A stretch of 64,000 nt of DNA from a bacterium (GTDB lineage: Bacteria; Patescibacteriota; Microgenomatia; UBA1406; GWC2-37-13), in NCBI GenBank assembly GCA_037138475.1, contig JBAXII010000008.1, forward strand, positions 8 to 64,007, in the 5' to 3' direction. The notes under the pieces were generated by a model that saw nothing but the letters and a program-made list of their open reading frames with translations, made no database searches and was not told the DNA's origin. The translations under genes were made by a program, and so were the position numbers. Below are positions 1 to 64,000 of the stretch, piece by piece; position 1 is the stretch's first letter, and each line of letters opens with the position of its first letter.

Positions 1-77
1 TGTACCGATTTCTGTTACAAATTGTGAAAGTGCTGGTCTAGAGCCTTAGCAAATACCTTGACCCAATTGAGCTGAAG

Positions 78-806
78 TTGATATTGGGCATGGTCATGGG
101 ATTACACACAAAAAAAGTAGCCTTTGACACTCAGATTCAATCTGTTGGACTTACGCACTTATTGGTGCTTTCCGGGTCTAATATCACATTTTTAGTCAGA
201 TTTTTCCAATCCACTCTACCTGTAAAGAGCTTACGAAAAAAAACTTGGTTGTGCATCGCTTACATTGGCTGTATTCCATTCGTGTTTGGGTACGAACCCT
301 CAACGATACGAGCTGTACTAATGGCCATACTGCCATTGGTTTGTATCATTACTCAACGTATCGAATCAATATTACACATAATTATCATTACGTCCCTTGG
401 AATGTTGGTTTATGACCCTACACTTATTACAAACATCTCATACCAACTTTCATTTGCAGCTGTTTTGGGGATATATCTATTTTCATATAACGGCGAAGAA
501 AATGAGGGGTTCATTGGATACGTCAAATCAAGCATAAACACAACGCTTTCTGCACAAGTATTTACAACACCTCTGATTCTCCTCCACTTCAGCACATTCT
601 CTACAGTGTCTCTTCTTGCAAATATACTAGTTGGTTGGAGTGTTCCTCTCATTATGATCATAGGAAGTATCTATATACTAAGCCAACTAACGGGACTGGG
701 TCTGTGTAGTGAAATAAGTGCATATCTGTTACATTTTCTCCTCGGATATTTCAAACTAGTAGTACAACTACTGAGCAAAATCCCATTTGCACAGATTGAC
801 ATATAA
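78..806 (+). CDS. comEC: ComEC/Rec2-like competence-domain integral membrane protein (short form or C-terminal fragment)
   Basis: Polytopic hydrophobic ORF with a ComEC competence-domain-like signature, GLTHLLVLSGSNITFLV. Start is TTG at 78 or ATG at 90. Stops occur in all three forward frames within nt 25-49, so the usual N-terminal part is not fused here. Confidence 0.55.
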   Translation: MILGMVMGLHTKKVAFDTQIQSVGLTHLLVLSGSNITFLVRFFQSTLPVKSLRKKTWLCIAYIGCIPFVFGYEPSTIRAVLMAILPLVCIITQRIESILHIIIITSLGMLVYDPTLITNISYQLSFAAVLGIYLFSYNGEENEGFIGYVKSSINTTLSAQVFTTPLILLHFSTFSTVSLLANILVGWSVPLIMIIGSIYILSQLTGLGLCSEISAYLLHFLLGYFKLVVQLLSKIPFAQIDI

Positions 807-1200
807 CAATCAAAGAATACTATATCCAGACTAAAATAAGTATTAAAATAGAAAAAATATAAGCACAAAGTACGATTAGGATTGGTATAGCAATATAAAA
901 TAGGATGTGATTATGCTATCATACAACTAGTATTACTGCTAGCTCACCCACAAAAGTAGCTCGAACAAGGTGGAAAGTGGATCAATTAGGATAGTAAAAT
1001 CCAAGACAAAAGAGCACGCGATAGAGTGAAAAGGACTACATATACAATAAATTGTAACTAATTAATTAATGAGAGTTTACAACTCATATGAGGATCATAT
1101 AATTCAGCATGTACAATCACTCGAGGCTTATTATAGCCTTATGAATATGTAACAATGTAAAGTTATTCGGATTAATGCACAGATCCATGAGATTGAAATT

Positions 1201-2211
1201 ATGGTTCTGCTCCCTCTCACTAGTAATATTCTAATGCCCTTGATTAATTTTAGTTTTTTCACTAGTATTGCATGTATGGATCTTGCTATTATTTCTGAAC
1301 ACGAAGCTCTCTATAGAGAACATTTGCGTCTTGGATCATTTGCGCCTAATTCAATTCGTATTATCCTCTCAGACATCAAGTACTTCATCAAATGGTTGAA
1401 TGCACACAACTCTGGTACAACTCTCTCCCTTGATCAGATTGATTTTGTGATTTCGAAGTTTTCAGAACATATTCGGTCTGACCATAATGACATGCCCAAC
1501 CAGAAGAGAAGAGAGACAGCAGTCCTGAATTATTTCAATTGGTTAGGTGACCAACTCGGAACTGATATACAGCGACATGGTTTAAGAGCAAGAGACAGAT
1601 TGCCAGAACATACTGAATCAAATCACATGCCGGATCCGAACACACTCTCATTATATGATTCTTTACTAATGAAGAAGTATATGTACCTTGTTTTGTTCCT
1701 TGCCTTTTCTTTTATTACCCTTTTCTTGTATTTATTCTCAAAATCATTCGATTATTCTGCTTATTCGAGGAAGAGTTTTGTCAGTGATTACTTTGTAGTT
1801 AATTTTAACACTCAGATTGTCAAATCATACTTTATGGACTCTCAAGAACAAGTTATCGTGTTAAAATCATCTCCAGATCCAGGTTTTGCAGAAATCAAAT
1901 CTATGTGTACTTTTAGATTTACTGTAGAGGATTTACTATACTCAACTTTGTCTGTTCCCTTTTCTTCATGTAGTCCAAAAGTTGATAGTTTTCACGGTTT
2001 TCTGAGGATTGAGCTTAATAATGTACCAATTCAAGATTTTGAAATTAGTGGATTAGCAGCTGTATCTATTTCTACTGACACTTTGGACCGTTACAAAGCT
2101 ATTCAATCTCCTGTTTCTGATGTAAGCAATACAGATAGTGAATTGCTAAAATCGTCTTTTTTTGATGAAATTCCTTTGGTTTCGCCTTCTTCTACCCCTT
2201 CTTCCCTTTAA
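1201..2211 (+). CDS. Hypothetical protein with an N-terminal tyrosine-recombinase core-binding (SAM-like) domain, a central TM helix, and no catalytic domain
   Basis: EALYREHLRLGSFAPNSIRIILSDIKYFIKWL resembles the XerD/integrase N-terminal SAM-like helix pattern. Hydrophobic stretch YMYLVLFLAFSFITLFLYLF. Start is ambiguous (1201 or ATG 1276). AT-rich codon usage. Confidence 0.4.
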   Translation: MVLLPLTSNILMPLINFSFFTSIACMDLAIISEHEALYREHLRLGSFAPNSIRIILSDIKYFIKWLNAHNSGTTLSLDQIDFVISKFSEHIRSDHNDMPNQKRRETAVLNYFNWLGDQLGTDIQRHGLRARDRLPEHTESNHMPDPNTLSLYDSLLMKKYMYLVLFLAFSFITLFLYLFSKSFDYSAYSRKSFVSDYFVVNFNTQIVKSYFMDSQEQVIVLKSSPDPGFAEIKSMCTFRFTVEDLLYSTLSVPFSSCSPKVDSFHGFLRIELNNVPIQDFEISGLAAVSISTDTLDRYKAIQSPVSDVSNTDSELLKSSFFDEIPLVSPSSTPSSL

Positions 2212-2508
2212 ATTCGATGGATTTTTACAATTTTGATATAGTATCCTTTACTATGTCATTATTTACTGATATATGCCCTTTGTTTCCTTTCGAGCTAGTT
2301 TTCAGTACTGGTGATCTCTTGCAGCTATTTTTTCAGCTAAATTATTTAGTCGTTTAGGCTGTACACCAACCCTTTATTTTCTAATTGTATATATTCCTTG
2401 CACGACTTGCCATATCACATAAGTCTATTGGCCTTGCCAGCATAATTTTGCTGTCCTTTAATTATACTGGAATTATCACAATCATCATCTCATTGCTAGA
2501 TGTCGAGC

Positions 2509-3036
2509 TTATTTTATTAGTCTACCGTGAGGCTGCAATCGCTCATTGCCTAGTACTTTTACTAGTGAGATCATTATTTGTAGTATTTCGTCAATCATTC
2601 CCTTTGATTCAGCTAGGGTTACCTTCTTATCATTGTGTGGAAAGTAATGGAATATCTCGTTTCTACACTTTTTCCATACACTCCATACTTCTGTTGCGAG
2701 ATCTTGTGAGTATCGTTCAGATATGAGCTGATATATGGTTTTTCTTCCGCTTGTGGGGTAATACTCTGGAGAAAGCAATTTGCCAAGTCTAAGGTGGTTT
2801 GATTCGTACTCCTTTTCATTTAAAAATCCAATATCGTAGAATATCTTCTTTAAAAATCCCTCAAGACACTTGGCAAATGGAAAAACGATAAATGAGTAGT
2901 CACTAAATGCATACTTGCCATCGGCAAAGACTTCCTGATATAGATATCCTCCTTCGCGTATCAAATCCTTTTGATTGGAAGAAAGGTAATCCCAGTATGA
3001 TTGCGCAGAGTGATCAATCCCGCTGTATTGGCTCAT
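2509..3036 (-). CDS. HEPN-like domain protein (R-N-x-x-x-H motif)
   Basis: 175-aa ORF starting 8 nt downstream of the rplA stop. Motif WKKCRNEIFHYF matches the HEPN Rx4-6H signature (RNxxxHxY as in HepT-type toxins). The rest looks helical. It is not L10. Confidence 0.45.
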   Translation of the reverse strand: MSQYSGIDHSAQSYWDYLSSNQKDLIREGGYLYQEVFADGKYAFSDYSFIVFPFAKCLEGFLKKIFYDIGFLNEKEYESNHLRLGKLLSPEYYPTSGRKTIYQLISERYSQDLATEVWSVWKKCRNEIFHYFPHNDKKVTLAESKGMIDEILQIMISLVKVLGNERLQPHGRLIK

Positions 3037-3043
3037 CTATTAG

Positions 3044-3793
3044 TTATACCACAATCTTGAGTGATGGTGACATAGTCGTGCAGATATACGCTGACTTGAC
3101 TGACTGTGCTGGAAATGAACGAAGAACAGCCTCAATATTTGCGATAAGTTCTGAGTCGGGGTTTGATTTTTTACCAATGAGCACATGGACGATAGGGGTT
3201 TTGCTTTCAGTCTTGTATCTCAATGTATTACCGGTGAACTTCGCTATGAGCTCTTGTGGGTTCGCTCCAATGGTGCCAGCCTTTGGGCTAGGCATAAGTC
3301 CTCTTGGTCCAAGGAGTTTGGCAAATTTGGTCAATTTTGGCATCATTACAGGTGAAGTAACCAAAACGTCAAATTCAATGATTCCTTTTTCTAGTTTTTC
3401 AATCAATGAATCGTCTGCAACAGCAACCTTTACCTGCTTTCCGTTTGAAAATGGAAGTGATGCCTCTCCTTTTACTCCTACCTCACTTGTGTTGATGTGA
3501 AGCTCAAAAGATTCGTCAAATTTTACAAACGAGGCCAATTTTAGCTGTTTCACTGCTTCAGACAGAGGGAGGAGGATCTTTTTGAATTCCTTGAGCTTCT
3601 TGGCTGCGTTTGTGTAGTTTTTACCAATTTTGCGAACCTTCTTGGGTTTTTTTGACGCTTTTACGGTTGGATTCGCTGCTGCGGGAGCTTCTGCTTTTGC
3701 AGTATCTAGAGCTTTCACTTCTTCGGGGTCAATTCGTCCCGCTACTTCATTTTCTGCGATTTGTGCTGGTGTTAGTTTTGCTTTGGTCGACAT
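3044..3793 (-). CDS. rplA: 50S ribosomal protein L1 with a ~55-aa Lys/Ala-rich N-terminal extension
   Basis: The L1 core is recognisable from IGKNYTNAAKKL onward (..GPRGLMPSPKAGT..). Conserved position after rplK. Confidence 0.9.
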   Translation of the reverse strand: MSTKAKLTPAQIAENEVAGRIDPEEVKALDTAKAEAPAAANPTVKASKKPKKVRKIGKNYTNAAKKLKEFKKILLPLSEAVKQLKLASFVKFDESFELHINTSEVGVKGEASLPFSNGKQVKVAVADDSLIEKLEKGIIEFDVLVTSPVMMPKLTKFAKLLGPRGLMPSPKAGTIGANPQELIAKFTGNTLRYKTESKTPIVHVLIGKKSNPDSELIANIEAVLRSFPAQSVKSAYICTTMSPSLKIVV

Positions 3794-3828
3794 ACGAGTG
3801 TGTATAAGAATTAAAATTGAATCACTGA

Positions 3829-4251
3829 TTAAACTACATCAATGCCCATGCTTCGGGCAGTGCCCGCAACGATCTTTGAGGCTGCGTCGATATCGGCAGT
3901 GTTTAGATCTGCCAACTTTTCTTTTGCTATCTGCTGCACTTGGGCCATGGTCATCTTGCCAACTTTTTCAGTGTTAGGCTTTCCAGAGCCTGATTTTAAA
4001 GAAAGCATCTTCTTGATCATCGCTGCTACTGGAGGGAGCTTGGTGATGAATGTAAATGATCTGTCATCAAACACAGAAATCACCGCAGGAATGATGTTTC
4101 CTTTTAATTTCGCTGTTCTCGCGTTGTATTCTTTGATGAACTCCATGATGGGAACACCGTGTCCTCCCAATGCAGGTCCAACAGGAGGTGCAGGAGTTGC
4201 TTCTCCCGCAGGAAGATTGAGTTTGATGAGTGTCTTTAGCTTTTTTGCCAT
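3829..4251 (-). CDS. rplK: 50S ribosomal protein L11
   Basis: [33 protein letters not shown] is the canonical L11 N-terminus. 140 aa. Confidence 0.95.
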
Positions 4252-4269
4252 AGGTATTTGTGGTAAGTA

Positions 4270-4851
4270 TTAGATTTTGTTTACTTGAAGTAGGTCTAAT
4301 TCTAAGGGGGTCTCTCTATCGAATATAGACACAAGAACTGTCAATTTACCAGCATCTTCATTGATCGATTGTACTGAACCAAGGAAATCAGAAAAGGGTC
4401 CATCGATGATCTTAACAGCCTCGCCCAGACTAAAGTTTGCCTTAAACTTTGGCTGCTCCTGGGACACGAACTTCATGATCGCTTCAACTTCCTTTTGGGA
4501 GATCGGGGTAGGTTTCTGCCCTACTCCAATAAATCCTGTCACTCCTTCAGTGGTTCGGACAACAAGCCACGTTTGATCATCGAGTGACATCTGTACGAGA
4601 ATATATCCAGGAAAAACTCGCTCGAGTTGTTTGGACTTTTTGCCTCTTTTTACTACCATGGTCTCACGAGTAGGCACGATGACATTAAAGATCTTGTCTC
4701 CTACTCCGAGCGACTCCACTCTCTGTTGGAGGTTTTTTTTGACACGCTCTTCATGCCCAGTTTGGGTATGGATGACATACCAACGAGCAGTGCTAGGAAC
4801 AAGCTCTGTGTTTGTGCTGTTTGCTTTGACGTCGACCATAGCGATATTCAA
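4270..4851 (-). CDS. nusG: Transcription termination/antitermination factor NusG
   Basis: NGN plus KOW architecture (WYVIHTQTGHEERVKKNL ... GEAVKIIDGPFSDFLGSV). Synteny secE-nusG-rplK. Confidence 0.9.
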   Translation of the reverse strand: MNIAMVDVKANSTNTELVPSTARWYVIHTQTGHEERVKKNLQQRVESLGVGDKIFNVIVPTRETMVVKRGKKSKQLERVFPGYILVQMSLDDQTWLVVRTTEGVTGFIGVGQKPTPISQKEVEAIMKFVSQEQPKFKANFSLGEAVKIIDGPFSDFLGSVQSINEDAGKLTVLVSIFDRETPLELDLLQVNKI

Positions 4852-4852
4852 A

Positions 4853-5050
4853 TTACTTTGTTAAAAAACCCAATATTCGTGTAAGTCCCAGATCAAGTAT
4901 ACCTACGTATAAACCTACAAAGAGACTTACAGCCACAACAACGAGTGTAAGGCGTATAGTCTCTTGTCTTGTTGGCCAGGAAACCTTTTGGATTTCATCA
5001 AAAAACTGTCTGCCAGTGGACAACTTGAGCGCATTAAACGAGGGTTGCAT
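4853..5050 (-). CDS. secE: Preprotein translocase subunit SecE
   Basis: 65 aa with a single C-terminal TM helix. FFDEIQKVSWPTRQET motif. Immediately upstream of nusG. Confidence 0.8.
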   Translation of the reverse strand: MQPSFNALKLSTGRQFFDEIQKVSWPTRQETIRLTLVVVAVSLFVGLYVGILDLGLTRILGFLTK

Positions 5051-5107
5051 CGCGATATTGTATCACAAACAACGATATTTCCAATAGATTCCTCTCGGTG
5101 AGAGTAG

Positions 5108-5665
5108 TTAGTCAAATCGAACGGTGACTGGGTCTGATTCATGGACTCCTTCCTTGAGTGAGCCATACGTCTCCTCTACTGTTATCTTGAGCTGGTTTGG
5201 AAGAAGCTGTAAACCAACAGCTACTGGCTTCCTAGAGAGCTTGTGTTTGGACATCGCCTGACATCTCAGTCTGCCTTGTTCACATACACTGATACCTGTG
5301 CCATTTCCAGAACTAAGTGCAATGGTAAGTGGTTTATCAGGATCAACCAGCAGATCAGTCTTCTCGAGGTGTGCACTCGTGCTCGCATAAGATGATACGA
5401 GATAGAATCCAGCTTTCATAAAATCGGTCGTTTGCCGCTCGTCTAGAAGGGTTTGTGGCACCTTGTTCGCTTCGTTATTTGAACCAAACTGGAGAGTAAC
5501 ACTTTCGATTAGGTTTTGGACTTGACCCACAGGTGGGGCGTACCGTTGACGAGATGCATTTCTGCCTAAATATACTGTAGCTCCCACATTGACTAACAGG
5601 AGAATAACTATTAAAGTACCAATGATGGGTATGATTCGAGGGATGTGATAGGTGGGACTGTTCAT
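5108..5665 (-). CDS. Hypothetical membrane-anchored protein
   Basis: N-terminal TM helix IIPIIGTLIVILLLVNVGATVY. No recognisable domain. Abuts the upstream M23 peptidase gene. Confidence 0.5.
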   Translation of the reverse strand: MNSPTYHIPRIIPIIGTLIVILLLVNVGATVYLGRNASRQRYAPPVGQVQNLIESVTLQFGSNNEANKVPQTLLDERQTTDFMKAGFYLVSSYASTSAHLEKTDLLVDPDKPLTIALSSGNGTGISVCEQGRLRCQAMSKHKLSRKPVAVGLQLLPNQLKITVEETYGSLKEGVHESDPVTVRFD

Positions 5666-5667
5666 GG

Positions 5668-6741
5668 CTATTTTAGGAAGTTTTGAGGGTTCAATAGTGT
5701 GCTTCCTTGGCGAATCTCAAAATGCAAATGAGTTCCCGTAGATCGGCCCGTTGATCCCATTTGGCCTATCTGTTGACCTTGTGAGACAGTATTTCCTTGC
5801 TCTACATCTCTTCTTGAAAGATGTCCATACAATGACCTGTATCCATTATTGTGATCTATGATGATGTGACACCCATATCCCCATGAGAAGCATCCTGAAA
5901 ATATAACCGTGCCTGAGTCAGCGGCAATCACAGGTGGATTGGAACCATTGGCTATGTCAAGCGCCATGTGATATGAAGCAGGATACTGAGTGATGATGCC
6001 GTTGGTTGGCCAAATAAAGCTTGAGGATCCCTGCAACCCTGCCACCACCTGGGCAAATTCATATGACTCTTTGATCACTGGAGCTTTTGGTTCGATTATA
6101 CTCCCCCCCGGTATCATGAGCTCGGTGCCAGCAATCAGGGTGAATGACTCGTCTTTGAACTCGTTAAAGGGAAAGTTGACTATGTTTTGAGCATTGATCT
6201 GATACTTCTTTGCAAGTACGTAAATATTGTCACCCGCCACAACTGTGTGGACCACTCCAGTGACTGGTGCGATACGGAGGCGCGTCCCCGGAGTGGGTGG
6301 ATCAGAGGTACCAGGGTTTGCCCAAGAGATAGATTTTTCGCTAATACCAAATTTCTCTGCTATGGACTTGATCGTGTCACCTTTGACCGAAAAGTAGATA
6401 GTCACTTTGTCACGGGCCGAATTTGCACGCAGAGTGTTGACTGATATCTCCTCATCACTGAGGGCAATTTCGTTTTGACTTGAAGATTGAAAGTTTGATT
6501 CGTCAGTCAGAGTACCCTGCGTGAGCTGGTAGTTTTCAGCAATAACTGGTGCACTAATAAGCACGAATGAGAGTAAAAAAAGGAAGGAGGTGTTTATAAA
6601 ATGTGACGAATATTTGCCCCTATTGTTCAAAAGGAATGAGGTAATAGCTTTCTTTGCTATCACGAGGCCACTCAGAATATACTCTCCGCGGGAGAGTATA
6701 TAACCTCGAAGAAATAGGAGAAAATCAGACTGTGACGACAT
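5668..6741 (-). CDS. LysM-repeat M23 family metallopeptidase
   Basis: Two LysM-like repeats (GDTIKSIAEKFGISEKSISWANP and GDNIYVLAKKYQINAQNIVNFP). M23 motifs HMALD and GSTGRSTGTHLHFEI. Confidence 0.85.
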   Translation of the reverse strand: MSSQSDFLLFLRGYILSRGEYILSGLVIAKKAITSFLLNNRGKYSSHFINTSFLFLLSFVLISAPVIAENYQLTQGTLTDESNFQSSSQNEIALSDEEISVNTLRANSARDKVTIYFSVKGDTIKSIAEKFGISEKSISWANPGTSDPPTPGTRLRIAPVTGVVHTVVAGDNIYVLAKKYQINAQNIVNFPFNEFKDESFTLIAGTELMIPGGSIIEPKAPVIKESYEFAQVVAGLQGSSSFIWPTNGIITQYPASYHMALDIANGSNPPVIAADSGTVIFSGCFSWGYGCHIIIDHNNGYRSLYGHLSRRDVEQGNTVSQGQQIGQMGSTGRSTGTHLHFEIRQGSTLLNPQNFLK

Positions 6742-6773
6742 GCTAAGAAGTAAATTTATACTAGAACGGTCGT

Positions 6774-7799
6774 TTAGTGTTGTAGGTATCGCTCAATATC
6801 CAGTGATGCAGCCACGCCCATACCCGCTGCAGTTGCTGCCTGACGATACCATCTATCAACACAATCCCCTGCACTAAAAATGAACTCGTTGGTGGTTTGG
6901 GAAAAGGGTGATGGTTTTGTACGCAATGACTCAAGTTCTGTAGGGGTCAAATCCATGGAGCCTTGCAAATACTGCTGCGCGATAGACTGCATAGTGAGGA
7001 TATACCCAGCCGCATCTCTCTTCACCAAATCAGCGAACAAGTCAGTGTCAGGCTTGTGCCCTATGGCCACAAAAAGGCCCTGAGTGGGAATGTCTTTTAG
7101 TATGGGTTCTGGTGAGGAGGGATGGCTCTGCTTCACACGAATCCCTTCAACTTTTTGGTCGCCGAGGACTTCGACTATTTGTGAATTCAGAACTACCTCA
7201 ATTTTTTCATTTGCAAAAAGTCGCGTTTGCATGATCTTACTCGCTCGCAAGGTATCACGACGATGTACAAGGTATACCTTGGATGCATATTTTGTCAGGT
7301 GCATTGCTTCTTCGATAGCGGTATCTCCACCTCCTGCAACAACCACAGTTTTGTTTCTGAAAAAGAACCCGTCACACGTGGCACAGGCACTCACTCCTTT
7401 TCCACGCAGACGTGCCTCATTTGGTATATCGAGCCATAATGCTTTTGCACCTGTTGCGATGAGGAGAGTCGCAGAGGTGACGCTTTTGTATTCGCCCTCA
7501 TGCTCAGTCTCCAAGTAGACGACACTATCCTTTGTGGTGACTTTCGTGACGTTTGAATCTATGATCGTTGCTCCAAATGACTCAGCCTGAGTACGCATGG
7601 TAGTAATGAGCTCAGGACCTAATTTTGAGGGAACGCCAGGATAGTTCTCAACCTCGGAAGTGAGGGTAAGCTGACCACCCGGAGGTGAGCCCGCAAACAC
7701 CAGTGGTGTCAGTTGAGCACGCGCAAGGTAAATGGCTGCTGCAAGACCCGCAGGTCCTCCGCCGATGATAACTACGTTCTGTGTGCGGGTGGATGACAT
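6774..7799 (-). CDS. trxB: Thioredoxin-disulfide reductase
   Basis: GGGPAG FAD motif, CATCDG redox centre, HRRDTLRA NADPH motif, and C-terminal GDCVD..YRQA. Confidence 0.9.
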   Translation of the reverse strand: MSSTRTQNVVIIGGGPAGLAAAIYLARAQLTPLVFAGSPPGGQLTLTSEVENYPGVPSKLGPELITTMRTQAESFGATIIDSNVTKVTTKDSVVYLETEHEGEYKSVTSATLLIATGAKALWLDIPNEARLRGKGVSACATCDGFFFRNKTVVVAGGGDTAIEEAMHLTKYASKVYLVHRRDTLRASKIMQTRLFANEKIEVVLNSQIVEVLGDQKVEGIRVKQSHPSSPEPILKDIPTQGLFVAIGHKPDTDLFADLVKRDAAGYILTMQSIAQQYLQGSMDLTPTELESLRTKPSPFSQTTNEFIFSAGDCVDRWYRQAATAAGMGVAASLDIERYLQH

Positions 7800-7811
7800 A
7801 AGAGGAGAGGA

Positions 7812-8075
7812 TTAGAGCGATATCGCACGGTGAACCATTTCTAATATTTCCTTTTGTTTGATAGGAGGGATGTATACGATGATATCCTTCATCACCACTT
7901 CTTCGGTGAGGCTATCTATGGCATGTTTCACCGCAGAGACTTGTTGGATGATCTCATTGCAGTCACGGCCTGCATCAGACATTTTTTGAATGCCTTTGAG
8001 CTGACCGATGATGCGGTTTATACGCTTTGATATCTGGTCTCCGGAGATGGTGATTGGACGAGGTTGTGTGACCAT
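7812..8075 (-). CDS. CsoR/RcnR/FrmR-family metal- or stress-sensing transcriptional repressor (DUF156)
   Basis: 87 aa. RINRIIGQLKGIQKM...RDCNEIIQQVSAVKHAIDSL is typical of the family. Confidence 0.75.
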   Translation of the reverse strand: MVTQPRPITISGDQISKRINRIIGQLKGIQKMSDAGRDCNEIIQQVSAVKHAIDSLTEEVVMKDIIVYIPPIKQKEILEMVHRAISL

Positions 8076-8102
8076 AGTTGATATACCTCGTATATCATAC
8101 CA

Positions 8103-9590
8103 TCATCTCGCAAGCTGGTCCAGAAAGTCTTTGTTTTGCTTTGTTTTGGAAAGCTTGTCCGTCAAGCTGATGAGCGCTTCTTCTGGAGTGAGTAAGGCTA
8201 TCATGCGTCGCAACGTGATGATGCGCTTGTACGTGACTTCATCAAAGAGCAATTCTTCTTTGCGAGTACCTGACTTTAATATATCAATGGCAGGGAAAAT
8301 ACGCTTCTCTGCAAAATTTCTGTCAAGATGTATCTCCATGTTACCAGTTCCCTTGAACTCTTCATAAATCAGGTCATCCATGCGACTTTCTGTACCGACA
8401 AGGGCAGTACCTATGATGGTGAGAGATCCTCCCTCTTCACAGTTGCGTGCCGCTCCGAGGAACTTTTTTGCGGGGAACATGGCAGATTGATTCATGCCTC
8501 CTGACATTGAGCCACGGTTTGACTGAGAGTATGATTGCTGACGGTCTTCATATCCACGGCCTGAACCTCCTCTCTGACGCCCATATCTATTGTCTTGACG
8601 TCCATATCCCTGCTCTCGAGGGGCTGACTCCTCTGGCATGGGTCCTGCCATATTATAGGCACGTGCAAGTCTGGTGATTGAATCAAGCAATATGACTACG
8701 TCTTTACCCATCTCAACCAGTCTGCGTGCCCTGTCAAGCGCGAGATTTGCTACCTGTACTTGTTTGCGAGGAGGCTCATCAAAGTGCGATGCGGCAACTT
8801 CTCCCTTTATAAATCGTTTTATTTCAGTTACCTCCTCGGGCCGTTCACCTATGAGGATGGCCATGAGCACTGCATCTGGATGATTTGCGGCGATTCCCTG
8901 TGCTATCTCTCGAAGGAACGTGGTCTTACCAGCTTTTGGCTGGGAGACGATCAACGCGCGTTGACCAAAGCCAATCGGCGCAACCATGTCAATTATGCGG
9001 TTGCTGAGGACATCTTGCTTGTATTCGAGTCTGATCTGGCGATTTGGGTGAATTGAGGTAAGTGCATCAAACTGGGGACGGTTTTGGCTTTCTACCTCAG
9101 TCATAGCTTTGCTATTTATCTTTTGGACGAGAAGCAAACTGTGATATCTTTCGCCATTTTTTGGTGCGCGTGCAAGGCCCTCGACCACGTCGCCTCGGCG
9201 GAGCCAAAAGCGTTTGATCTGTGAAGGAGAAATGTAAATATCATTTGCCGAGTTGACATCGTAATCCGCTCGCAAGAAACCATATCCCGCAGGCGTGATC
9301 TCGAGGATGCCCTTGGCATCATAACTCACCTTTAGATCTTCTTCGAGTCTATTGTATGGCTCCTCAGTCTGCTCTTCTCCGGATCTTTCAGGTTGCATTC
9401 CAACAGTGCTCATCCCTTCGGTTGGCACAACGGGTGGCTTGGTGGGGGCCTGTTCCATCTTGGGTTCAGGAGCTGCTTTAGGATTCTCTTTGGAAGTTTC
9501 CCCAGGAACGGGAGCGAACTCAAGTGTGTCGAGAATATTATCAATGTTCAGAGAAGGAGAGGATGAGGAGCTTTTGTGTAATAGGGACAT
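8103..9590 (-). CDS. rho: Transcription termination factor Rho (low-complexity N-terminus; insertion in the ATPase domain)
   Basis: OB/CSD-like GILEITPAGYGFLRA, Walker A SQPKAGKTT, LLDSITRLARAYN, and C-terminal EEFKGTGNMEIHLDR..FPAIDILKSGTRKEELL. Confidence 0.9.
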   Translation of the reverse strand: MSLLHKSSSSSPSLNIDNILDTLEFAPVPGETSKENPKAAPEPKMEQAPTKPPVVPTEGMSTVGMQPERSGEEQTEEPYNRLEEDLKVSYDAKGILEITPAGYGFLRADYDVNSANDIYISPSQIKRFWLRRGDVVEGLARAPKNGERYHSLLLVQKINSKAMTEVESQNRPQFDALTSIHPNRQIRLEYKQDVLSNRIIDMVAPIGFGQRALIVSQPKAGKTTFLREIAQGIAANHPDAVLMAILIGERPEEVTEIKRFIKGEVAASHFDEPPRKQVQVANLALDRARRLVEMGKDVVILLDSITRLARAYNMAGPMPEESAPREQGYGRQDNRYGRQRGGSGRGYEDRQQSYSQSNRGSMSGGMNQSAMFPAKKFLGAARNCEEGGSLTIIGTALVGTESRMDDLIYEEFKGTGNMEIHLDRNFAEKRIFPAIDILKSGTRKEELLFDEVTYKRIITLRRMIALLTPEEALISLTDKLSKTKQNKDFLDQLAR

Positions 9591-9836
9591 AGGAAGTGAA
9601 TAAGTAATTAAGAAAGGGCTAATCGTATGGGCATCTGGTAAAAAATCGACTTGTTTGACAGACTATGCTCGCGACGAGTACATGCACTGTCGTGCAAAAA
9701 ACGGTGTAACTTTAGAGAAAAGTATGAAATCAGGTACGTGATTCGTAAAAATCAATAGCTCAAAAGCTGTATATGCAGTCCGAGGATATGGAAATCATAT
9801 CAATAGTTTGCCGAACTGTCAACTATAATCGGCTAT

Positions 9837-10247
9837 ATGATCTCAAATAAAAACCGGTTATCGTACCTGTTCTTGGCTGCGCTGGCACTCATCTGCGTGG
9901 TGCTCGTTTCAGTGAGGTATGGAGTAAAGGTTCAAAAAATAAACGGCGCAAATGAATATATACTGGCTGTCCAGCGGCACCTTTCCCTCACTCCAAGTCC
10001 AAAACCATACGCGATCCCTCAGCTGTCCAAAGTCAGTGATGCTGAGTGTGGCATCGGCTATATCATCCCAACAGTAGCTACAGAATCAGCTCAAATCACG
10101 TGTATTGATCCTCAATCGACTCTGAGTGCGGAGCTCGTCACGTCTGGATACAAGCGCGTATTGAGCGCACCCACCTATCTCCATGTCTACCTCAAATCAG
10201 ACGAAGACATTATGAGGCTTATATCGGAATCACTCGTGGCACAATAA
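9837..10247 (+). CDS. Hypothetical membrane-anchored protein
   Basis: N-terminal TM helix LSYLFLAALALICVVLVSV. No recognisable domain. Confidence 0.45.
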   Translation: MISNKNRLSYLFLAALALICVVLVSVRYGVKVQKINGANEYILAVQRHLSLTPSPKPYAIPQLSKVSDAECGIGYIIPTVATESAQITCIDPQSTLSAELVTSGYKRVLSAPTYLHVYLKSDEDIMRLISESLVAQ

Positions 10248-10270
10248 GGTCGGCTCAACGTTCCGATCGC

Positions 10271-11434
10271 TCATATCTCATTCTCCTCTATTCCGCGTCT
10301 GATACGAGCCATAAGAGATTCCATCACCAGGAGGTTGTGAACAGTAGCAATGGTATAGCCCAAAAGCTCCTTTTGCTTGAATAGATGATGAAGATATGAA
10401 TAGGTCGGCTGTATGCCTAGAATGGTTTGCGGTATAGGTAGAAGGGTAAAGTCACTTTTAAATTCATTCTTTGTCATGTCCAGCTCGCTCCACTTCAGCT
10501 GCGAGAGTGGGCCATGCAGACCCTCAATCATGAGCAGTATGCCCATGCGTGCCAATCGAGACGGCTCTACACAATCAAATGTATCGATGCCATACGCGAC
10601 TAGATCGAGAATATCATCCATATGTCCGACACCAAGCAAATGCACTGGTTTATCTTCGGGCAAATAGGGAGAAATCCATCGCACTTGATCCCTCATTTCG
10701 CTCTTTGACTCCCCCACACTCACTCCCCCTATGGCGACTCCATCCACTTCGCGAGTCCTCAGGTGTTTTGCAGATTCGATGCGCAGATCTTCAAAACAAC
10801 CACCTTGAATGATGCCATAGAGAAACTGTATATGAGTTGGGTGAGAATGGTCCCTGCGATAGGCGATGCAACGATCAAGCCATCCATGAGTCCGATGCAC
10901 AGATTCCACAGTGTACTCATGAGTGGCACCATTGTAGGTACATTCATCAAACGCCATGTGAATATCTGCACCAATATCAATCTGATACTCCATTGACTTT
11001 TCAGGTGAAAACTCAATAAGTTGCCCATCAAATAGAGATCGAAACTGTACTCCAGATTCAGATATCTTAACGAGCATGGGGTCCTCATCTCCCCTCACCG
11101 ACGCTCTCCGACTCTGCTTCGCAAGGGAAAAGACTTGGAATCCTCCCGAGTCGCTCATGAGAGTGCGCTGCATGCCTGAATATGCATGTATGCCCCCTGC
11201 GTTTTTTACTACTTCGTGGCCAGGATGAGTGACCAGATGATAAGTATTTACAAACGAGAGCTGTGCATGCACAGAATCAATCTGAATAGGAGAAAGACCC
11301 TTGAGTGTGCCTTTTGTCGCCACGGGTACAAATGCGGGTGTTTGAACAGTCCCATGGGGTGTGGTGATGATCCCAGTCCGTGCTCTACTCCCAGCTTTGG
11401 TAGATGTGTGTGCGGCTTTGTAAAAGGGACTCAT
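10271..11434 (-). CDS. tgt: tRNA-guanine transglycosylase (queuine tRNA-ribosyltransferase), preQ1-type pocket
   Basis: TPHGTVQTPAFVPVAT, MSDSGGFQV, AFDEC, GGVSVGE, LLGVGHMDD, GIDTFDCVEPSR. The zinc cysteines are substituted (see findings). Confidence 0.9.
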   Translation of the reverse strand: MSPFYKAAHTSTKAGSRARTGIITTPHGTVQTPAFVPVATKGTLKGLSPIQIDSVHAQLSFVNTYHLVTHPGHEVVKNAGGIHAYSGMQRTLMSDSGGFQVFSLAKQSRRASVRGDEDPMLVKISESGVQFRSLFDGQLIEFSPEKSMEYQIDIGADIHMAFDECTYNGATHEYTVESVHRTHGWLDRCIAYRRDHSHPTHIQFLYGIIQGGCFEDLRIESAKHLRTREVDGVAIGGVSVGESKSEMRDQVRWISPYLPEDKPVHLLGVGHMDDILDLVAYGIDTFDCVEPSRLARMGILLMIEGLHGPLSQLKWSELDMTKNEFKSDFTLLPIPQTILGIQPTYSYLHHLFKQKELLGYTIATVHNLLVMESLMARIRRGIEENEI

Positions 11435-11494
11435 TGGTGATGTGGATCATGCTATTGCTAACGTGAGTATTATATACTGTGCTTTCACGTTCTT

Positions 11495-12727
11495 ATGAAA
11501 ACCTACTCCTATCTTGATGAAATACAAAAATCTGCACGGATAGAAAAGTCAGTATTCACGCGGGTTCTAAAGAAGACGAGGGTTACCGAAGATGACATCA
11601 TCATCTCTCAGACGGGTGAGGGGGATATAGAGGAATTTGAGCGTATTTTTGAAGATCAAATTAATGGGACTGAAATGGGAGCGCTTTTTGCTACGTATCT
11701 CAATGTGCCTCTAAAAGCCCTCTACGAAGGACTTGCACGTAGCCCAAACATTGCCCCACGCATACCTCCCTACTTCTATTCTTGTCCTGCTATAGACGAT
11801 ATGTTGTTGGGCCATCACCCTAAAACGTACTACTTTGACATCAGCCGTGGTGGTCCTGTGTCAGTGATTCGCAGATCTCTCGGATACCTCAAGCTTGCCC
11901 AAGAAAAACATGCTAAGTCTGCCAACCCCCAGATGACTAAGTGGGTCGCAGAATATGGCATCGGTACCTGTATACCTGTCATCACGTTTGACAACCTAGT
12001 CTCATACACCACAGAAAATAATGCAAAGATGTATGCGATCCCCGCCACATCGGTTGCTGAGAGTTTGACTGCGTGTGCCGTGTACTTTACTGGCATGCGT
12101 GGCGACATCAGACGTATCACCATGCGAGACGACTGGATGAATAACAGTGGACAAAGCAGAAACAAAGGGTCACTCAAGATATATGAGGCTCTACATAAGT
12201 ATATTATCGAGACTCGTGGGTACAACTTTTTTAAGAATCTCATTGCAAATGGGAGTAACTTGGATGAGATAGCCCAACTCTATATGGAAATGGCAGATCG
12301 AGTATTCTGTCTAGGTTCGCAACGGGAGCAAATGTGCAACACATTTGCAGAGATTATGTTTGATCCCCAGTCAAAACGATCTCATCCAAACTATGGTGCA
12401 CAAGCAGATTGCAGCGAGATCGTTGTTCGGAGTCGGCATCTCCTCTCGCCAATACCTTGGGAGCTCGTATTTCTCTTGGGAGACACGTATGGCACAACTC
12501 TCGACCAGTTGATCGCATTTGGAAAGCTCATAAAGAAAAATGCGCCTGAAACGGTGGTTATTATCCCTTGCGACGACAGCGACAAACCCCTCCTCCCCAA
12601 TGATGTGGAAACCATGATCCCAAACATATCTGACTATGTGGTGACCGCCTGGAGCTCATATATTTTGGGTAGGAAAATAAACCGGCAAAAAAGCCAGCTC
12701 ATGATGCAACAGTCTGCTACACGATAA
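11495..12727 (+). CDS. Hypothetical protein (410 aa), no recognisable family
   Basis: Long uninterrupted ORF with host-like composition, lying between tgt and queA. No TM segments or motifs that I recognise. Confidence 0.6.
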   Translation: MKTYSYLDEIQKSARIEKSVFTRVLKKTRVTEDDIIISQTGEGDIEEFERIFEDQINGTEMGALFATYLNVPLKALYEGLARSPNIAPRIPPYFYSCPAIDDMLLGHHPKTYYFDISRGGPVSVIRRSLGYLKLAQEKHAKSANPQMTKWVAEYGIGTCIPVITFDNLVSYTTENNAKMYAIPATSVAESLTACAVYFTGMRGDIRRITMRDDWMNNSGQSRNKGSLKIYEALHKYIIETRGYNFFKNLIANGSNLDEIAQLYMEMADRVFCLGSQREQMCNTFAEIMFDPQSKRSHPNYGAQADCSEIVVRSRHLLSPIPWELVFLLGDTYGTTLDQLIAFGKLIKKNAPETVVIIPCDDSDKPLLPNDVETMIPNISDYVVTAWSSYILGRKINRQKSQLMMQQSATR

Positions 12728-13784
12728 CCATCGCATCTCCAAAACTATAGAACCGAAATCTTTCTTTTATCGCTCTTTGATACAGCTCTGAAATATTTCT
12801 TGGGGCTCTTTTATGCTCTAGAAATGCCTGTACCAGCATCATAAGTGACGATTCAGGAATGTGGAAATTTGTTATCATACCAGTGATGCACTGGAACTGA
12901 TATCCGGGCCGAATAAATATGTCTGTGATATCAGTGCCAGACCTCTGTTTTCGCGCAGACCATGACTCCACTGCACGAACTGCAGTAGTACCTACTCCAA
13001 TCACCTGTTGATGTCTCTCTATGGCACTTTTTAATAATTGTGCACTTGAGTCTGAGACTTGGTAGCGCTCACTGTGGAGTTTTCCAGAGTCTAGATGGGC
13101 TTGTTGCAGGGGAGCAAATGTACCCATGCCTACGTCCAGCCTGATAGGAACCTGAGTAACATTTTTTGCGCTTAGTGAGGCAAATACTCGCTCGGTAAAA
13201 TGTAAGCTTGCGGTGGGCGCAGCCACAGAGGTGCCCTCAAATGGTAAAGAGGAAGATTTTTCTGCAAACACAGTCTGATATCTGCTCCTGAGCTCTCCTT
13301 CGCTTAAGGCAGACTGAGATAAATACGGAGGTATGGGAGTTTTGCCCTGTGACTCTAGGAGTCTATCAAGCTCAACTGATGAAATGGACAACTCAACCAT
13401 AAATAGGGAGCCATCAAGATGGGATGTGACCGTGCCAAACAGCGAGTGAGACGTGGGATCTACAAACAACGCTTCGGTATCCCCTATTTTTCTGTCCACC
13501 ATCACTTTGATATGGTTTGATACCAGAGAATCTTCATTGAGCAATAGAAGGCAAACTACTTTCCCACCCGTTTTCTTATACAGCGTGATTCTGGTTGGTT
13601 TGACATAGGTGTGATTGAGTACCAGTAGTGAATCAGAGGGAAGATACTTATACATGTTATAGAAGTAATCGAGTGAAATCTCATCCTTTGTGGTGTCATA
13701 CACTAAGATGCGAGATGAATCACGTGGTTCAGCTGGGGTTAAGGCAACGAGCTCGGGGGGTAATTGATATGTATAGATGCTCAT
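12717..13784 (-). CDS. queA: S-adenosylmethionine:tRNA ribosyltransferase-isomerase
   Basis: YTYQLPPELVALTPAEPRDSSRILV, PIPPYL, and FRFYSFGDAMVI are QueA hallmarks. Confidence 0.9.
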   Translation of the reverse strand: MSIYTYQLPPELVALTPAEPRDSSRILVYDTTKDEISLDYFYNMYKYLPSDSLLVLNHTYVKPTRITLYKKTGGKVVCLLLLNEDSLVSNHIKVMVDRKIGDTEALFVDPTSHSLFGTVTSHLDGSLFMVELSISSVELDRLLESQGKTPIPPYLSQSALSEGELRSRYQTVFAEKSSSLPFEGTSVAAPTASLHFTERVFASLSAKNVTQVPIRLDVGMGTFAPLQQAHLDSGKLHSERYQVSDSSAQLLKSAIERHQQVIGVGTTAVRAVESWSARKQRSGTDITDIFIRPGYQFQCITGMITNFHIPESSLMMLVQAFLEHKRAPRNISELYQRAIKERFRFYSFGDAMVIV

Positions 13785-13827
13785 AGATGTATTGGCAGCG
13801 AGGTCTTTGCTTGCCTATAATGCGTAC

Positions 13828-15177
13828 ATGCGAGTTCAAACAGTTGGTATTCTACCTACAGAAGCAGCAAAACAGAAGGGCAGAGTCGCCCTTACCCCTG
13901 AACTGCTTGCATCGACTGGCGCGCGGTACTCACGAAACAATGAGGGGCTTGAGTCTATAGTCCAAAAAATCGACTGGTCCAACACAGATAAAGCCGTGGA
14001 TGGGATCTTTCGCATGGTGGATTATGGACATGCTTCGATAGCGGATATGGCGCCCGTGGCTATGTTTATAGACGATGTCTCACTCTATGCAGCTTTTTAC
14101 CTATGGAGTCAGTGCCCTACTGCATCTGGTCAAGAATCGTCAACACGGTATATCAAGGTAAACAAGGTGGTTCCTGCCTCAGTCACCGGCATTCCGGCCA
14201 ACATATACAAACAGCATGTAGAAAAATCGTTCGCGCTCTATCATAAGGCACTTGATCTCTGGACTTCACTCTCGATCCACGATCCCACTCTCATGCAAAT
14301 ACCTCAGTCAGTCATAGACGATCAGAGTGAAAAGGGACAGAAAAAACTCGAGAGAATGCGTAGAAATTTTGCGTTTGATCGCGCGCGCGTCTTCCTACCC
14401 GCATGTGCGAAAACTAACCTCATGATGCTTATGTCTGCACGTAGCTGGGTAGACCTCATCTCGCTCCTCCTTTCCCATCCATTGGAAGAGCTGCAACAGA
14501 TTGGCAAAAAATTACGCTCTGAACTTGATCTCGTCACCCCACGGCTCACCAAGCACGCAAATGCAAAAGTAGATTCTATGTATATGTTGCATCTTGATTT
14601 TGAGGCTCTAAAGAGCCTCAAATCTCCTATCGCTCCGAATGATGGTGCTCATCTAGAGCTATATGAAAAGCCCAAGAAACACCTGGGTGCATCTGCAAAA
14701 AACCGAACAAATAGATACTCGATGTTTGCAGCAGATATTCGCCAGACGCTGGTGCGTTTTGGATGGACAAAAATTGCATTTGCAGAACTCAGAGATCTAA
14801 ATCGGCATCGGACGGGCAACAAGCTAACTTCTTTTAAACCAAACGATTTCTATAATGCACAGGATCAAGCGCTCGATACAAAGTCACAAGCTCATCTTGA
14901 TGCCTTGTCCAAATATCCCCTATCGCTCATAAATAAGATTGATGCGATGATCCAAAAGGATGATGCGCGCTATGTGTACTTCACACTTCTGGGGCACACG
15001 ATGCAGTTTGAGCATGTTACCACGATGGATAAATATCTGTATGAAGCTGAGCTTCGCACTGGCACAGGATCTCACTATAGATATGCCCAACACCTCAGAA
15101 ATACACTCAAAATCCTGTATAAAAAACATCCAGAACTCAAAGGCCTTATCCTCGAAGGTACCGCCGAGCCAGAATGA
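13828..15177 (+). CDS. ThyX (Thy1) family-like protein, unusually long two-lobed form
   Basis: GARYSRN, DYGHASIADM, SGQESSTRY, and ARVFLPACAKTNLMMLMSARSWVDLISLL mirror ThyX segments. RHR occurs only in the second half (ELRDLNRHRTG). An upstream ATG at 13777 would overlap queA, so ATG 13828 is preferred. Confidence 0.5.
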   Translation: MRVQTVGILPTEAAKQKGRVALTPELLASTGARYSRNNEGLESIVQKIDWSNTDKAVDGIFRMVDYGHASIADMAPVAMFIDDVSLYAAFYLWSQCPTASGQESSTRYIKVNKVVPASVTGIPANIYKQHVEKSFALYHKALDLWTSLSIHDPTLMQIPQSVIDDQSEKGQKKLERMRRNFAFDRARVFLPACAKTNLMMLMSARSWVDLISLLLSHPLEELQQIGKKLRSELDLVTPRLTKHANAKVDSMYMLHLDFEALKSLKSPIAPNDGAHLELYEKPKKHLGASAKNRTNRYSMFAADIRQTLVRFGWTKIAFAELRDLNRHRTGNKLTSFKPNDFYNAQDQALDTKSQAHLDALSKYPLSLINKIDAMIQKDDARYVYFTLLGHTMQFEHVTTMDKYLYEAELRTGTGSHYRYAQHLRNTLKILYKKHPELKGLILEGTAEPE

Positions 15178-15217
15178 CAGTCGATCTCGCCTTTCCACTG
15201 CTATAATCCCACCCAAC

Positions 15218-16120
15218 ATGTATTACATTTTCATAGTCATTGCAGCAGTACTCTGGGGAGTAGATGGACAACTTCGGAGTAGTTTGTACTCGCTTCCTCC
15301 TGCTATTATTGTGTTTTGGGAGCACTTCATAGGATTTATCATCCTCTCGATCCCCCTTCTTTTGAGTAAACAAGCTCCCTACAAGAAACTGCACCAAGGC
15401 AATACTGCGCTTTTGGTTATCGTGGTGTCGATACTTTCGGGATTGATCGGCACGCTGGCGATCACTGCTGCGCTCGCACGCGTGCACTTTATCCCCTTGA
15501 GTATTGTATTTTTGATCCAAAAACTCCAGCCCATATTTACTATCCTTTCTGCTTGGATCGTACTGGGCGAGCGACCACAGCGACAGTTTTGGATATGGTC
15601 ATCAGTAGCTATCGTGGCTGGGTATTTTATGACTTTTCCAGGAGGGCAGGTGCACATTGATGGGAATACTCCCTACATCACGGCTGCTGTATTTGCTTTG
15701 ATTGCCGCAATAGCCTGGGGATCTTCAACCGTATTTTCGATTCAACTCCTTCAAAGGAAAAGTCTGCTTCCCGCTACGTTTATGCGCTTTTCAACTACCA
15801 CGATCTTTGCACTTGCGACTGTGTTTCTCTTTGGACAACAGTCACAATTGACCCAAATCACCCTACCTCAGCTAGGCACCCTCGTATTTATCGCTTGCAG
15901 CACTGGGATGGTGGCGCTTTTGATCTATTACAAGGGCTTACAGCGCGTGCCAGCACATATCTCCTGTATCTTGGAGCTTGCATACCCGATCACCGGGCTG
16001 ATCATCGACAGCAGGATCAATCATGTCTCGCTCGCTCCATCGCAATATGCAGCTGCGGTACTACTGGTCTACTGTATATACAAAGTAGTTGATACAAACA
16101 GATCTCATCGATCCTCATGA
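15218..16120 (+). CDS. EamA/DMT-superfamily transporter
   Basis: About 10 TM segments, with WG..G near the N-terminus (VLWGVDGQ) and a duplicated EamA-like architecture. The ORF-track start at 14960 lies inside the previous gene, so the start was trimmed to ATG 15218. Confidence 0.75.
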   Translation: MYYIFIVIAAVLWGVDGQLRSSLYSLPPAIIVFWEHFIGFIILSIPLLLSKQAPYKKLHQGNTALLVIVVSILSGLIGTLAITAALARVHFIPLSIVFLIQKLQPIFTILSAWIVLGERPQRQFWIWSSVAIVAGYFMTFPGGQVHIDGNTPYITAAVFALIAAIAWGSSTVFSIQLLQRKSLLPATFMRFSTTTIFALATVFLFGQQSQLTQITLPQLGTLVFIACSTGMVALLIYYKGLQRVPAHISCILELAYPITGLIIDSRINHVSLAPSQYAAAVLLVYCIYKVVDTNRSHRSS

Positions 16121-16518
16121 ATATATATACCACTCATCAAGTTGGCGGCCATAAACGAGGTTTAAAAATGGGTGTGCCAACTATCAATCTACAGGTCCCC
16201 ACGCACTTTGACTACGAGCATGGTATTTATGCGGGAAAGATCGGACTCGTGAGAGTTGGTGCTGCTGCTCGCACCTGGTATCCAGCTGCTATACATTTTG
16301 GATTTAAACCCACATTTGACGAGGATGATGTGACTTTAGAGGTGAACATCATTGATACAGAGCCTCAAAATATCATCCCCTACGATCCGGGCAACATCCA
16401 AGTGTGCCTGACTAAAAGAATTCGAGAAATAGTGAAGTTTGATACCCCCACATTTCTTGTAGAGCAAATTCAAAAGGACATTGCCCTCATCAGGTCACTG
16501 CTTCGGGATGATAAATGA
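16117..16518 (+). CDS. Riboflavin kinase (stand-alone RibF C-terminal-type domain)
   Basis: GGHKRGLKMGVPTINL, GIYAG, IHFGFKPTF, LEVNIID, RIREIVKFDTPTFLVEQIQKDI. ATGA overlap with the upstream gene. Confidence 0.7.
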   Translation: MNIYTTHQVGGHKRGLKMGVPTINLQVPTHFDYEHGIYAGKIGLVRVGAAARTWYPAAIHFGFKPTFDEDDVTLEVNIIDTEPQNIIPYDPGNIQVCLTKRIREIVKFDTPTFLVEQIQKDIALIRSLLRDDK

Positions 16519-16533
16519 TCGTATAATAGTGGC

Positions 16534-17553
16534 ATGAAATCTGTCTATATCGTTGAGTCAAGCTCGAATAATTCTGCTGCACGAGGTGTCGGGAGATATG
16601 TCAGTCTACTGAAGCAATCTGTGCCTTCACTCATCTCTGTCCCTGAATATGCATCGATTCCTCGAGGTTCAATACTGATTGAGCCATTCTTTAACCTTAT
16701 TGGTCGGGTGGCCTGGAATCTATTGGGCGCACCCTCAAGACAAATCACTGTCATTCACGACCTCATTCCTCTAAAGTATCCTGACGCGTTCCCGCTCGGA
16801 TTTTGGGGACGCATTAGAGCTACTGTAAATACATTTCTGGCGCGAAGAGTCCCCATCGTGGTAACAGATAGTCATGTATCCCAACGAGACATATCCAAAA
16901 TATGTCATATAGATACAAAAAATATCAAAGTGATCTATCCCTATGTGAGTGAGACACTCAAACTCAATGCGTCGATAGAATCTGCCATCTTTGAGACATT
17001 ACGTATACAAAAAGGATCATACTATATCTATGTGGGCGATGTGAATTGGAACAAAAATATTGTCACCATGGCAAAGGCATTTTTACAGACCTCAGCTACG
17101 CTCGTGTGCGTGGGCAAGTCATTTATGACTGATGAGTCAAATCTCTCTCATCCCTGGCAAACAGAACTGAATCAATTTCTGAAACTCACCAAGGGGTCTG
17201 CGCAGATTGTGCTCGCCGGTCACGTATCAGACGCTGATCTGGCGCAGCTGTACAAACATGCCTATTACAATGTGCTCCTGTCGCGTGATGAAGGATTTGG
17301 GTTTTCTTACGTGGAGGCAGGTCTGTTGGGCACTCCTTCGATATTGGCAAGCACACCCATATTCCACGAAATAGCTCAAGGAAAAGGATGTGTATATGTC
17401 AATCCCCAAAGTGGTGATGAAATAGCGAAAGTAGTCAATGACCTTCAAATGGATACAAAGGAACGCGATAAAAAAGGCGCCGAGGCTGCCGCGCGTGCAA
17501 AAACCTTTAGTCAATTGGCTTTTGCTGAGGCGTGGAGTACACTGATAGGATAA
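16534..17553 (+). CDS. Glycosyltransferase family 4 (GT-B fold)
   Basis: C-terminal EGFGFSYVEAGLLGTPSILAS motif typical of GT1/GT4 retaining transferases. Confidence 0.8.
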   Translation: MKSVYIVESSSNNSAARGVGRYVSLLKQSVPSLISVPEYASIPRGSILIEPFFNLIGRVAWNLLGAPSRQITVIHDLIPLKYPDAFPLGFWGRIRATVNTFLARRVPIVVTDSHVSQRDISKICHIDTKNIKVIYPYVSETLKLNASIESAIFETLRIQKGSYYIYVGDVNWNKNIVTMAKAFLQTSATLVCVGKSFMTDESNLSHPWQTELNQFLKLTKGSAQIVLAGHVSDADLAQLYKHAYYNVLLSRDEGFGFSYVEAGLLGTPSILASTPIFHEIAQGKGCVYVNPQSGDEIAKVVNDLQMDTKERDKKGAEAAARAKTFSQLAFAEAWSTLIG

Positions 17554-17557
17554 TCCT

Positions 17558-17755
17558 ATGGATCCCCTTCTCCTCTATATAGCTGCGAGCGTACTCTTTA
17601 TCATGGTGATTCACTTTGCAGTAGGGATCAGCAAAGAGTTTGACACATGGATTATGACGGGCATCTTTGTATTGGGTGGAGTTTTGGGTTGGTATTTTGA
17701 GGGATACGCCATCGGCTTTGTATTTGCGGTCGTGTTTACCTTTCTATTTTGGTAG
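17558..17755 (+). CDS. Small two-TM membrane protein
   Basis: 65 aa with two hydrophobic helices, tightly packed after the GT4 gene. Confidence 0.4.
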   Translation: MDPLLLYIAASVLFIMVIHFAVGISKEFDTWIMTGIFVLGGVLGWYFEGYAIGFVFAVVFTFLFW

Positions 17756-18586
17756 ATGATATAGATTGGTAGCGTTTGTGGTTGTCTGTTCTCCCACTTC
17801 TGCCACGGTGACATGCTTCAGATTGGCTACTGATTGAGCGATAAGGGGAATATATGCGGGAAGATTTGGGTATTTTTTCTCTGATCTCATGGGTTCTGGC
17901 AATATGTATGGTGCATCAGTCTCAAGTACAAGCATCGACAGGGGAACTTTTGAGATAAAATCCATTTTCGCAGTATCATAGGTCACATCTCCATCAACTC
18001 CGATATAAAACGAATACTGGGTCGCGAGGTCAAGTAGTCTCATATCAGGTTCACAACAATGCAAGACGAGTCTGCCACGCAGCGCATCACACTGTGGTTT
18101 GGAAAGTGAGGCAAAGAATTGCAAAATATCTCCGGTGCTCTCGCGATTGTGAATCACCACTGACCTATCATGCGTGATGGCAAGCTCAATCTGTTTTTTG
18201 AGAGCCACGAGCTGTATATCAAAATACTCATCCGATACCAGTATCTCCGGCCCATATTTTGAGGTTCGGTAAGCATGTCTATCAAGGCCGATCTCCCCAA
18301 CCGCTACAACCTTCTCACGAGTAAGCATGGATTCGATAATATCCAGGTCTTGCTGGAGAGCCTCAACGGATCCAATATACTTTTGGACATGATGTGGGTG
18401 GAGTCCAATAGTCGCAAAACAAGGTTCGTTGCGCTGTGCGATATCGATAGCCAATCGAGATGTCTCAATGTCTGTACCAGGAATGATGATTTTGATGACA
18501 CCTTGCTCTTGTGCTCGTTTCGCAATCTTCGCATCTCCACCCGCAAATGCGTGGAAATTCAGATGGCAGTGGGTATCGATAAACAT
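17744..18586 (-). CDS. tatD: TatD-family metal-dependent hydrolase/DNase
   Basis: MFIDTHCHLNF start, GLHPH, EIGLD, LETDAPY. Confidence 0.85.
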   Translation of the reverse strand: MFIDTHCHLNFHAFAGGDAKIAKRAQEQGVIKIIIPGTDIETSRLAIDIAQRNEPCFATIGLHPHHVQKYIGSVEALQQDLDIIESMLTREKVVAVGEIGLDRHAYRTSKYGPEILVSDEYFDIQLVALKKQIELAITHDRSVVIHNRESTGDILQFFASLSKPQCDALRGRLVLHCCEPDMRLLDLATQYSFYIGVDGDVTYDTAKMDFISKVPLSMLVLETDAPYILPEPMRSEKKYPNLPAYIPLIAQSVANLKHVTVAEVGEQTTTNATNLYHLPK

Positions 18587-18716
18587 GGGAGACTAGCGAA
18601 GTGTGTCAATAAAGTTGGTCTGATAGCCAGATCTCGTATAGAAGATAAATCCAATAGCTATGAGTATGAGTACCAAGAGGATGAGTGAGCGTGATCGTTC
18701 TGACATAACTAGATCA

Positions 18717-19475
18717 TTATACTATCAGTTTTTTGGTATAGGCATGTGCACTCATCTCGAGCGTGTCGTCCAGCTTTTTGAGGGACACTTTTTCGTTTGG
18801 ATACTTTGATTTGAGCGCCAGGTCGATCAGATAATCAGCAAAATGGGGATTTTTGGGAAGGAGCGCTCCGTGCATATAGCAGCCAAAAATGTTTTTGTGG
18901 ATGCATCCCTCGACTCCATCGTGCACATTGTCACCGTACCCTTTGACGACTTTGCCCAGCGGAGCAAGTCCCTCTCCGAGCTTTGTTTGGCCTCCATGAT
19001 TTTCAAATCCTACGAGCGTTTGAGGCTCTATGTCTAGCTTTGTTTGTATCACGATATTGCCTATACATCTATGCTTCACCTCGGATCCAGGAGCAATGGT
19101 GGCTATGTTTAGGATTCCCAAACCGGGGATATGGACCCCGTTTGCATCGAGAAATGAATTGCCAAAAAGCTGGTACCCTCCACAGATCAGGAGGAAAACA
19201 GCACGAGCATCTATGCGCTCGTTGATCAGGTTGACGAGCTGTTCTTTAGAATTCGCAATCTGTTCCCACACATGCATTTGATCTCGATCTTGCCCGCCAC
19301 CAAAGAAAAATAGGTCACCTCGAGAAATAAGCTCAAAATCACGCTGATCATCCACAGCAAGCACCTCAAGATCTATACCGCGCCATTCACAGCGCTTACG
19401 CAGAGCAGTGATATTACCCTTATCTCCATAGATGTTCATGAGTTTGGGGAAAAGGTGGACGAGGGTGAGTTTCAT
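18717..19475 (-). CDS. gatD: Lipid II isoglutaminyl synthase, glutaminase subunit GatD (CobQ-type amidotransferase)
   Basis: LMNIYGDKGNITALRKRCEWRGI, LICGGYQL nucleophile elbow, and HGALLPKNP. Translationally coupled to murT. Confidence 0.8.
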   Translation of the reverse strand: MKLTLVHLFPKLMNIYGDKGNITALRKRCEWRGIDLEVLAVDDQRDFELISRGDLFFFGGGQDRDQMHVWEQIANSKEQLVNLINERIDARAVFLLICGGYQLFGNSFLDANGVHIPGLGILNIATIAPGSEVKHRCIGNIVIQTKLDIEPQTLVGFENHGGQTKLGEGLAPLGKVVKGYGDNVHDGVEGCIHKNIFGCYMHGALLPKNPHFADYLIDLALKSKYPNEKVSLKKLDDTLEMSAHAYTKKLIV

Positions 19476-20782
19476 GTGGATGAATAAGAAGTGATAGGAC
19501 TGTACTCAGACAATACATCTCTGACATGATTCATGGCTGTATAGGTGACTAGGAGGGTATATTGCACCGACTCTTTACTTGCAGAGATCACTCGATCTAT
19601 GGCCTTTTCTATATCTGTCTCTATCGTCGTGTCAAAAGAGGTGATCTCTGCATATTTATAGCGGAGTGCCATATCCAGAGCGCGTCTCCCTGTAAACAAG
19701 AGTGATTTTATTGTGGCGGTTTGATCGTAGTACCGCTCAAGATCAATATCCCATATCCAGCTCACATCCCTTCCATCTGCAACTTGGTCGTTGAGACCCA
19801 CAATCAAGCGAGCATCGGGCACACGCTGGACAAGCTGCCATACCTGACCAAATCCTGCAGGATTTTTTACCAGAAATAGGTGAAATGTGACGACGTGTCC
19901 TTGGGTCAAAACCTGAATCTTCTCTCCTCTCCCAAAAGGCGGATTGACGGTCTGTATTGATGCGGCAAGACGAGCAGGCTCAATATCTAATATACGTCCA
20001 ACCGTGTATGCAGCAAGTGCGTTGTAGACATTATAAATGCCGGGAGGTTGGAACTTTATTTGTGTGTGGAGCGTGTTTTTTGACTCAATGCAGTCGTCAA
20101 CCTCGATGAACGAGGTGAGATCCTGATTGATCTGTATGCGTGTCGCCTGCACGTGCTTCTTTGAATCTTGGGACTCGCCCTCATATGCAAATGTCTTGCG
20201 ATGCTCAGTCGCCACTCCATAGGTGATGAGATGGTGAGTGAGGTCTTTTACCAGAGACACAAGCTGTGGATCATCACCATTTACTACTAGTTTTGCATGG
20301 GCGCTCTGTTTACAAGCTTCGTTTATATATCGTGCAGTCGTATGAAGCTCGCCATAGGCATCAAGTTGATCCCTATATAGATTGGTTATCACGATGATGT
20401 CTGCGCGTACTTGTTTGGTGAGCCGGGGCATGGTGCCCTCCTCCACCTCACATAAAAAAACTGCCTTCCGACTCCGCTGTGGACCAGCAAGGAGTAGGGT
20501 AGCTGCGATACCCCGCAACATGTTTGATCCGCTCGCATTACTGACGAAAGGTATCTTTGCATCACGCAAGATGCTAGCCAATGCATGTTGGGTGGTGGTT
20601 TTGCCGTTTGTCCCCGTGATCAGAATGACTTTTTTGTACTGCTTTGCGTAATATTTGATGAGTGAAGGCATGTATCGTTCGACCCAGAGTCCGGGGAGCG
20701 CAGTGCCATTTCTGCCGAATAGCTTCAGCACGACGACAAAGAGTCTGGTGAGGTATGTCAGCAGGTATAATAGGACAAACAT
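19472..20782 (-). CDS. murT: Lipid II isoglutaminyl synthase, Mur-ligase-like subunit MurT
   Basis: ITGTNGKTTT P-loop and a C-terminal DUF1727-like DGRDVSWIWDIDLE. Confidence 0.8.
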   Translation of the reverse strand: MFVLLYLLTYLTRLFVVVLKLFGRNGTALPGLWVERYMPSLIKYYAKQYKKVILITGTNGKTTTQHALASILRDAKIPFVSNASGSNMLRGIAATLLLAGPQRSRKAVFLCEVEEGTMPRLTKQVRADIIVITNLYRDQLDAYGELHTTARYINEACKQSAHAKLVVNGDDPQLVSLVKDLTHHLITYGVATEHRKTFAYEGESQDSKKHVQATRIQINQDLTSFIEVDDCIESKNTLHTQIKFQPPGIYNVYNALAAYTVGRILDIEPARLAASIQTVNPPFGRGEKIQVLTQGHVVTFHLFLVKNPAGFGQVWQLVQRVPDARLIVGLNDQVADGRDVSWIWDIDLERYYDQTATIKSLLFTGRRALDMALRYKYAEITSFDTTIETDIEKAIDRVISASKESVQYTLLVTYTAMNHVRDVLSEYSPITSYSST

Positions 20783-20843
20783 CTACAGATGATTATAACA
20801 AGTAGCTGGATATTTATAGTGGTTCATATTTGATACAAACTCT

Positions 20844-21614
20844 ATGAGAATTGGATTTTTTGACTCTGGTATCGGTGGCACCACTATCCTCCGCCAAGTG
20901 ATGCATGATTTGCCCCAATACAGCTATCTATACTACGCTGATAATGCTCATCTGCCCTATGGGGAAAAGTCACCCGAGGAGCTCTATGTGCTCACGACTA
21001 ATGCACTGAAGGCTATGTTTGCACAGGATTGTAAACTCGTAGTGCTCGCCTGCAATACCGCGACCACCGTGCTCCCCCGGATCCAGCAAGAATGGCTCCC
21101 CCACCACTTTCCTGATCGAAAAGTCCTCGGCATCATCAGGCCCACCGTCGAACACATGATCGTCTCGGGTAAAAAAAAGATCTATCTCCTCGCTACGGTT
21201 GCGACTGTCAATGCCGACTCGTATGGGCACGAACTCAAGAAGCTTGGGAGCAACATCGAGCTCGTGCAGATAGCCTGTCCTGACCTGGCGACCGCCATCG
21301 AAGAAGAAGCTGATCGTGAGAGCTCACCACGAATCAGAAAACTCCTCACGGAATATCTCTCTTTGGTAACCGATACAAATCCCACCCTCTATACCGCCTG
21401 CACTCATTATGAACTCGTGCGCGATATGATCTTCCAAATCAGCGGTATTAAAGCATTTACGCAGGGGTATTTGGGGGCAAAAAGCCTGAATGAATATCTT
21501 AGCAACCACTCCTTCTCAGTAGATTCGGTAAAGGGAATGGATATAGAGGTTATAAACACCAATCGTTCTGGCATGTACTCAAACGATATTATGTCCTTTC
21601 TTGACTCTGTCTGA
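20844..21614 (+). CDS. murI: Glutamate racemase
   Basis: IGFFDSGIGGTTIL, plus LACNTATT and ACTHY catalytic Cys motifs. Confidence 0.9.
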   Translation: MRIGFFDSGIGGTTILRQVMHDLPQYSYLYYADNAHLPYGEKSPEELYVLTTNALKAMFAQDCKLVVLACNTATTVLPRIQQEWLPHHFPDRKVLGIIRPTVEHMIVSGKKKIYLLATVATVNADSYGHELKKLGSNIELVQIACPDLATAIEEEADRESSPRIRKLLTEYLSLVTDTNPTLYTACTHYELVRDMIFQISGIKAFTQGYLGAKSLNEYLSNHSFSVDSVKGMDIEVINTNRSGMYSNDIMSFLDSV

Positions 21615-22374
21615 CAAATCTATGTATGTCCCCAATTCTGACAGCCTTTGCTCTTTCCAGTATTTGTTCGTGGCTTAGGCTGGTAATTTGCTTATAAACC
21701 TGTCGCACACTCTCAAAGTTCACTGTGTCTGTGCTCGTGCCGTAGTTCTCGTGATGCAAGTGGAAAGCTACTTCTGTTACTGCTGCTGTTTGATAGGGTA
21801 GCAGCTTGTATCCAAATGCAGTATCCTCTCCGCCCCATCCCTCAAACTCCTCATCCCATCCTCCAACATTATAAAAAAGATCTCTTCTTATCAACATATA
21901 CCCTCCTGGCACAGAGAAATCCCTAAGTGTGTGTTTACTCAGTTGAGCACTGTTGATATCAACAGAAAGCTGATTGGTTTCATCATTTGTGAGTGCATAC
22001 AATCTATCGTAACAACGCACAGCATCAACTCGATCAAGGAGTTCAAATCCTGCTTCAAGTGAAGCACGTGGCAATATAATGTCATTGTCAATAAAATTGA
22101 GGATGTCACTCTTCGCCATGTTTGCTCCAATGTTGTATCCCCAGGATTTATTAAAATATCCGCTTTTTTGAACAAACAGGTAGCTTAATGTATATGGCAA
22201 ATCTCTATAATTTGAAGGGTCAAGTGTTTGTTTTTCTCCTTGTTCGACAATTACTATTTCTATATCGTCTTCTGGTTGGAGAATTTGCTTAAACCACTTA
22301 AGCACTATGTCAATATTGCGCTCTCGCTCTATTGAAGTGCGTTTGTGGGATATAATAAAAGACGCTTTTTTCAT
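21589..22374 (-). CDS. GT-A fold glycosyltransferase (GT2 / galactosyltransferase-C-like)
   Basis: FIDNDI (DXD-like) and GGWDEEFEGWGGEDTAFGYKL motif. Confidence 0.7.
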   Translation of the reverse strand: MKKASFIISHKRTSIERERNIDIVLKWFKQILQPEDDIEIVIVEQGEKQTLDPSNYRDLPYTLSYLFVQKSGYFNKSWGYNIGANMAKSDILNFIDNDIILPRASLEAGFELLDRVDAVRCYDRLYALTNDETNQLSVDINSAQLSKHTLRDFSVPGGYMLIRRDLFYNVGGWDEEFEGWGGEDTAFGYKLLPYQTAAVTEVAFHLHHENYGTSTDTVNFESVRQVYKQITSLSHEQILERAKAVRIGDIHRFVRQSQERT

Positions 22375-22449
22375 ACGTCACATTATACCAGTCTATGAAT
22401 GAAAGCTGTTTTGTCTGGCAAATAATTATATTATTCAACCTGATAACCT

Positions 22450-23694
22450 ATGCACATCTCCACCCTCAACGCCCTTGAAATCCTTGACTCTCGAGGCAAG
22501 CCAACCGTTCGTGTATTTTTGACGCTCGAAGATGGTCGACAATTCCGATCTTCGGTACCCTCTGGAGCATCCACAGGCGCACATGAGGCTGTTGAGCTGC
22601 GCGATGGAGATATGAAGCGCCACTTTGGCCAAGGAGTCCTCACCGCTGTCAAAAATGTAAATGAGATCATCGCCCCCGCACTCAAGGGCATGTCTGTACT
22701 GGATCAGCGAAAGATCGATGAGAACATGATCGCGCTCGACGGGACCGAAAATAAGGCAAAGCTCGGCGCAAACGCAATCCTCGCCGTCAGTATGGCTGTG
22801 GCAAAGGCTGCAGCAGCTGTCCAGGGTAAAAAGCGCTGGGAATACTTGCATGATGCATTTTTTGCAGATCGTACGGCCAACTTTCCTCGACTGATGGTAA
22901 ATGTAGTCAATGGTGGTAAACATGCCGGATGGAACTTTGACATCCAGGAGTTTATGATCGTGCCAAAGTCGAACATCCCGACTGTATCTACGCGAATAGC
23001 TGCTGAGATCTTTCAACAGCTCGGTAAAAATCTAAAGAAAAAGAAGCTCTCGACGCTCGTAGGTGACGAAGGCGGCTACTCTCCTGCCCTCTCCAGCAAT
23101 GAGGAAGTGTTGGGAGAGATCACACAAGCCGCGCAAGATGCAGGATATGTGAATACCAAAGATTTTGGCTTTGCGCTCGACTCCGCCGCGACTGAGTTTT
23201 TCAAAGAGGGTAAATATGTGATGCAAAAGACAGGTGAGATCTTGACCCCAGATCAGCTCACTGAGTTTTATGCGAAAATAGGGCAGAAATACAATATAGA
23301 GTCTTTTGAGGATCCCTTTGCCGAAGATGATTGGACTGCTTTCAAAAAGTTTACGGAGATGGCAGTGAAGTACCAGTTCCAGGTGGTAGGCGACGATCTC
23401 CTCGTCACGAACCCCAAAAGGATCAAAAAGGGCATCGACGAAAAAGCCGCAAATGCCGTGCTGGTCAAGGTAAATCAGATAGGATCACTCTCGGAGACTG
23501 TGGATGCCATCCGCATGGCACAAGACGCCGGATGGAAAATCGCTATATCGCATCGTTCTGGTGAGACAGAAGACAACTTTATCGCAGATCTTGCGTACGC
23601 GTGTGGTGCTGAGTTTATAAAGACAGGCTCGATGAGTAGGTCTGATAGGCTGAGTAAGTACAATCGGTTGCTCGAGATCGAGGCGGGGTACTAG
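22450..23694 (+). CDS. eno: Enolase
   Basis: ILDSRGKPTV, SGASTGAHEA, VGDDLLVTN, NQIGSLSET, SHRSGETED. Confidence 0.95.
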   Translation: MHISTLNALEILDSRGKPTVRVFLTLEDGRQFRSSVPSGASTGAHEAVELRDGDMKRHFGQGVLTAVKNVNEIIAPALKGMSVLDQRKIDENMIALDGTENKAKLGANAILAVSMAVAKAAAAVQGKKRWEYLHDAFFADRTANFPRLMVNVVNGGKHAGWNFDIQEFMIVPKSNIPTVSTRIAAEIFQQLGKNLKKKKLSTLVGDEGGYSPALSSNEEVLGEITQAAQDAGYVNTKDFGFALDSAATEFFKEGKYVMQKTGEILTPDQLTEFYAKIGQKYNIESFEDPFAEDDWTAFKKFTEMAVKYQFQVVGDDLLVTNPKRIKKGIDEKAANAVLVKVNQIGSLSETVDAIRMAQDAGWKIAISHRSGETEDNFIADLAYACGAEFIKTGSMSRSDRLSKYNRLLEIEAGY

Positions 23695-23734
23695 CTGTAC
23701 TTATTGAACCCTTCCCCGCAGTGTCCATCGATAG

Positions 23735-23759
23735 GTCATTCTCGCGTACGCGAGAATCC
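23735..23759 (+). repeat. REP-like hairpin element, copy A (gtcattctcgcgtacgcgagaatcc)
   Basis: Perfect 20-nt palindrome attctcgcgtacgcgagaat, framed by GTC and CC. Lies 41 nt after the eno stop. Confidence 0.8.
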
Positions 23760-23782
23760 AATCTACAAGAATACATGCCTTT

Positions 23783-23807
23783 GGATCCCCTCGTTCGAGG
23801 GGATGAC
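23783..23807 (-). repeat. REP-like hairpin element, copy B (ggatcccctcgttcgaggggatgac), inverted relative to copy A
   Basis: 9-bp stem atcccctcg/cgaggggat. Same GTCAT/GGATCC frame in the opposite orientation, 23 nt from copy A. Confidence 0.8.
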
Positions 23808-23872
23808 TGACAGGTGAGCCGGGAAGAGTTTAATATGTACTAGTAGCCCTCAATCAATAAGTCAAAATAGCT

Positions 23873-24088
23873 ATGTCATCGTATATCCCCTATTTTTTCC
23901 TCCTAGCTGCACTTCTTCACCTGATTCGACTGTGCAAAAAACACGGGAAAAATATAAATGAGATGCCCAGTCCGATAATGCGGTTGTTTTGGTGGATGAT
24001 CTTTCTGTTTTTTGGAATCGCGTATGGCTATATCGCATATCTGATAGGATCAGGCGTTGGCATGGTGGTGAATTGGTTTGGTGCCTAA
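23873..24088 (+). CDS. Possible small membrane protein
   Basis: 71 aa with two to three hydrophobic segments. No homology recognised. Confidence 0.3.
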   Translation: MSSYIPYFFLLAALLHLIRLCKKHGKNINEMPSPIMRLFWWMIFLFFGIAYGYIAYLIGSGVGMVVNWFGA

Positions 24089-24137
24089 TGAATAACCATT
24101 GAGGGTATACTATTCTTGTTGGAAGTTGAAGAAAACT

Positions 24138-24878
24138 ATGTATAAACTCGTCTTTGTCCGTCATGGCAAAACTTCGTGGGCCGATAAGTTCACGGGGTGG
24201 ACGGATATAGATGTCACTCCCGAAGGGATTGAGCAGACGAAAAAGTTTGCACCTCGACTCAAAGAAGCGGGATTTACCTTTGATCTCGCCTATACATCGT
24301 ATTTGAAACGTGCTATCCGTACACTCTGGACCGTACTTGACGTCACCGATCAGATGTATATCCCCGTCAAAACAACCTGGAGACTCAACGAGCGTCACTA
24401 TGGTGCACTCCAGGGTCTGAATAAGGCAGAAACCGCGGCGAAATATGGCGAGGAACAGGTGCAGATCTGGCGCCGGAGCTATGATACCCCACCCCCCCTA
24501 TTGACTGATGATGATCCTCGAAACCCCAAGCTTGATCCGCGTTATGCAAGTCTCTCGGCTGCAGAGATACCCCTTGGTGAAAGTCTCAAAGATACCGTCG
24601 CACGAGCGGTGCCCTATTGGACTGACGAAATCATGCCCAGCATCAAAGCGGGTAAAAAAGTCATTGTTTCAGCTAGTCACAACAGCATGCGTGCTATCTG
24701 TATGCATGTTGAGGGTATGACACAAGAGCAAGTCATGGGCTTCAATATCGCCTACAGCATCCCCCTCGTCTATGAGTTTGATGATCAGATGCAGTTTGTG
24801 AAAAAGTACTATCTCGCCTCAGATGCAGAGGTTGACACCGTCATTTCAGAGATTAAAAATCAGGGGAAAGCCAAGTAA
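24138..24878 (+). CDS. gpmA: 2,3-bisphosphoglycerate-dependent phosphoglycerate mutase
   Basis: LVFVRHGKTSW..FTGWTD, LNERHYGALQGLNK, SASHNSMRA. The start was trimmed to ATG 24138. Confidence 0.9.
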   Translation: MYKLVFVRHGKTSWADKFTGWTDIDVTPEGIEQTKKFAPRLKEAGFTFDLAYTSYLKRAIRTLWTVLDVTDQMYIPVKTTWRLNERHYGALQGLNKAETAAKYGEEQVQIWRRSYDTPPPLLTDDDPRNPKLDPRYASLSAAEIPLGESLKDTVARAVPYWTDEIMPSIKAGKKVIVSASHNSMRAICMHVEGMTQEQVMGFNIAYSIPLVYEFDDQMQFVKKYYLASDAEVDTVISEIKNQGKAK

Positions 24879-26231
24879 TCATTTGCTATAAATTTTTTTT
24901 AGTACCTCAATCCCCTTCCAAAACGTCCCTTCATCAAAGTTCTCGTTTGGCGCGTGAATGCAGTCATCGGGGAGTGTGAATCCGGTGAGAATCACCGGTT
25001 TACCAAACAAGTTTTGTAATATCCCCGCCACCGGGATCGATCCTCCTGACCTATTGTAGATGGTGGGATGTCCAAAAACGTTTTCGAGCGCTTGTGAGGT
25101 GTGTGTCGCCCACTCACTCTGGATATCGGTGATAAATGCAGGCTCGGCACTCAGCACCTTTAGATCCCATTTGATCCCTGTGGGTATGAGGTGGTCGAGA
25201 AATGATCGGAAGGACTGCTCCACCTTGGCTGGATCTTGACCCGGGACCAGCCGAAAAGAGATCTTAGCAGTGGCCTCACGAGGGATCACTGTCTTTGCTC
25301 CCGGGCCCACATAGCCGACCTCGATACCATGCACATCGCATGAGGGAAGGATTTTGGAGAGAAGCGTGCGTGGGATCCTAGATCCTTCGTCATGCTCAGG
25401 GTGACGGTGGTCACTGGGGGGCAGCGCAAACTGTCCTGATTCGTGACGCACAAGCTCATCTTCTTCTACTATTTTCAAAAGCTGTTCGTACTCGATCTCG
25501 TTGGGATAGATGATGTCATCATAAAACCCAGGGATGAGTACGTGGCCTGTCGCACTGTCTTTGATATCGCCTACGATTTCACAGATGAGATTTGCAGCAT
25601 TATAAACTCGATTTCCATACACTCCAGAGTGGAGATCGCGGGTGCCTGTCGTGATAGAAAGCTCGGTATAGAGCAAGCCCCTGAGCCCCGTATAGATTTG
25701 TGGGGTATCAGCATCATGCATGCCGGTATCTGTGACATACCATACATCGACCGAAGAAAGATCTACCACAGTGACTTGAGCCAAATAGTCAGCGAGATGA
25801 GCACTCCCCACCTCTTCCTCACCCTCAAAGAGAAATACGATATTTGCACGAAGCTTTTTTTCATCGATAAGTGCTCTGATAGCGGTGAGATTTTGGATCA
25901 CGTGACCCTTATTATCAGCGACACCACGGCCAACGAATTTGGCATTTTTGATGGTCAAGGTAAAAGGGTCAGCGTCCCACTCATCCACGGGATCTGCAGG
26001 CTGCACATCGTAGTGACCATAGATACCGATGGTTTCAGTGGCACCCGCGACAGGAATAAGTCCACAGATGAGTTGATGTGTCAGCCCGATGACCTGCACC
26101 TCAGCACCCAAGCCAGCGAGCTGCTTTTTCAAAAAATCTACGGCCTTTGCCATTTCGCTCGACCGAGCAGGATCAGAGGAAACGGATTGGATTTTGACAA
26201 AATCTGCGAGAGTTTGGATCGTGGTATCCAT
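24879..26231 (-). CDS. M20-family metallopeptidase (dipeptidase / ArgE-DapE-like)
   Basis: IYGHYDVQPADPVDEWDADPF, GRGVADNKGH, FEGEEEVGS. Confidence 0.85.
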   Translation of the reverse strand: MDTTIQTLADFVKIQSVSSDPARSSEMAKAVDFLKKQLAGLGAEVQVIGLTHQLICGLIPVAGATETIGIYGHYDVQPADPVDEWDADPFTLTIKNAKFVGRGVADNKGHVIQNLTAIRALIDEKKLRANIVFLFEGEEEVGSAHLADYLAQVTVVDLSSVDVWYVTDTGMHDADTPQIYTGLRGLLYTELSITTGTRDLHSGVYGNRVYNAANLICEIVGDIKDSATGHVLIPGFYDDIIYPNEIEYEQLLKIVEEDELVRHESGQFALPPSDHRHPEHDEGSRIPRTLLSKILPSCDVHGIEVGYVGPGAKTVIPREATAKISFRLVPGQDPAKVEQSFRSFLDHLIPTGIKWDLKVLSAEPAFITDIQSEWATHTSQALENVFGHPTIYNRSGGSIPVAGILQNLFGKPVILTGFTLPDDCIHAPNENFDEGTFWKGIEVLKKIYSK

Positions 26232-26300
26232 GGGTCAGGTCACATCTCAATATAATTATTAACACAACATGCATGAGAAATCTGACACAAAGGGCCGTAT

Positions 26301-26329
26301 ACCAAAATAGGTGGATAGATTATTTTGGT
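26301..26329 (-). terminator. Hairpin downstream of the GH-like gene (accaaaata-N11-tattttggt)
   Basis: 9-bp perfect inverted repeat 9-37 nt past the stop at 26338. There is no clear U-tract. Confidence 0.3.
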
Positions 26330-26337
26330 ACGAGCCC

Positions 26338-28074
26338 TTAGTTGGGAAGTAATAGTTTGACCTTTTCCCCGACTGAGAGGTTGTCCTTGCCCGAGCTGCT
26401 AAACAGTCCAATAGCATCAGCGAATGACAGTTTCCCATCACGATTGAAGTCAAGAGGGATCATTTTGTCAAAGGTGATCTTGTTTGTACCAGTGAGGATC
26501 GTGAATACTTGCTGACGAGGGAGATAGTAGGGCTTTAGCAAAACAGCACGGTACTGCTTGCCCGGCACGATATTTTTGATACCTTCGATGTATCCTCCGC
26601 CCAGGACGATGCGCATATCCTTTTGGACGTACACTAATTTTTCATTTTCATCGTAGAGCTCAAACTGAAAATCATGAGCGGTACTCAAGCCCTTCACATA
26701 GAGGCTCGCTTGGATGGAAAGTGATGGCTGTTTGAAGATGTGTATCGCATGCGCTGCGGTCGCTACCACCTGTGCTGATCGTCTGCCCCACGCTAGACTG
26801 AGTGATCCATCAGACTCGTCAGATTTGCCGGTATAGATGGCTATGTTTCCCTTCCATGTTTGGAATGGTTTCAGATCTGGGATCTGGGACGAGTACAGTT
26901 GGAGGTCGAGTGGGTGGCCAGACGGTTGAACGAGACTAAACAAGTAGTCATCGGCAGTCCAGATCTGCTGACCTTCGTTTGTCAACGTCACGGGAAATTG
27001 GTAGACAGAATCCTCAACTAGAGTTTCTGGTATTTGGATAGACAGAGTGGCAGAGTCTATGATCGTCGGGGTGCCCGCGATTTTGGGCATGAGCTGGAGG
27101 GCGGTATATTGAGGATAGGGCTCTGCAGCATCACGAGAAAGAAATGAGAATTGCAAAAATGGCTCGCCTTGATAGTTCAGTACAAATGGTGTCACCGCTT
27201 TGACTCGCGTATCGGCGAGCCAGAGATCGCGAAATGCTGCGGTGTAATAGGAGGAGACTGTAGGTTGGCCGAGTTTATACACATCCCACCCTGTCTCGGT
27301 GATCATGACGGGGTACTCGCGCCCAAAAAATTCGCTATACCACCCTATCTCGTGCGTATATCCGCGGATCGAGTTGCGCGCCGTGTCATAGGGGCTCCCT
27401 CGAAATCCTGGATTGGGATAGGAGTGAGATGAGATGAGATCTATATAGTCACTACATTTTTTCTGCTTTTGAGAAAGGGCAGTGCAGAATGATTTCGATG
27501 ACTCACTCAAGTACTGATAGGCATCATAGTAGTTTGGGGGTGCCTGAGGAGCAGCGAGGTCAAATCCTGCAAGCATAATCCGAAAATCTTCTGACTTTTG
27601 TTTGAGCTTGAATGCAAATTCAGCGGCAACTTTGCCGTACGCCACTGGGTCAGTCGCACCTCCCCACTCAGCAGCGTGATTGGGTTCGTTAAAAAGGATG
27701 ATGTAGCGATCTTTGACAATCCAATTCAGTGTTGAGAGAAAGTTAACCCAGCCATCGACATCATCAATCTGTGGGATCCTCCAATGCTCCCCTTCTGCTT
27801 TTGTGGCGATACGTATAATGGGAATGAGTTTTTTTTCCCGCAGTTTTTCAAATATCCCTTGCCAGTAGCTCACATCACGGTTATTTTCTTGGATGACAAG
27901 GGTGACATAGCCATATGATCCCCCGGCACTGTTCACCAAATCTGCTGCTTTTTGAATATCCTCATCACTCGTCACTGCTAAGTGAATTCCAAACTTGTTA
28001 TTTGCCTGTGCAGAGGTATGGGAGGGAAAAAGAAGCAAGGTCATCACCACAACAAAGATCATGATTATATACAT
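26338..28074 (-). CDS. Secreted clan GH-A-like glycoside hydrolase with a C-terminal dockerin/EF-hand-like segment
   Basis: Signal peptide MYIIMIFVVVMTLLLFPSHTSAQA. LFNEPNH (acid/base-like) and MITETGW (nucleophile-like) motifs. C-terminal DFNRDGKLSFADAIGL. The ORF-track N-terminus (28075-28191) is read-through of a repeat, so the start was trimmed to ATG 28074. Confidence 0.6.
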   Translation of the reverse strand: MYIIMIFVVVMTLLLFPSHTSAQANNKFGIHLAVTSDEDIQKAADLVNSAGGSYGYVTLVIQENNRDVSYWQGIFEKLREKKLIPIIRIATKAEGEHWRIPQIDDVDGWVNFLSTLNWIVKDRYIILFNEPNHAAEWGGATDPVAYGKVAAEFAFKLKQKSEDFRIMLAGFDLAAPQAPPNYYDAYQYLSESSKSFCTALSQKQKKCSDYIDLISSHSYPNPGFRGSPYDTARNSIRGYTHEIGWYSEFFGREYPVMITETGWDVYKLGQPTVSSYYTAAFRDLWLADTRVKAVTPFVLNYQGEPFLQFSFLSRDAAEPYPQYTALQLMPKIAGTPTIIDSATLSIQIPETLVEDSVYQFPVTLTNEGQQIWTADDYLFSLVQPSGHPLDLQLYSSQIPDLKPFQTWKGNIAIYTGKSDESDGSLSLAWGRRSAQVVATAAHAIHIFKQPSLSIQASLYVKGLSTAHDFQFELYDENEKLVYVQKDMRIVLGGGYIEGIKNIVPGKQYRAVLLKPYYLPRQQVFTILTGTNKITFDKMIPLDFNRDGKLSFADAIGLFSSSGKDNLSVGEKVKLLLPN

Positions 28075-28101
28075 AGTCCTCTCTCTTGCTCCATGATTGC
28101 C

Positions 28102-28126
28102 GTCATCCCCGCGTACGCGGGGATCC
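28102..28126 (+). repeat. REP-like hairpin element, copy C (gtcatccccgcgtacgcggggatcc)
   Basis: 9-bp stem atccccgcg/cgcggggat, located in the divergent intergenic region. Confidence 0.8.
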
Positions 28127-28210
28127 AATAGAAACACTCTAAAGTGATTTGTGCGCGTACTCAAAAGGTGATTCATACTATCTGTATGCATTTTACTTCA
28201 AGAACGTATA

Positions 28211-28831
28211 ATGTGGTCATCTATGTCGGCACTAAAACAAATCAAGCTGCTCGCATTCCTCCTCCTGGTTTTGGCAGCGGGATATGGCTGCTACACGCTA
28301 TACCAGTCGACTGTACCTGCGTCTCGTTTCAGCGAGAAGCCCACCCCCGATGCAGTACTCAAAAGCGTGAGATCCCTCGCACGCCTCGAGACGGTCACCT
28401 ATACGGTAGAAAAAATCATTGACATATCCTCCACTGCCCCACAAGGTGCCATAAAAGACTTCCTCTTTGGGGACAAGCTCCTCCTGATCGCCACCGGTGA
28501 TGTGGTCGCGGGCATCGATCTAGAGCGTATAAACCAAAGCGATATCGTGGTATCAGGTGATCAAGTCTCAGTCAGACTCCCTCCTGCTGAGATATTTAGC
28601 GTGGGGCTCAATGAGCCACAGACACGAGTGTACGATCGCAAAACTGGTATCTTGAGTACGCCCCAAACTGACCTCGAGTCCGAGGCACGCAAACGTGCTA
28701 TCGTGCAGATCCGTGAATCAGCGTGTAACGGAGGAGTTTTGAAAAAGGCGACCGACCATGCAGTGACCCAGATCACGAGACTGATACCAAATATCTCCCT
28801 CACCGTCACTGAGCCAACCATCTGCAAGTGA
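28211..28831 (+). CDS. DUF4230-like membrane-anchored protein
   Basis: N-terminal TM helix. Pattern VLKSVRSLARLETVTYTVEKIID ... LLLIATGDVVAGIDLERI resembles DUF4230. Confidence 0.5.
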   Translation: MWSSMSALKQIKLLAFLLLVLAAGYGCYTLYQSTVPASRFSEKPTPDAVLKSVRSLARLETVTYTVEKIIDISSTAPQGAIKDFLFGDKLLLIATGDVVAGIDLERINQSDIVVSGDQVSVRLPPAEIFSVGLNEPQTRVYDRKTGILSTPQTDLESEARKRAIVQIRESACNGGVLKKATDHAVTQITRLIPNISLTVTEPTICK

Positions 28832-28849
28832 AAACTCGAGGAGCATATT

Positions 28850-30643
28850 TTGCTATACTCATCCTCGATGGTTAAAGTGTTTACCTATGCCTTCAGAATA
28901 CTGCGGATCATGTGGGATGCCGCAGGCTGGCTCGCAGTCCGAAATATTTTTTCAAAGGTCTACAAGAGTAGCCTCTTCCCTTTTTTGCAGGTATTTATAC
29001 TCTCACAGGTCATCGACCATATCCAGCTCCATAAAACCACTCAGTTGGGCGAACTTGCTCCCTACATCATCGTATATATAGGTGCCGCTATCGTCTATGG
29101 GTTGGTGACGACCAGTATGCAGCAATTTGTACTGGATGCGCGCGTCGAATCACACCTGGAGAAGATGATCATCACGAAGCTAAACTCTCTCGACCCTCAG
29201 ACATTTGAACAGGTTGCATTTCAGGAGCTACTCACACAAGTCGAGGGGTCAAAGGGGGCGCTCATGGCACAATCCGATCGAGTAATAGGATTTCTGGATG
29301 GCCTGATCAGGGCAGGTACTGCATCAGTTGTACTCCTCGGCTCAAATCCTCTCCTAGTACTGCTCATACTCGTCTCCAGCTACCCCACTTTTCACCTGGG
29401 CAATGTCTCTCGAGATAAGCTCTGGCCATTTCTTTCCACTCGATGGAGCTCAGTCCAGCGCATATCTCAGTATGTCAAAGGGCTTCTCTCTCAAGATGGC
29501 ACTTCCAAAGAATCAGTGATATTTGGCACTGGCCCTGTGCTTTTGAAAAAGACTTCAGAGGCGCAAGGATCATTTTTTAGAGATTTTAGTAAAGAATATG
29601 ATCCCTTTGTGGCCAAAGTCGCCGCTGCAAATCTCATAGAGATGGCAGCGAGCATCTACGCGCAGTACTTCCAGCTTCGATCACTCATGGATGGGGCAGT
29701 GGGTTTGGGCAAATTTACCCTCCAATTCCAGCAAACACTGCGCCTCTCTTCGGGGACACACATGCTATATGAGCAGTACTCGAGCATGCTCATGCGGATC
29801 AAGACTATAGAGCGGTTTTACGAGTTTATGGACTATCGCCCCACCATCACCTCCCCTCTGCGACCGGACGCCATACCCTCACTGCCCAACCCCGCCACCA
29901 TCGAGTTTGTAAATGTGACTTTCCGGTATCCAGGCACAGACCGGGATATACTCAAAAACTTCAACGCCATCATACGGAGTGGAGAAAAGATTGCTCTCGT
30001 AGGTGAAAATGGAGCGGGAAAAACCACCCTTATCAAACTCATTTTGCGATTTTATGATGTAACCGAGGGCGAGGTGCGTATCAATGGTATACACATCGCA
30101 AAAATCAATCTAAGGCACTGGCATCACCTCGTAGGCGCGCTCTTTCAGGACTTTATAAAGTATCAGTTCACCCTAAAGGAAAATGTCCAGTTCGGAAATC
30201 TCAAGCTAAAAAATGATAAAAAGCTCATTCTGAGCGCGCTCGCCAAGTCTGGCGCAAAACCCTTTGTCTCAGTACTCCCTGAGGGGGTAGACCAGATGGT
30301 GGGAAAGATGTTTGCAAAGGGAGTCGATTTATCGGGAGGTCAGTGGCAAAAGCTCGCACTTGCGCGAGCCTTCTTTCGTGATGCTCCCCTACTCATACTC
30401 GATGAACCAACCAGCTCCATCGACGCAAAGGCTGAGTATGAGATCTTTGAAAACGTCCAAAAACTTCAAAAGGGTAAGACGGTGATCATCATATCTCATA
30501 GATTTTCGACAGTGAGAAATGCCGACCGTATCCTCGTCCTCCACCAGGGACGTATCATCGAGGAGGGTAGTCATGAACAGCTCATGACAAAGCGGGGACA
30601 CTATGCCGAGCTCTTCGAAATCCAGGCGAAGGGGTATAAGTGA
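28850..30643 (+). CDS. ABC exporter, fused permease/ATPase (MsbA-like)
   Basis: Six-TM N-terminal half. Walker A GENGAGKTT, signature LSGGQWQK, Walker B LLILDEPTS. The start codon is uncertain (28850 or ATG 28868). Confidence 0.85.
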   Translation: MLYSSSMVKVFTYAFRILRIMWDAAGWLAVRNIFSKVYKSSLFPFLQVFILSQVIDHIQLHKTTQLGELAPYIIVYIGAAIVYGLVTTSMQQFVLDARVESHLEKMIITKLNSLDPQTFEQVAFQELLTQVEGSKGALMAQSDRVIGFLDGLIRAGTASVVLLGSNPLLVLLILVSSYPTFHLGNVSRDKLWPFLSTRWSSVQRISQYVKGLLSQDGTSKESVIFGTGPVLLKKTSEAQGSFFRDFSKEYDPFVAKVAAANLIEMAASIYAQYFQLRSLMDGAVGLGKFTLQFQQTLRLSSGTHMLYEQYSSMLMRIKTIERFYEFMDYRPTITSPLRPDAIPSLPNPATIEFVNVTFRYPGTDRDILKNFNAIIRSGEKIALVGENGAGKTTLIKLILRFYDVTEGEVRINGIHIAKINLRHWHHLVGALFQDFIKYQFTLKENVQFGNLKLKNDKKLILSALAKSGAKPFVSVLPEGVDQMVGKMFAKGVDLSGGQWQKLALARAFFRDAPLLILDEPTSSIDAKAEYEIFENVQKLQKGKTVIIISHRFSTVRNADRILVLHQGRIIEEGSHEQLMTKRGHYAELFEIQAKGYK

Positions 30644-30657
30644 TCGTGTGGTGATCC

Positions 30658-31911
30658 TCATCTACCTCTTCGCCTCGCTGGGGTAGGTACTCGTCGTTTT
30701 TCCCGCAATGCAACATGAAACATATCTATGACTTTCGATGGAGTACTCCTGTGGGACGAGAGGGTCCTACACTTTGGATCAAAAAATATAAATGTTAAGT
30801 ATGAATCTCCCGGCTTCACCTGTGCAAGCTCCGCCCACAAGTCTCCCTGCCTCTGTCTCACGCTCATACCAGAGGGGAGCTCAGTCCGATTTCTATTTTG
30901 GAAATGTATCTCATCGTCTATGCCTTTTATAAATATTGAGATGTGCTCTGCTCCATTTGTGGGAAATAGGAGTATGTTCGCTCTATCCAGAATGATGCCA
31001 CAGGTGTGACCTGCAGTCACAAATCCCTTATTGAGGATGTCAAGGCCTGGAAAGTTTCTCTTCTCTGTGTGCAGTGGATAGCCCGTCGCTCCAGGCCAAT
31101 AGCTATGAGCTGGATAAAAGATCCTATGTATACCAGTTTCTTCGTCAGAGTACAAAACGGGGACTTTATGATAGGGCTTTTCTGCATCTGCATTAGTGTG
31201 ATTCCATAATGCATCTACAGCGTCTGGCAAATCCCCGATATTTACAGCTATACCATGGTTCTCAAAAAGCGTTCCTTGCCCGCCATGCTCGATTTTACTC
31301 ATTTGTATCCTTTCTTCATGCCCAGGACGCAGAGGGGATGAGGATAGAGATGACTTCGAGCTTGGTTGCTTTGACACTAGGAGTCCTTCTCCAAGATCTG
31401 TATTGAGCTTCCATTGCCAAGTGCTAGTTTTTTTTGGTGTTTTTGACTTTGTGACGGGTGGCTCAACTTTAGCTCGTGACCGACTATCTCTTCCCATATC
31501 AAATATGGTTATCTGGGACAGACTTTGAGGGAGTTCCTCCTGAGGGGGAGAGTGGTGTTTAATAGTAGGTTTGTTGGGAGGTGGAGTGGTAAAGGTCACA
31601 TACATGGCCTCTTTCTCTCCCAAGCCTAAGACCCGTATTTTTTTTGGGAAAGCTGTATCCTCTGCATAAGTCGGCCGCACAAGTGTGCCGGCTGAACATG
31701 GATAAATAAGATGTGTTCTAATTAAGAGACCATTGAAGGGATTGTCAACTATAAGATAAGGATCAGGAGCATCAGGATCAACAAATGATACTCCTGAACC
31801 AGTTGTTACACGTACGATCGTTGGGTGCAGAGACTCTGGAGCTAGGGTAGGATGAAGTGTAGGTGCTTCTCGCTTCATATGATATAAATCATGTGATTCG
31901 TGCTCCAGCAA
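30658..31911 (-). CDS. Hypothetical protein (417 aa), orphan
   Basis: Long ORF of normal composition. Start is TTG 31911 or ATG 31878. No signal peptide or motif recognised. Confidence 0.55.
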   Translation of the reverse strand: MLEHESHDLYHMKREAPTLHPTLAPESLHPTIVRVTTGSGVSFVDPDAPDPYLIVDNPFNGLLIRTHLIYPCSAGTLVRPTYAEDTAFPKKIRVLGLGEKEAMYVTFTTPPPNKPTIKHHSPPQEELPQSLSQITIFDMGRDSRSRAKVEPPVTKSKTPKKTSTWQWKLNTDLGEGLLVSKQPSSKSSLSSSPLRPGHEERIQMSKIEHGGQGTLFENHGIAVNIGDLPDAVDALWNHTNADAEKPYHKVPVLYSDEETGIHRIFYPAHSYWPGATGYPLHTEKRNFPGLDILNKGFVTAGHTCGIILDRANILLFPTNGAEHISIFIKGIDDEIHFQNRNRTELPSGMSVRQRQGDLWAELAQVKPGDSYLTFIFFDPKCRTLSSHRSTPSKVIDMFHVALREKRRVPTPARRRGR

Positions 31912-31923
31912 ATACTGTTTGTG

Positions 31924-31996
31924 TCGGGATAGCGGGACTTGAACCCACGGTCTCTGGACCCCCAGCCCAGCGTTTTACCATCTAAACTATATCCCG
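31924..31996 (-). tRNA. tRNA-Pro (anticodon GGG)
   Basis: The manual cloverleaf folds cleanly: acceptor CGGGATA/TATCCCG, D-stem GTTT/AAAC, anticodon stem CTGGG/TCCAG, loop CTGGGGG, T-arm GTGGG-TTCAAGT-CCCGC, discriminator A. No encoded CCA. Confidence 0.9.
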
Positions 31997-32033
31997 ATTC
32001 GATCTAAGTCTACCTGTACTCAGTCTATCAACT

Positions 32034-32111
32034 GCGTTTTACCATCCTCCGGGCGTAGTCCGCCCTACGGACGGAGCCTAAACTATATCCCGATTCGATC
32101 TAAATCTACCT
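32034..32111 (-). pseudogene. Duplicated 5' fragment of tRNA-Pro (leader plus positions 1-28), interrupted in the D-loop by a 32-nt hairpin element
   Basis: 32034-32046 equals 31970-31982. 32079-32111 equals 31983-32015 with one mismatch. The two halves are separated by the 32047-32078 insert. Confidence 0.8.
32047..32078 (-). repeat. 32-nt GC-rich hairpin element (ctccgggcgtagtccgccctacggacggagcc)
   Basis: Its reverse complement matches 45764-45791 apart from one substitution and a 4-nt indel. It is internally self-complementary. Confidence 0.75.
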
Positions 32112-32224
32112 ATATTGAACTAGCTTCAGGAAATCATTTTGCATTTTACCTTTTGCATTTTGAATTCAAAAACATCCCGAATTTGCGAAAAATATAAGAT
32201 ATTATATACTGTCTCCCTCAGAAT

Positions 32225-32950
32225 ATGAGCACCGACAACCGTCGACCTACTCTTCTTTTTATATTTGCCCATCCTGACGATGATGCATTTGGCCCTTCTG
32301 GGTCGCTTGCAAAACTATCCCAGACTCACGATGTGTACTTCTTATGTGCTACCAAAGGTGAGGGTGGTGAAAATCACACTGATGATAAGGGCACACAGCT
32401 CACCATGCTTCGTTCTGCAGAGGTAATTGCATCTTGCAAAACAGTTGGGGCAAAAGGTGTACACTTTCTTGGATTCATTGATGGGAGCCTTTGTAACAGT
32501 CTATATCATCAGATCGCCGATGCGGTCCAAGTATATGTTGACAAGTACCAACCATCTATCCTCATGTCTTGGGAGCCACGTGGCATAACAGGACATATAG
32601 ATCATATAGTGATGTCTATGGTGACACACTATGTCTATCACCGATCGCCATGCGTGAAAAAACTCATGCTTTTTTGCAAAAGTGAGAGTCAGACTCGTGA
32701 TTTTATGAATGACTACTTTATTTACCGCCCCCCTGGCTATCCACGCGACGAGATCGACGAGGTGATTGAGGTGTCTGATGTCTGGGAGACAAAGATTTTA
32801 GCCATGCAGTGTCATAAGACGCAAATCGGGGATATGCAAAAGGTACTCAAGCGTCCCCCTGTCATGCTCATGGAAGAGTGCTTCTTGACAGAAGAAAAAG
32901 GTGAAAAAATAAAGTCATCTCGCCTCAGCCGCGCTTTGCATCAGAAGTGA
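32225..32950 (+). CDS. PIG-L/LmbE-family N-acetylglucosaminyl deacetylase
   Basis: LLFIFAHPDDDAFG and GHIDH motifs. Confidence 0.8.
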   Translation: MSTDNRRPTLLFIFAHPDDDAFGPSGSLAKLSQTHDVYFLCATKGEGGENHTDDKGTQLTMLRSAEVIASCKTVGAKGVHFLGFIDGSLCNSLYHQIADAVQVYVDKYQPSILMSWEPRGITGHIDHIVMSMVTHYVYHRSPCVKKLMLFCKSESQTRDFMNDYFIYRPPGYPRDEIDEVIEVSDVWETKILAMQCHKTQIGDMQKVLKRPPVMLMEECFLTEEKGEKIKSSRLSRALHQK

Positions 32951-32971
32951 AGTGCTACAATAGATCTACCT

Positions 32972-34147
32972 ATGCAACTTGTATGGCTTGGATACATTTT
33001 TCTTCAGTTTGTACTGTCTACACTTGCAACCATTCCAAAGGAGTGGTGGACAGTGGGCTATACCTCTGAAGAATCTGCGTACTCGGTGGATTTGCCCCGC
33101 TGGCTCGGCTCCCATGGTAACTTTGATGGCCTTCATTATATGGCCATCTCCAAAGATGCGTATGAGATCTATCGACATGCTTTTTTCCCCCTCTACCCCT
33201 CACTCATGCATCTGGTGACCTTCGTGACTCCCGGGGGAAGATATTTTGCAGGACTTCTGATCTCGCTCCTATGTCTGGGGATACTTTTGCACATATGGAA
33301 CAAGTTGTATCTCTTGCTTGATGGCAAAAAAGATCACTGTACGATCTCTCCTGCGATGTGGTTGTTACTCGCCAGCCCGTGCGCGTTCTTTTTTACTACG
33401 CTGTACACCGAAAGTTTGTTTCTAGCGCTCCTCGGAGGATATATATGGAGCTTGATACATAAAAGGTACCGACTTGCGATGTTACTCGGGTTTTTTTTGG
33501 GACTGACACGACTCGCGGGTGTGTTTACTGCTCTCATTCCGCTCGCTATTTTTGCCCATCAGTACCTGGTGAATGGGAGAAAAGTACTTTTGCAGAGCCT
33601 CAAATCAGCCGCTACTCCCATCCTCGGTCTCGGGTGCTATATGCTCTACCTCTGGTATACGACGGGAAACGCGCTCGAGTTTATCTCGGCTCAGCGAGGG
33701 TTTGGAAATAGCAGATCTACGAGTCTGGTACTCCTACCTCAGGTCCTCTATCGCTATACCAAAATACTCACGCGGAGCGCTCTCGATTTGGGTTACTTAG
33801 TCGCCCTGGTGGAGCTGTGTATATTTGTAAGTTTTGTGGGTGTGCTCGGGTACTATCTCTACCGCCTGGTTCCCACCAAGCAAAAATTACGTGAGCGTAT
33901 AAAAACTATGGATCATGCAGAGGTCATCACGCTCGGCCTCGTACTTTTTTCCTTGCTCAACCTCATCCTACCCACTCTCACGGGGACATTGAGCTCCATG
34001 CCTCGATATGCGCTCGCTTCTGTGGCGGTCCCACTCCTTCTGAATAGGTATTTGGGCAAACACATGTGGAAGATCTACGTGGCGATAGGTGTGGTGCTTC
34101 AGGTGGTGTTTGCGCTGGCGTTCTACTCTGGCCACTTTGTGAGCTAA
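32972..34147 (+). CDS. GT-C fold membrane glycosyltransferase, PIG-V/mannosyltransferase-like
   Basis: Polytopic membrane protein. FDGLHYMAISKDAYE...HAFFPLYPSLMHL matches the bacterial PIG-V-like signature. Confidence 0.6.
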   Translation: MQLVWLGYIFLQFVLSTLATIPKEWWTVGYTSEESAYSVDLPRWLGSHGNFDGLHYMAISKDAYEIYRHAFFPLYPSLMHLVTFVTPGGRYFAGLLISLLCLGILLHIWNKLYLLLDGKKDHCTISPAMWLLLASPCAFFFTTLYTESLFLALLGGYIWSLIHKRYRLAMLLGFFLGLTRLAGVFTALIPLAIFAHQYLVNGRKVLLQSLKSAATPILGLGCYMLYLWYTTGNALEFISAQRGFGNSRSTSLVLLPQVLYRYTKILTRSALDLGYLVALVELCIFVSFVGVLGYYLYRLVPTKQKLRERIKTMDHAEVITLGLVLFSLLNLILPTLTGTLSSMPRYALASVAVPLLLNRYLGKHMWKIYVAIGVVLQVVFALAFYSGHFVS

Positions 34148-34162
34148 GGCCCCTTTGGCTGG

Positions 34163-34168
34163 TATAAT
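34163..34168 (+). promoter_or_regulatory. Candidate extended -10 (TGgTATAAT) for tRNA-Ala
   Basis: ctggtataat lies 21 nt upstream of the mature tRNA 5' end. No convincing -35 element. Confidence 0.35.
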
Positions 34169-34188
34169 AACGTCGCTAATATGTGCAT

Positions 34189-34262
34189 GGGCCTGTAGTT
34201 CAGTTGGCTAGAACGCCTGGCTGGCAGTCAGGAGATCAGGGGTTCAAGTCCCCTCAGGTCCA
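34189..34262 (+). tRNA. tRNA-Ala (anticodon GGC)
   Basis: Acceptor GGGCCTG/CAGGTCC with the G3:U70 alanine identity pair. Anticodon loop CTGGCAG, T-arm AGGGG-TTCAAGT-CCCCT. No encoded CCA. Confidence 0.9.
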
Positions 34263-34312
34263 CTAAATTTCCTTGTTGTTAAAATCTGCCGAGCAAACTG
34301 CTATCATACCCT

Positions 34313-34891
34313 ATGAGGACATTTACACCCAAAGGAGCGAGACTCCTCCCAAAAAACGCAGAGCGCGTTTTCAAGGGAATGATCTTTGATGCCTACCAAT
34401 GGAAACAAGAGCTCTATGACGGAACATTTGCGACTTTTGAAATGTTGAAGCGACCGGATACGGTCAAAGTAATTCCTGTCAAAGACGGGAAACTGCTCGT
34501 TCAAGAGCAGGAGCAACCCACACTCGGCATTTTCTACGATTTTCCTGGTGGGCGCCACGATGTCGAGGTTGAGACAGAGCTGGAGGCTGTCCAGCGTGAG
34601 CTGCTTGAGGAAACCGGAATGCGTTTCAAAACGTGGAAATTGATTGCTGCAGTGCAGCCGCAGGTCAAGATCGACTGGCTCGTGTATACGTTCATAGCAA
34701 CCGATTTTATAGACCAAACCGTACAAACACTTGATGCGGGAGAAAAAATCAAAAATGAGCTGAAAGATTTCGCAGAAGTGAAGGAGCTCATCAAGAATCC
34801 CGACTCTCGCTATCTCGCAAAAGACATTCTTGATAAAATAAGCTCACTCGATGAACTGTTATCAATGCCTGATTTACTTGTTAACGAATAA
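34313..34891 (+). CDS. NUDIX hydrolase
   Basis: NUDIX box GGRHDVEVETELEAVQRELLEETG. Confidence 0.85.
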   Translation: MRTFTPKGARLLPKNAERVFKGMIFDAYQWKQELYDGTFATFEMLKRPDTVKVIPVKDGKLLVQEQEQPTLGIFYDFPGGRHDVEVETELEAVQRELLEETGMRFKTWKLIAAVQPQVKIDWLVYTFIATDFIDQTVQTLDAGEKIKNELKDFAEVKELIKNPDSRYLAKDILDKISSLDELLSMPDLLVNE

Positions 34892-34895
34892 AACT

Positions 34896-35288
34896 ATGAA
34901 AACAATCCTCGTAGACGCTGTGGATGCCTTTGTCGTAGAAGCCACCAATGGGTTTGAGATTTTTACTGAAATGCGCGACCTTTTGGACACTCTCCCGAAC
35001 AAAAAAATCATTGTAACAGGTGCGAACGACGAGCAATACAAAAAATTTGGTTTGGATAAAATGCCTTACGAAGTGTTTACGCTCAAGCATGACCCTGAAA
35101 AGACCGATCCGAAATACTTCGAAACCTTGCTCACGCATTTCGGCTTAAAAGTAGACGATGTAGTCTATTTTGAGCACAACCCTGCAGCCGTTAAAAGTGC
35201 TGTCGTGGTTGGTATCACGTCGTATCACTATGACCACGAAAAGAAAGATCTAGCTGCACTCAAGACCTTTTTGACAGATAATCTATAG
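34896..35288 (+). CDS. Small HAD-like hydrolase-fold protein
   Basis: ILVDAVDAF start, KIIVTGAND, and VVYFEHNPAAVKSAVVVGI resemble a HAD core. The canonical DxD is not intact. The start was trimmed to ATG 34896. Confidence 0.5.
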   Translation: MKTILVDAVDAFVVEATNGFEIFTEMRDLLDTLPNKKIIVTGANDEQYKKFGLDKMPYEVFTLKHDPEKTDPKYFETLLTHFGLKVDDVVYFEHNPAAVKSAVVVGITSYHYDHEKKDLAALKTFLTDNL

Positions 35289-35332
35289 ATCACCGCCTGA
35301 CTATAGAAAAAATACTTGGTCTTGTTCCCTTT

Positions 35333-35357
35333 GGATCCTCGCGTTCGCGAGGATGAC
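35333..35357 (-). repeat. REP-like hairpin element, copy D (ggatcctcgcgttcgcgaggatgac)
   Basis: 9-bp stem atcctcgcg/cgcgaggat, located between convergent gene ends. Confidence 0.8.
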
Positions 35358-35410
35358 GGAAATTAGGAAGCAATTTTGAGAGAGTTGTATATATAGGTCC
35401 ACAGATTTCT

Positions 35411-35983
35411 TCAATACCAAAACATCCTCTTGAGTCTGGTGGTGAGTGAAGGGTCATCGGCACGGCGTTGACGGACGATCTTGTCGCCGATTTTGCGCAG
35501 CTGGATGTGCGCCTTCCAGAGGATATAGCTCGCCAGCTCAGCAAGCCAACGAGTTCCTGTCAAGGGACTCGTCTTGAGGTCTTCGATGATCTGCTCGTCA
35601 GTCAGCAAGGGTACTTTTACATCATATACACTTGGGAAAGGAGCTGCCGAAGGCGCTGTCTTGAGTCCTGCAGCCGCAGCGTCTGCGGGGATCTTTGGGT
35701 CGATATTTTTGATCTTTATGCGCTTTTTTTCACCTGATTTTTCGGATTCTTTAGAGTCTTCGGCACTCGCCTCCTCTTCGGGCACATCCTCTACCTCACC
35801 TGCCTGCTCTGGTGCGAGCCTGATGGGTGCCGACTCTTTGCCATGTGACGTGACGCTTAGTGGCTGACTCACCACAGGCGGTACTTGATCATCGGGTGTG
35901 TATTGGAGAGTAGGACTCACTGCAACTTGATCGTCAGCGAGTGTATTCTCAGGAAGGAGGTGATCTATAGGAGTATGGGACAT
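35411..35983 (-). CDS. Hypothetical protein (190 aa): acidic/Pro-rich N-terminal half, conserved-looking C-terminal helix
   Basis: ORF 41 nt downstream of the 487-aa gene on the same strand. C-terminus PLTGTRWLAELASYILWKAHIQLRKIG. Confidence 0.45.
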   Translation of the reverse strand: MSHTPIDHLLPENTLADDQVAVSPTLQYTPDDQVPPVVSQPLSVTSHGKESAPIRLAPEQAGEVEDVPEEEASAEDSKESEKSGEKKRIKIKNIDPKIPADAAAAGLKTAPSAAPFPSVYDVKVPLLTDEQIIEDLKTSPLTGTRWLAELASYILWKAHIQLRKIGDKIVRQRRADDPSLTTRLKRMFWY

Positions 35984-36024
35984 ACAAAAAGTATATCAAT
36001 TCGCATCTCGATAAGAAGGGCATC

Positions 36025-37488
36025 TCAACTTTGGTGACCCTGATGCTCCTTTGCGATAATATTTGCGGTGCAGTGCATGCAGATGTTGCAGGGGCCTACT
36101 GAGGCGGTTCTTTTACACATTACACACTCGTTTCTCTTGTCAAAGCTATAATCCACCGTCACATATTTTCTTAGTTGTGAAACCCAAATAGATGTTTTTT
36201 TGTTGGACTCTGAGCGAACGTTACCAAATGCGGCCCCGGCGAGCAACCCAAATGCACCATATACCGATCCCCCTGCTTGTGAAACTGCATTCTGTAGGTA
36301 TGCTGAGGGACACTGGGTGCTTTCCACAAGCGGTTGACCAAATTGTCCAATTTGGTGAAAATAGGCCAGTGCGCTACGCTGTGCAAGGGTCATCGAGGTG
36401 GATAGATTCGCTGTTTGCCTCTGGATAAATGCCGTTTCTGATTGGTCGTATGCATCTAGAGTGGTGAAGTCGCCACTTCTCATGGTTTTTGCCAGTTGGA
36501 CACCATACCCGAATAACTTGTTTTTGAGCATGTCTGCCTCAGATGTAAATTTGTTGAGGCTGGCCGAGTCAGTAAACTTAAGATCTTTGTATTCATAGAG
36601 CAGTTCTGCGTACCGATTCAAATCATCTACTCTACGCCTGTACAGCTCAGTTTTAAACTGCCGAGAGAGTTCTTGCTCTGCGGGAGAGATTTGAAATAGC
36701 TTTGCCCAATACGTATCGCCCTCTTGTTTTTTTAGATGGAATGGCTTTGTTAGCAGATCCTCTGTAGATAGACTATCGATAGATTGGATATCTGGTCCAA
36801 CTCCTCCCTGAGATTCAAGGATTTTTTTGAGGTACTCCTTGCTTGCATCATTAAATCCATACTTTTCTGCATATGAGATGATTTTTTGGGTAATCTGTCG
36901 ATTGCCACCAGCATCCACATAGCCAGGCTCAAAAAGGAATGCGAGACCGTAGCTCATCTGTTGCTCCCCAAAATTCAACTTTGCCGGTGAAAATACCAGG
37001 TGGGATCCTGTTGGGTCCGAGTGAATTGACTCGATTAGGTTGATAATGCTGTTTAGTTCACCGCGCAGTCTCAAGTCGGTAGGGTTTTGAGCTAGTGACT
37101 TCTCAGCAAGCTCACGAATATCCATGCCACCTATCACAACGCGTCCATCTTTGGTCATGTGCCCTGTGAGCTCAGTGATTCTACTGCGCGCGCCATGCTC
37201 GTCTACTGCGGTAAGCTCTTGGTCTATCGCATACGACCTGATTTGCTCTCTGCTTTGGAGCCGGTGTTGTTGGATTGCTCTAATATCTGCCCACGCAGGA
37301 AATACCTCTGAGGCCTTTTTTCCTGCTCCTTCTACAGATAAATGTTCCTCTCTGTGATGACTTGAATCAAATACAGTACCCCCAATTCCACTGTTTTGCC
37401 TCCCTATCTCATCTGCTATTTCTTTGGAGTCCCAGTTTATGGTGGGCTCGGTTTGAGCAGGTGTGCGAAGGGATTCAGCGACAAACAT
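36025..37488 (-). CDS. Hypothetical protein (487 aa) with a C-terminal CxxC...CxxC zinc-ribbon-like tail
   Basis: Long ORF of normal composition. C-terminus NECVMCKRTASVGPCNICMHC. Preceded by a cobalamin-riboswitch-like leader. Confidence 0.6.
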   Translation of the reverse strand: MFVAESLRTPAQTEPTINWDSKEIADEIGRQNSGIGGTVFDSSHHREEHLSVEGAGKKASEVFPAWADIRAIQQHRLQSREQIRSYAIDQELTAVDEHGARSRITELTGHMTKDGRVVIGGMDIRELAEKSLAQNPTDLRLRGELNSIINLIESIHSDPTGSHLVFSPAKLNFGEQQMSYGLAFLFEPGYVDAGGNRQITQKIISYAEKYGFNDASKEYLKKILESQGGVGPDIQSIDSLSTEDLLTKPFHLKKQEGDTYWAKLFQISPAEQELSRQFKTELYRRRVDDLNRYAELLYEYKDLKFTDSASLNKFTSEADMLKNKLFGYGVQLAKTMRSGDFTTLDAYDQSETAFIQRQTANLSTSMTLAQRSALAYFHQIGQFGQPLVESTQCPSAYLQNAVSQAGGSVYGAFGLLAGAAFGNVRSESNKKTSIWVSQLRKYVTVDYSFDKRNECVMCKRTASVGPCNICMHCTANIIAKEHQGHQS

Positions 37489-37612
37489 ATCTGGGTGCCC
37501 TGCGACGGGGCGGGAGGCTTCACACTGTAGACCCGGCTTATTCCACCCAAACGGCGGACATCACGGTAGCGGCACTGCTGGGGAGTCTCACCCCATTCCT
37601 TCAGTGGAAAGC
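37489..37612 (-). promoter_or_regulatory. Candidate cobalamin (B12) riboswitch: aptamer ~37520-37609, expression platform 37489-37519
   Basis: The minus-strand RNA is UUCCACUGAAGGAAUGGGGUGAGACUCCCCAGCAGUGCCGCUACCGUGAUGUCCGCCGUUUGGGUGGAAUAAGCCGGGUCUACAGUGUGA. It carries the GGUGAGAnUCC hairpin, the GCAGnGCCGCUACnGUGA core, and an AAGCCGG B12-box-like segment. CCACUG/CAGUG can close P1. Confidence 0.55.
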
Positions 37613-37632
37613 AATAAGTAATAACAAATCAA

Positions 37633-37690
37633 CAATCTGCAATCTGCAATCTGCAATCTGCAATCTGCAATCTGCAATCTGCAATCTGCA
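37633..37690. repeat. Perfect heptamer tandem array (CAATCTG)x8 plus CA
   Basis: Read directly from the sequence: 58 nt with no interruption. Confidence 0.95.
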
Positions 37691-37691
37691 A

Positions 37692-37718
37692 ATAATATCA
37701 ATACAAATTTGAATTCAA
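37692..37718 (-). promoter_or_regulatory. Promoter-like TTGAAT-N15-TATTAT on the minus strand, overlapping the palindrome
   Basis: The -10 complement ataata is at 37692-37697 and the -35 complement attcaa at 37713-37718. This would drive the riboswitch leader. The spacer is short at 15 nt. Confidence 0.25.
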
Positions 37719-37730
37719 ATTTGTATTGAT
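37697..37730. repeat. Perfect 34-nt palindrome atcaatacaaatttgaa|ttcaaatttgtattgat
   Basis: The two halves are exact reverse complements, centred on GAATTC at 37711-37716. Confidence 0.95.
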
Positions 37731-37740
37731 TGCACATTGG
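37701..37740 (+). repeat. 40-nt direct repeat, copy 1 (atacaaatttgaattcaaatttgtattgattgcacattgg)
   Basis: 34/40 identical to 37853-37892. Confidence 0.8.
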
Positions 37741-37821
37741 GATTTTCTTACACATGTCAACTTACTAGTCATGCTCGTGAACACGAGCATCCAAAGGCAT
37801 CAGAAAACTACTTGTCCCATT

Positions 37822-37846
37822 GGATCCACGCTTTCGCGCGGATGAC
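37822..37846 (-). repeat. REP-like hairpin element, copy E (ggatccacgctttcgcgcggatgac), imperfect stem
   Basis: Same GTCAT/GGATCC frame, with one stem mismatch. It lies between the two 40-nt direct repeats. Confidence 0.7.
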
Positions 37847-37852
37847 ACATAG

Positions 37853-37892
37853 ACACAAATTTGAATTTAAATTTGCACTATTTGCACATTGG
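37853..37892 (+). repeat. 40-nt direct repeat, copy 2 (acacaaatttgaatttaaatttgcactatttgcacattgg)
   Basis: 34/40 identical to 37701-37740. A further ttgcacat motif occurs at about 37903-37910. Confidence 0.8.
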
Positions 37893-37916
37893 ACACTGCA
37901 AATTGCACATTTCTTC

Positions 37917-38453
37917 TCAGGTTATTTTTTCAATCTGCGCGTACTTACGCGACAAAGTGAAAAAAAGATCTGATAATCGATTTAGGTATTTTATCATGAG
38001 AAGGTCGTTTTGGTTGGTTTTTGATTCTGCATACTTAGTCTTCTCGCGCACGTATCTGACGACGCGCCGCTCTGCAGACCTCACTATCGTGCGTGCGATA
38101 TGCAGACGTGTCGTCGCCTCGCTGCCTTGGGGCAAGATGAAGCGCTTCAGAGGAGGCAAGGCTGCTGTTGTGGTATCAATTTGCTTTTCAAACTGGGTGA
38201 TTTTTGCCTCGTATTTCTTCGTATCAAGGAGGGCTCCTGCCAAGTAGCCCATGATCTCATAAAGATCGTGCTGGATCTGACTGAGCATATCGCGAACTTT
38301 CTCATCCTCTACCTGCTCTCGCGCCCAGCCGACAAATGAAGTTGCCTCATCGAGAGCGCCATTTGCCTCAATAATCAACTCAGACTTTGGGATGCGTTTC
38401 CCTGTCAAGACACCCGTCTCTCCTAAGTCGCCCGTTTTTGTATATATTTTCAT
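37917..38453 (-). CDS. pduO: PduO-type ATP:cob(I)alamin adenosyltransferase
   Basis: MKIYTKTGDLGETGVL..RIPKSELIIEANGALDEA is the family N-terminus. The ORF-track extension (38454-38546) is read-through of a repeat, so the start was trimmed to ATG 38453. Confidence 0.85.
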   Translation of the reverse strand: MKIYTKTGDLGETGVLTGKRIPKSELIIEANGALDEATSFVGWAREQVEDEKVRDMLSQIQHDLYEIMGYLAGALLDTKKYEAKITQFEKQIDTTTAALPPLKRFILPQGSEATTRLHIARTIVRSAERRVVRYVREKTKYAESKTNQNDLLMIKYLNRLSDLFFTLSRKYAQIEKIT

Positions 38454-38495
38454 CTGTGAATATTGTTTAGGTAAACTTTTAGTCTTGCTCTCACT

Positions 38496-38520
38496 GGACC
38501 CTCGCGTTCGCGAGGATGAC
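38496..38520 (-). repeat. REP-like hairpin element, copy F (ggaccctcgcgttcgcgaggatgac)
   Basis: Nearly identical to copy D. Lies between the nrdJ stop and the pduO start. Confidence 0.8.
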
Positions 38521-38601
38521 TCGAAGGTTTTGGAACATTCATGCATTTAATTTGTGTTGTTCTTTGTTATACGCTATAGATTATCAGCTATTCGCTCTCT
38601 T

Positions 38602-41082
38602 TTAACATGCGCTGTATCCACAGGTATAACATTTTTTACATCCTTCCTCATGTACGAGCGCTGCATCTCCACACTTGGGACACAGGTCAAAGGCTGCCTT
38701 CTTTTTTGGGAGGGTGAGGGTGGCTGTTGGCTTGCTAAATGCATTTGCCTCAGCGGCTTGGACAGCGGCGATAGCCGATGCGGCATCCGCTACCACTTTG
38801 GTGTCCGTCGCTGCTTGGTCTGTACCGTTTGCATGACCATTCCCGCTTGATACTTGATCAGACTTGTGCAAACTGTAATGCATTCCCAACACCTTGGCGA
38901 TTGCATCAGGGAGTGATTTGACGGTGTTTTTGCCAAATCCCAGTGTTCTGCTACCCCCAATACCTTCAAGCTCTTCAATGATACGTCTAACTCTATCAGC
39001 TGGAGTAAGTTGTGTATTAAATCTGAGCGACATGCTGATGGTGCGTCCAAGCGCCTCTGCCATCGCATATACATCCGCTCCGGGCTTGCCAACGTTGATA
39101 AAAACCTCAAGCGGCTCTCCGAGTGCATTGGTATTCACCGTGATGTATGCCTTACCGACGGGGGTATCTATGCGGTAAGTTGATCCATTTGCAACCATCG
39201 GTCGGGGGGTACTATGCGGCATTACTGGCGCCACAGGTGTTGCAGGAGTGTTTGCCCCTTCTACTTTTGAGACCGAATTTGCACTGGTGTCACCGCGCTC
39301 GAGCACTGCTTCTCTCGATCCGTCGCGGAACATAGTGATTCCTTTGAGACCCTTTTTATATGACTGCATGTATAGTCGCTTTACATCTTCGACCGTAAAT
39401 GAGTTTGGGGTATTTACTGTCTTTGAAATCGATGCGTCTACGTATTTTTGAATGGTTGCCTGCACATCCACATGCTCTTCAGGAGTGAGATCTGCAGAGG
39501 ATACAAACCAGGCTGGACGCACGGTGACTTCTTCACCCTTTTCATTTTTGATGGTCAGCTCATCCTTGTGCGCGGTGTAGTACTTATCCCAGAGATGGTG
39601 ACGAATGACGTGGGTACCGATGCGGTCACGGCGGGTGAACTCAAATTCAAACACAGGTTCTATGCCTGAGGTGGTGTTTGCAAGGAGGCTGGTAGAGCCT
39701 GTTGGCGCTTGCATCGTCAATATGGAGTTTCTGATGCCTTGTTTCTTGATCTTTGAGAGAATTTTTTCAGGGAGGTATTTTACATATTCTCCTGCGGGAT
39801 ACAGTTTTTTGTCAAACTTGCCAAATGCTCCCTTGGTCTTTGCAATATCTGCTGATGAGTCATATGCACAGTCTCTGATGACCTTCATGATTTTCTCAAT
39901 CACCACGAGTGACTCGGGTGAGCCATAGCGCATGTGCATCTTGATCAGCGCATCTCCCAGACCCATGGTACCTATTCCGATTCGGCGTTCACCCTCGAGC
40001 TGAGTTTTTCGAATACCCTCAAAGATATAGGGATCCATGTCAACTACGTTGTCTTGGAATCGTACTGCAAGTCTGGAGATTTTTTCCAGCTCTTTATAGT
40101 CAAATACACCAGGGCCATGGACTCCATCGCCCTTTACGAGGGCTGAGAGGTTGATAGAGCCGAGGTTACACACTCCCCAGGGTGGAAGACCTTCTTCGCC
40201 GCATGGGTTTACACAGTTGATACGGTTCCAATAGTAGTTGTTGTGCAACTTATTGTATCGCTCCATAAATACGAGGCCAGGCTCAGCTGAGCGCCATGCG
40301 GCCTGACAAATCAAGTCCCACATCTCGCGCGCTTTGACTACTTTTTGCACGACGACCTTTTTTCCTCTCTTTTTCCACACTTCCATGTCTCCATCCCACA
40401 ACAAGTCGTATTCTGGATCTTTGGTGTCGGGGAATACGAGTGCCCAGTCGCCATCGTTTTCGACCGCTTCCATAAATGTGTCTGAGACACATACGGAGAG
40501 ATTTGCGCCAAGGATCTTTGAGAGATCTTGCTTCACGGTGATAAACTCATAGATATCTGGATGCCAGTCCCAGAGCATGAGCATGAGTGCGCCACGGCGC
40601 GTCCCACCCTGTTGGATGATGTCTCTCGTTGCAAGTGAGAAAAGCCCCGCCCAGTTGATGGGACCTGAGGAGGTGCCGTTTACTTTGAGCACTCTGTTGC
40701 CGCGTGGGCGAAGTGTAGAGAGGTTGATGCCTACTCCTCCTCCATGTGCCATGATCTCTACCATATTTTTCAGCGTGTCGATGATGCCGCCGCGTGAATC
40801 TTTTGGTGAGGGTATGACAAAACAGTTGTAGTAGGTCACATCATATCCAGTGCCAGCTCCCGCGAGGATACGTCCGCCCGGCACATATTTGAAATCAGTC
40901 ATGATGTCAAAAAATTCGGCTTGGTACTTTTTTCGGAGCGCGGGAGTCTTCTCTTTTGCAGCAACTGCCTTTGCAATGCGTGCCCATGCCTCAGGCATGG
41001 TCTTTTCAACGAGCTCACCTTGTTTACCTTTCATTGCATATCGATCAAGAAAGACTTTTTCTGAGACGCCGGTGAGTTTCAT
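38602..41082 (-). CDS. nrdJ: Class II (adenosylcobalamin-dependent) ribonucleotide reductase
   Basis: 826 aa. NCFVIPSPKDSRGGI, NPCGEEGLPPWGVCNLGSINL, and a C-terminal zinc ribbon CPKCGDAALVHEEGCKKCYTCG. Confidence 0.9.
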   Translation of the reverse strand: MKLTGVSEKVFLDRYAMKGKQGELVEKTMPEAWARIAKAVAAKEKTPALRKKYQAEFFDIMTDFKYVPGGRILAGAGTGYDVTYYNCFVIPSPKDSRGGIIDTLKNMVEIMAHGGGVGINLSTLRPRGNRVLKVNGTSSGPINWAGLFSLATRDIIQQGGTRRGALMLMLWDWHPDIYEFITVKQDLSKILGANLSVCVSDTFMEAVENDGDWALVFPDTKDPEYDLLWDGDMEVWKKRGKKVVVQKVVKAREMWDLICQAAWRSAEPGLVFMERYNKLHNNYYWNRINCVNPCGEEGLPPWGVCNLGSINLSALVKGDGVHGPGVFDYKELEKISRLAVRFQDNVVDMDPYIFEGIRKTQLEGERRIGIGTMGLGDALIKMHMRYGSPESLVVIEKIMKVIRDCAYDSSADIAKTKGAFGKFDKKLYPAGEYVKYLPEKILSKIKKQGIRNSILTMQAPTGSTSLLANTTSGIEPVFEFEFTRRDRIGTHVIRHHLWDKYYTAHKDELTIKNEKGEEVTVRPAWFVSSADLTPEEHVDVQATIQKYVDASISKTVNTPNSFTVEDVKRLYMQSYKKGLKGITMFRDGSREAVLERGDTSANSVSKVEGANTPATPVAPVMPHSTPRPMVANGSTYRIDTPVGKAYITVNTNALGEPLEVFINVGKPGADVYAMAEALGRTISMSLRFNTQLTPADRVRRIIEELEGIGGSRTLGFGKNTVKSLPDAIAKVLGMHYSLHKSDQVSSGNGHANGTDQAATDTKVVADAASAIAAVQAAEANAFSKPTATLTLPKKKAAFDLCPKCGDAALVHEEGCKKCYTCGYSAC

Positions 41083-41128
41083 AGGTGATATAGGGAAATG
41101 AAGTTATAAATAATGATGGGGAACGAGA

Positions 41129-41572
41129 TTATAATCTTTTAATTTCTTTTTCCAACTGCTCAATGTCTTCGAATCGTTTGAATACGCTTGCAAATCTGAT
41201 ATAGGCAACCTTGTCGATCTCTTTGAGCTGTGCTGCCACGAGCTCTCCTATCTTGAGCGATGACACTTCGTTTGATCCTGTCGAGCCAATTTTAGTGGTG
41301 ACATAGCTCACGATGGTATCAATCTCTTCAAAGGTCACCCGTGTTTTCCCTACTGCTTTTACTATCCCACTTTTGAGTTTCGCTGCATCGTATTGCTCTC
41401 GTCTCCCATCTCTCTTGATCACCAGGATGGGAACCTCTTCAATACGCTCATACGTGGTAAAGCGCTTTTCACACTTCGCACACGAGCGCCTGCGCCTGAC
41501 CGTCGATCCATCCTCGCTGATACGAGTCTCAATGACATCGGTGTCTGGACATTTACAAAAAATACATTTCAT
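41129..41572 (-). CDS. nrdR: Transcriptional repressor NrdR
   Basis: MKCIFCKCPDTDVIETR zinc ribbon plus ATP-cone. Start chosen at the family-typical M-K-C (ATG 41572) rather than ORF-track 41641. Confidence 0.9.
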   Translation of the reverse strand: MKCIFCKCPDTDVIETRISEDGSTVRRRRSCAKCEKRFTTYERIEEVPILVIKRDGRREQYDAAKLKSGIVKAVGKTRVTFEEIDTIVSYVTTKIGSTGSNEVSSLKIGELVAAQLKEIDKVAYIRFASVFKRFEDIEQLEKEIKRL

Positions 41573-41884
41573 TTTGTCTAGTGTATGGATGTCATCGTAG
41601 ACACTAGCGATGGGGTTTGCAACAGTATCTTTATATATCAATATATATCACTCTTCAGTTTTGGTGGGGGCCTGTATGGCTTGTAGCATTTGAAAGGCCG
41701 TGTCTACAGAAGGTATACACATCTGTGGTTTTAGCATGTTGCTGCAGGCAAGAGAACTTGGAAAGAATCTCTGGACTCTGTTTTACTAAAAAAAATATAG
41801 GTTATATGAAAATGCAAAAAGTGATGTTTTGCTTGGTAAAAAGCCTTAAACAAAAAAACGTGGGAGAGAGGTGTCTCAGAGAGA

Positions 41885-42463
41885 TCAAAGAGCATTCAAA
41901 TCCTTGCGGATGGAGGTAAGTTTTTCGAGCGAAGAAAGTACTGATTCCTGCTCACCTTTAGGTAGGGTGGTGAGGAGACTCCTCAACACCTCAGCATGTT
42001 TGATATTGCTTTGTACCAAGTTAAATCGTATATCCTTCATGTCATTTTTTGCTGCCTCTTCATCTTCAGATATGGACTGCGGTTTCATCTCTGCAAGTAT
42101 TTTGGAGGCATCTTGGTCTTGGTCTATCGCATCCTCCACAGCCTGTATGGCTGCGGATGGTTTGTTTTGTGAGGCGAGGGTTTGTGCATACACTATATGA
42201 AGATCTGCCTGGCGTAGCTTGAGTTTGATTTTTTGCACCGGATCACGGGTCAACACATTCTCGATACTATCTCGAATCTGCTTGATGATAAAAAGTGGGT
42301 GGGTGGGGATTACTTGACCTGCTTCGGGGAGTGTATAAATTACTTTTTCATCTTGGACGAGCTCAGCCGCAGTGGTTGAAGTGCTGTTTCCTGCACGAGA
42401 AATGCCTGGCAAAATGAGGAGCGAAAATGCTACGGTCAGAATCCAAACTTTGAGGCTCTGCAT
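41885..42463 (-). CDS. DUF5667-like secreted protein
   Basis: Signal peptide MQSLKVWILTVAFSLLILPGISRA. LPEAGQVIPTHPLFIIKQIRDSIE pattern. Start trimmed to ATG 42463 so that it does not cover the hup terminator. Confidence 0.55.
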   Translation of the reverse strand: MQSLKVWILTVAFSLLILPGISRAGNSTSTTAAELVQDEKVIYTLPEAGQVIPTHPLFIIKQIRDSIENVLTRDPVQKIKLKLRQADLHIVYAQTLASQNKPSAAIQAVEDAIDQDQDASKILAEMKPQSISEDEEAAKNDMKDIRFNLVQSNIKHAEVLRSLLTTLPKGEQESVLSSLEKLTSIRKDLNAL

Positions 42464-42500
42464 ATATGGTGATATTATACCAAATTTGCACCAATATATC

Positions 42501-42530
42501 AAAAAAATCCGTCCCACCGAAGTGAGACGG
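42501..42530 (-). terminator. Rho-independent terminator of hup
   Basis: The minus strand reads ccgtctcac-UUCG-gtgggacgg (9-bp stem, tetraloop) followed by AUUUUUUU. Confidence 0.75.
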
Positions 42531-42550
42531 ATCACAAAACAAAAGGGGAC

Positions 42551-42823
42551 TTACTTTACCATTCTCTTGAGTGATTTACCAGCTGTAAATCCTGGAGTCT
42601 TGGTAGCAGGGATTTTGATCTCTGCTCCTGTTTGAGGGTTGCGTCCTTTACGTGCTGCACGCTTGCGTACTAAGAAAGTACCAAATCCTGTTACGACAAC
42701 TTTTTCGTTGCGCTTCAGTGCTGTTGCGATCGTATCAAATACGATTTGAACTGCTTCTTTGGCTGCCTTAGCAGTAAGTCCTGCTTTTTTTGCGACGTGG
42801 GCTTGCAAATCGTTCTTTACCAT
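42551..42823 (-). CDS. hup: HU-family DNA-binding protein
   Basis: MVKNDLQAHVAKKAGLTAKAAKEAVQIVFDTI...GRNPQTGAEIKIPA. Strong SD AAGGAGGTGA upstream of ATG 42823. Confidence 0.9.
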   Translation of the reverse strand: MVKNDLQAHVAKKAGLTAKAAKEAVQIVFDTIATALKRNEKVVVTGFGTFLVRKRAARKGRNPQTGAEIKIPATKTPGFTAGKSLKRMVK

Positions 42824-43070
42824 GTGATGTTCACCTCCTTTTCCTATATGTTGGAAAGTTCTAATGCCTTCGATACGTGCGCATGATAGTACTCGCACCG
42901 CGTCCTGTCAAGCCTTCTATAAATCGTCTTTATATAACAATCCGTATCAAAAAAAAATATCTGGTGGTTGTTGCAGTAGGATTATCATGTATAAAAAAAT
43001 ATTTCTTATACATTTGTGCAAAAAAAATCCGAGCAATGTGGTGCAACATTGCTCGGAAATAATTACGTTA

Positions 43071-44609
43071 TTAGATTCGTGTCGTCGCACTGGTGCGCGT
43101 TTCGCGGATGATAGTGACGGTGATCTGTCCGGGGAATACTTCAAATTGCTTCTCAAGGTCAGCACGGATCTCTTGGGCCATGATGGTAGCCTCAGCATCG
43201 GTCACCTCATCAGGTTTGACGATGACACGGAGCTCGCGGCCAGCCTGGAGTGCGTATGCTTCACGAATACCTTTTTTATCCTTTGCGGCTTTTTCGATGG
43301 TTTCCATACGCTGTGCGTACTGCTGGACATCCTCGTGTCTCGCACCTGGTCGTCCTCCTGACACTGCGTCAGAGATGTATACGATGACCGCCTCAATAGA
43401 TTTGAATGGCACATCTTCATGGTGAGATGCGACTGTGTCGATGACTGCTTGTGGGAATCGATATTTGGTCAATAGTTCAACGCCGAGATCTATATGATTT
43501 CCTTCCTTATCAGCAATGACCTTGCCGATGTCGTGGAATAGACAGCCAAGTCTCACGGTGTTTACATCACACTTGAGCTCTTGGGCGAGTGCGATGCCGA
43601 TCTTTGTCTCCTCCATCGTATGAAGGATCATGTTTTGTCCATAGGAGAATCGGTATTTGAATCTACCAAGTAGTTTCATCAGATCGATGGGCAGATTAAA
43701 TACTCCACACTTGTGACACAGCTCCTCGCCAGCTTTTGTCATCTCTTTTTCTATCTCACTGCGCGTCTTGTGTACGATCTCTTCGATACGAGCAGGTTGA
43801 ATGCGGCCATCTTGGATCAATCGTTCAAGGGAAATCCGCGCGATCTCGCGTCGGACAGAATCAAAACTAGAGAGCTTCATCACTCCCTCCTCGTCGAGAT
43901 TTACGTCCACGCCGGTGGCGAGCTCAAAAGCGCGGATGTTGCGTCCGTCTTTGCCGATAATGCGCCCCTTGTAGTCCTCACTAGGGAGGTGAACTACTGA
44001 GAGTGTGTACTCAGTGACGTAGTCAACAGCTCCAAATCGCATAGAGTCGACGAGAATTTGCTTTGCTTTTTCTTGTGCCTTCTCCTTGAACTCGGTTTCA
44101 AATGTGGTGTAGCGCTTTGCGACATCCTCGCTCATGCGATCTTCAACACCTTTTATGATCATTTCACGAGCCTGTTCTTTTGAAAGCGCAGCAATGTGCT
44201 CGAGCTTTGTGAGTAATGACTCCTTTGTCTCATCAAGCTCTTTTTTTGTGGTAACGAGTGTGGCTTTTTCGGCAACAACGAGCTTCTTTTCTGTTTCAGT
44301 AAGTTGACGCTCTTTGGCGATCTCGGCCTTTTCCTGTCCAAACTGGGAGCGCGCCTTATTTAGCTCCTTTTCAGCATTGAGTGCATCGGCGGTGATTCGA
44401 CGACTGTCTTGCTCTGCGGCTTGTCTGACTTTGACCGCATCTTCTTGGGCTTTGAGTACGATCTCGCGAGCTTTCTGTCGCGCTTCATCGGTGATTTTGG
44501 TAAGTGCTTCTTGAGGGAGAAAAAGCTTCTGTAAAAATTGGAACATAGGTGGACGGTGACTCACGGAGTATACGAGCGTAGCTGACCACATCAAACACGA
44601 CAGCCTCAA
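43071..44609 (-). CDS. rny: Ribonuclease Y
   Basis: KH domain GRIIGKDGRNIRAFE, HD domain LFHDIGK...SHHE. Start is uncertain (TTG 44609 or ATG 44546), and no obvious N-terminal TM helix. Confidence 0.85.
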   Translation of the reverse strand: MRLSCLMWSATLVYSVSHRPPMFQFLQKLFLPQEALTKITDEARQKAREIVLKAQEDAVKVRQAAEQDSRRITADALNAEKELNKARSQFGQEKAEIAKERQLTETEKKLVVAEKATLVTTKKELDETKESLLTKLEHIAALSKEQAREMIIKGVEDRMSEDVAKRYTTFETEFKEKAQEKAKQILVDSMRFGAVDYVTEYTLSVVHLPSEDYKGRIIGKDGRNIRAFELATGVDVNLDEEGVMKLSSFDSVRREIARISLERLIQDGRIQPARIEEIVHKTRSEIEKEMTKAGEELCHKCGVFNLPIDLMKLLGRFKYRFSYGQNMILHTMEETKIGIALAQELKCDVNTVRLGCLFHDIGKVIADKEGNHIDLGVELLTKYRFPQAVIDTVASHHEDVPFKSIEAVIVYISDAVSGGRPGARHEDVQQYAQRMETIEKAAKDKKGIREAYALQAGRELRVIVKPDEVTDAEATIMAQEIRADLEKQFEVFPGQITVTIIRETRTSATTRI

Positions 44610-44811
44610 AAATCAATGCAGGTGAGGTAGGAACAAGGCTGTTTTTGGGTGTTTTTTGAACATATCTAACGTGATGTGCCAACTAAAGTGCTCTAAATCT
44701 GTCACCTTCGGAGCGAAAACGCCCGATATACTATGTGAAAATAGTAATCGTTGGTTTATTGTACCAAGCAAGACCCTATTTGCAATGACACATCCTATGC
44801 GCACACAACAA

Positions 44812-45627
44812 ATGAAGGTGGTCGCCCACTCACAAATTGCACCTGGGATACGCGAAATCCGCCTGGATTGTGAGGAGAATTTTGTATTTCAGGCTGGTCA
44901 GTATGTACTCGTGCATATCGGCGGCACGGTTGACCCTACACTCAAAAAACCCTACCCTCGCGCCTATTCTATTGCCTCATTTGAGGGTGAAATCACCTCA
45001 GATGGATCTGTATCCGCGAATCAAATCACGCTCATATATAAAGATACGGGCGGAGTGGCTACTAGCTATCTTTCTCATTGTGTGGTGGGTGACATGGTGA
45101 CTATACAGGGTCCCGCGGGATACTACACCACTACACGACACAGTGATCAAAACCACGTGCCCCTCGTGTTTTGCGCTACAGGCACCGGCATCGCACCTAT
45201 CCACTGCATCCTCAAGTCACTCTCTATTTTAAATTCTCCATTTCCCATTGTTAATTCTCAATTATCAACTATCAATTATCAATTTCAGCTCCCTCCCACC
45301 ATACATCTCTTTTGGGGCCTGAGAACACTATCAGATTTGTATCTGGTCTCCTCGTTTGGGGAAATTGTTGAAAGTTTATTGCAAAAAGGAGTGCGCGTGG
45401 AGTGCTCGCTGTGTGTGTCTCAAGAAAAGGTAGCGGCGGGTACAACTTATGAACAATGGAATGTGTTTGGGTCGCGGGTACAACCTGTCCTAATTGAAAA
45501 AATCGGCACTAGTGCCAATACGTTGTTTAGTTTGTGTGGATCTGGAGAAATGGTCACACAAACTCGCCAACTGCTCCTCGCAAATGGGGTGAATCCAAAA
45601 CAGATCTTGTTTGAGCGATATTCATAG
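44812..45627 (+). CDS. Ferredoxin-NADP reductase-like FAD/NAD(P)-binding oxidoreductase
   Basis: RAYSIAS (RxYS), GGVATSYL, ATGTGIAP, LCGSGEMV. Start is ambiguous (ATG 44785, 44797 or 44812). Confidence 0.7.
   Translation: MKVVAHSQIAPGIREIRLDCEENFVFQAGQYVLVHIGGTVDPTLKKPYPRAYSIASFEGEITSDGSVSANQITLIYKDTGGVATSYLSHCVVGDMVTIQGPAGYYTTTRHSDQNHVPLVFCATGTGIAPIHCILKSLSILNSPFPIVNSQLSTINYQFQLPPTIHLFWGLRTLSDLYLVSSFGEIVESLLQKGVRVECSLCVSQEKVAAGTTYEQWNVFGSRVQPVLIEKIGTSANTLFSLCGSGEMVTQTRQLLLANGVNPKQILFERYS
45250..45284 (+). repeat. Heptamer array inside the CDS (gttaatt ctcaatt atcaact atcaatt atcaatt)
   Basis: Five phased 7-mers, consensus ATCAATT, translated in frame as ..VNSQLSTINYQF.. Confidence 0.8.
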
Positions 45628-45662
45628 TCATCTAGTAGATGCATCAAAATCCCTTTTTGTCT

Positions 45663-45688
45663 GTCATCCCGGGCTTGACCCGGGATCC
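45663..45688 (+). repeat. REP-like hairpin element, copy G (gtcatcccgggcttgacccgggatcc)
   Basis: Same frame, with stem atcccggg/cccgggat and a 6-nt loop. Confidence 0.75.
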
Positions 45689-45707
45689 ATGGCATGGGTT
45701 GCCTCTA

Positions 45708-45749
45708 CACCCCCATCCTGTCCCGTCTTGGTGGAACAGGATCACCCCC
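45708..45749. repeat. Mini hairpin element atcctgt-N14-acaggat flanked by the 7-nt direct repeat caccccc
   Basis: caccccc occurs at 45708-45714 and 45743-45749. The inverted repeat arms are 45715-45721 and 45736-45742. Confidence 0.7.
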
Positions 45750-45763
45750 TCGTTGCTGAACGC

Positions 45764-45791
45764 GGCTCCGCCCGTAGGGTTACGCCCGGAG
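45764..45791 (+). repeat. 28-nt GC-rich hairpin element (ggctccgcccgtagggttacgcccggag), same family as 32047-32078
   Basis: Aligns to the reverse complement of the tRNA-Pro-fragment insert. Confidence 0.75.
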
Positions 45792-45892
45792 GGAGGAGTA
45801 ATAACGGAGCCGAATTGAGGGAATTCCTTATTACTGGTTCAAATGAAAACGCTTTCTCGTGCTGGCGGTGTGGAATGAAGATTGCGCCAATC

Positions 45893-46675
45893 TCAAAATC
45901 TCGTTACAAAGAACTCCGCAGGGATTTGTGGGTATGGTTGATACACCTGGACAGTTTTTTGCGATCCGCTTGTGGTGCGTGCAGTAGCAGAAACCAGAAT
46001 ACTTTGAGTTGGTATTGCTTGGTTCACCCCGATCTTGGTCGCTCCAAAAAGTGAACGGACAATGAGCATTTTTGTGTTTGGTGGAACCGTATATTTTGTA
46101 GATTTTGTAAAGTTGGTTTTGTTTATTTCTTGTGTGACAGACTTCACTTCTAGCCCCGTTAATTCTGTGTTTGCTACCTCATTCTTGCTGTTGGTACAAG
46201 GTTTTTTTGTTACTGTTCTTTTGAGGGTGGTTGGTGAGCCGGCGACAACTGCAGTGAGTTCCAAAACCGGGCAGGTTCCCTCAGAATCAAAATAGACTGT
46301 AAGATCTCCTGTAAAATACTTTGTGCCAAACTTGTTTGTCTTGAGATCATAATCGGTCATATATATGCTGTACTGGCCATCTTTGGGCACCACATCTGTG
46401 GTAGAAAATGAATCTATAGACTGTTCTACAGAAGTCGTTGTGTTTTTACTAAGATTCTTAATGTCTGCTCCCGCAGACACTCCACTTAGTGCCTGGGCGA
46501 GGATGCCCTCTGCGGCCTGAAATGCGGTCTTGCTGTCTTGGGCGTTCGCAGTTACTCGTGTTTGACTCTGTCCACGAAAAGCTATGGACGCTCCAATGGT
46601 CGCCAGTGTGGCCATCAACATAACTACCAGGAGAAGGGTTTGTCCAGATTGGAAGGATGACTTTTGTGATATCAC
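45893..46675 (-). CDS. PilX-N-like pseudopilin / pilus-associated protein
   Basis: N-terminus SGQTLLLVVMLMATLATIGASIAF resembles PilX_N-type hydrophobic leaders. The remainder is Thr/Ser-rich and beta-like. Confidence 0.4.
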   Translation of the reverse strand: MISQKSSFQSGQTLLLVVMLMATLATIGASIAFRGQSQTRVTANAQDSKTAFQAAEGILAQALSGVSAGADIKNLSKNTTTSVEQSIDSFSTTDVVPKDGQYSIYMTDYDLKTNKFGTKYFTGDLTVYFDSEGTCPVLELTAVVAGSPTTLKRTVTKKPCTNSKNEVANTELTGLEVKSVTQEINKTNFTKSTKYTVPPNTKMLIVRSLFGATKIGVNQAIPTQSILVSATARTTSGSQKTVQVYQPYPQIPAEFFVTRF

Positions 46676-46720
46676 AAGATTAGTGTACTGGTTTGTAATC
46701 TGTTTGTGAAGGGGTTCATA

Positions 46721-47113
46721 TCATTTGTCGGCATACTCATGTGAGCGCGCAAGAAGTGTCGAGGGATCCATGTCGATTTTGGTACACACACCATCTATGC
46801 CATATCTGCGCATTTCATAATCTTTGAGCTGTTCGGTGGCTCCATCAATGAGCATGATTAGTTTTTTGGTCTTACCTCGGAGAGCAAGATTTTTTATAGA
46901 GTTTAGGGTGCTCCAGAAATCATTTTTGGTTATGAGTAGGTCTAGGTACATGATCTGGAAAGGCTTTTCAATATCCATGGCGCGAAGTGTATCCTCGCCC
47001 GTCTTGGTGGCTACCACCTCAAATCCATCGTTCTCGAGTATGGTCTGAAATGTCTCCCGTAGATTTTGGTCGTGTATCGCCACGAGGATGCTCATGCCAT
47101 TTTGGTAGTTCAT
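46721..47113 (-). CDS. Stand-alone response-regulator receiver-like domain (partly degenerate acidic pocket)
   Basis: CheY-like layout: ILVAIHDQN (first Asp of the DD pair is His), MYLDLLI (acceptor Asp kept), CTKI (Lys kept). Confidence 0.5.
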   Translation of the reverse strand: MNYQNGMSILVAIHDQNLRETFQTILENDGFEVVATKTGEDTLRAMDIEKPFQIMYLDLLITKNDFWSTLNSIKNLALRGKTKKLIMLIDGATEQLKDYEMRRYGIDGVCTKIDMDPSTLLARSHEYADK

Positions 47114-47314
47114 AGCACTGCAGTATAGTACAGAAAGAGTGAGTATTGAAAATGGTTGCGCACCTCCATTTTAATAGATGGGCCACTCCCACGTGTGAAT
47201 TTAGATCCTGGATTGTACTCGTCGATAAATTCACTGACTAATCCTATCCAGTCATTCTGATTCGCCGACTTAGCAGACTTGTCTGCAGAGGCGAAGAAGA
47301 ATCTCATGCATCTG

Positions 47315-47352
47315 GGATCTTTCGACTCCGCTTGCGCTTCGCTCAAGATGAC
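47315..47352 (-). repeat. Longer hairpin-repeat variant (ggatctttcgactccgcttgcgcttcgctcaagatgac)
   Basis: Shares the GTCATC...GATCC frame with copies A-G but has a 38-nt body. Lies 66 nt past the recA stop. Confidence 0.6.
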
Positions 47353-47417
47353 ACGTAGGGGAGATACACACAGTATCAGGCACCGCCCTGCCCAGAGGGA
47401 TGACTCGCTGTTGCTCG

Positions 47418-48413
47418 TCATTTCTTCATTTTCTCCCGCACCTCTTTGACGATTTGCTGTCTGAGTTTATCATCTGTCACCAATATCTCACGAAGTGTCT
47501 CTTTGCCCTGCGCAAGTGTTTTGTCGGCGAGCTTTATAAATGCTCCCGCTTTTGTCAATACACCAAGTGCTACCGCAGTATCAATAAGAGCCTCAAGACG
47601 ATCTATGCCACTGCTATTGATGGTAAACTCAGCCTCTTTGAAGGGTGGTGACACTTTGTTTTTGACGACCTTTACTCTGACACGAGAGCCAATGACTGCA
47701 TTATCTTTTTTGATGGTCTCGATCTTGCGCACATCCATGCGCACAGATGCATAAAACTTCATAGCAAGACCTCCGGGGGTTGTCTCTGGATTACCAAACA
47801 TGATGCCTATTTTGAGACGGAGTTGGTTGGTGAAAAGTATGGTGCATTTTGATTTACTCACGATCGCCGTCAACTTACGGAGCGCTTGTGACATAAGGCG
47901 CGCTTGCATGCCCATGACAGAGTCTCCCATCTCTCCCTCTATCTCGGCCTTTGGTGTCAACGCAGCGACAGAGTCAACCACAATGAGGTCAATACCTCCA
48001 GATCTGACCAGTGTCTCAACTATCTCGAGTGCTTGTTCGCCGGTGTCGGGTTGTGAGACGAGGAGATCTTCGAGCTTCACGCCAAGGGTGCCTGCCCAGG
48101 TGGGGTCAAGTGCGTGCTCAGCATCGATAAAGGCGGCTACTCCGCCACTTTTTTGCAGTTCAGCGATTATGGAAAGACATACAGTAGTTTTACCTGATGC
48201 TTCAGGACCATAAATCTCCACTATGCGTCCCTTGGGTATGCCCCCCACCCCGAGCGCGGCATCAAGCGGCATGATTCCGGTGGATATGACCTCCATCACC
48301 TCAGCAGGCGCATCGCCCAAGCGCATGATGGAGCCTTTGCCAAACTGTTTTTGAATTGCCTCAAGTGCAGAGGTAACCGCTTGTTGACGAGGATCTTTTG
48401 GGGGGGTAGTCAT
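47418..48413 (-). CDS. recA: Recombinase RecA
   Basis: [45 protein letters not shown]. Confidence 0.95.
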
Positions 48414-48422
48414 GGGAAGAAA

Positions 48423-48450
48423 ATGAATAATGAATAATGAATAATGAATA
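48423..48450. repeat. Heptamer tandem array (ATGAATA)x4 in the recA upstream region
   Basis: Read directly from the sequence. Begins 10 nt upstream of the recA ATG. Confidence 0.9.
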
Positions 48451-48495
48451 ATTAAAGATTAAGAGGGGATACCTGAATAACTGACAAAAGACAAT

Positions 48496-48523
48496 TATTC
48501 ATTGTTCATTCTTAATTATTAAT
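48496..48523. repeat. Degenerate inverted heptamer array (tattcat tgttcat tcttaat tattaat)
   Basis: Reverse-complement phase of the 48423-48450 array. Together they form an imperfect inverted repeat of about 33 nt. Confidence 0.7.
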
Positions 48524-48605
48524 TAAATTTATCTGCAGAGCAGTATGCAAAAAATAGGTCCCTAAAAGCAAGAGGTCAAAGTGGTACACCAAAAAAATCA
48601 CGTTT

Positions 48606-49535
48606 TCACAGGAGGTATATGATGGAGATTGTCATGATAGCCCAAACGATCATGGTGCCCGCAAGTGGGATATCGGTCACGATAAGTTTTTCTGGTCTCT
48701 CTCCTTGGACACGGGTGTAAAAGAGTTGTCCATAGCGAGCTATCGCATACACAACCACTGGTATGGTGGCGGTCATGAGCTTGCGGTTTTCAATACCTGG
48801 GATAATGGATGCTATAAAGGAGTTCGCCGCTGTACTGACTTGGGGGGTTTGCTCGATATAACTATACAGACAGTAGGCAATAATGGTTGCTGTTGCAAAG
48901 GTGTAGGTCAAAAAGTCGAGAAAGTGCTTGTTATATTTGGCAAGTGTGTCTCGCGCCTCAGCTCCCATGACCGCGAGTTCGGCATTGCGTTTGATCGAAG
49001 CGATAAAAAGTGAAAGGAAAAATATCGTAAGTCGGAGCCACACAGGGATGTGAAATCCAGTCACTACTTCTCCTGCATAGGCGCGAACCATAAATGAGAA
49101 AGATATGGCAAAGATATCTATCACTGCATATGATTTTAGAATCGTGGAGTAGGCGACGTTTAAACAAATAAACAAAAGACACAACAGAAAGAATGCAGGG
49201 GAAAAATACACTGCGGTCGTAAGCGCTCCGATAAATAACGCAATCGCTATGATAAAAGCAGCCCTCACTGATACCTCACCTGAGGCAATGGGGCGGGCTT
49301 TTTTGACTGGGTGTCTGCGATCTGAGGGAGCATCAAGTATGTCGTTTATGATGTATAGCCCAGAGGAGAGAAAGCAAAACACAATACAGGCGGTGAGAGT
49401 AGCAAGAAATGGCTCGATTTCAAATAACTTACCAGAGAAGATGATAGAAACAAAGATGACCGCATTTTTCATCCACTGATTTGTCCGCAGAAGTCTTGCG
49501 ATGACATTGAATGTGTACATGTCTGTTGGTTGCAT
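48606..49535 (-). CDS. UbiA-family prenyltransferase (decaprenyl-phosphate phosphoribosyltransferase-like)
   Basis: NDILDAPSDRRHPVKKARPIASGEVS motif and about 8 TM helices. Start trimmed to ATG 49535 to avoid overlapping divergent pgi. Confidence 0.8.
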   Translation of the reverse strand: MQPTDMYTFNVIARLLRTNQWMKNAVIFVSIIFSGKLFEIEPFLATLTACIVFCFLSSGLYIINDILDAPSDRRHPVKKARPIASGEVSVRAAFIIAIALFIGALTTAVYFSPAFFLLCLLFICLNVAYSTILKSYAVIDIFAISFSFMVRAYAGEVVTGFHIPVWLRLTIFFLSLFIASIKRNAELAVMGAEARDTLAKYNKHFLDFLTYTFATATIIAYCLYSYIEQTPQVSTAANSFIASIIPGIENRKLMTATIPVVVYAIARYGQLFYTRVQGERPEKLIVTDIPLAGTMIVWAIMTISIIYLL

Positions 49536-49566
49536 TATACAGGTCGTTTCGCTACTATGACTACAT

Positions 49567-50841
49567 ATGTCACACCTTGAGTTTTCTGCCTCAAAAAACA
49601 CTCTAAATGGTCAGCGCGCGTCTGCTCAGTATCTAGCTCAACTCCAAAGTCTGGCCCATCAACAGGCATACTCCGATCCAGCCTGCTCTATCAGTCTCCC
49701 CCACGATTCAACCCACCTCCATAATGCAAGGGTTCTGTGTGATTCGATTGTTGGTGAAGCAAAACTAAAGTACGTAGTAGTTGTGGGGATCGGAGGCTCA
49801 AACTTAGGTACTCAAGCTGTGTATGATGCGCTTCGTGGTCTCGCTGACTCCTACCCCACCTCTGATGATGCTCCTCGCTTGATTTGTTTGGACACTGTAC
49901 ACAGCGCTACACTCACCCATGTGAGACAACACCTACTCTCTCATACCTCCAGACCTGAAGAGGTGGTGATTTGTGTCATCAGTAAATCTGGAAACACGAC
50001 AGAAACCATCGCAAATGCAAATATTCTCATCACAGGACTCGAGCAACAGTATCCCTCGATATCCAGCAGAGTGGTCGCCATAACCGATCCAAATAGTCCA
50101 CTTGAAAAGATTGCGATTGAAAAAGGATTTCGAGTGTTGCATATGCCTCCGTTGGTGGGGGGGAGGTACAGTGTGTTTTCTGCTGTTGGCATCTTTCCCT
50201 TGATGTGTTTGGGGATTGACGTCAATGCTCTTTTGGCAGGTGCGCAGTATGCGATTGAGGATATGAAAAATGCTGATACTTCCATCTCAGTCGGTTGTGC
50301 CAATGATTTGTTGGGTGCGCTCAGTGGTGGGCTCGTCATCCATGATCTATTCCTCTTTGATCCACGGCTTGAAACTATGGGCAAATGGTACAGACAACTC
50401 TGCGCAGAGAGTTTGGGCAAGGATGGTAAGGGTATCCTCCCCACCGTGTCTATTGGATCCACAGATCTGCACTCGGTAGCCCAGCTCTATTTGGGAGGTC
50501 TCAACAATAGATTTACCTCATTTGTATGGGCAGATCAAGAACAAGATGAGGCGCTGGCGATACAACCTGGTATCGATCTGGTTACCAATATCGGAGGAAA
50601 AAAGATCGCTGATATTTATCATGCAATCTTCTCGGGAACTGTCGAGGCATATAAAAAAACAGAGAGGTTGTACAATACATTTCACTTTGATGCACTCAAT
50701 GAGTGGCACCTCGGTGCCTGGATGCAATCTCAGATGATCTGCACTATGTTGGTTGGTCACGCAATGGGCATCAACCCTTTTGACCAACCTCAGGTAGAGA
50801 TATATAAAAAGGCAACGCGTACAGTTCTCCAACAATCATGA
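49567..50841 (+). CDS. pgi: Glucose-6-phosphate isomerase (short bacterial/archaeal-type)
   Basis: VVVGIGGSNLGTQAVYDAL, ISKSGNTTET, GGRYSVFSAVG. Confidence 0.85.
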   Translation: MSHLEFSASKNTLNGQRASAQYLAQLQSLAHQQAYSDPACSISLPHDSTHLHNARVLCDSIVGEAKLKYVVVVGIGGSNLGTQAVYDALRGLADSYPTSDDAPRLICLDTVHSATLTHVRQHLLSHTSRPEEVVICVISKSGNTTETIANANILITGLEQQYPSISSRVVAITDPNSPLEKIAIEKGFRVLHMPPLVGGRYSVFSAVGIFPLMCLGIDVNALLAGAQYAIEDMKNADTSISVGCANDLLGALSGGLVIHDLFLFDPRLETMGKWYRQLCAESLGKDGKGILPTVSIGSTDLHSVAQLYLGGLNNRFTSFVWADQEQDEALAIQPGIDLVTNIGGKKIADIYHAIFSGTVEAYKKTERLYNTFHFDALNEWHLGAWMQSQMICTMLVGHAMGINPFDQPQVEIYKKATRTVLQQS

Positions 50842-51566
50842 ACCCCTCACCACTCTCTATCGTCACATACAATGTGCAGTTTAATAAGGCGCTTGAGGAT
50901 GTGGTGGAGATTGTGAAGCGACACTCACCAGATGTGGTTTGTCTCCAAGAGATCAATTTGGGGAAGCGAAATTTGTACGAACCACTCCTCCCAGGATATG
51001 CACTGGCTGCTACGTCAAACTCGTTTTATCGTATGGGCAAGACATTTGGACTCGCCACCTTTTACAAAACTAGCTCTCTCTATCAACGTGGTTCAAAAAG
51101 TGTTTTTTTGCCCCGGACATTTTATGAGATCCTCATTTCGATCCTCACTTGGAGAGGGCCTCGTACCGCACTGCGCACTGATTTCACCATAAAGGGAAGC
51201 GGAAAAAATCTCTCGATATACAACCTCCATCTCACAGCCTTGGTCGCGACAAACAAAGCCCGCAACAAGCAGCTTCAAGAAACTCTTGAGGATCTTGAGC
51301 TCTATACCAAAGAGTCTGCGGTGGTGTTGGGTGATTTTAACTATCCATTTCGTAAGCGCGGACTTGAGAAGATCATTCATTATCACGGACTCTTTGAGGC
51401 GACGGCAAGTGTGTTCTTTACATGGAAAATGAATATCTTGCGTTGGAAACTACGATGGAAATTTGACTATGTACTTTATAAAGATCTTGAGCTAGTTGAC
51501 TCTGTTAGACTCGATGATTTTAGGCGTTCTGACCACTTCCCTGTACTCACCACCTTCATGTCGTAG
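50838..51566 (+). CDS. Endonuclease/exonuclease/phosphatase (EEP) family protein
   Basis: LSIVTYNVQFN, VVCLQEI, LGDFNYP, SDHFPV. Confidence 0.75.
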   Translation: MNPSPLSIVTYNVQFNKALEDVVEIVKRHSPDVVCLQEINLGKRNLYEPLLPGYALAATSNSFYRMGKTFGLATFYKTSSLYQRGSKSVFLPRTFYEILISILTWRGPRTALRTDFTIKGSGKNLSIYNLHLTALVATNKARNKQLQETLEDLELYTKESAVVLGDFNYPFRKRGLEKIIHYHGLFEATASVFFTWKMNILRWKLRWKFDYVLYKDLELVDSVRLDDFRRSDHFPVLTTFMS

Positions 51567-52869
51567 CTTGTGAGAGTGCTGCTACCTTGTTTCCGAGAGC
51601 TACTGCATAGTTTGTCCCCCGATCATAGGGATACGTCATGTCCAGGTTTGCTACAAAAAAGTTTTTTGATGAAGTTTTAAATGTGGGGATTGATGATACA
51701 AACTCCTTATCAAAGATGGGCTGAGCAAAGTGTGCTTTGAAAGAAAACGTGTTTGTGATGACAAAGTCTGTCTGAGCAATTTCTTTGAGATGTGGAGTAT
51801 ATAGGTCCATCAGCTCCGCAGTGCTCATGCTCAATAGTTTGTCTGTGGGCTCCAAGTAGTTTCCGATATACAACAGGTGCTTGCCCCCATAGTGCACACT
51901 GTCTATGTAGTTTGTGTGTTGAATCACCACGAGCCCGGGGATCTCGGGCACACACAATGATAGCCAGTAGGTGTCTTTGAGAATGGGTTTATTTGTCTCA
52001 AGGATGAGGGTCATAGCCGAGAGGTGCTTGAGGCCTGAAAACCGGTCCTTCTCTTGTTGGTTAAAGAGTGTTCCACAGACCTTACCCATGGTGGGGGTGG
52101 GAAGTGTTGAGATAAGTTTGGTTGCGTGGATTGGCGTATCAGATTTGTCATATATGATCTCATATCCCTCACCCACCTTTGTGGCACTGGTAATGGTAAC
52201 TCCGGATAGAAGGGTGACTTGTGAGTTTGTTAGGGATCGAACCAGCGTGTCTATGAGCGATTGAAACCCCCCTTGCGGATAGCCTAGGGATTTGCTCCGT
52301 TTGTTGATGCGCGTCCATATAAACGAGGCGAGAATATTTTCCGCATATTTACCGTATTTTTTCCTCATTAGCTCTCCAAACAGGGTTTCGTATGCCTTCT
52401 CCCCTACTGTTTTTCGCATAAAATCAGCGAGGGTGAGCTTCTCATAAATAGTGGAGATAAAGGGCGATATTTTGAGGACCGCAAAAAGTATTCCCACCCT
52501 AAGCCTGTCAAACATATTCAACAGGGGAAATCTGAGTAAGTCGAGTGGGGTATCAAGCGCAAGTGATTTGAGCTTTCCACCCACCCTATACAAGCTGGCC
52601 GTGATGGGCGCGCGAAACTCCATGGGGTGATTGAGTTCGCGTGCGAGGTCTAGGATATCTGTGTCACTCTTAAACAAGTGATGATATGCATACTCGAGGG
52701 ACCAGTCCCACCCTGGAGCTTTGAATCCACGGGCAAGTCCTCCCAGCGTCTGCTCCTTTTCGAGCAGGATCACTGATTTGCCCTGCTGTGCAAGTCTATA
52801 TGCAGCAACCAGGCCAGTGATTCCTCCACCGAGAACTGCCACGTCATAGGACTTTGGTGGTTGGGTCAT
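51556..52869 (-). CDS. FAD/NAD(P)-binding oxidoreductase (amine oxidase / phytoene desaturase-like fold)
   Basis: YDVAVLGGGITGLVAAYRLAQQGKSVILLEKEQTLGGLA dinucleotide-binding motif. Confidence 0.75.
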   Translation of the reverse strand: MTQPPKSYDVAVLGGGITGLVAAYRLAQQGKSVILLEKEQTLGGLARGFKAPGWDWSLEYAYHHLFKSDTDILDLARELNHPMEFRAPITASLYRVGGKLKSLALDTPLDLLRFPLLNMFDRLRVGILFAVLKISPFISTIYEKLTLADFMRKTVGEKAYETLFGELMRKKYGKYAENILASFIWTRINKRSKSLGYPQGGFQSLIDTLVRSLTNSQVTLLSGVTITSATKVGEGYEIIYDKSDTPIHATKLISTLPTPTMGKVCGTLFNQQEKDRFSGLKHLSAMTLILETNKPILKDTYWLSLCVPEIPGLVVIQHTNYIDSVHYGGKHLLYIGNYLEPTDKLLSMSTAELMDLYTPHLKEIAQTDFVITNTFSFKAHFAQPIFDKEFVSSIPTFKTSSKNFFVANLDMTYPYDRGTNYAVALGNKVAALSQATT

Positions 52870-52878
52870 AGGTATTGA

Positions 52879-53865
52879 TTAGGTGGTGGGTGAGTTTTTG
52901 TGCTCGAGTCGGTAGGCAAGAAGCGCGTAGATACACACATAGGTGGGTACAGCGAGCAATACTCCGAGTGGGCCAGCCAATCTCAAACCTATAAAAATAC
53001 TGAGCATGGTGACGATGGGACTGATGCCTACTGCACGCTTCATGATATATGGTACAAGGAGATTGTTTTCGAGTTGTTGCACGACAAATCCCCACGCAAG
53101 TGCCGCAAATCCTACGATGGGCGAGATGCTAAATCCGATGAGTACCGCAGGGATCGCGGCTATAGTAGGTCCAAAGGTGGGTATGGCTTCCAAGAGCCCC
53201 GCGAGGACTGCAAGGGGGAGCGCATAACGAAGGCCAATCACGAGAAAACCTATATAGGATAATGAGCCGACTGCGAGCATGAGAACCAACTCGCCCCAGA
53301 ACCACGAGCTCAGTCCCTCTTCGAGGCGAACCATAAATCTGCGGAAGTGATTTTGTGTGTGTGCCGAAACATATCCATCAATGAGTGGGCTCGAGATCTT
53401 GTCTTGGGCGAGGAGATAAAATCCAAATACAAGGGTAGTGATGACGAGCATGGTATTGCTAAAGATGCTTCCAACTATGAATACTAGATCTTTGGTGAAG
53501 TTGGGTATGTACTGGGTGATTTCTTCGAGGCGTATAAGTTTGAGAATGTTGGGAGGGAGGCTGGAAAGCGTTTCGGGAAGTTTTTGGATGAATATCATCG
53601 TCTCGGTGATGATAGGGGGCACGATGGTGCCCAACACCACGCTCAAAAATGTGATAAATCCTACATATACCACCGCAGCTGAGATGTGTCGTTTTATGCG
53701 CTTTTTGTGGTGCAGGTAGTTCACTGCGGGACGGAGTGCAGACATGAGGATAAATCCAATAAGGAGTGCAAACAGCACATCTCTATTCTCCCATACTACG
53801 TACCCAATGAGAGGTATGAGGAAAAACTTCACAATAGTTCTGGTGGATATGTTGTGGGAAATCAT
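52879..53865 (-). CDS. AI-2E (PerM) family transporter
   Basis: Polytopic membrane protein with C-terminal GLLEAIPTFGPTIAAIPAV and GISPIVTMLSIFIG. Start trimmed to ATG 53865. Confidence 0.75.
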   Translation of the reverse strand: MISHNISTRTIVKFFLIPLIGYVVWENRDVLFALLIGFILMSALRPAVNYLHHKKRIKRHISAAVVYVGFITFLSVVLGTIVPPIITETMIFIQKLPETLSSLPPNILKLIRLEEITQYIPNFTKDLVFIVGSIFSNTMLVITTLVFGFYLLAQDKISSPLIDGYVSAHTQNHFRRFMVRLEEGLSSWFWGELVLMLAVGSLSYIGFLVIGLRYALPLAVLAGLLEAIPTFGPTIAAIPAVLIGFSISPIVGFAALAWGFVVQQLENNLLVPYIMKRAVGISPIVTMLSIFIGLRLAGPLGVLLAVPTYVCIYALLAYRLEHKNSPTT

Positions 53866-53997
53866 AAGTATGAAACCAATTGATGATGGCTTAGTTAGTA
53901 TACCATCGCGTGGCTTTGGTGGTGGCGGTTTATGCTCTTTTGGTGCGCAATTGAGTTGACAGCAAGGCAAAAACGGTCTAGGATAGAGCCACATTAT

Positions 53998-54516
53998 ATG
54001 GAAGAATCTGTGGATCAAATTTTACTTTCGTGGAAGGCACCCCTCCGCCCGTTTAAAAAGCAGTCGGCTGGTTTGTTGAGGTTCTTTTTGGCTGTTGCAC
54101 TGCTCCTTTCTCTCATACTCTTTTTTGTAGGTGACATGGTCACGCTTTTGCCTATGTGGGCGCTCCTTTTCCTCTTTTATGTATTTGCGATCACCCCTCC
54201 TCCCCTGACTGAGACTCACGTCACTCGTTTTGGAATCGAAAGTGCGGGGATCCTCATGCGATGGGACATCCTTTCGCACTACTACTTTGTGAAGCGGTTC
54301 GGCTATACCGTCCTGGTGACGGTGACACATGGACCGTACTTTGCTCACAGCTATTTTGTGGTACCTGACGAAACGACAAAAAGGCAGCTTATGGAGATTT
54401 TGAATAAGCACCTCATGTATATGAACCAGCCGCCACGAACGTTTACCGACAGGTTGATTGATCTGTTTTCAAAACTCGTCCCTGAAGATGAGGTAATGGT
54501 CACGCAGCCTGTGTGA
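53998..54516 (+). CDS. Hypothetical two-TM membrane protein
   Basis: LSWKAPLRPFKK, then two TM helices and a soluble C-terminal domain. Start trimmed to ATG 53998. Confidence 0.5.
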   Translation: MEESVDQILLSWKAPLRPFKKQSAGLLRFFLAVALLLSLILFFVGDMVTLLPMWALLFLFYVFAITPPPLTETHVTRFGIESAGILMRWDILSHYYFVKRFGYTVLVTVTHGPYFAHSYFVVPDETTKRQLMEILNKHLMYMNQPPRTFTDRLIDLFSKLVPEDEVMVTQPV

Positions 54517-55108
54517 TGGACTTGCCAAACACAGCTCCCGTCATCTCTGTCGCTCCCAGAAGTCTTCCCCAGGTACGCACACCTTCATCCTCTGTCACCA
54601 GTGTGGCGCCCTGCTCGACTGCGAGTAGGATCAACTGGAGATCAGCGAGACTATCTAAATATCCGGTGCGAGTGGCATTGCGATAGCGTGCACGCATGGC
54701 TTCCTTTGGTTGTTGGAGGGATTTTTGCCACTCCATCCGTGACTGGGGTGGTTGACCCATAGATGACTGGGTAGTTTTCTCCAGAATCTCCTCGGCCACA
54801 TGAAGTCCATCGAGCGAGCGTCGTCTCCCCTCAGATATATATTGGGCAAATACCGAGGCGGGGATGGTCATGCGGGATAGTTGCGGAGATTGTACGGTAA
54901 TACGCGCGAGGAACTGTTGGGCTCGCGCAAAGTCCTTTTTTTCAAACATGGTGAGGAGCTCCTCCGCTATCTCGGGAGGCATACAAAACTCTGCTCCCTT
55001 GCGTTGTATGGCTCCCTCCAATGCATCCATAACCTCAAATGGTCCCGCACCCAGGTTGATGTCTTTTTGAAAAGAGAAAAATATATTGGTGTCGATGGCG
55101 TATTTCAT
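54500..55108 (-). CDS. PIN_5/UPF0278-like protein, candidate RNA-free RNase P (HARP) homolog
   Basis: About 202 aa. YAIDTNIFF, AEFCMPPEIAEEL, and LILLAVEQGATLVTEDEGVRTWG parallel the Aquifex Aq_880-type layout (xLDTSVF ... AEFYMP ... SADEGLRxWA) as I remember it. Confidence 0.45.
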   Translation of the reverse strand: MKYAIDTNIFFSFQKDINLGAGPFEVMDALEGAIQRKGAEFCMPPEIAEELLTMFEKKDFARAQQFLARITVQSPQLSRMTIPASVFAQYISEGRRRSLDGLHVAEEILEKTTQSSMGQPPQSRMEWQKSLQQPKEAMRARYRNATRTGYLDSLADLQLILLAVEQGATLVTEDEGVRTWGRLLGATEMTGAVFGKSITQAA

Positions 55109-55271
55109 AAGCATAGTATACCGAATGTGCCCCATTTAGAGGGGGACATAGGAGGAGGTGCTGGAATAATGCGGTAAATATGCGGTTATATCCACCTTGA
55201 ATTATTGATGTTTGTGCGGTACTATACGCCTAATCGCGAAGCTTCGTCTTTGCAAAAGGAGATTTTACTCT

Positions 55272-56351
55272 ATGACAAAAAAAACCACCGCCACATCCAA
55301 CTCAATCATGTCTCAACTGATGGGGAAGAAGACCGAAAAGGCTCCCATCCTCCAGAAGAATGCTGAGATGCTTGCAGAGATCGTGGGTATAACTCGGAAC
55401 AACGTACAGTTTAATGTCGGAGGCAAGGCGCTTGCAGTCCTTGGTGATCGCGAAACTCGCGAGATCAGTACCTACCTGCCCTATCTGAAGGTGGGCGAGT
55501 CGATCAACGTCCGCGTAGTGTCCCCTGAGTGTAAAGATGGCTATCCAGTCGTCTCACTTGCGCGCTTCTTTAGCACTGGCAAATGGAAAATCCTCGCGGA
55601 TAAAAAAGCCGCTGAGGAGTCGATCGACGTCATGTGTGGCGAATATGGCAAAGGTGGAGTATTTATAGACTTTATGGGTGTCCGTGGTGTCATCCCAAAG
55701 ATCCAACTCATCCCTGAGCACATGAACTCACCTGAGAAACTGACTGGACAAAAGATCAAAGTCCGCGTCCTCGAGGTAGACGAGGTTAAAAACCGCCTCG
55801 TAGTATCTGAAAAGGCTGTCCTAAGCACTATGACCAACAAAGAGCTGACTGCTCAGTTTGGTGATGTGGCAGTCGGAGGTACCTATGACGCACTCGTCCT
55901 GGGCACTTCTGACTTTGGTATCTTCTGTGAGGTACACGGAGTCGAGGGACTCATCCACATATCTGAAATCTCATGGGAAAAGGTCACTGATGCGTCAGCA
56001 TTTGTTCGCATCGGCGAAACCATCAAGGTATATGTCGTCGAAAAGAATGATGTGGATATGAAGCTCAACCTCTCGCTCAAGAGATTGACCAATGATCCAT
56101 GGTCAAACATCGAGGAAACCTATCCAAAAGACAAGTTGTTTGAGGGCGAAGTAGTGCGCAAAGAGCGCTATGGATACTTTATCAAGCTTGCTCCTGGAGT
56201 CGAGGGACTCATCCATGTATCTAAACTCCGTGGAAATGAGAATCTGAATGTAGGACAAAAAGTCTCAGTCTATATCGAGCGCATCAACACCGCCGAAAGA
56301 CGCATGAGTCTGGTCCTCCCCGAGGCCCAAAAGCCAGTGATGTATCGATGA
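55272..56351 (+). CDS. rpsA: 30S ribosomal protein S1-like (four S1 domains)
   Basis: Repeated S1 OB motifs (GVFIDFMGVRGVIP, GIFCEVHGVEGLIHISE, GYFIKLAPGVEGLIHVSK). Start trimmed to ATG 55272. Confidence 0.85.
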   Translation: MTKKTTATSNSIMSQLMGKKTEKAPILQKNAEMLAEIVGITRNNVQFNVGGKALAVLGDRETREISTYLPYLKVGESINVRVVSPECKDGYPVVSLARFFSTGKWKILADKKAAEESIDVMCGEYGKGGVFIDFMGVRGVIPKIQLIPEHMNSPEKLTGQKIKVRVLEVDEVKNRLVVSEKAVLSTMTNKELTAQFGDVAVGGTYDALVLGTSDFGIFCEVHGVEGLIHISEISWEKVTDASAFVRIGETIKVYVVEKNDVDMKLNLSLKRLTNDPWSNIEETYPKDKLFEGEVVRKERYGYFIKLAPGVEGLIHVSKLRGNENLNVGQKVSVYIERINTAERRMSLVLPEAQKPVMYR

Positions 56352-56372
56352 CACCTTGTTTGAATTAAAATG

Positions 56373-56401
56373 CCCCTCACGAAAGTGGGGGGTTATTTTT
56401 T
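56373..56401 (+). terminator. Rho-independent terminator after rpsA (possibly bidirectional)
   Basis: cccctcac-GAAA-gtgggggg stem-loop followed by ttatttttt. Confidence 0.7.
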
Positions 56402-56424
56402 ATTGTTGTTGCGCATTATTGTGT

Positions 56425-56904
56425 CTACATGGGTGAATCAACGGGGTGGATGGAGGTGGTGGGGGCAAATAGATCACCACCATACACGTTGGACGATTTG
56501 TTGGTTGTGCTAATGGAAATCTCGAGTTCTTCCCAATTGGGGAGGTGTGGGGTGTTTTTTTGCTCAGGGTTAGTGGGTCTCCACCCCGCAGGGTGATTCA
56601 TTCTTTCTTCTACTTGTAGCAGCAACCTCTTCCCTAGAAGTTGGGCTTCTCTTTCTAACACCTGCTCGAATTGTGCATCGTACTCTTCGTTTGAGAGCTC
56701 TACGTTTTTGAGGGTTTCCACCCAGTGCTTCCAAAGAGCATTAATAGAGTTGATATTAGTAAGTGGTCCCTTTTCTCCTGGCAACCTTAATGGGTGTGTG
56801 TTGGGGCCGAGCATTCTGTGATACGCTTTGGCCACCGGGGCAATTGGTCTAGAATTTCTTGTTGACCAGTAAATAAACTCGGGAATATGTATATTCACTG
56901 TCAC
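56425..56904 (-). CDS. Hypothetical protein (159 aa)
   Basis: ORF with host-like composition. No motif recognised. Confidence 0.4.
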   Translation of the reverse strand: MTVNIHIPEFIYWSTRNSRPIAPVAKAYHRMLGPNTHPLRLPGEKGPLTNINSINALWKHWVETLKNVELSNEEYDAQFEQVLEREAQLLGKRLLLQVEERMNHPAGWRPTNPEQKNTPHLPNWEELEISISTTNKSSNVYGGDLFAPTTSIHPVDSPM

Positions 56905-57198
56905 TTCTGCCGCGGCTCCTTATAGGAGAAGGCTGCTCTCTAGCTCAGATATTGTGGGGGCTGGGAGATTGGCATCCTGAAAAGTACTATTTAGTGCTCT
57001 CAACATCACGTCTTCAGAGCTTTTCTGATTGGCTGGGGAAAAACATTCTTTTGACATTCCTATAGTATACTTGATGAAGCGAGTTTTTGTGTGATATAGA
57101 TCACGCTTGATGCTTTTTGATATGTTTAGCCTTCACTCTTACGGCTTTGAGGCGACTAGCCTCGGATGATTTATTTTGCTACACTGTGACCGCATCCT

Positions 57199-58017
57199 AT
57201 GGAACAACACGCGATCCCCCGTGATATTACCGGCTTTCAGTTCAAACTCATTGGTCCGATGACTTTGAGGCAGTTTATGTACCTCGTGGTCGCCGCTTTG
57301 TTCGGCTACCTTATGACTATGATCGTGGGGAGCATTGTCACTGCTTTTTATATAGACATCATATGTGGGCTTTTGGTCTTTGGTGTGGGGTTGGCGTTTG
57401 CATTTATACCCATAAACGACCGTCCACTCGACTACTTTCTCAAAAATCTCTATAAAAAGCTGGTAAACCCTACCCAGTTTATCTATCACAAGGAGAACCT
57501 GCCCCTCAGGGTGCTGGAGGGAATGTATTACGAACAAGATCCTCATGTCTTGTTGGCACATGTGGATAGTCGCGAAAAGCTGGCGGCATATATAGCTGCT
57601 AAAAATCCACCCCCACCTGTTGAAGTAAAAAAACCCCTCCCACTTCCTCTACCTATGAGGGGTGCAAAGCCTGTAGCGAAGGTGGGGACAGTGGCCCAAG
57701 CGGCACCACAGACTACAGCCACAGCGACACCTGCGCCTACGGGTGAGCACCCCTGGATCAGTGGAGTGGTGCAAAACCGCAAACTTATTCCGCTTCCTGG
57801 AGTCCTCATCTATATCAAGGATGTGGCGACTAAAAAGAGCCTGCGCATACTCAAAACCAATCCACATGGAGTATTTGCGTCGTTTCATCCGCTACCGCCT
57901 GGTGAATATCTCATTGAGGTGACAGACACGGGCAAGAGCTACCAGTTTGATTCTAAGACGGTGACCATCGATCCAGCCAATCACCAATTTACCTTCACCT
58001 CACGAGAGATGATGTGA
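57199..58017 (+). CDS. PrgI-like (VirB3-analogous) membrane protein with a C-terminal carboxypeptidase-regulatory-like beta domain
   Basis: IPRDITGFQFKLIGPMTLRQFMYLVVAALFGYL is the PrgI-family N-terminus. Pro-rich linker. C-terminus GVVQN..PLPGVLIYIKD...TNPHGVFASF. Confidence 0.6.
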   Translation: MEQHAIPRDITGFQFKLIGPMTLRQFMYLVVAALFGYLMTMIVGSIVTAFYIDIICGLLVFGVGLAFAFIPINDRPLDYFLKNLYKKLVNPTQFIYHKENLPLRVLEGMYYEQDPHVLLAHVDSREKLAAYIAAKNPPPPVEVKKPLPLPLPMRGAKPVAKVGTVAQAAPQTTATATPAPTGEHPWISGVVQNRKLIPLPGVLIYIKDVATKKSLRILKTNPHGVFASFHPLPPGEYLIEVTDTGKSYQFDSKTVTIDPANHQFTFTSREMM

Positions 58018-58082
58018 TTTGTGATTTCAAAATGTCGACTTGGGTTGATAGTTTGATCAGTTTTGTATAGGATATAGCACTT

Positions 58083-58730
58083 ATGCCCGCACCAAAACCA
58101 ACCAATCCAAACAAAGGTTGGACACAAAAATTTATCGAGCTTGAGGATGTGGTGGATGACATCGTCCTTTTGCATGGCAATGGAGCAGCGTGCGTCGTCG
58201 AAGTGGGCGCGGTGAACTTTTACCTTTTGTCTTCAGAGGAGCAAAGCTCTATCATCTACGCATATAGCAACCTGCTCAACTCTCTCTCGTTTCCGATTCA
58301 AATCGTTATATTGTCAAAGAAAATGGACGTGTCCAACTATCTCGAGTATCTCGAAAACAAGGTGACAACGCAGCCCCAACAACTTTTAAAAACATATTTG
58401 CAGCACTATCAAGACTACATAAAGACGATTATCAAAAAAAACACCGTGCTTGAAAAGCGGTTCTTTTTTGTCATTCCATTTAACCCTCTAGAAATGGGAG
58501 CGTCGGGGATGGGCAAACTACAGAAGGAGTATGTGGTGACTCGCGCAAAGACATCTCTGTATCCAAAGCGCGACCACCTCCTGCGCTTGCTCGCAAAGAT
58601 GGGTCTGCGTGCCACTGTCCTACACCAACAAGAGGTGGTGGAGCTCTACTACAATATTTACAACCCCTCCTCCACAGGTAGACAGCTTGCGCCGATCCCA
58701 ACCTATACTAATGTTGTCATGACCCAATAA
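58083..58730 (+). CDS. T4SS-associated protein resembling the non-ATPase N-terminal domain of VirB4/TraC-type proteins
   Basis: VLLHGNGAACVVEVGAVNFYLLSSEEQSSIIYAYSNLLNSLSFPIQIVILSKKMD follows the pattern seen at VirB4-family N-termini. Tightly coupled to the ATPase gene. Confidence 0.5.
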   Translation: MPAPKPTNPNKGWTQKFIELEDVVDDIVLLHGNGAACVVEVGAVNFYLLSSEEQSSIIYAYSNLLNSLSFPIQIVILSKKMDVSNYLEYLENKVTTQPQQLLKTYLQHYQDYIKTIIKKNTVLEKRFFFVIPFNPLEMGASGMGKLQKEYVVTRAKTSLYPKRDHLLRLLAKMGLRATVLHQQEVVELYYNIYNPSSTGRQLAPIPTYTNVVMTQ

Positions 58731-58732
58731 CT

Positions 58733-60481
58733 ATGTTTTCACTCTTTCCCCAAAAAAAATCCGCTCCGGTGGTACCCGAGAGTCAGTCTGCAGGCGCAGT
58801 CATGGCGCAGGGCCAGGTGTCTGTCAAAGATTTGATTGCGCCTTCGTTTATAGAAACAGATTACTCGCACATCAAGATTGATTCGCGATATTATCGTACG
58901 TTGTATGTGGTGGGGTATCCTCGCTATGTGTCATCAAACTGGTTGTACAACCTCATCACGTTTGATCACCCGCTCTTTGTGTCCATGTTCATTTACCCGA
59001 CCGAAAGTAAAGAGATCCTTGATGATTTGAAGAAAAAAATATCTCAGATGCAGGCAACTATCGAGATTGATCTCCATGCAGGAAAAGCGGTGGATCCTAT
59101 GGTACAGGTGCAGCTTGATGACGCTCTAGTGCTCCAATCAGAGCTTGCAAAGGGGTCTGAGCGATTCTTCCAGTTTGGATTGTATGTCACCATACCTGCA
59201 GACACCAAGGAGGAGCTTGATAACGTAACCAAAGAGGTTGACTCCTCGCTCGCATCACTACTCATCGTCGCAAAGTCTGCCATACTCGAACAAGATGAGG
59301 GATTTAGGTCGACACTCCCCATGTTTTCTGACAAGCTCAAGGTCTGGCGAAATATGGACACCACCTCGCTCGCGATGACGTTTCCATTTTCAACGGCGTC
59401 GCTTACGCGCAATGAGGGGATACTCTATGGCATCAATCAACACGATGGAAGTCTCATCATCTTTGATCGGTTTACACTAGAAAATGCAAACTCCGTCATA
59501 TTGGGTAAATCCGGAGGAGGGAAAAGCTTCTTGGTCAAACTAGAGGCGCTTCGGCTCCTCATGATAGGGGTCGAAGTGATCATTCTTGATCCAGAAAATG
59601 AGTATGCGGCCGCATGTAAGAGTTTGGGTGGGGAGTTTGTGGAGTTTTCGGCCACGTCGAGCTATAAAATAAATCCATTTGAACTACCTCAAGAGTCTGT
59701 GGAGCCTGATGATCTGCAAAATAAGATTTTGGATCTTCACAGCCTCCTCAAGATTATGATGGGCGAGTTGACTCCTGCCCAAGACGCCATGCTTGATAGG
59801 GCGCTCGTGAGCGTATATCAAAATAGAGGAATCACCCCAGACCCCGCAACGTTTAAAAACCCCGCACCATACATAGAGGATTTGTATAAGGTGTTTTTGG
59901 GTATGGAGACTACTGAGGCGGCAGAGATGGCTGATCGGCTGGAAAAATATGTGAAGGGTTCGGCTTCTGGAATATTTAACCAACAGTCAAGCTTTGATAT
60001 TAAAAATCCATTTACGGTGTTTGGTATCCGTGATCTAGAAGAAAATCTGCGTCCAATCGCCATGTATATCGTACTCGATTTTATATGGAACAGAATCAAG
60101 AAAGAAAAAAAGCGAAGGGTCCTCATCGTAGACGAGGCGTGGTACCTGATCAAACACAAAGACTCGGCTGCATACCTGCGCAACTTCGCAAAGCGATCGC
60201 GCAAATATGGCATGGGTATGACCACCATCACTCAGGATGTGGAGGACTTCCTCTCCACAGAGGATGGGAAGGCCATCATCACCAACTCATCGCTACAGAT
60301 CATATTAAAGCAATCAACAGCTGCGGTGGATAAAATCGCCGAGACCTTTTATCTCACTGGTGGAGAAAAACACTTCCTCCTTTCGGCTGGGGTGGGTGAA
60401 GGGCTCTTTTTTGCATCACAAAACCACGTAGGGTTCAGGGTGATCGCGAGCGACGAGGAGCGGCAGCTGATCAGCGCGTAA
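58733..60481 (+). CDS. virB4: VirB4/TraC-family type IV secretion ATPase
   Basis: Walker A GKSGGGKSF, Walker B RRVLIVDEAW, ITQD sensor-like motif, and an N-terminal YYRTLYVVGYPRYV..WL domain. Confidence 0.8.
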   Translation: MFSLFPQKKSAPVVPESQSAGAVMAQGQVSVKDLIAPSFIETDYSHIKIDSRYYRTLYVVGYPRYVSSNWLYNLITFDHPLFVSMFIYPTESKEILDDLKKKISQMQATIEIDLHAGKAVDPMVQVQLDDALVLQSELAKGSERFFQFGLYVTIPADTKEELDNVTKEVDSSLASLLIVAKSAILEQDEGFRSTLPMFSDKLKVWRNMDTTSLAMTFPFSTASLTRNEGILYGINQHDGSLIIFDRFTLENANSVILGKSGGGKSFLVKLEALRLLMIGVEVIILDPENEYAAACKSLGGEFVEFSATSSYKINPFELPQESVEPDDLQNKILDLHSLLKIMMGELTPAQDAMLDRALVSVYQNRGITPDPATFKNPAPYIEDLYKVFLGMETTEAAEMADRLEKYVKGSASGIFNQQSSFDIKNPFTVFGIRDLEENLRPIAMYIVLDFIWNRIKKEKKRRVLIVDEAWYLIKHKDSAAYLRNFAKRSRKYGMGMTTITQDVEDFLSTEDGKAIITNSSLQIILKQSTAAVDKIAETFYLTGGEKHFLLSAGVGEGLFFASQNHVGFRVIASDEERQLISA

Positions 60482-60485
60482 TCGC

Positions 60486-60797
60486 CTACATTGCTGCTTC
60501 AAGGGCTTTTTTATACGCATCTTTGCTTTGTGCTCCCACAAGCTGCTGGATTTGCATGCCGTCTTTATATATAAACACACAGGGGATGGATGAGACATTT
60601 TGTTGGCCCGCAACTTCTCCGTTTTGATCTACGTCAATTTTTCCAAAGGACACGGTGGTCATTTGTGTTGAGAGCTCCTCTATCAGAGGTGCTATCGCCT
60701 TGCAGGGACCACACCATTCGGCGTAGAAATCGACAAGGCAGGTGCCTTTTTTGTTTATAAATGCATCAAAGGTTTGGGTGGTGAGTGTGTGTACCAT
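60486..60797 (-). CDS. trxA: Thioredoxin
   Basis: 103 aa with the WCGPCK active site. Confidence 0.9.
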   Translation of the reverse strand: MVHTLTTQTFDAFINKKGTCLVDFYAEWCGPCKAIAPLIEELSTQMTTVSFGKIDVDQNGEVAGQQNVSSIPCVFIYKDGMQIQQLVGAQSKDAYKKALEAAM

Positions 60798-60934
60798 TTG
60801 ACCATTATATACAAGGAAGTGGTGGGGGGTGGGGTAAAATCTACATTCACCCTGAGCTTAGTCAAATTAACATTGCGCTTGCGTAAAGCCACCCCCTCTG
60901 ATAGACTATGGGCTATTAATGTAAATTCTTGATT

Positions 60935-61795
60935 ATGCCCGCTACGTTCATCCAAATTGTAGAACTGTTCATAAAAGACCTTCAGGCAAAGGGAAAGTCT
61001 CCGTATACCACCATAGCTTATAAAAAAGACCTCGAGCAGTTTTTTGAGTATGTTTCCCTTCGAGGCATCACCTCTTTTACCAAAATTACCTCAGAGGTCA
61101 TTGAGTCATTTATCACTGAGCTGGTGACCGTGAAGGAATATACCAAAAAATCAGCCTCACGAAAGCTCAACTCCATTCGTACCTTGTTCCGCTTTCTGAA
61201 GGCCCAGGGTGTCATCCCCTCAAACCCTGCATCAGAGATATCTCACCCCAAGTTTCAGCCTGCAGCTCCTCGCATACTCACCAAACTTGAGTATCGTGGG
61301 TTGCGAGATGTGGCAAAGAAAGACCCGCGCGTGTTTGCGCTGGTTGAGCTCCTTTTGCAAACAGGCATGAAAATCGGCGAGCTGGCTCAGTTGAAAATCG
61401 ACGACATTAAGCAAAAGCACCTGTATATCCCAAAAACCGGAAATATTCCTGAGCGGGAAATCCCCCTCAACAAGCCTTCTGAGGCTGCCCTCAAAGCATA
61501 TCTCTTGGTTCGCCCAAAGTTTTCCGATGCGCATGTGTTTATCACCCGCACAGGCAAACCCATGCTTATCCGAAATATCCGCCAGGTGATTGATAGATGT
61601 TTTGCAGAGGTGGGCATACAAGCCGCCACGGTGAACGATCTCAGAAATACCTTCATAGCTCACCAACTCACGACAGGAGTGAGCCTCGAGTATATAGCGC
61701 GCATCGTAGGACATCGTAGACTTTCTTCGACTGAGCGATTCCTCCACCTGGTAAAGCAGGATGTTGACAAGCGCGAGGCGCTGGGAGAACTCTAA
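60935..61795 (+). CDS. XerC/XerD-like tyrosine-recombinase-fold protein with substituted catalytic residues
   Basis: Full-length colinearity with XerD (SAM-like N-domain; LLLQTGMKIGEL; NDLRNTFIAHQL; VGHRRLSSTERFLHL). Arg-I is Lys, His-II is Asn, and the nucleophilic Tyr is Phe. Start is TTG 60929 or ATG 60935. Confidence 0.75.
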   Translation: MPATFIQIVELFIKDLQAKGKSPYTTIAYKKDLEQFFEYVSLRGITSFTKITSEVIESFITELVTVKEYTKKSASRKLNSIRTLFRFLKAQGVIPSNPASEISHPKFQPAAPRILTKLEYRGLRDVAKKDPRVFALVELLLQTGMKIGELAQLKIDDIKQKHLYIPKTGNIPEREIPLNKPSEAALKAYLLVRPKFSDAHVFITRTGKPMLIRNIRQVIDRCFAEVGIQAATVNDLRNTFIAHQLTTGVSLEYIARIVGHRRLSSTERFLHLVKQDVDKREALGEL

Positions 61796-61888
61796 TCCAC
61801 GGACCACACCCTTTCATTTGGCTCTCCCGATACTTTACCTTGTTATTTCAAGTTTCATATTTCTTCATTCTTTGGTCATCGTCCTCTC

Positions 61889-63016
61889 TCACTCTTGTAT
61901 CCTGATTGGCATGATCACGTGTTGATAGAAAAACTGGTCTGTCTTCTCATCGTCTTCGACCACGCCTGAGAGAAATAGGATGGGCGTTTCGGGTCTATTT
62001 ACTCTAATGGTAAATTGCTCGTCTTCTATGCTTCCCAAAAAGTCCAGGATGTATCGGATATTAAATGCAATTGTTAGCTTCTCTTCACTTTTTGTATTTA
62101 CTCGTTGAATAGAAACTCCACTCTCTTGCCCTGCTTCTTTTTTTGGTCTAATAAGAATTGATTTGTTTTCAATACAAAAAACAGCAATGTTTGAGTGGTC
62201 TCGAGCAAATACACCCACTGTTTTTAGTGCGGCCTCTATCTCCTTTTTTTGCAGTACAAAACTGTGTTGGTGTGATTGAACTAATACTTTTTCATATGCG
62301 GGATAGTCTCCAGAGAGGAGTTGGGAGGATAGTGATGTGCTTCCTTGGGACAAGTTTATTTTTTTTCCTTCTACATCTATGCCAAAAAACAATTGGTCTG
62401 CAGATTTGAGAATACCTATTGACTCAGATAAAAAGCCTGCGGGCACGAGTATGGGGCTTTCAATACCTAGGTTTTGGGTTATCTGGACAAGCGACAATCT
62501 AAAGCCATCTGTTGCGACAATGCGAGTGGTGTCCTGGGTGAGAGGTATAAAGTTGATAGAGGAAAGTGCGGGGCGAGCCGTGTCTTGAGAGCACGCAAAA
62601 AGAACAGGTGAGAGCGCAGAAGAAAATGTTTTTGTGGGAATCTTGATTGTCCCTTTTTTGAGTTCTGTTTTTTCTCCCACCTCTTTTGTCAGCGGAAACA
62701 CTCCGGTGACTTGCTTGTTTTTGATTTTTATTTTTTGATCACTAATCTCTATGGATGCGTGGTCCTCTTGGAGAGTTTGAAGAAAGTCATACAGCTTCTT
62801 TGTGTCTGTGGAAAAGATCATTTCCTCCCCAACATACTGGACTGGAATAAATGACTCGAATTCTCGTGTTTCTCCTTGTGCAAAGGCAGTGAGTTTGTCG
62901 CTCTTGAGAGAGAAGAATTCTTTGTGTGTCTTTTGACCGATGAGGAACCTTCGAAGATCAGACAACACAAGTGAGAGTTTCTTGGTCTCAATACTAGATA
63001 TATTAATAGTAGTCAT
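61889..63016 (-). CDS. dnaN: DNA polymerase III beta sliding clamp
   Basis: Three-domain length (375 aa), VATDGFRLS motif, position next to dnaA. Start trimmed to ATG 63016. Confidence 0.85.
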   Translation of the reverse strand: MTTINISSIETKKLSLVLSDLRRFLIGQKTHKEFFSLKSDKLTAFAQGETREFESFIPVQYVGEEMIFSTDTKKLYDFLQTLQEDHASIEISDQKIKIKNKQVTGVFPLTKEVGEKTELKKGTIKIPTKTFSSALSPVLFACSQDTARPALSSINFIPLTQDTTRIVATDGFRLSLVQITQNLGIESPILVPAGFLSESIGILKSADQLFFGIDVEGKKINLSQGSTSLSSQLLSGDYPAYEKVLVQSHQHSFVLQKKEIEAALKTVGVFARDHSNIAVFCIENKSILIRPKKEAGQESGVSIQRVNTKSEEKLTIAFNIRYILDFLGSIEDEQFTIRVNRPETPILFLSGVVEDDEKTDQFFYQHVIMPIRIQE

Positions 63017-63025
63017 AGTAGGGCG

Positions 63026-63034
63026 TGTGGGTAA
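63026..63034 (+). promoter_or_regulatory. DnaA-box-like 9-mer TGTGGGTAA (8/9 to TGTGGATAA)
   Basis: Lies in the dnaA-dnaN spacer. Confidence 0.35.
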
Positions 63035-63088
63035 GTGTATAAGACGAGTTTTGGGTTTACAAGGCGTTCTTTGTAGCACATAGGCGCA

Positions 63089-63097
63089 TGTGGGTAA
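63089..63097 (+). promoter_or_regulatory. DnaA-box-like 9-mer TGTGGGTAA, second copy
   Basis: Identical 9-mer in the same orientation, 63 nt from the first, abutting the dnaA stop codon. Confidence 0.35.
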
Positions 63098-63099
63098 TT

Positions 63100-64000
63100 T
63101 TAGGTGCTCGTGGACAGACCAAGGTTTTGGCATATCGTATCAATCTCTTTCTTTGTGTTGGTATCATGGATAAGTAATTCTTGGATCTTTTGGACGCCAT
63201 GAAGGACGGTCGTGTGATCTTTTCTTTTGAGAAATCGGGCGATTTCGATGAGGCCCATGTGGTTTTTCTCTCGCAACACATACATAAGCACGTGTCTCGC
63301 GTGGGCAACTTTCTCAGTTCTATTTAATTGTTTGAGGTGGATGGGCTTTAGTTGAAAAAACAAACACACGGTCTGCATGGCTTTCTCAGCAGGGGGCGCA
63401 CCACTCTCCGCGCCCGAGCCCGACGAAGAGTGAACGTCCTGGAGCCTGAGGGTAACATCTTGTTGGCTAGTAGCAGGACGCACGAGCGCGCGGGCATATG
63501 AAGAGAGGAGGATACCCTCAAGCATGCGGTTGTCTTGTGCCTGACCCGCAATCTCCTTGGCGACCTCAATATCCACCTCGATTCCGCGCTCTTTGGCCTT
63601 TATCATAGTGATAGCTGTTTTGAGCTCAAAATCAGGGGGAGAGATATCTATGATGAGTCCACCCGCAAACCTCGACCTCAGTCGATCCTCTATGTCGTTG
63701 ATCTGCATAGGGGGACGGTCAGAGATGAGTATCACCTGGCCACCCCTCCCCACAATGTCGTTAAAAGTATTGAAAAATTCTTGCTGGACCGTTTGTTTGC
63801 CCGCAATAAACTGAATATCATCCACAATGAGCACATCAAGCCGCCTGTATTTTTGGCGAAACTTGTCGGTGGTTCTCCCCCGAATAGCCTCAATGATCTC
63901 ATTGGTAAACTTGTCTCCCCCACAAAAAAAGACACGCGCTTGCCTGTTGAGCTGAAGCACCCGAAACGCAGTGGCCTGGGCGAGGTGGGTCTTGCCGCAG
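63100..64000 (-). CDS. dnaA: Chromosomal replication initiator DnaA (C-terminal ~300 aa; the 5' end lies beyond the window)
   Basis: GKTHLAQA, LIVDDIQFIAGK, ILISDRPP, and domain IV KDHTTVLHGVQKI. The reading frame is open to the window edge. Confidence 0.9.
   Translation of the reverse strand, partial: CGKTHLAQATAFRVLQLNRQARVFFCGGDKFTNEIIEAIRGRTTDKFRQKYRRLDVLIVDDIQFIAGKQTVQQEFFNTFNDIVGRGGQVILISDRPPMQINDIEDRLRSRFAGGLIIDISPPDFELKTAITMIKAKERGIEVDIEVAKEIAGQAQDNRMLEGILLSSYARALVRPATSQQDVTLRLQDVHSSSGSGAESGAPPAEKAMQTVCLFFQLKPIHLKQLNRTEKVAHARHVLMYVLREKNHMGLIEIARFLKRKDHTTVLHGVQKIQELLIHDTNTKKEIDTICQNLGLSTST

Follow-up and report, generated by a model that had tools for sequence, protein, structure and literature searches.

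A leader region upstream of two uncharacterized genes (37612-37497, minus strand) of an ultra-small, Roizmanbacteria-like bacterium of the CPR is very probably, on comparative sequence evidence, a genuine but divergent riboswitch of the cobalamin class. It lies within a 64,000-nucleotide stretch of DNA, called the window below. We give an even chance to the overall reading that an adenosylcobalamin (AdoCbl)-repressed translational switch drives a response to B12 limitation, with corrinoid handling as a tentative guess at the role of the gene products. The locus comprises the following features.

41129-41641, minus strand: nrdR, by Pfam match
38602-41082, minus strand: nrdJ, 561 bits on TIGR02504 (cut-off 400)
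37917-38453, minus strand: pduO, 154 bits on TIGR00636 (cut-off 108)
37633-37691, minus strand: perfect heptamer tandem repeat GCAGAUU (as read on the minus strand), 8.4 copies, found with TRF, directly 5′ of the riboswitch
37517-37612, minus strand: Cbl-IIb-like cobalamin riboswitch aptamer, from the RF01482 match, RNAalifold and covariation
36025-37488, minus strand: large gene, 487 residues, predicted soluble protein, ATG at 37488
35411-35983, minus strand: small gene, 190 residues, after a 41-nt gap
35334-35356, minus strand: GTCATCC-stem-loop-GGATC hairpin, 54 nt after the stop codon of the small gene

The initial annotation had placed a cobalamin-class leader beside nrdR-nrdJ-pduO and ahead of two uncharacterized genes, an arrangement borne out by Pfam and NCBIfam matches above their cut-offs. 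It was also right about the 487-residue ORF and its ATG, the 190-residue ORF and the 41-nt gap; the C-terminal tail of the large protein, given there as CxxC..CxxC, reads CxxC..CxxCxxC. With so short a gap, the small gene is probably cotranscribed with the large one, and the hairpin at 35334-35356 is probably the end of the operon. The GTCATCC-stem-loop-GGATC element occurs in five copies in the window, versus 0.74 expected, and its stems covary. A further copy lies at 37823-37845, after pduO. Type IV secretion genes of the PrgI/VirB4 type are also found within the window.

A permissive Rfam scan of the window yielded a single match other than tRNAs, to RF01482 (AdoCbl, clan CL00101), at 37491-37626 on the minus strand. 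The alignment runs the full length of the model and takes in its 3′ P13 hairpin, with E values of 1.6e-6 in a 521-nt search and 2e-4 over the whole 64 kb. Its score, 42.4 bits, is below the gathering score of 50, and at the gathering threshold the window and 10 further loci returned tRNAs only and no riboswitch family. RF00174 and RF01689, the families suggested in the annotation, gave way to RF01482 as the best match. Distant homologs of the locus, designated here by L numbers, gave weaker matches to the same model, with 31.1 bits for L008 and 29.1 bits for L046. The energy of the single-sequence fold of the leader is ordinary (z=+0.59), so that one sequence by itself proves nothing and the proof is comparative. 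A metagenome scan with the riboswitch core pattern returned 24 loci, two of them genuine and the others chance matches within coding sequence.

Comparison of homologous leaders supports the following architecture.

37612-37602 with 37527-37517, minus strand: P1/P3 stem enclosing the four-way junction; double-sided changes at 5 of 11 P1 pairs
37580-37594, minus strand: P4/L4 hairpin, GGGG-UGAGACU-CCCC; 3 of 5 pairs covary, 100% paired
37568-37576, minus strand: P5/L5 mini-hairpin, AGU-GCC-GCU; the closing pair covaries from A-U to U-A
37528-37566, minus strand: P6, with a proximal CCG/CGG helix, an extension hairpin (37558-37542) and the B12-box-like AAGCCGGGUCUA (37539-37528)
37497-37511, minus strand: P13/L13 expression-platform hairpin, GCCC-CGUCGCA-GGGC, aligned to the 3′ hairpin of RF01482

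RNAalifold recovered the same helices from nine distinct homologous leaders, with compensatory changes at 12 of 33 pairs. By pair counting over 11 distinct leaders, 94.1% of cells are paired, versus 42-57% for slid partners; 13 pairs have changes on both sides, and none of 500 shuffles reached any of these measures. Covariation is seen in every aptamer helix of the four-way junction of P3 to P6 closed by P1. The P4 stem occurs as GGGG/CCCC, GAGG/CCUC, GGAG/CUCC, GCAG/CUGC and ACAG/CUGU, and the proximal helix of P6 changes from CCG/CGG to CAG/CUG. The 6-bp extension hairpin of P6 varies in sequence and length while its pairing is kept, and P1/P3 is continuous apart from a single C.U or C.A mismatch. 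Across the 11 leaders, the core GCCGCUACCGUGA and the B12 box AAGCCGGGUCUAC show little or no variation, and both align to the consensus of the model. Where the large protein has diverged to 63% identity, that of the aptamer is still about 90%.

The cobalamin-class leader proposed in the annotation is thereby upheld: the sequence that it quoted is present on the minus strand, matches RF01482 and has a conserved, covarying fold. The limits given for the aptamer, 37609-37520, fell slightly short, since P1 extends further, to 37612-37517. Of the two observations that, according to the annotation, would together count against its claim, one was made, as no match reached the gathering threshold, and the other was not, as the homologous leaders do have a conserved structure, seen from the covariation. 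The hairpin UCCGCC/GGUGGA was considered as P5 and rejected, its loop having no complementarity to L13; it is the P6 extension (PMC7367189, PMC10327014).

The sub-threshold Rfam score and the unexceptional fold energy are also what one might see if the leader were a GC-rich structured spacer that resembles a riboswitch by chance. We regard this as extremely improbable: the whole-window E value is 2e-4, divergent homologs match RF01482 independently if more weakly, all five aptamer helices show compensatory changes, and the core motifs do not vary, in contrast to the diverging flanking spacer and downstream protein. The covariation effectively refutes a chance resemblance.

Cbl-IIb riboswitches are defined as lacking a P2 arm and as having a J1/3 that is short and either mismatched or paired, and a P6 with a short hairpin extension (PMC7367189), all of which describes the window riboswitch. 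Like RF01482, it has neither a P2 arm nor a P7-P11 extension around its P3-P6 junction, and it has the GGAA junction, P4 with a UGAnAnU-type loop and the P5/L5 mini-hairpin. Its core GCCGCUACCGUGA corresponds to the consensus gCCACUGUgA, AAGCCGGGUCU to the consensus AAGUCAGGUCU, and its L13 loop CGnnGCA to CGAGGCA. It departs from that family in its score (42.4 bits, and 29-31 in relatives, under the gathering score of 50), in the hairpin of 26-45 nt inserted in L4 of many members from other lineages, in the AU-rich P6 extension of about 90 nt in L045, and in its setting, upstream of an uncharacterized ORF in CPR bacteria rather than in the eut loci of Firmicutes. Its architecture is of the compact, Cbl-IIb-like type, the adenosylcobalamin-binding subclass. 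By analogy, the likely ligand is AdoCbl, unlike the HyCbl or MeCbl of btuB and env8HyCbl.

The layout of the region between aptamer and start codon resembles that of the Cbl-IIa riboswitches E. coli btuB and env8HyCbl, with the aptamer followed by a P13 hairpin at the start site and no terminator. In btuB and env8, translation is controlled through a kissing loop between L5 and L13 (PMC10327014). In the window, L5 reads UGCCG (37574-37570), differing from the family consensus UCCCG (PMC10327014), and is invariant in all 11 leaders; its predicted partner L13, CG-NN-GCA, varies at NN only. L5 (UGC.CG) is complementary to CG(nn)GCA, with a 2-nt bulge at the sole variable positions, which predicts a bulged 5-bp kissing loop like that of env8 (PMC10327014). 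The kissing loop shows no covariation because both partners are invariant, and in a duplex-energy control 40% of loop permutations scored equally well. In L047, the P13 stem has changed to GCCU/AGGC, its one compensatory variant, and the distance between P13 and the AUG is constant at 7-8 nt across 11 leaders (8 nt in the window).

No U-tract terminator was found in the leader, arguing that control is translational. No Shine-Dalgarno motif was found upstream of 24 genes in the window; an AGGG in P13 considered as such a motif was dropped, since the genome does not use them. With no such motif to sequester, any occlusion would need to be steric or directed at the start region. As leaders in this genome are also mostly very short, a locked structure would block translation initiation. 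In the mechanism that we propose, AdoCbl, the product of PduO and cofactor of NrdJ, would bind the aptamer when plentiful, and L5 would then kiss L13 and lock P13 and the bulky aptamer within the ribosome landing zone. Translation of the bicistronic operon would be blocked, and the two genes would be expressed solely under B12 limitation.

It is highly likely that the riboswitch controls this operon, and, by analogy, fairly likely that it works as an OFF switch. Alternatively, AdoCbl could activate the operon, for instance by freeing the start region, or act in some other mode, and the two genes would then be used for B12 utilization rather than in B12 starvation. RF01482, the closest Rfam family, stems from ethanolamine-utilization loci, where AdoCbl turns genes on in the end. 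An activating corrinoid riboswitch has also been demonstrated (PMC10327014). We nevertheless consider an ON switch unlikely: no alternative helix would occlude the AUG, 7-8 nt from P13, in the unbound state; in five of six leaders, the minimum free energy fold contains the aptamer and P13 and leaves the start region free; and the layout mirrors the repressing translational type of btuB and env8 (PMC10327014).

The riboswitch precedes the large gene in every homolog with enough upstream sequence (11 distinct lineages), and the gene pair follows nrdR-nrdJ-pduO in Roizmanbacteria-like genomes, both being kinds of linkage that the annotation had put forward as tests; in L045, the upstream neighbor is a divergent gene and not pduO. 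The order of the riboswitch-linked pair is constant, with a large soluble protein followed, 9-79 nt away, by a protein of about 175-190 residues.

The family of the large protein is unnamed, very rare and lineage-restricted. An exhaustive HMMER search of 1.84 billion sequences retrieved 15 representatives at E<1e-3, and word-indexed protein searches with the 487-residue protein or a 16-sequence profile retrieved two relatives only. A scan of GTDB genomes with back-translated peptides gave no match, and neither did tblastn against 50,697 phage records. Neither the large nor the small protein matched Pfam, NCBIfam, PADLOC, PHROGs, PDB or Foldseek entries, and five representatives matched none of the PADLOC or PHROGs families. 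With three sequences, the AF2 model of the large protein was unusable (pLDDT 44); with 15 sequences, it reached a pTM of 0.67, and Foldseek found nothing at E<0.01 for it in PDB and BFVD. A weak match of a sub-domain to PAS-like folds (probability 0.84, TM 0.45) and scattered matches to relaxase/Rep proteins or nucleases (TM about 0.1) were set aside as insignificant. Values of dN/dS between 0.13 and 0.27, with 0.22 for the large gene, argue that these are real genes.

The large protein consists of an alpha/beta and helical N-terminal part, a lone conserved Cys393-Pro, a Gly-rich linker and a C-terminal ribbon of five Cys residues, CxxCx8CxxCxxC, followed by 14 residues. The N-terminal half of the small protein is acidic, Pro-rich and of low complexity, and a domain of about 70 residues at its C terminus is conserved. 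The small protein has 12 relatives, one in a Candidatus Roizmanbacteria MAG.

The annotation had suggested a part for the pair in B12 uptake. This is disfavored, because no transmembrane segment, signal peptide or lipoprotein signal was detected in either protein (best 19-residue Kyte-Doolittle windows of 1.09 for the large and 0.60 for the small protein), and neither matched a known B12 transporter family (BtuB, BtuFCD, ECF-CbrT, BtuM or BacA-type). Both products are soluble and probably cytoplasmic.

Corrinoid handling is our leading guess for the biochemical function of the operon, taken from the regulatory logic and the gene neighborhood, and we hold it tentatively, as possible rather than probable. 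The large protein, with a variable N-terminal body, a lone conserved Cys, a flexible Gly-rich linker and a putative zinc-ribbon tail, would capture or process scavenged corrinoids inside the cell and feed them to PduO and then to NrdJ. The pair resembles riboswitch-regulated accessory B12-capture proteins (BtuG and BtuH of Bacteroides, BtuM and CbrT, for example) and B12-processing chaperones (CblC/MMACHC) in standing behind a cobalamin riboswitch near B12-dependent functions, and strain-level diversification is seen among the B12 accessory proteins of Bacteroides. In BtuM, a cysteine ligates or processes cobalt, and the conserved Cys of the large protein could, by analogy, do likewise. The pair nevertheless resembles none of these proteins in sequence or fold, and it lacks lipoprotein or signal sequences and membrane segments. 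Also counting against corrinoid handling, no B12-binding motif, similarity to B12 proteins or significant structural match was found: the DxHxxG motif is absent from 21 of 22 large proteins and from both proteins of the window, and neither Pfam nor Foldseek gave a match to a B12-binding domain of the PF02310 type in the large protein. Likewise, the small gene occurs elsewhere with neither the large gene nor the riboswitch, alone after DUF4230.

Any functional explanation must account for the hypervariability of the large gene, which is a recombining cassette. Among strains whose NrdJ is 95-98% identical, versions of the large protein are 94% identical, 30% identical or undetectably similar. 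Old alleles have been swapped in between the riboswitch and the small gene, the recombination break points are sharp, and dS in the large gene is saturated relative to the flanks. Two apparently unrelated N-terminal bodies share the Cys-linker-ribbon tail only. For a 463-residue protein in L020, considered as a possible hidden member of the family, hhalign, phmmer and hmmsearch run with filters off found the zinc-ribbon tail only. The heptamer repeat next to the riboswitch also varies, from 8.4 copies in the window to three in L002-4, one in L020 and none in L048 and L052; L001 has an assembly gap there.

Such variation would be unexpected in a housekeeping chaperone serving NrdJ and PduO conserved at 95-98%. 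It would suit a riboswitch-controlled “contingency” locus for interaction with hosts or phages, in which the large protein acts as an effector or specificity protein that diversifies, is exported for example without an N-terminal signal, and is turned on when an epibiont out of B12 must exploit its host or a competitor. The extreme allelic diversity in near-identical strains, with sharp break points and saturated dS, the two seemingly unrelated bodies on a common tail, the variable-copy repeat just upstream, as in phase-variable loci, the PrgI/VirB4-type genes in the window and the rarity and lineage restriction of the family all point that way. Conversely, no PADLOC or PHROGs match, phage relative or secretion signal was detected, dN/dS below 0.3 speaks against overall positive selection, nothing links the locus to a host, and the tightly conserved AdoCbl sensor points to a B12-centered role; we therefore rate a contingency locus as rather improbable.

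The operon might instead serve to spare or bypass B12 rather than to acquire it, its proteins providing or regulating an alternative route to deoxynucleotides (salvage or zinc-ribbon nucleic-acid processing), or arresting growth, when NrdJ stalls for lack of AdoCbl. Cobalamin riboswitches often act by repressing B12-independent substitutes (metE and nrd isozymes, for example), nucleic acids are frequent targets of zinc ribbons, and the operon adjoins NrdJ, the sole visible B12 enzyme, and its regulator NrdR. Class II RNRs (NrdJ) carry a Cys-rich zinc-finger tail at the C terminus (...CKKCYTCGYSAC in the NrdJ of the window), and the family members P0022, P0023 and P0025 resemble it in ending in CxxC...YxC. 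In contrast, the large protein of the window ends in CxxCx8CxxCxxC plus 14 residues, and the remainder is unrelated to RNR. A bypass is quite unlikely in our estimate: searches showed no resemblance to RNR, kinase or nuclease families, the Foldseek matches to nucleases and relaxases are insignificant (TM about 0.1), and hypervariability is unexpected in a metabolic enzyme.

Corrinoid handling can be cast more broadly, in a form that we consider doubtful, as a new B12-starvation regulon of CPR/Patescibacteria that depend on an AdoCbl-dependent RNR without synthesizing B12, made up of an AdoCbl riboswitch and a soluble two-protein system for capturing or stripping corrinoids. The large subunit would be a recombining cassette of modules, with a variable body for recognition, a reactive cysteine and a zinc-ribbon tail, the corrinoids captured or stripped for PduO and NrdJ might be host-derived or chemically diverse, and the allelic diversity would reflect the corrinoids or hosts that each strain exploits.

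Full-text literature searches for cobalamin riboswitches in combination with CPR or Patescibacteria came back empty, and this riboswitch lineage is missed by current Rfam thresholds. Riboswitches are highly reliable pointers to gene function, and an AdoCbl sensor implies that the product matters when B12 is scarce. The CPR is an enormous radiation, for the most part uncultured and minimal in its metabolism, in which cofactor acquisition is a standing question; the locus offers a concrete entry point in the form of one small RNA and two soluble proteins amenable to in vitro expression. Unusually, an ultra-conserved metabolite sensor is here paired with a hypervariable, cassette-like gene, a combination that may tell of competition between strains for corrinoids or hosts. 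Should the proteins prove unrelated to B12 chemistry, the locus would instead be a case of B12 status signaling another behavior. If the pair does belong to a B12-starvation regulon, its proteins would form a new class, devoted to B12 acquisition or piracy, and would give the first functional handle on how ultra-small episymbionts scavenge cofactors.

At the Rfam gathering thresholds, the window yielded two tRNAs only and no riboswitch. With permissive filters, segment 37626-37491 of the minus strand aligned with the full length of RF01482, the AdoCbl family of the cobalamin clan. It scored 42.4 bits, below the gathering score of 50, with E = 1.6e-6 when 521 nt were searched and 2e-4 over the whole window, and was the sole non-tRNA match in the whole-window permissive search. 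The folding energy of the single leader sequence was unremarkable. The leader was found again before homologous genes, in 11 distinct lineages (the window with L001-4; L005; L006-8; L009-11; L012-14 with L035; L018; L020; L052; L045; L046; L047, L numbers denoting homologous loci from other genomes or metagenomes), and the aptamer of L048-50 is identical to that of the window. Between the window and L005, identity is about 90% for the aptamer and only 63% for the downstream protein.

RNAalifold, applied to nine distinct full-length leaders, returned P1, three hairpins, an inner 3-bp helix and a 3' hairpin, with both-sided changes preserving 12 of 33 pairs. For a pair-counting test, the structure was written out from the Rfam alignment, with partners slid by 1-3 columns and 500 column shuffles as controls. 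Paired cells reached 94.1%, versus 42-57% with slid partners, double-sided changes occurred at 13 pairs, versus 0-8 in the slid controls, and none of the 500 shuffles attained any of five measures. All five aptamer helices have one compensatory pair or more. Such changes include CCACUG/CAGUGUG to UUUCUG/CAGAAAA in P1, the P4 variants GGGG/CCCC, GAGG/CCUC, GGAG/CUCC, GCAG/CUGC and ACAG/CUGU, CCG/CGG to CAG/CUG in the proximal helix of P6, and A-U to U-A at the closing pair of P5. The initial annotation had called the leader cobalamin-riboswitch-like; a threshold-level Rfam match did not materialize, but the fold holds, with compensatory changes, across the 11 lineages. This comparative evidence is decisive, and the leader is very probably a cobalamin riboswitch, an identification that we regard as secure despite the sub-threshold score. 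Within a known class of riboswitches, it forms a new lineage that scores below threshold.

In the nomenclature of PMC7367189, P1 and P3 form a single continuous 11-bp stem with one mismatch, and both the P2 arm and the P7-P11 extension are absent. The P4 loop is UGAGACU, where several lineages carry an inserted hairpin of 26-45 nt. P5 and its loop form a tiny invariant hairpin, AGU-GCC-GCU, and the P6 extension is a short hairpin only, except in L045, where it is AU-rich and about 90 nt long. This is the layout of Cbl-IIb, which binds adenosylcobalamin (PMC7367189). Consistent with this layout, RF01482 scored best within the clan, and AdoCbl is the predicted ligand.

Five nucleotides past P1 lies the P13 hairpin (GCCC-CGUCGCA-GGGC, 37511-37497), whose counterpart in the RF01482 alignment is the 3' hairpin, with consensus loop CGAGGCA. 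In 11 leaders, the P13 stem is preserved, with one compensatory variant (GCCU/AGGC, L047), its loop L13 reads CG-NN-GCA with variation confined to NN, and its distance to the AUG is constant at 7-8 nt. The P5 loop, L5, is an invariant UGCCG. Its 5'-UGC.CG-3' is complementary to 5'-CG(nn)GCA-3' of L13, giving five pairs and a two-base bulge exactly at the variable positions. The predicted pairing resembles the bulged L5-L13 kissing loop of env8, and a kissing-loop mechanism is established for btuB, env8 and metE (PMC10327014). By analogy, we infer that L5 and L13 may form a kissing loop in this leader. NN apart, both loops are invariant and hence show no covariation, and permuted loops were not separated by nearest-neighbour duplex energy.

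The leader has no U-tract terminator. Upstream of 24 window genes (e.g. 22420-22449, 41083-41112 and 48414-48443), no Shine-Dalgarno sequence was seen, and such sequences are apparently not in use in this genome. Many genes have a -10-like (TATAAT-like) box only 10-25 nt before the start codon and a start context rich in pyrimidines ('CCT ATG'), which suggests mostly leaderless or short-leader, Shine-Dalgarno-independent translation. For these reasons, a structured leader of about 135 nt is exceptional for this genome. We propose that the ligand would stabilize P13 docked on the aptamer, at 7-8 nt from the AUG, and that P13 in this position would block 30S access, making the leader a translational OFF switch; an ON mode seems quite unlikely.

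The leader precedes two genes, referred to here as big and small. The locus reads as follows, 5' to 3' on the minus strand, with copies of a hairpin element on the last line:

41641-41129, minus strand: nrdR, with two Pfam domains of NrdR
41082-38602, minus strand: nrdJ, NCBIfam equivalog TIGR02504 (561 bits, cut-off 400)
38453-37917, minus strand: pduO, TIGR00636 (154 bits, cut-off 108)
about 430 nt, minus strand: spacer between pduO and big
37488-36025, minus strand: big, 487 aa
41 nt, minus strand: gap between big and small
35983-35411, minus strand: small, 190 aa
23784-23806, 28103-28125, 35334-35356, 37823-37845 and 45664-45687: hairpin element, just after genes

These matches bear out the identities initially given to nrdR, nrdJ and pduO beside the leader; TIGR02504 denotes adenosylcobalamin-dependent ribonucleoside-diphosphate reductase (NCBIfam). 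The longest pduO ORF (209 aa, 37917-38546) is probably over-extended: relatives begin with MKIYTK, corresponding to 38453 and 178 aa, and the extra 5' part overlaps one hairpin-element copy. A few kb away from nrdJ-pduO lies a conserved ferredoxin-NADP-reductase-type flavoprotein (FAD_binding_6 and NAD_binding_1; 44656-45627, plus strand; L001 2005-2799), which might, as pure speculation, be the electron donor that reduces cob(II)alamin ahead of adenosylation. The remaining window genes are ordinary chromosomal ones (enolase, RecA, RNase Y, DnaN, PGI, S1 protein, DUF4230, DUF5667), together with a PrgI/VirB4 type IV system; its PrgI-family protein and TraG/VirB4-type ATPase (57199-60481) are secretion- or conjugation-like components. 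The nearest named relative of the locus is the Candidatus Roizmanbacteria MAG GCA_037130495.1, which places the organism among the CPR/Patescibacteria. Two TPA MAGs titled 'uncultured Gammaproteobacteria bacterium', L018 (CAZIUF010000028.1) and L020 (CAZUKL010000003.1), carry a Roizmanbacteria-type locus, with PduO of L020 95% identical to that of the window; their labels or binning look wrong.

Both regulated proteins are outside every described family. Big had no match in Pfam, NCBIfam, PADLOC, PHROG or PDB sequences; a word-indexed search found two relatives among 5.8 billion proteins, and an exhaustive profile search found 15 at E<1e-3 among 1.84 billion cluster representatives. AlphaFold, run on the 15-sequence alignment, gave a usable core (pTM 0.67; residues ~60-390 at pLDDT 75-93): an alpha/beta domain is predicted to lead into a helical bundle, beyond which come a Gly-rich linker, modelled with low confidence, and small beta-hairpins. 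Foldseek matched this model to nothing in PDB or BFVD at E<0.01. Four features are conserved: the motif SPxK...YG...F, a pair of invariant tyrosines, a lone Cys-Pro (C393) and 4-6 cysteines clustered at the C terminus, residues 1 to ~350 being nearly cysteine-free; the DxHxxG motif is absent. Small, with 12 relatives, has an acidic, Pro-rich, low-complexity N-terminal half and a conserved C-terminal domain of ~70 residues. Both proteins are under purifying selection (dN/dS 0.13-0.27).

In big-bearing loci, small always lies 9-79 nt 3' of big. This spacing and the hairpin element after small make a bicistronic operon likely. The element (TCATCC-stem-loop-stem-GGATC, covarying stems) occurs five times in the window versus 0.74 expected, follows pduO and small among other genes, has versions in the same spacer of L006, L009 and L012, and may be the lineage's terminator or a REP-like element. 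The riboswitch-big-small order recurs in the distant members L045, L046 and L047, and the conserved unit is this three-part module; linkage to nrdJ-pduO is present in Roizmanbacteria-like lineages and absent in L045. In L015-17 (JGI 3300045332/33/72), a 185-aa small homolog (48% identical) lies directly 3' of a DUF4230 gene, with no big, riboswitch or nrdJ nearby. The DUF4230 gene of the window (28211-28831) is ~7 kb from small.

Identity of proteins at four related loci to those of the window
L002: NrdJ 97%, PduO 100%, small 96%, big 94%
L048: NrdJ 98%, PduO 96%, small 92%, big 30% (502 aa)
L020: NrdJ, locus too short; PduO 95%, small 92%, big (463 aa) without detectable similarity
L052: NrdJ 95%, PduO 89%, small 86%, big (444 aa) without detectable similarity

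Big, unexpectedly, behaves as a hypervariable cassette. The big proteins of L020 and L052 share 76% identity and represent a second type, with no BLASTP similarity to that of the window. Against the family, L020 big aligned through the ribbon tail only (hhalign, phmmer, unfiltered hmmsearch), and unfiltered hmmsearch was negative for L052. The two types share an architecture (Cys-free body, lone Cys, Gly-rich linker, Cys-rich ribbon) and nothing else. Nucleotide similarity between the window and L020 ends 36 nt into big (37452) and resumes exactly at the small ATG (35983), and the riboswitch is essentially identical across all big versions of the window and its close relatives. Synonymous sites of big are saturated between the window and L048 (pS 0.78), versus dS 0.38-0.52 in the flanks. 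It follows that the alleles are old and were swapped by recombination, with the conserved riboswitch and small serving as flanks, and did not arise by fast evolution in place.

Directly 5' of the riboswitch, 37633-37691 is a perfect tandem heptamer repeat (GCAGATT, coding strand) with 8.4 copies in the window, three in L002-4, one in L020, none in L048 or L052, and an N-gap in L001; it resembles a simple-sequence contingency tract within the promoter or 5' leader. The pduO-riboswitch spacer (37697-37916) contains a direct duplication of ~40 nt (CCAATGTGCAAATA.TGCAAATTTAAATTCAAATTT), part of which is an AT-rich perfect palindrome (37697-37730); in L002-4 (L002 6999-7100), ~170 nt between the copies are missing, as expected from recombination between them. 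Along 35411-41641, dS between the window and its closest relative, L002, is mosaic (nrdR 0.90, nrdJ 0.42, pduO 0.11, big 0.11, small 0.08), which indicates recent recombination across the region. The related protein P0020 (239 aa), an L048-type C-terminal half of big fused to ~55 unrelated N-terminal residues, reflects a chimeric contig or else arose by recombination at the cassette.

The sensor would respond to what the neighbouring PduO makes and the neighbouring NrdJ needs as its cofactor. The organism's group is not known to synthesize B12. Together, these points suggest that the operon is a B12-limitation response. The initial annotation had envisaged B12 acquisition or handling; since both proteins are soluble, with no hydrophobic segment or signal-like N terminus, a role in uptake is unlikely. 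Our leading guess, tentative and drawn solely from context, is intracellular corrinoid capture or processing, although the cassette behaviour of big fits it uneasily. That behaviour suits a protein meeting a variable partner, be it chemically diverse corrinoids, host molecules or phage, and underlies the second-ranked reading, in which the operon is a contingency locus or encodes effectors, linked to B12 status; we consider this rather unlikely. A B12-sparing or dNTP-bypass role comes third and seems improbable. Within the library searched, no open-access paper was found that joins cobalamin riboswitches with CPR/Patescibacteria. For specialists, the interest lies in an ultra-conserved AdoCbl sensor joined to a recombining hypervariable gene in a CPR host, a combination that is directly testable.

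Follow-up and report, generated by a model that had tools for sequence, protein, structure and literature searches.

The RNA of RNase P belongs to a handful of ribozymes that nearly all organisms have retained, and lineages that have discarded it reveal how, and for what reasons, a protein can take its place. A 64,000-nucleotide stretch of DNA analysed here (the window) belongs to the genome of a bacterium placed by record titles in Candidatus Roizmanbacteria (CPR/Patescibacteria), a species-rich order of ultra-small bacteria from groundwater and freshwater. It encodes a protein which an earlier note, made from the sequence of the window, had proposed to be an RNA-free RNase P (HARP, PIN_5/UPF0278 family). 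The locus raises the question of whether this protein is the enzyme that matures tRNA 5' ends in this organism or whether it stands beside the usual ribonucleoprotein (RNP), of which rnpB encodes the RNA and rnpA the protein. The clear bacterial HARP-only cases so far are the Aquificaceae and a few Nitrospirae, and reviews mention 'a few unclassified bacteria'; a 2025 survey found 178 bacterial HARP instances in few, mostly extremophile, orders and suggested that these proteins are functionally linked with an RNA ligase (PMC12153264).

The HARP gene and its product

The features of the window that bear on this question are collected in Table 1. The HARP open reading frame of the minus strand has its stop codon at 54500-54502 and in-frame ATG codons at 55135, 55114 and 55108, which correspond to products of 211, 204 and 202 aa, respectively. 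The start at 55108 agrees with the N-terminus of the family, M-x-K/R-Y/F-V/I-I/L-D-T-N in 33 relatives, and gives the translation MKYAIDTNIFF...AEFCMPPEIAEEL...LILLAVEQGATLVTEDEGVRTWG. The motifs by which the earlier note had described this protein of about 202 aa are all present and in the order given there, except that its 'LLLAVE' reads 'ILLAVE' in the translation. The TATACT box just upstream of this ATG, which was missed by a strict two-hexamer promoter scan, suggests that the HARP mRNA may be leaderless.

Table 1. Positions of the HARP gene, its functional codons and related features in the window
Feature	Position	Strand	Evidence or remark
HARP coding sequence	54500..55108	-	202 aa plus stop; ORF list, PF08745, TIGR03875, PDB HARP matches, AF2 model, Foldseek, N-terminus of relatives
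Candidate -10 box TATACT	55115..55120	-	7 nt upstream of ATG 55108; read directly from sequence
Catalytic Asp6 codon (DTN motif)	55091..55093	-	Invariant in 44 sequences; aligns with Aq_880 D7
Spike-helix basic stretch R-A-R-Y-R-N-A-T-R	54668..54694	-	R139, R141, R143, R147 = Aq_880 R125, K127, R129, R133
Asp152 (LDS) to Asp156 (ADL) codons	54641..54655	-	= Aq_880 D138, D142; D152, S153, D156 invariant columns
Asp174-Glu175-Gly176 (DEG) codons	54581..54589	-	Aligns with Aq_880 D160-E161-G162; D174, G176 invariant
194-aa predicted membrane protein	53932..54516	+	No Pfam family; convergent with HARP, 3' ends overlap by 17 nt
tRNA-Pro(GGG), presumed substrate	31923..31996	-	ARAGORN, Rfam tRNA
tRNA-Ala(GGC), presumed substrate	34189..34263	+	ARAGORN, Rfam tRNA

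The proposed family assignment was borne out by several searches. Indeed (i) the best profiles are those of the HARP family, both above their curated cut-offs, namely PF08745 (PIN_5; 116.4 bits, cut-off 27, E=1.5e-33), matched over its full length (residues 12-207 of the 211-aa form against profile positions 2-200 of 205), and TIGR03875 (122 bits, curated cut-off 95.3, E=2.2e-35), (ii) all PDB sequence matches of the protein are RNA-free RNase P (E=9e-21 to 3e-13), and (iii) in a Foldseek search of the PDB with an AlphaFold (AF2) model (pLDDT 92.5), the top 34 matches are HARP chains, with TM 0.80-0.88. In a homolog search, the best 120 matches are all Roizmanbacteria-type proteins.

The metal-binding aspartates align in sequence with those of Aq_880, the HARP of Aquifex aeolicus, and are invariant in 44 relatives. 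The catalytic role of the corresponding aspartate has been described for Aq_880 D7, the fourth catalytic aspartate being given as D161 in that work (PMC8266387). The spike-helix stretch of Aq_880 binds pre-tRNA, as documented by R125A/R129A data (PMC8266387), and its counterparts R139 and R143, as well as R147, are invariant among the 44 sequences. The spike-helix insert appears in the model as two long helices (84-116 and 124-147), and the tip of this hairpin is, in the alignment, about 13 residues longer than in the solved HARPs. Aq_880 also needs a C-terminal segment, residues 177-191 (PMC8266387), and a counterpart is present in the window protein, modelled as a helix (191-199). Judged by its family, its modelled fold and its conserved catalytic and RNA-binding residues, the protein is a genuine HARP. 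Neither a best profile match to a VapC/PIN toxin family nor, in the sequence alignments, a loss of the metal-binding aspartates was seen, the two outcomes that the earlier note had named as evidence against its proposal.

Search for a ribonucleoprotein RNase P

The source genome is a 28-contig MAG of 1.10 Mb, 96% complete, with 46 tRNAs plus a tmRNA. No match to the bacterial and archaeal RNase P RNA models RF00010, RF00011 and RF00373 was found in the whole genome, nor any to rnpA (PF00825), and the CR-V core motif of RNase P RNA is absent from it within 1 mismatch; the same motif scan returned an exact CR-I/CR-V pair in a relative that served as rnpB-positive control (G003). An Rfam scan at E<=5 of all 133 ORF-free stretches of at least 300 nt outside the window recovered 23S, 16S, 5S, tmRNA and tRNAs, and no RNase P RNA. 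At the rpmH locus, yidC directly follows rpmH in an assembled junction, with no rnpA between them. A further search, by nhmmer with four CPR rnpB sequences, is uninformative, as it gave no match even in the rnpB-positive control. Two weak candidates were rejected: an apparent rnpA pseudogene relic (C13:6922-7068; 18 bits, 3 stops), which lies inside an opposite-strand ORF of 197 aa, far from rpmH, and is considered spurious, and an exact CR-I 11-mer (C19:8102), with near-matches in ORF-free regions, which is accompanied by neither a CR-V element nor an Rfam RNase P match and is attributed to chance. The earlier note had argued that the protein would be the sole tRNA 5'-maturase if the genome lacked rnpB and rnpA, and a case of redundancy if it had both. 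It is the first branch that applies, as neither gene is detectable, and with no detectable RNP genes the HARP cannot be redundant here.

Distribution of HARP, rnpB and rnpA

The HARP gene was found in 147 of the 151 genomes of the order and in 68/68 genera, leaving four genomes without it, and in a sample of 401 genomes of the phylum it is present only in four, all of which belong to the order of the window. The earlier note had called HARPs sporadic in bacteria; here the gene instead characterises an entire CPR order. In the same class, HARP-positive genomes of other orders were also observed (family f159; genome G861), and about 1,000 protein clusters (90% identity), of whatever lineage, match the Roizmanbacteria HARP profile. 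Conversely, rnpB was detected in none of the 151 genomes of the order, the single-contig assemblies G431, G441, G464, G466 and G434 included, against 376/401 in the phylum sample. The rnpA gene was found in 3/151 genomes of the order versus 193/201 in the phylum sample; two of the three copies lie on contigs of 2.8-3.3 kb with a non-CPR rpmH-rnpA-yidD layout and are clear contaminants, while the third (G415) is on a CPR-like contig of 11.8 kb. In phylum samples, the contrast between the order (HARP 147/151, rnpB 0/151) and the genomes outside it (HARP 0, rnpB about 95%) has the appearance of a clean replacement. In public records the Roizmanbacteria HARPs are annotated as 'RNA ligase partner protein', a name that derives from archaea; the Rnl3 RNA ligase (TIGR01209/PF18330) is absent above cut-off from all 151 genomes of the order, the source genome included.

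It could be objected that the lineage has kept a highly divergent RNase P RNA, maybe without RnpA or with another protein, and that the HARP is an accessory or back-up nuclease. Within the same class, RNase P RNAs do diverge from the Rfam model and score weakly (RF00010 E 1e-11 to 1e-42), two HARP-free genomes of that class are likewise without an RF00010 match, and the source genome has several long ORF-free stretches without any Rfam match. Furthermore, most HARP carriers described so far rely mainly on the RNP form (PMC12153264). HARP is an accessory or back-up nuclease in Haloferax and Methanosarcina and in the majority of the bacteria that carry it. However, the same method that detected rnpB in most of the phylum gave no match in any genome of the order, the permissive scan of the ORF-free stretches of at least 300 nt outside the window and the CR-V motif scan of the source genome were both negative, rnpA was lost in parallel, leaving rpmH adjoining yidC, and the HARP is kept in every genus with invariant catalytic residues, as expected of an essential gene. 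A hidden ribozyme is therefore regarded as improbable.

tRNA genes and their 5' leaders

Both tRNA genes noted earlier in the window, for tRNA-Pro and tRNA-Ala, were recovered by ARAGORN. A promoter, TGGTATAAT, ends 21 nt before the tRNA-Ala gene (TATAAT at 34163-34168), and from its position the leader of the transcript should be about 14 nt long. In the source genome, about 2-33 nt separate TGnTATAAT promoter-like boxes from the tRNA genes downstream of them, and at least nine pairs or triplets of tRNA genes share a strand, with spacers of 45-215 nt. Promoters at such variable distances and tRNA genes in same-strand groups imply transcripts with 5' leaders, which would need trimming. Only one tRNA was found in 80 Roizmanbacteria HARP neighbourhoods.

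The -1 position of the 46 tRNA genes of the source genome is U-rich (T22 A15 C5 G4), and the rnpB-positive relative G003 has the same pattern (T25 A13 C6 G2); a G:C -1:73 pair occurs in neither genome. HARPs are reported to prefer A(-1), and in Aquifex 38/44 tRNA genes have it (PMC12439589); neither Aquifex-like A(-1) enrichment nor CCA depletion was found in the tRNA genes of the source genome. The A(-1) leader bias is a reported Aquifex trait and not a defining one for HARP-only bacteria.

The lack of a HARP-favourable bias in the leaders also counts in favour of the idea that this HARP-family nuclease has another main substrate, for example other small RNAs, while the maturation of tRNA 5' ends falls to an enzyme not yet recognised, to exonucleases or to trimming of the RNase E/J type. 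In vitro, four HARPs of mesophilic bacteria assembled into oligomers and yet left pre-tRNA uncut, and a role outside tRNA processing has been suggested for the family (PMC12153264), so family membership is no guarantee of RNase P activity; the longer spike-helix tip is a further departure from the solved enzymes. Against this reading, no further RNase P candidate came to light, all residues used by Aq_880 for binding and cleavage of pre-tRNA are invariant, the Rnl3 ligase, the partner proposed for the alternative role, is missing throughout the order, and the gain of HARP coincides with the loss of the RNP at the same taxonomic boundary. A different main substrate is accordingly given a slim chance, comparable to that of a hidden RNase P RNA.

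Gene neighbourhood and remaining alternatives

The HARP gene is convergent with that of a predicted membrane protein (Table 1). Of 80 Roizmanbacteria HARP loci, 79 have this gene on the strand opposite HARP, and in 77 it lies within 1.5 kb of HARP, whereas the S1-domain gene, the AI-2E transporter and the oxidoreductase are not conserved beside HARP in the same 80 loci. A weak homolog of the membrane protein is present in the rnpB-positive relative G003, and no functional tie between the two genes is claimed.

It is very hard to maintain that rnpB and rnpA appear to be absent only because the metagenome assemblies are incomplete or wrongly binned: the source genome is indeed a fragmented MAG, HARP is missing from four genomes of the order and rnpA turns up on short contigs in three, but the absence extends over 151 genomes, several of them assembled into a single contig, the assembled rpmH-yidC junction leaves no room for rnpA, and equally fragmented genomes of other orders show both genes at about 94-96%. 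Equally remote is the reading of the protein as a common PIN toxin of the VapC type, from a toxin-antitoxin pair, which is effectively refuted by the profile scores and the fold search: the similarity to generic PIN families is weak and sub-threshold (PF01850, 21 bits against a cut-off of 23.6; TIGR00028, 13.6 bits against 73.6) beside the 116 bits of PIN_5, VapC structures occur only far down the fold-search list (first at E ~1e-3, TM below 0.5, versus 0.8-0.88 to HARPs), the spike-helix insert of about 60 residues in this 202-aa protein is absent from VapC (a compact PIN of about 130 aa), an upstream gene for a small antitoxin is lacking, the adjacent genes coding for an S1-domain protein and the membrane protein, and the HARP gene is single-copy and vertically kept in all 68 genera.

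Proposed role and significance

Taken together, these data make it very probable that the HARP is the housekeeping RNase P of this organism and that it replaced the lost rnpB and rnpA across the order; on the genome comparisons, it is most likely the only enzyme trimming tRNA 5' ends in the organism. In brief, an ancestor of the order would have gained HARP and lost both rnpB and rnpA. To judge from the solved structures of HARPs from Aquifex, Hydrogenobacter and Halorhodospira, the protein, a PIN-like metallonuclease of about 23 kDa with a spike-helix insert, would assemble as a homo-oligomer, the active form of HARP being a homo-oligomer, from tetramer to dodecamer. Basic residues of the spike helix (R139, R143) would hold the elbow and acceptor stem of the pre-tRNA, and metal ions bound by D6, D152, D156 and D174 would promote hydrolysis of the phosphodiester 5' of tRNA position +1. 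Oligomerisation, pre-tRNA cleavage and essentiality are properties that we infer here.

The distribution supports Candidatus Roizmanbacteria as a new, large HARP-only clade. With somewhat less assurance, it is probably also the largest known such clade (more than 150 species representatives sampled) and the first from non-extreme habitats, in which the ribozyme was fully replaced without Rnl3, an extreme habitat or A(-1) re-tuning. The case weakens the generalisations that tie bacterial HARPs to extremophiles and to a ligase. It also offers a candidate HARP from a source that is not thermophilic, which is expected to be fully competent where the mesophilic HARPs assayed so far were inactive, and a natural test of substrate co-evolution, as A at -1 is apparently unneeded. 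If this reading is true, the long-tipped HARP would serve efficiently as a housekeeping enzyme at moderate temperature and would take precursors with U(-1) and with CCA, and the view of bacterial HARPs as rare, extremophile-tied, ligase-partnered and mostly redundant would have to be revised. For annotation, pipelines with rnpB or rnpA as universal markers count both as missing in Roizmanbacteria.

Comparison with known HARP systems

The HARP of Thermococcus celer (PDB 7E8J), of the same family, is the best profile match among PDB sequences (153 bits). Archaeal HARP carriers all keep the RNP enzyme, and most have Rnl3, the ligase paired with HARP by Seshadri and Gopalan (2025), whereas Roizmanbacteria are without it in 151/151 genomes. 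Among bacteria, Hhal2243 of Halorhodospira halophila (PDB 7OG5), again of the same family, is the best single-sequence PDB match (E 9e-21); H. halophila, Thermodesulfatator indicus, Thioalkalivibrio and Methylacidiphilum keep functional rnpA and rnpB, and it is four such HARPs that were inactive on pre-tRNA in vitro (PMC12153264). The HARP of Planctomycetes bacterium GWF2_40_8 (PDB 7E8K, 7E8O), which also comes from an uncultured bacterium, of a different phylum, comes first in the fold search (E 7.9e-14, TM 0.80/0.84, 29% identity) and is the second-best profile match in PDB sequences (146 bits).

The reference HARP-only bacteria are the Aquificaceae, with Aquifex aeolicus Aq_880 (PDB 7F3E, 8KD9). 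They differ from Roizmanbacteria in several respects: sequence identity of the two HARPs is only about 25%, the window protein having the extended spike-helix tip; Aquifex is hyperthermophilic, whereas the record names of Roizmanbacteria genomes point to groundwater and lake samples and not to extreme habitats; A(-1) occurs in 38/44 tRNA genes in Aquifex versus 15/46 here; and Roizmanbacteria have no Rnl3 ligase. Nevertheless, the two proteins belong to the same PF08745/TIGR03875 family and have similar folds (TM 0.80-0.88), the catalytic D7/D138/D142/D160 and the spike-helix R125/R129 of Aq_880 are common to both, and the Aquificaceae, too, have neither rnpB nor rnpA and show a reduced rpmH locus from which rnpA is missing.

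Family, fold and active site of the predicted HARP

The 202-aa product carries the motifs quoted in the earlier note, in the same order, and its assignment there to the protein-only (RNA-free) RNases P, or HARPs, holds. PIN_5 (PF08745, Pfam) matches the whole length of the window protein with 116.4 bits (cut-off 27) and TIGR03875 (NCBIfam) scores 122 bits (cut-off 95.3); the generic PIN family (PF01850, Pfam) reaches only 21 bits, under its cut-off. Among PDB sequences, every match of the single protein (E 9e-21 to 3e-13) bears the name 'RNA-free ribonuclease P', and a profile of ten lineage members retrieved seven HARP sequences (E 7e-44 to 6e-38) and, after them, a single weak match to a PIN domain (3ix7, E 2e-4). 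The AlphaFold2 model, computed from an alignment of 44 relatives (mean pLDDT 92.5, pTM 0.85), best matches HARP structures: the top 34 Foldseek matches in the PDB are HARP chains (TM up to 0.82/0.88) from Planctomycetes GWF2_40_8, Aquifex, Hydrogenobacter, Thermococcus and Halorhodospira, and VapC toxins appear only after them (E about 1e-3, TM < 0.5), so that neither sequence nor structure points to an ordinary VapC/PIN toxin.

In Aq_880, the HARP of Aquifex aeolicus, four acidic residues (D7, D138, D142 and the DEG-motif Asp) and two spike-helix arginines (R125, R129) are required (PMC8266387). Residues D6, D152, D156, D174, R139 and R143 of the window protein align to these and are invariant among the 44 relatives; the loss of metal-binding Asp residues, envisaged earlier as an objection, is thus not seen. 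By analogy with solved homologs, the protein would form a homo-oligomer, tRNA would be held by R139, R141, R143 and R147 on the basic side of the spike helix, and a PIN-like site (D6, D152, D156, D174) with metal ions would cut 5' of nucleotide +1.

Gene context

A start at 55108 is favoured by the N-terminus of 33 relatives (M-x-K/R-Y/F-V/I-I/L-DTN); the resulting product begins with MKYAIDTNIFF, contains AEFCMPPEIAEEL and carries LILLAVEQGATLVTEDEGVRTWGRLLG near its end. No Shine-Dalgarno sequence is visible before this start on direct reading and a TATACT box lies close upstream, which suggests that the HARP mRNA is possibly leaderless. The predicted membrane protein convergent with HARP has no Pfam family; among 80 Roizmanbacteria loci it is encoded opposite to HARP in 79, with a distance of at most 1.5 kb in 77 of these, and an rnpB-positive relative has a weak homolog. 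The pairing with the S1-domain gene is not conserved (2/80 related loci). Further along the window, a gene encodes a protein with a PrgI-family domain, a family of membrane components of type IV secretion or conjugation.

Features of the window and of the other contigs (C) of its genome
Feature	Position	Strand	Remarks
HARP ORF	stop side at 54500; in-frame ATGs at 55135, 55114, 55108	minus	
TATACT box	55115-55120		7 nt upstream of ATG 55108
Predicted membrane protein, 194 aa	53932-54516	plus	convergent with HARP; 3' ends overlap by 17 nt
Protein with several S1 RNA-binding domains	55212-56351	plus	divergent from HARP
PrgI-family protein, 272 aa	57199-58017	plus	PrgI-family domain N-terminal; carboxypeptidase-regulatory-like domain C-terminal
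TATAAT box of tRNA-Ala	34163-34168		predicted leader about 14 nt
tRNA-His	C23:1024-1100	minus	G-1 encoded opposite C73; CCA encoded
ORF-free stretch, 1.5 kb	L186 346-1852 (C17:16045-17551)		no ORF >=90 aa; no Rfam match at E<=5
ORF-free stretch, 1.8 kb	L187 323-2155 (C18:8322-10154)		no ORF >=90 aa; no Rfam match at E<=5
Similar stretches, about 1 kb each	C13:23700-24790; C9:20875-21960; C1:98136-99165		

Probable absence of the classical RNase P

The genome (1.10 Mb, 28 contigs, 96% complete) encodes 46 tRNA genes and tmRNA. Across the whole genome there was no match to RF00010, to RF00011 or RF00373 (both searched at E<=1) or to rnpA (PF00825), which corresponds to the branch of the earlier note in which HARP is the sole tRNA 5'-maturase. 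On C10, rpmH and the next gene, a short yidC, are 102 nt apart, a jag/R3H gene comes third, and there is no rnpA; the rpmH locus of Aquifex is described as reduced in the same way. A weak rnpA-like match elsewhere (18 bits, 3 stops) was judged spurious.

An RNase P RNA that is kept but too divergent to detect is very improbable. In a motif scan, CR-I and CR-V both matched exactly, as a pair, in G003, an rnpB-positive relative, and the own genome had no CR-V within one mismatch. Furthermore, the 133 ORF-free stretches outside the window (>=300 nt without an ORF of >=90 aa) were compared with all of Rfam under permissive filters (E<=5), and the window at gathering thresholds; the scan of the stretches recovered 23S, 16S and 5S rRNA, tmRNA and tRNAs, and no RNase P RNA from any family. 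Five of the longer stretches (see table) could be novel RNAs, decayed genes or small-ORF clusters.

tRNA genes and 5' leaders

The tRNA genes of the window (tRNA-Pro(GGG), tRNA-Ala(GGC)) had been said to need 5' processing, and features of the genome point the same way: clear TGnTATAAT boxes stand at variable distances upstream of its tRNA genes, predicting leaders of about 2-33 nt, and spacers of 45-215 nt separate the members of at least nine same-strand pairs or triplets. Such promoter spacing and tRNA clusters would argue against a leaderless solution of the Nanoarchaeum type. In G003 (L128-L167), the -10 boxes cluster, with the last T at -9 to -12, and would give leaders of a few nt, against a spread of -6 to -40 in the HARP genome (one genome each).

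At position -1, the own genome (T22/A15/C5/G4) is indistinguishable from G003 (T25/A13/C6/G2); CCA is encoded in 10/46 versus 11/46 genes, and a G:C -1:73 extension is absent from both. With G-1 encoded in tRNA-His, a HARP-only organism must cut one position upstream or add G-1 afterwards; the former, as by bacterial RNase P, is predicted.

Distribution

Titles of related public records place the window's order in Candidatus Roizmanbacteria (Microgenomates/OP11, Patescibacteria); from many record names we presume sources in groundwater, aquifer sediment, a cold CO2 geyser and lakes. Many MAG records with Roizmanbacteria-type HARP loci (L039, L042, L043 and others) bear the title 'uncultured Gammaproteobacteria bacterium', and a single one that of 'Weeksellaceae'; these labels are evidently placeholders or errors.

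Among species-representative genomes of the order, HARP is present in 147/151 (68/68 genera) and rnpB (RF00010) in 0/151; rnpA exceeds its cut-off in three. Several assemblies are single contigs, so the absence of rnpB is not an assembly gap; the four HARP-negative genomes comprise 30-250 contigs each. Two of the three rnpA genes (L119, G412:C7; L120, G536:C86; L121, G415:C46) lie on contigs of 2.8-3.3 kb in a non-CPR rpmH-rnpA-yidD arrangement, with a long yidC after one and dnaA before the other, and these contigs are therefore probable bin contaminants; the third (G415, 11.8 kb) is CPR-like, with a short yidC. In phylum-wide samples, rnpB occurs in 376/401 genomes, rnpA in 193/201, and HARP over cut-off in 4/401, all four from the window's order and rnpB-negative; outside the order, one sub-threshold match (19 bits) was found. 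In the class-wide sample, full-length HARP genes outside the order occur only in one family (f159: G560, G602, G619) and in one further genome (G861), where the gene opens a contig. If they keep rnpB and rnpA, these genomes would be a transitional state. At the base of the order, the arrival of HARP therefore coincides with the disappearance of rnpB and rnpA.

Family, fold, conserved Asp residues and the absence of detectable rnpB and rnpA confirm the initial observation and support its interpretation: HARP is very probably the sole, housekeeping RNase P of this organism and its order. Another role for HARP, alongside an unrecognised tRNA 5' maturase, is just as improbable as a hidden RNase P RNA.

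Comparison with known HARP carriers

No indexed paper pairing Roizmanbacteria with RNase P was found, nor any that connects Patescibacteria with RNase P in a relevant way. Daniels et al. (2019) noted HARP as the sole form in some unclassified bacteria, with RnpA as sole proxy, the RNA not searched for and the lineages unnamed in the text; the phenomenon was thus hinted at, but no description presents it as a trait of a CPR order. The Rnl3 RNA ligase is reported in 89% of HARP-positive genomes and in bacteria usually adjoins HARP (PMC12153264), whereas it is found in 0/151 genomes of the order; public records nonetheless call these proteins 'RNA ligase partner protein'. The link of HARP to hot, saline or alkaline habitats reported in PMC12153264 is at odds with the record names, which suggest groundwater and lake sources. 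In Aquifex, A stands at -1 in 38/44 pre-tRNAs, read as co-evolution with HARP (PMC12439589), against 15 of 46 genes here. Compared with all solved HARPs, the spike-helix hairpin of the Roizmanbacteria lineage is longer at its tip by about 13 inserted residues. Roizmanbacteria are an unusually large addition to the HARP-only bacteria, with variant features.
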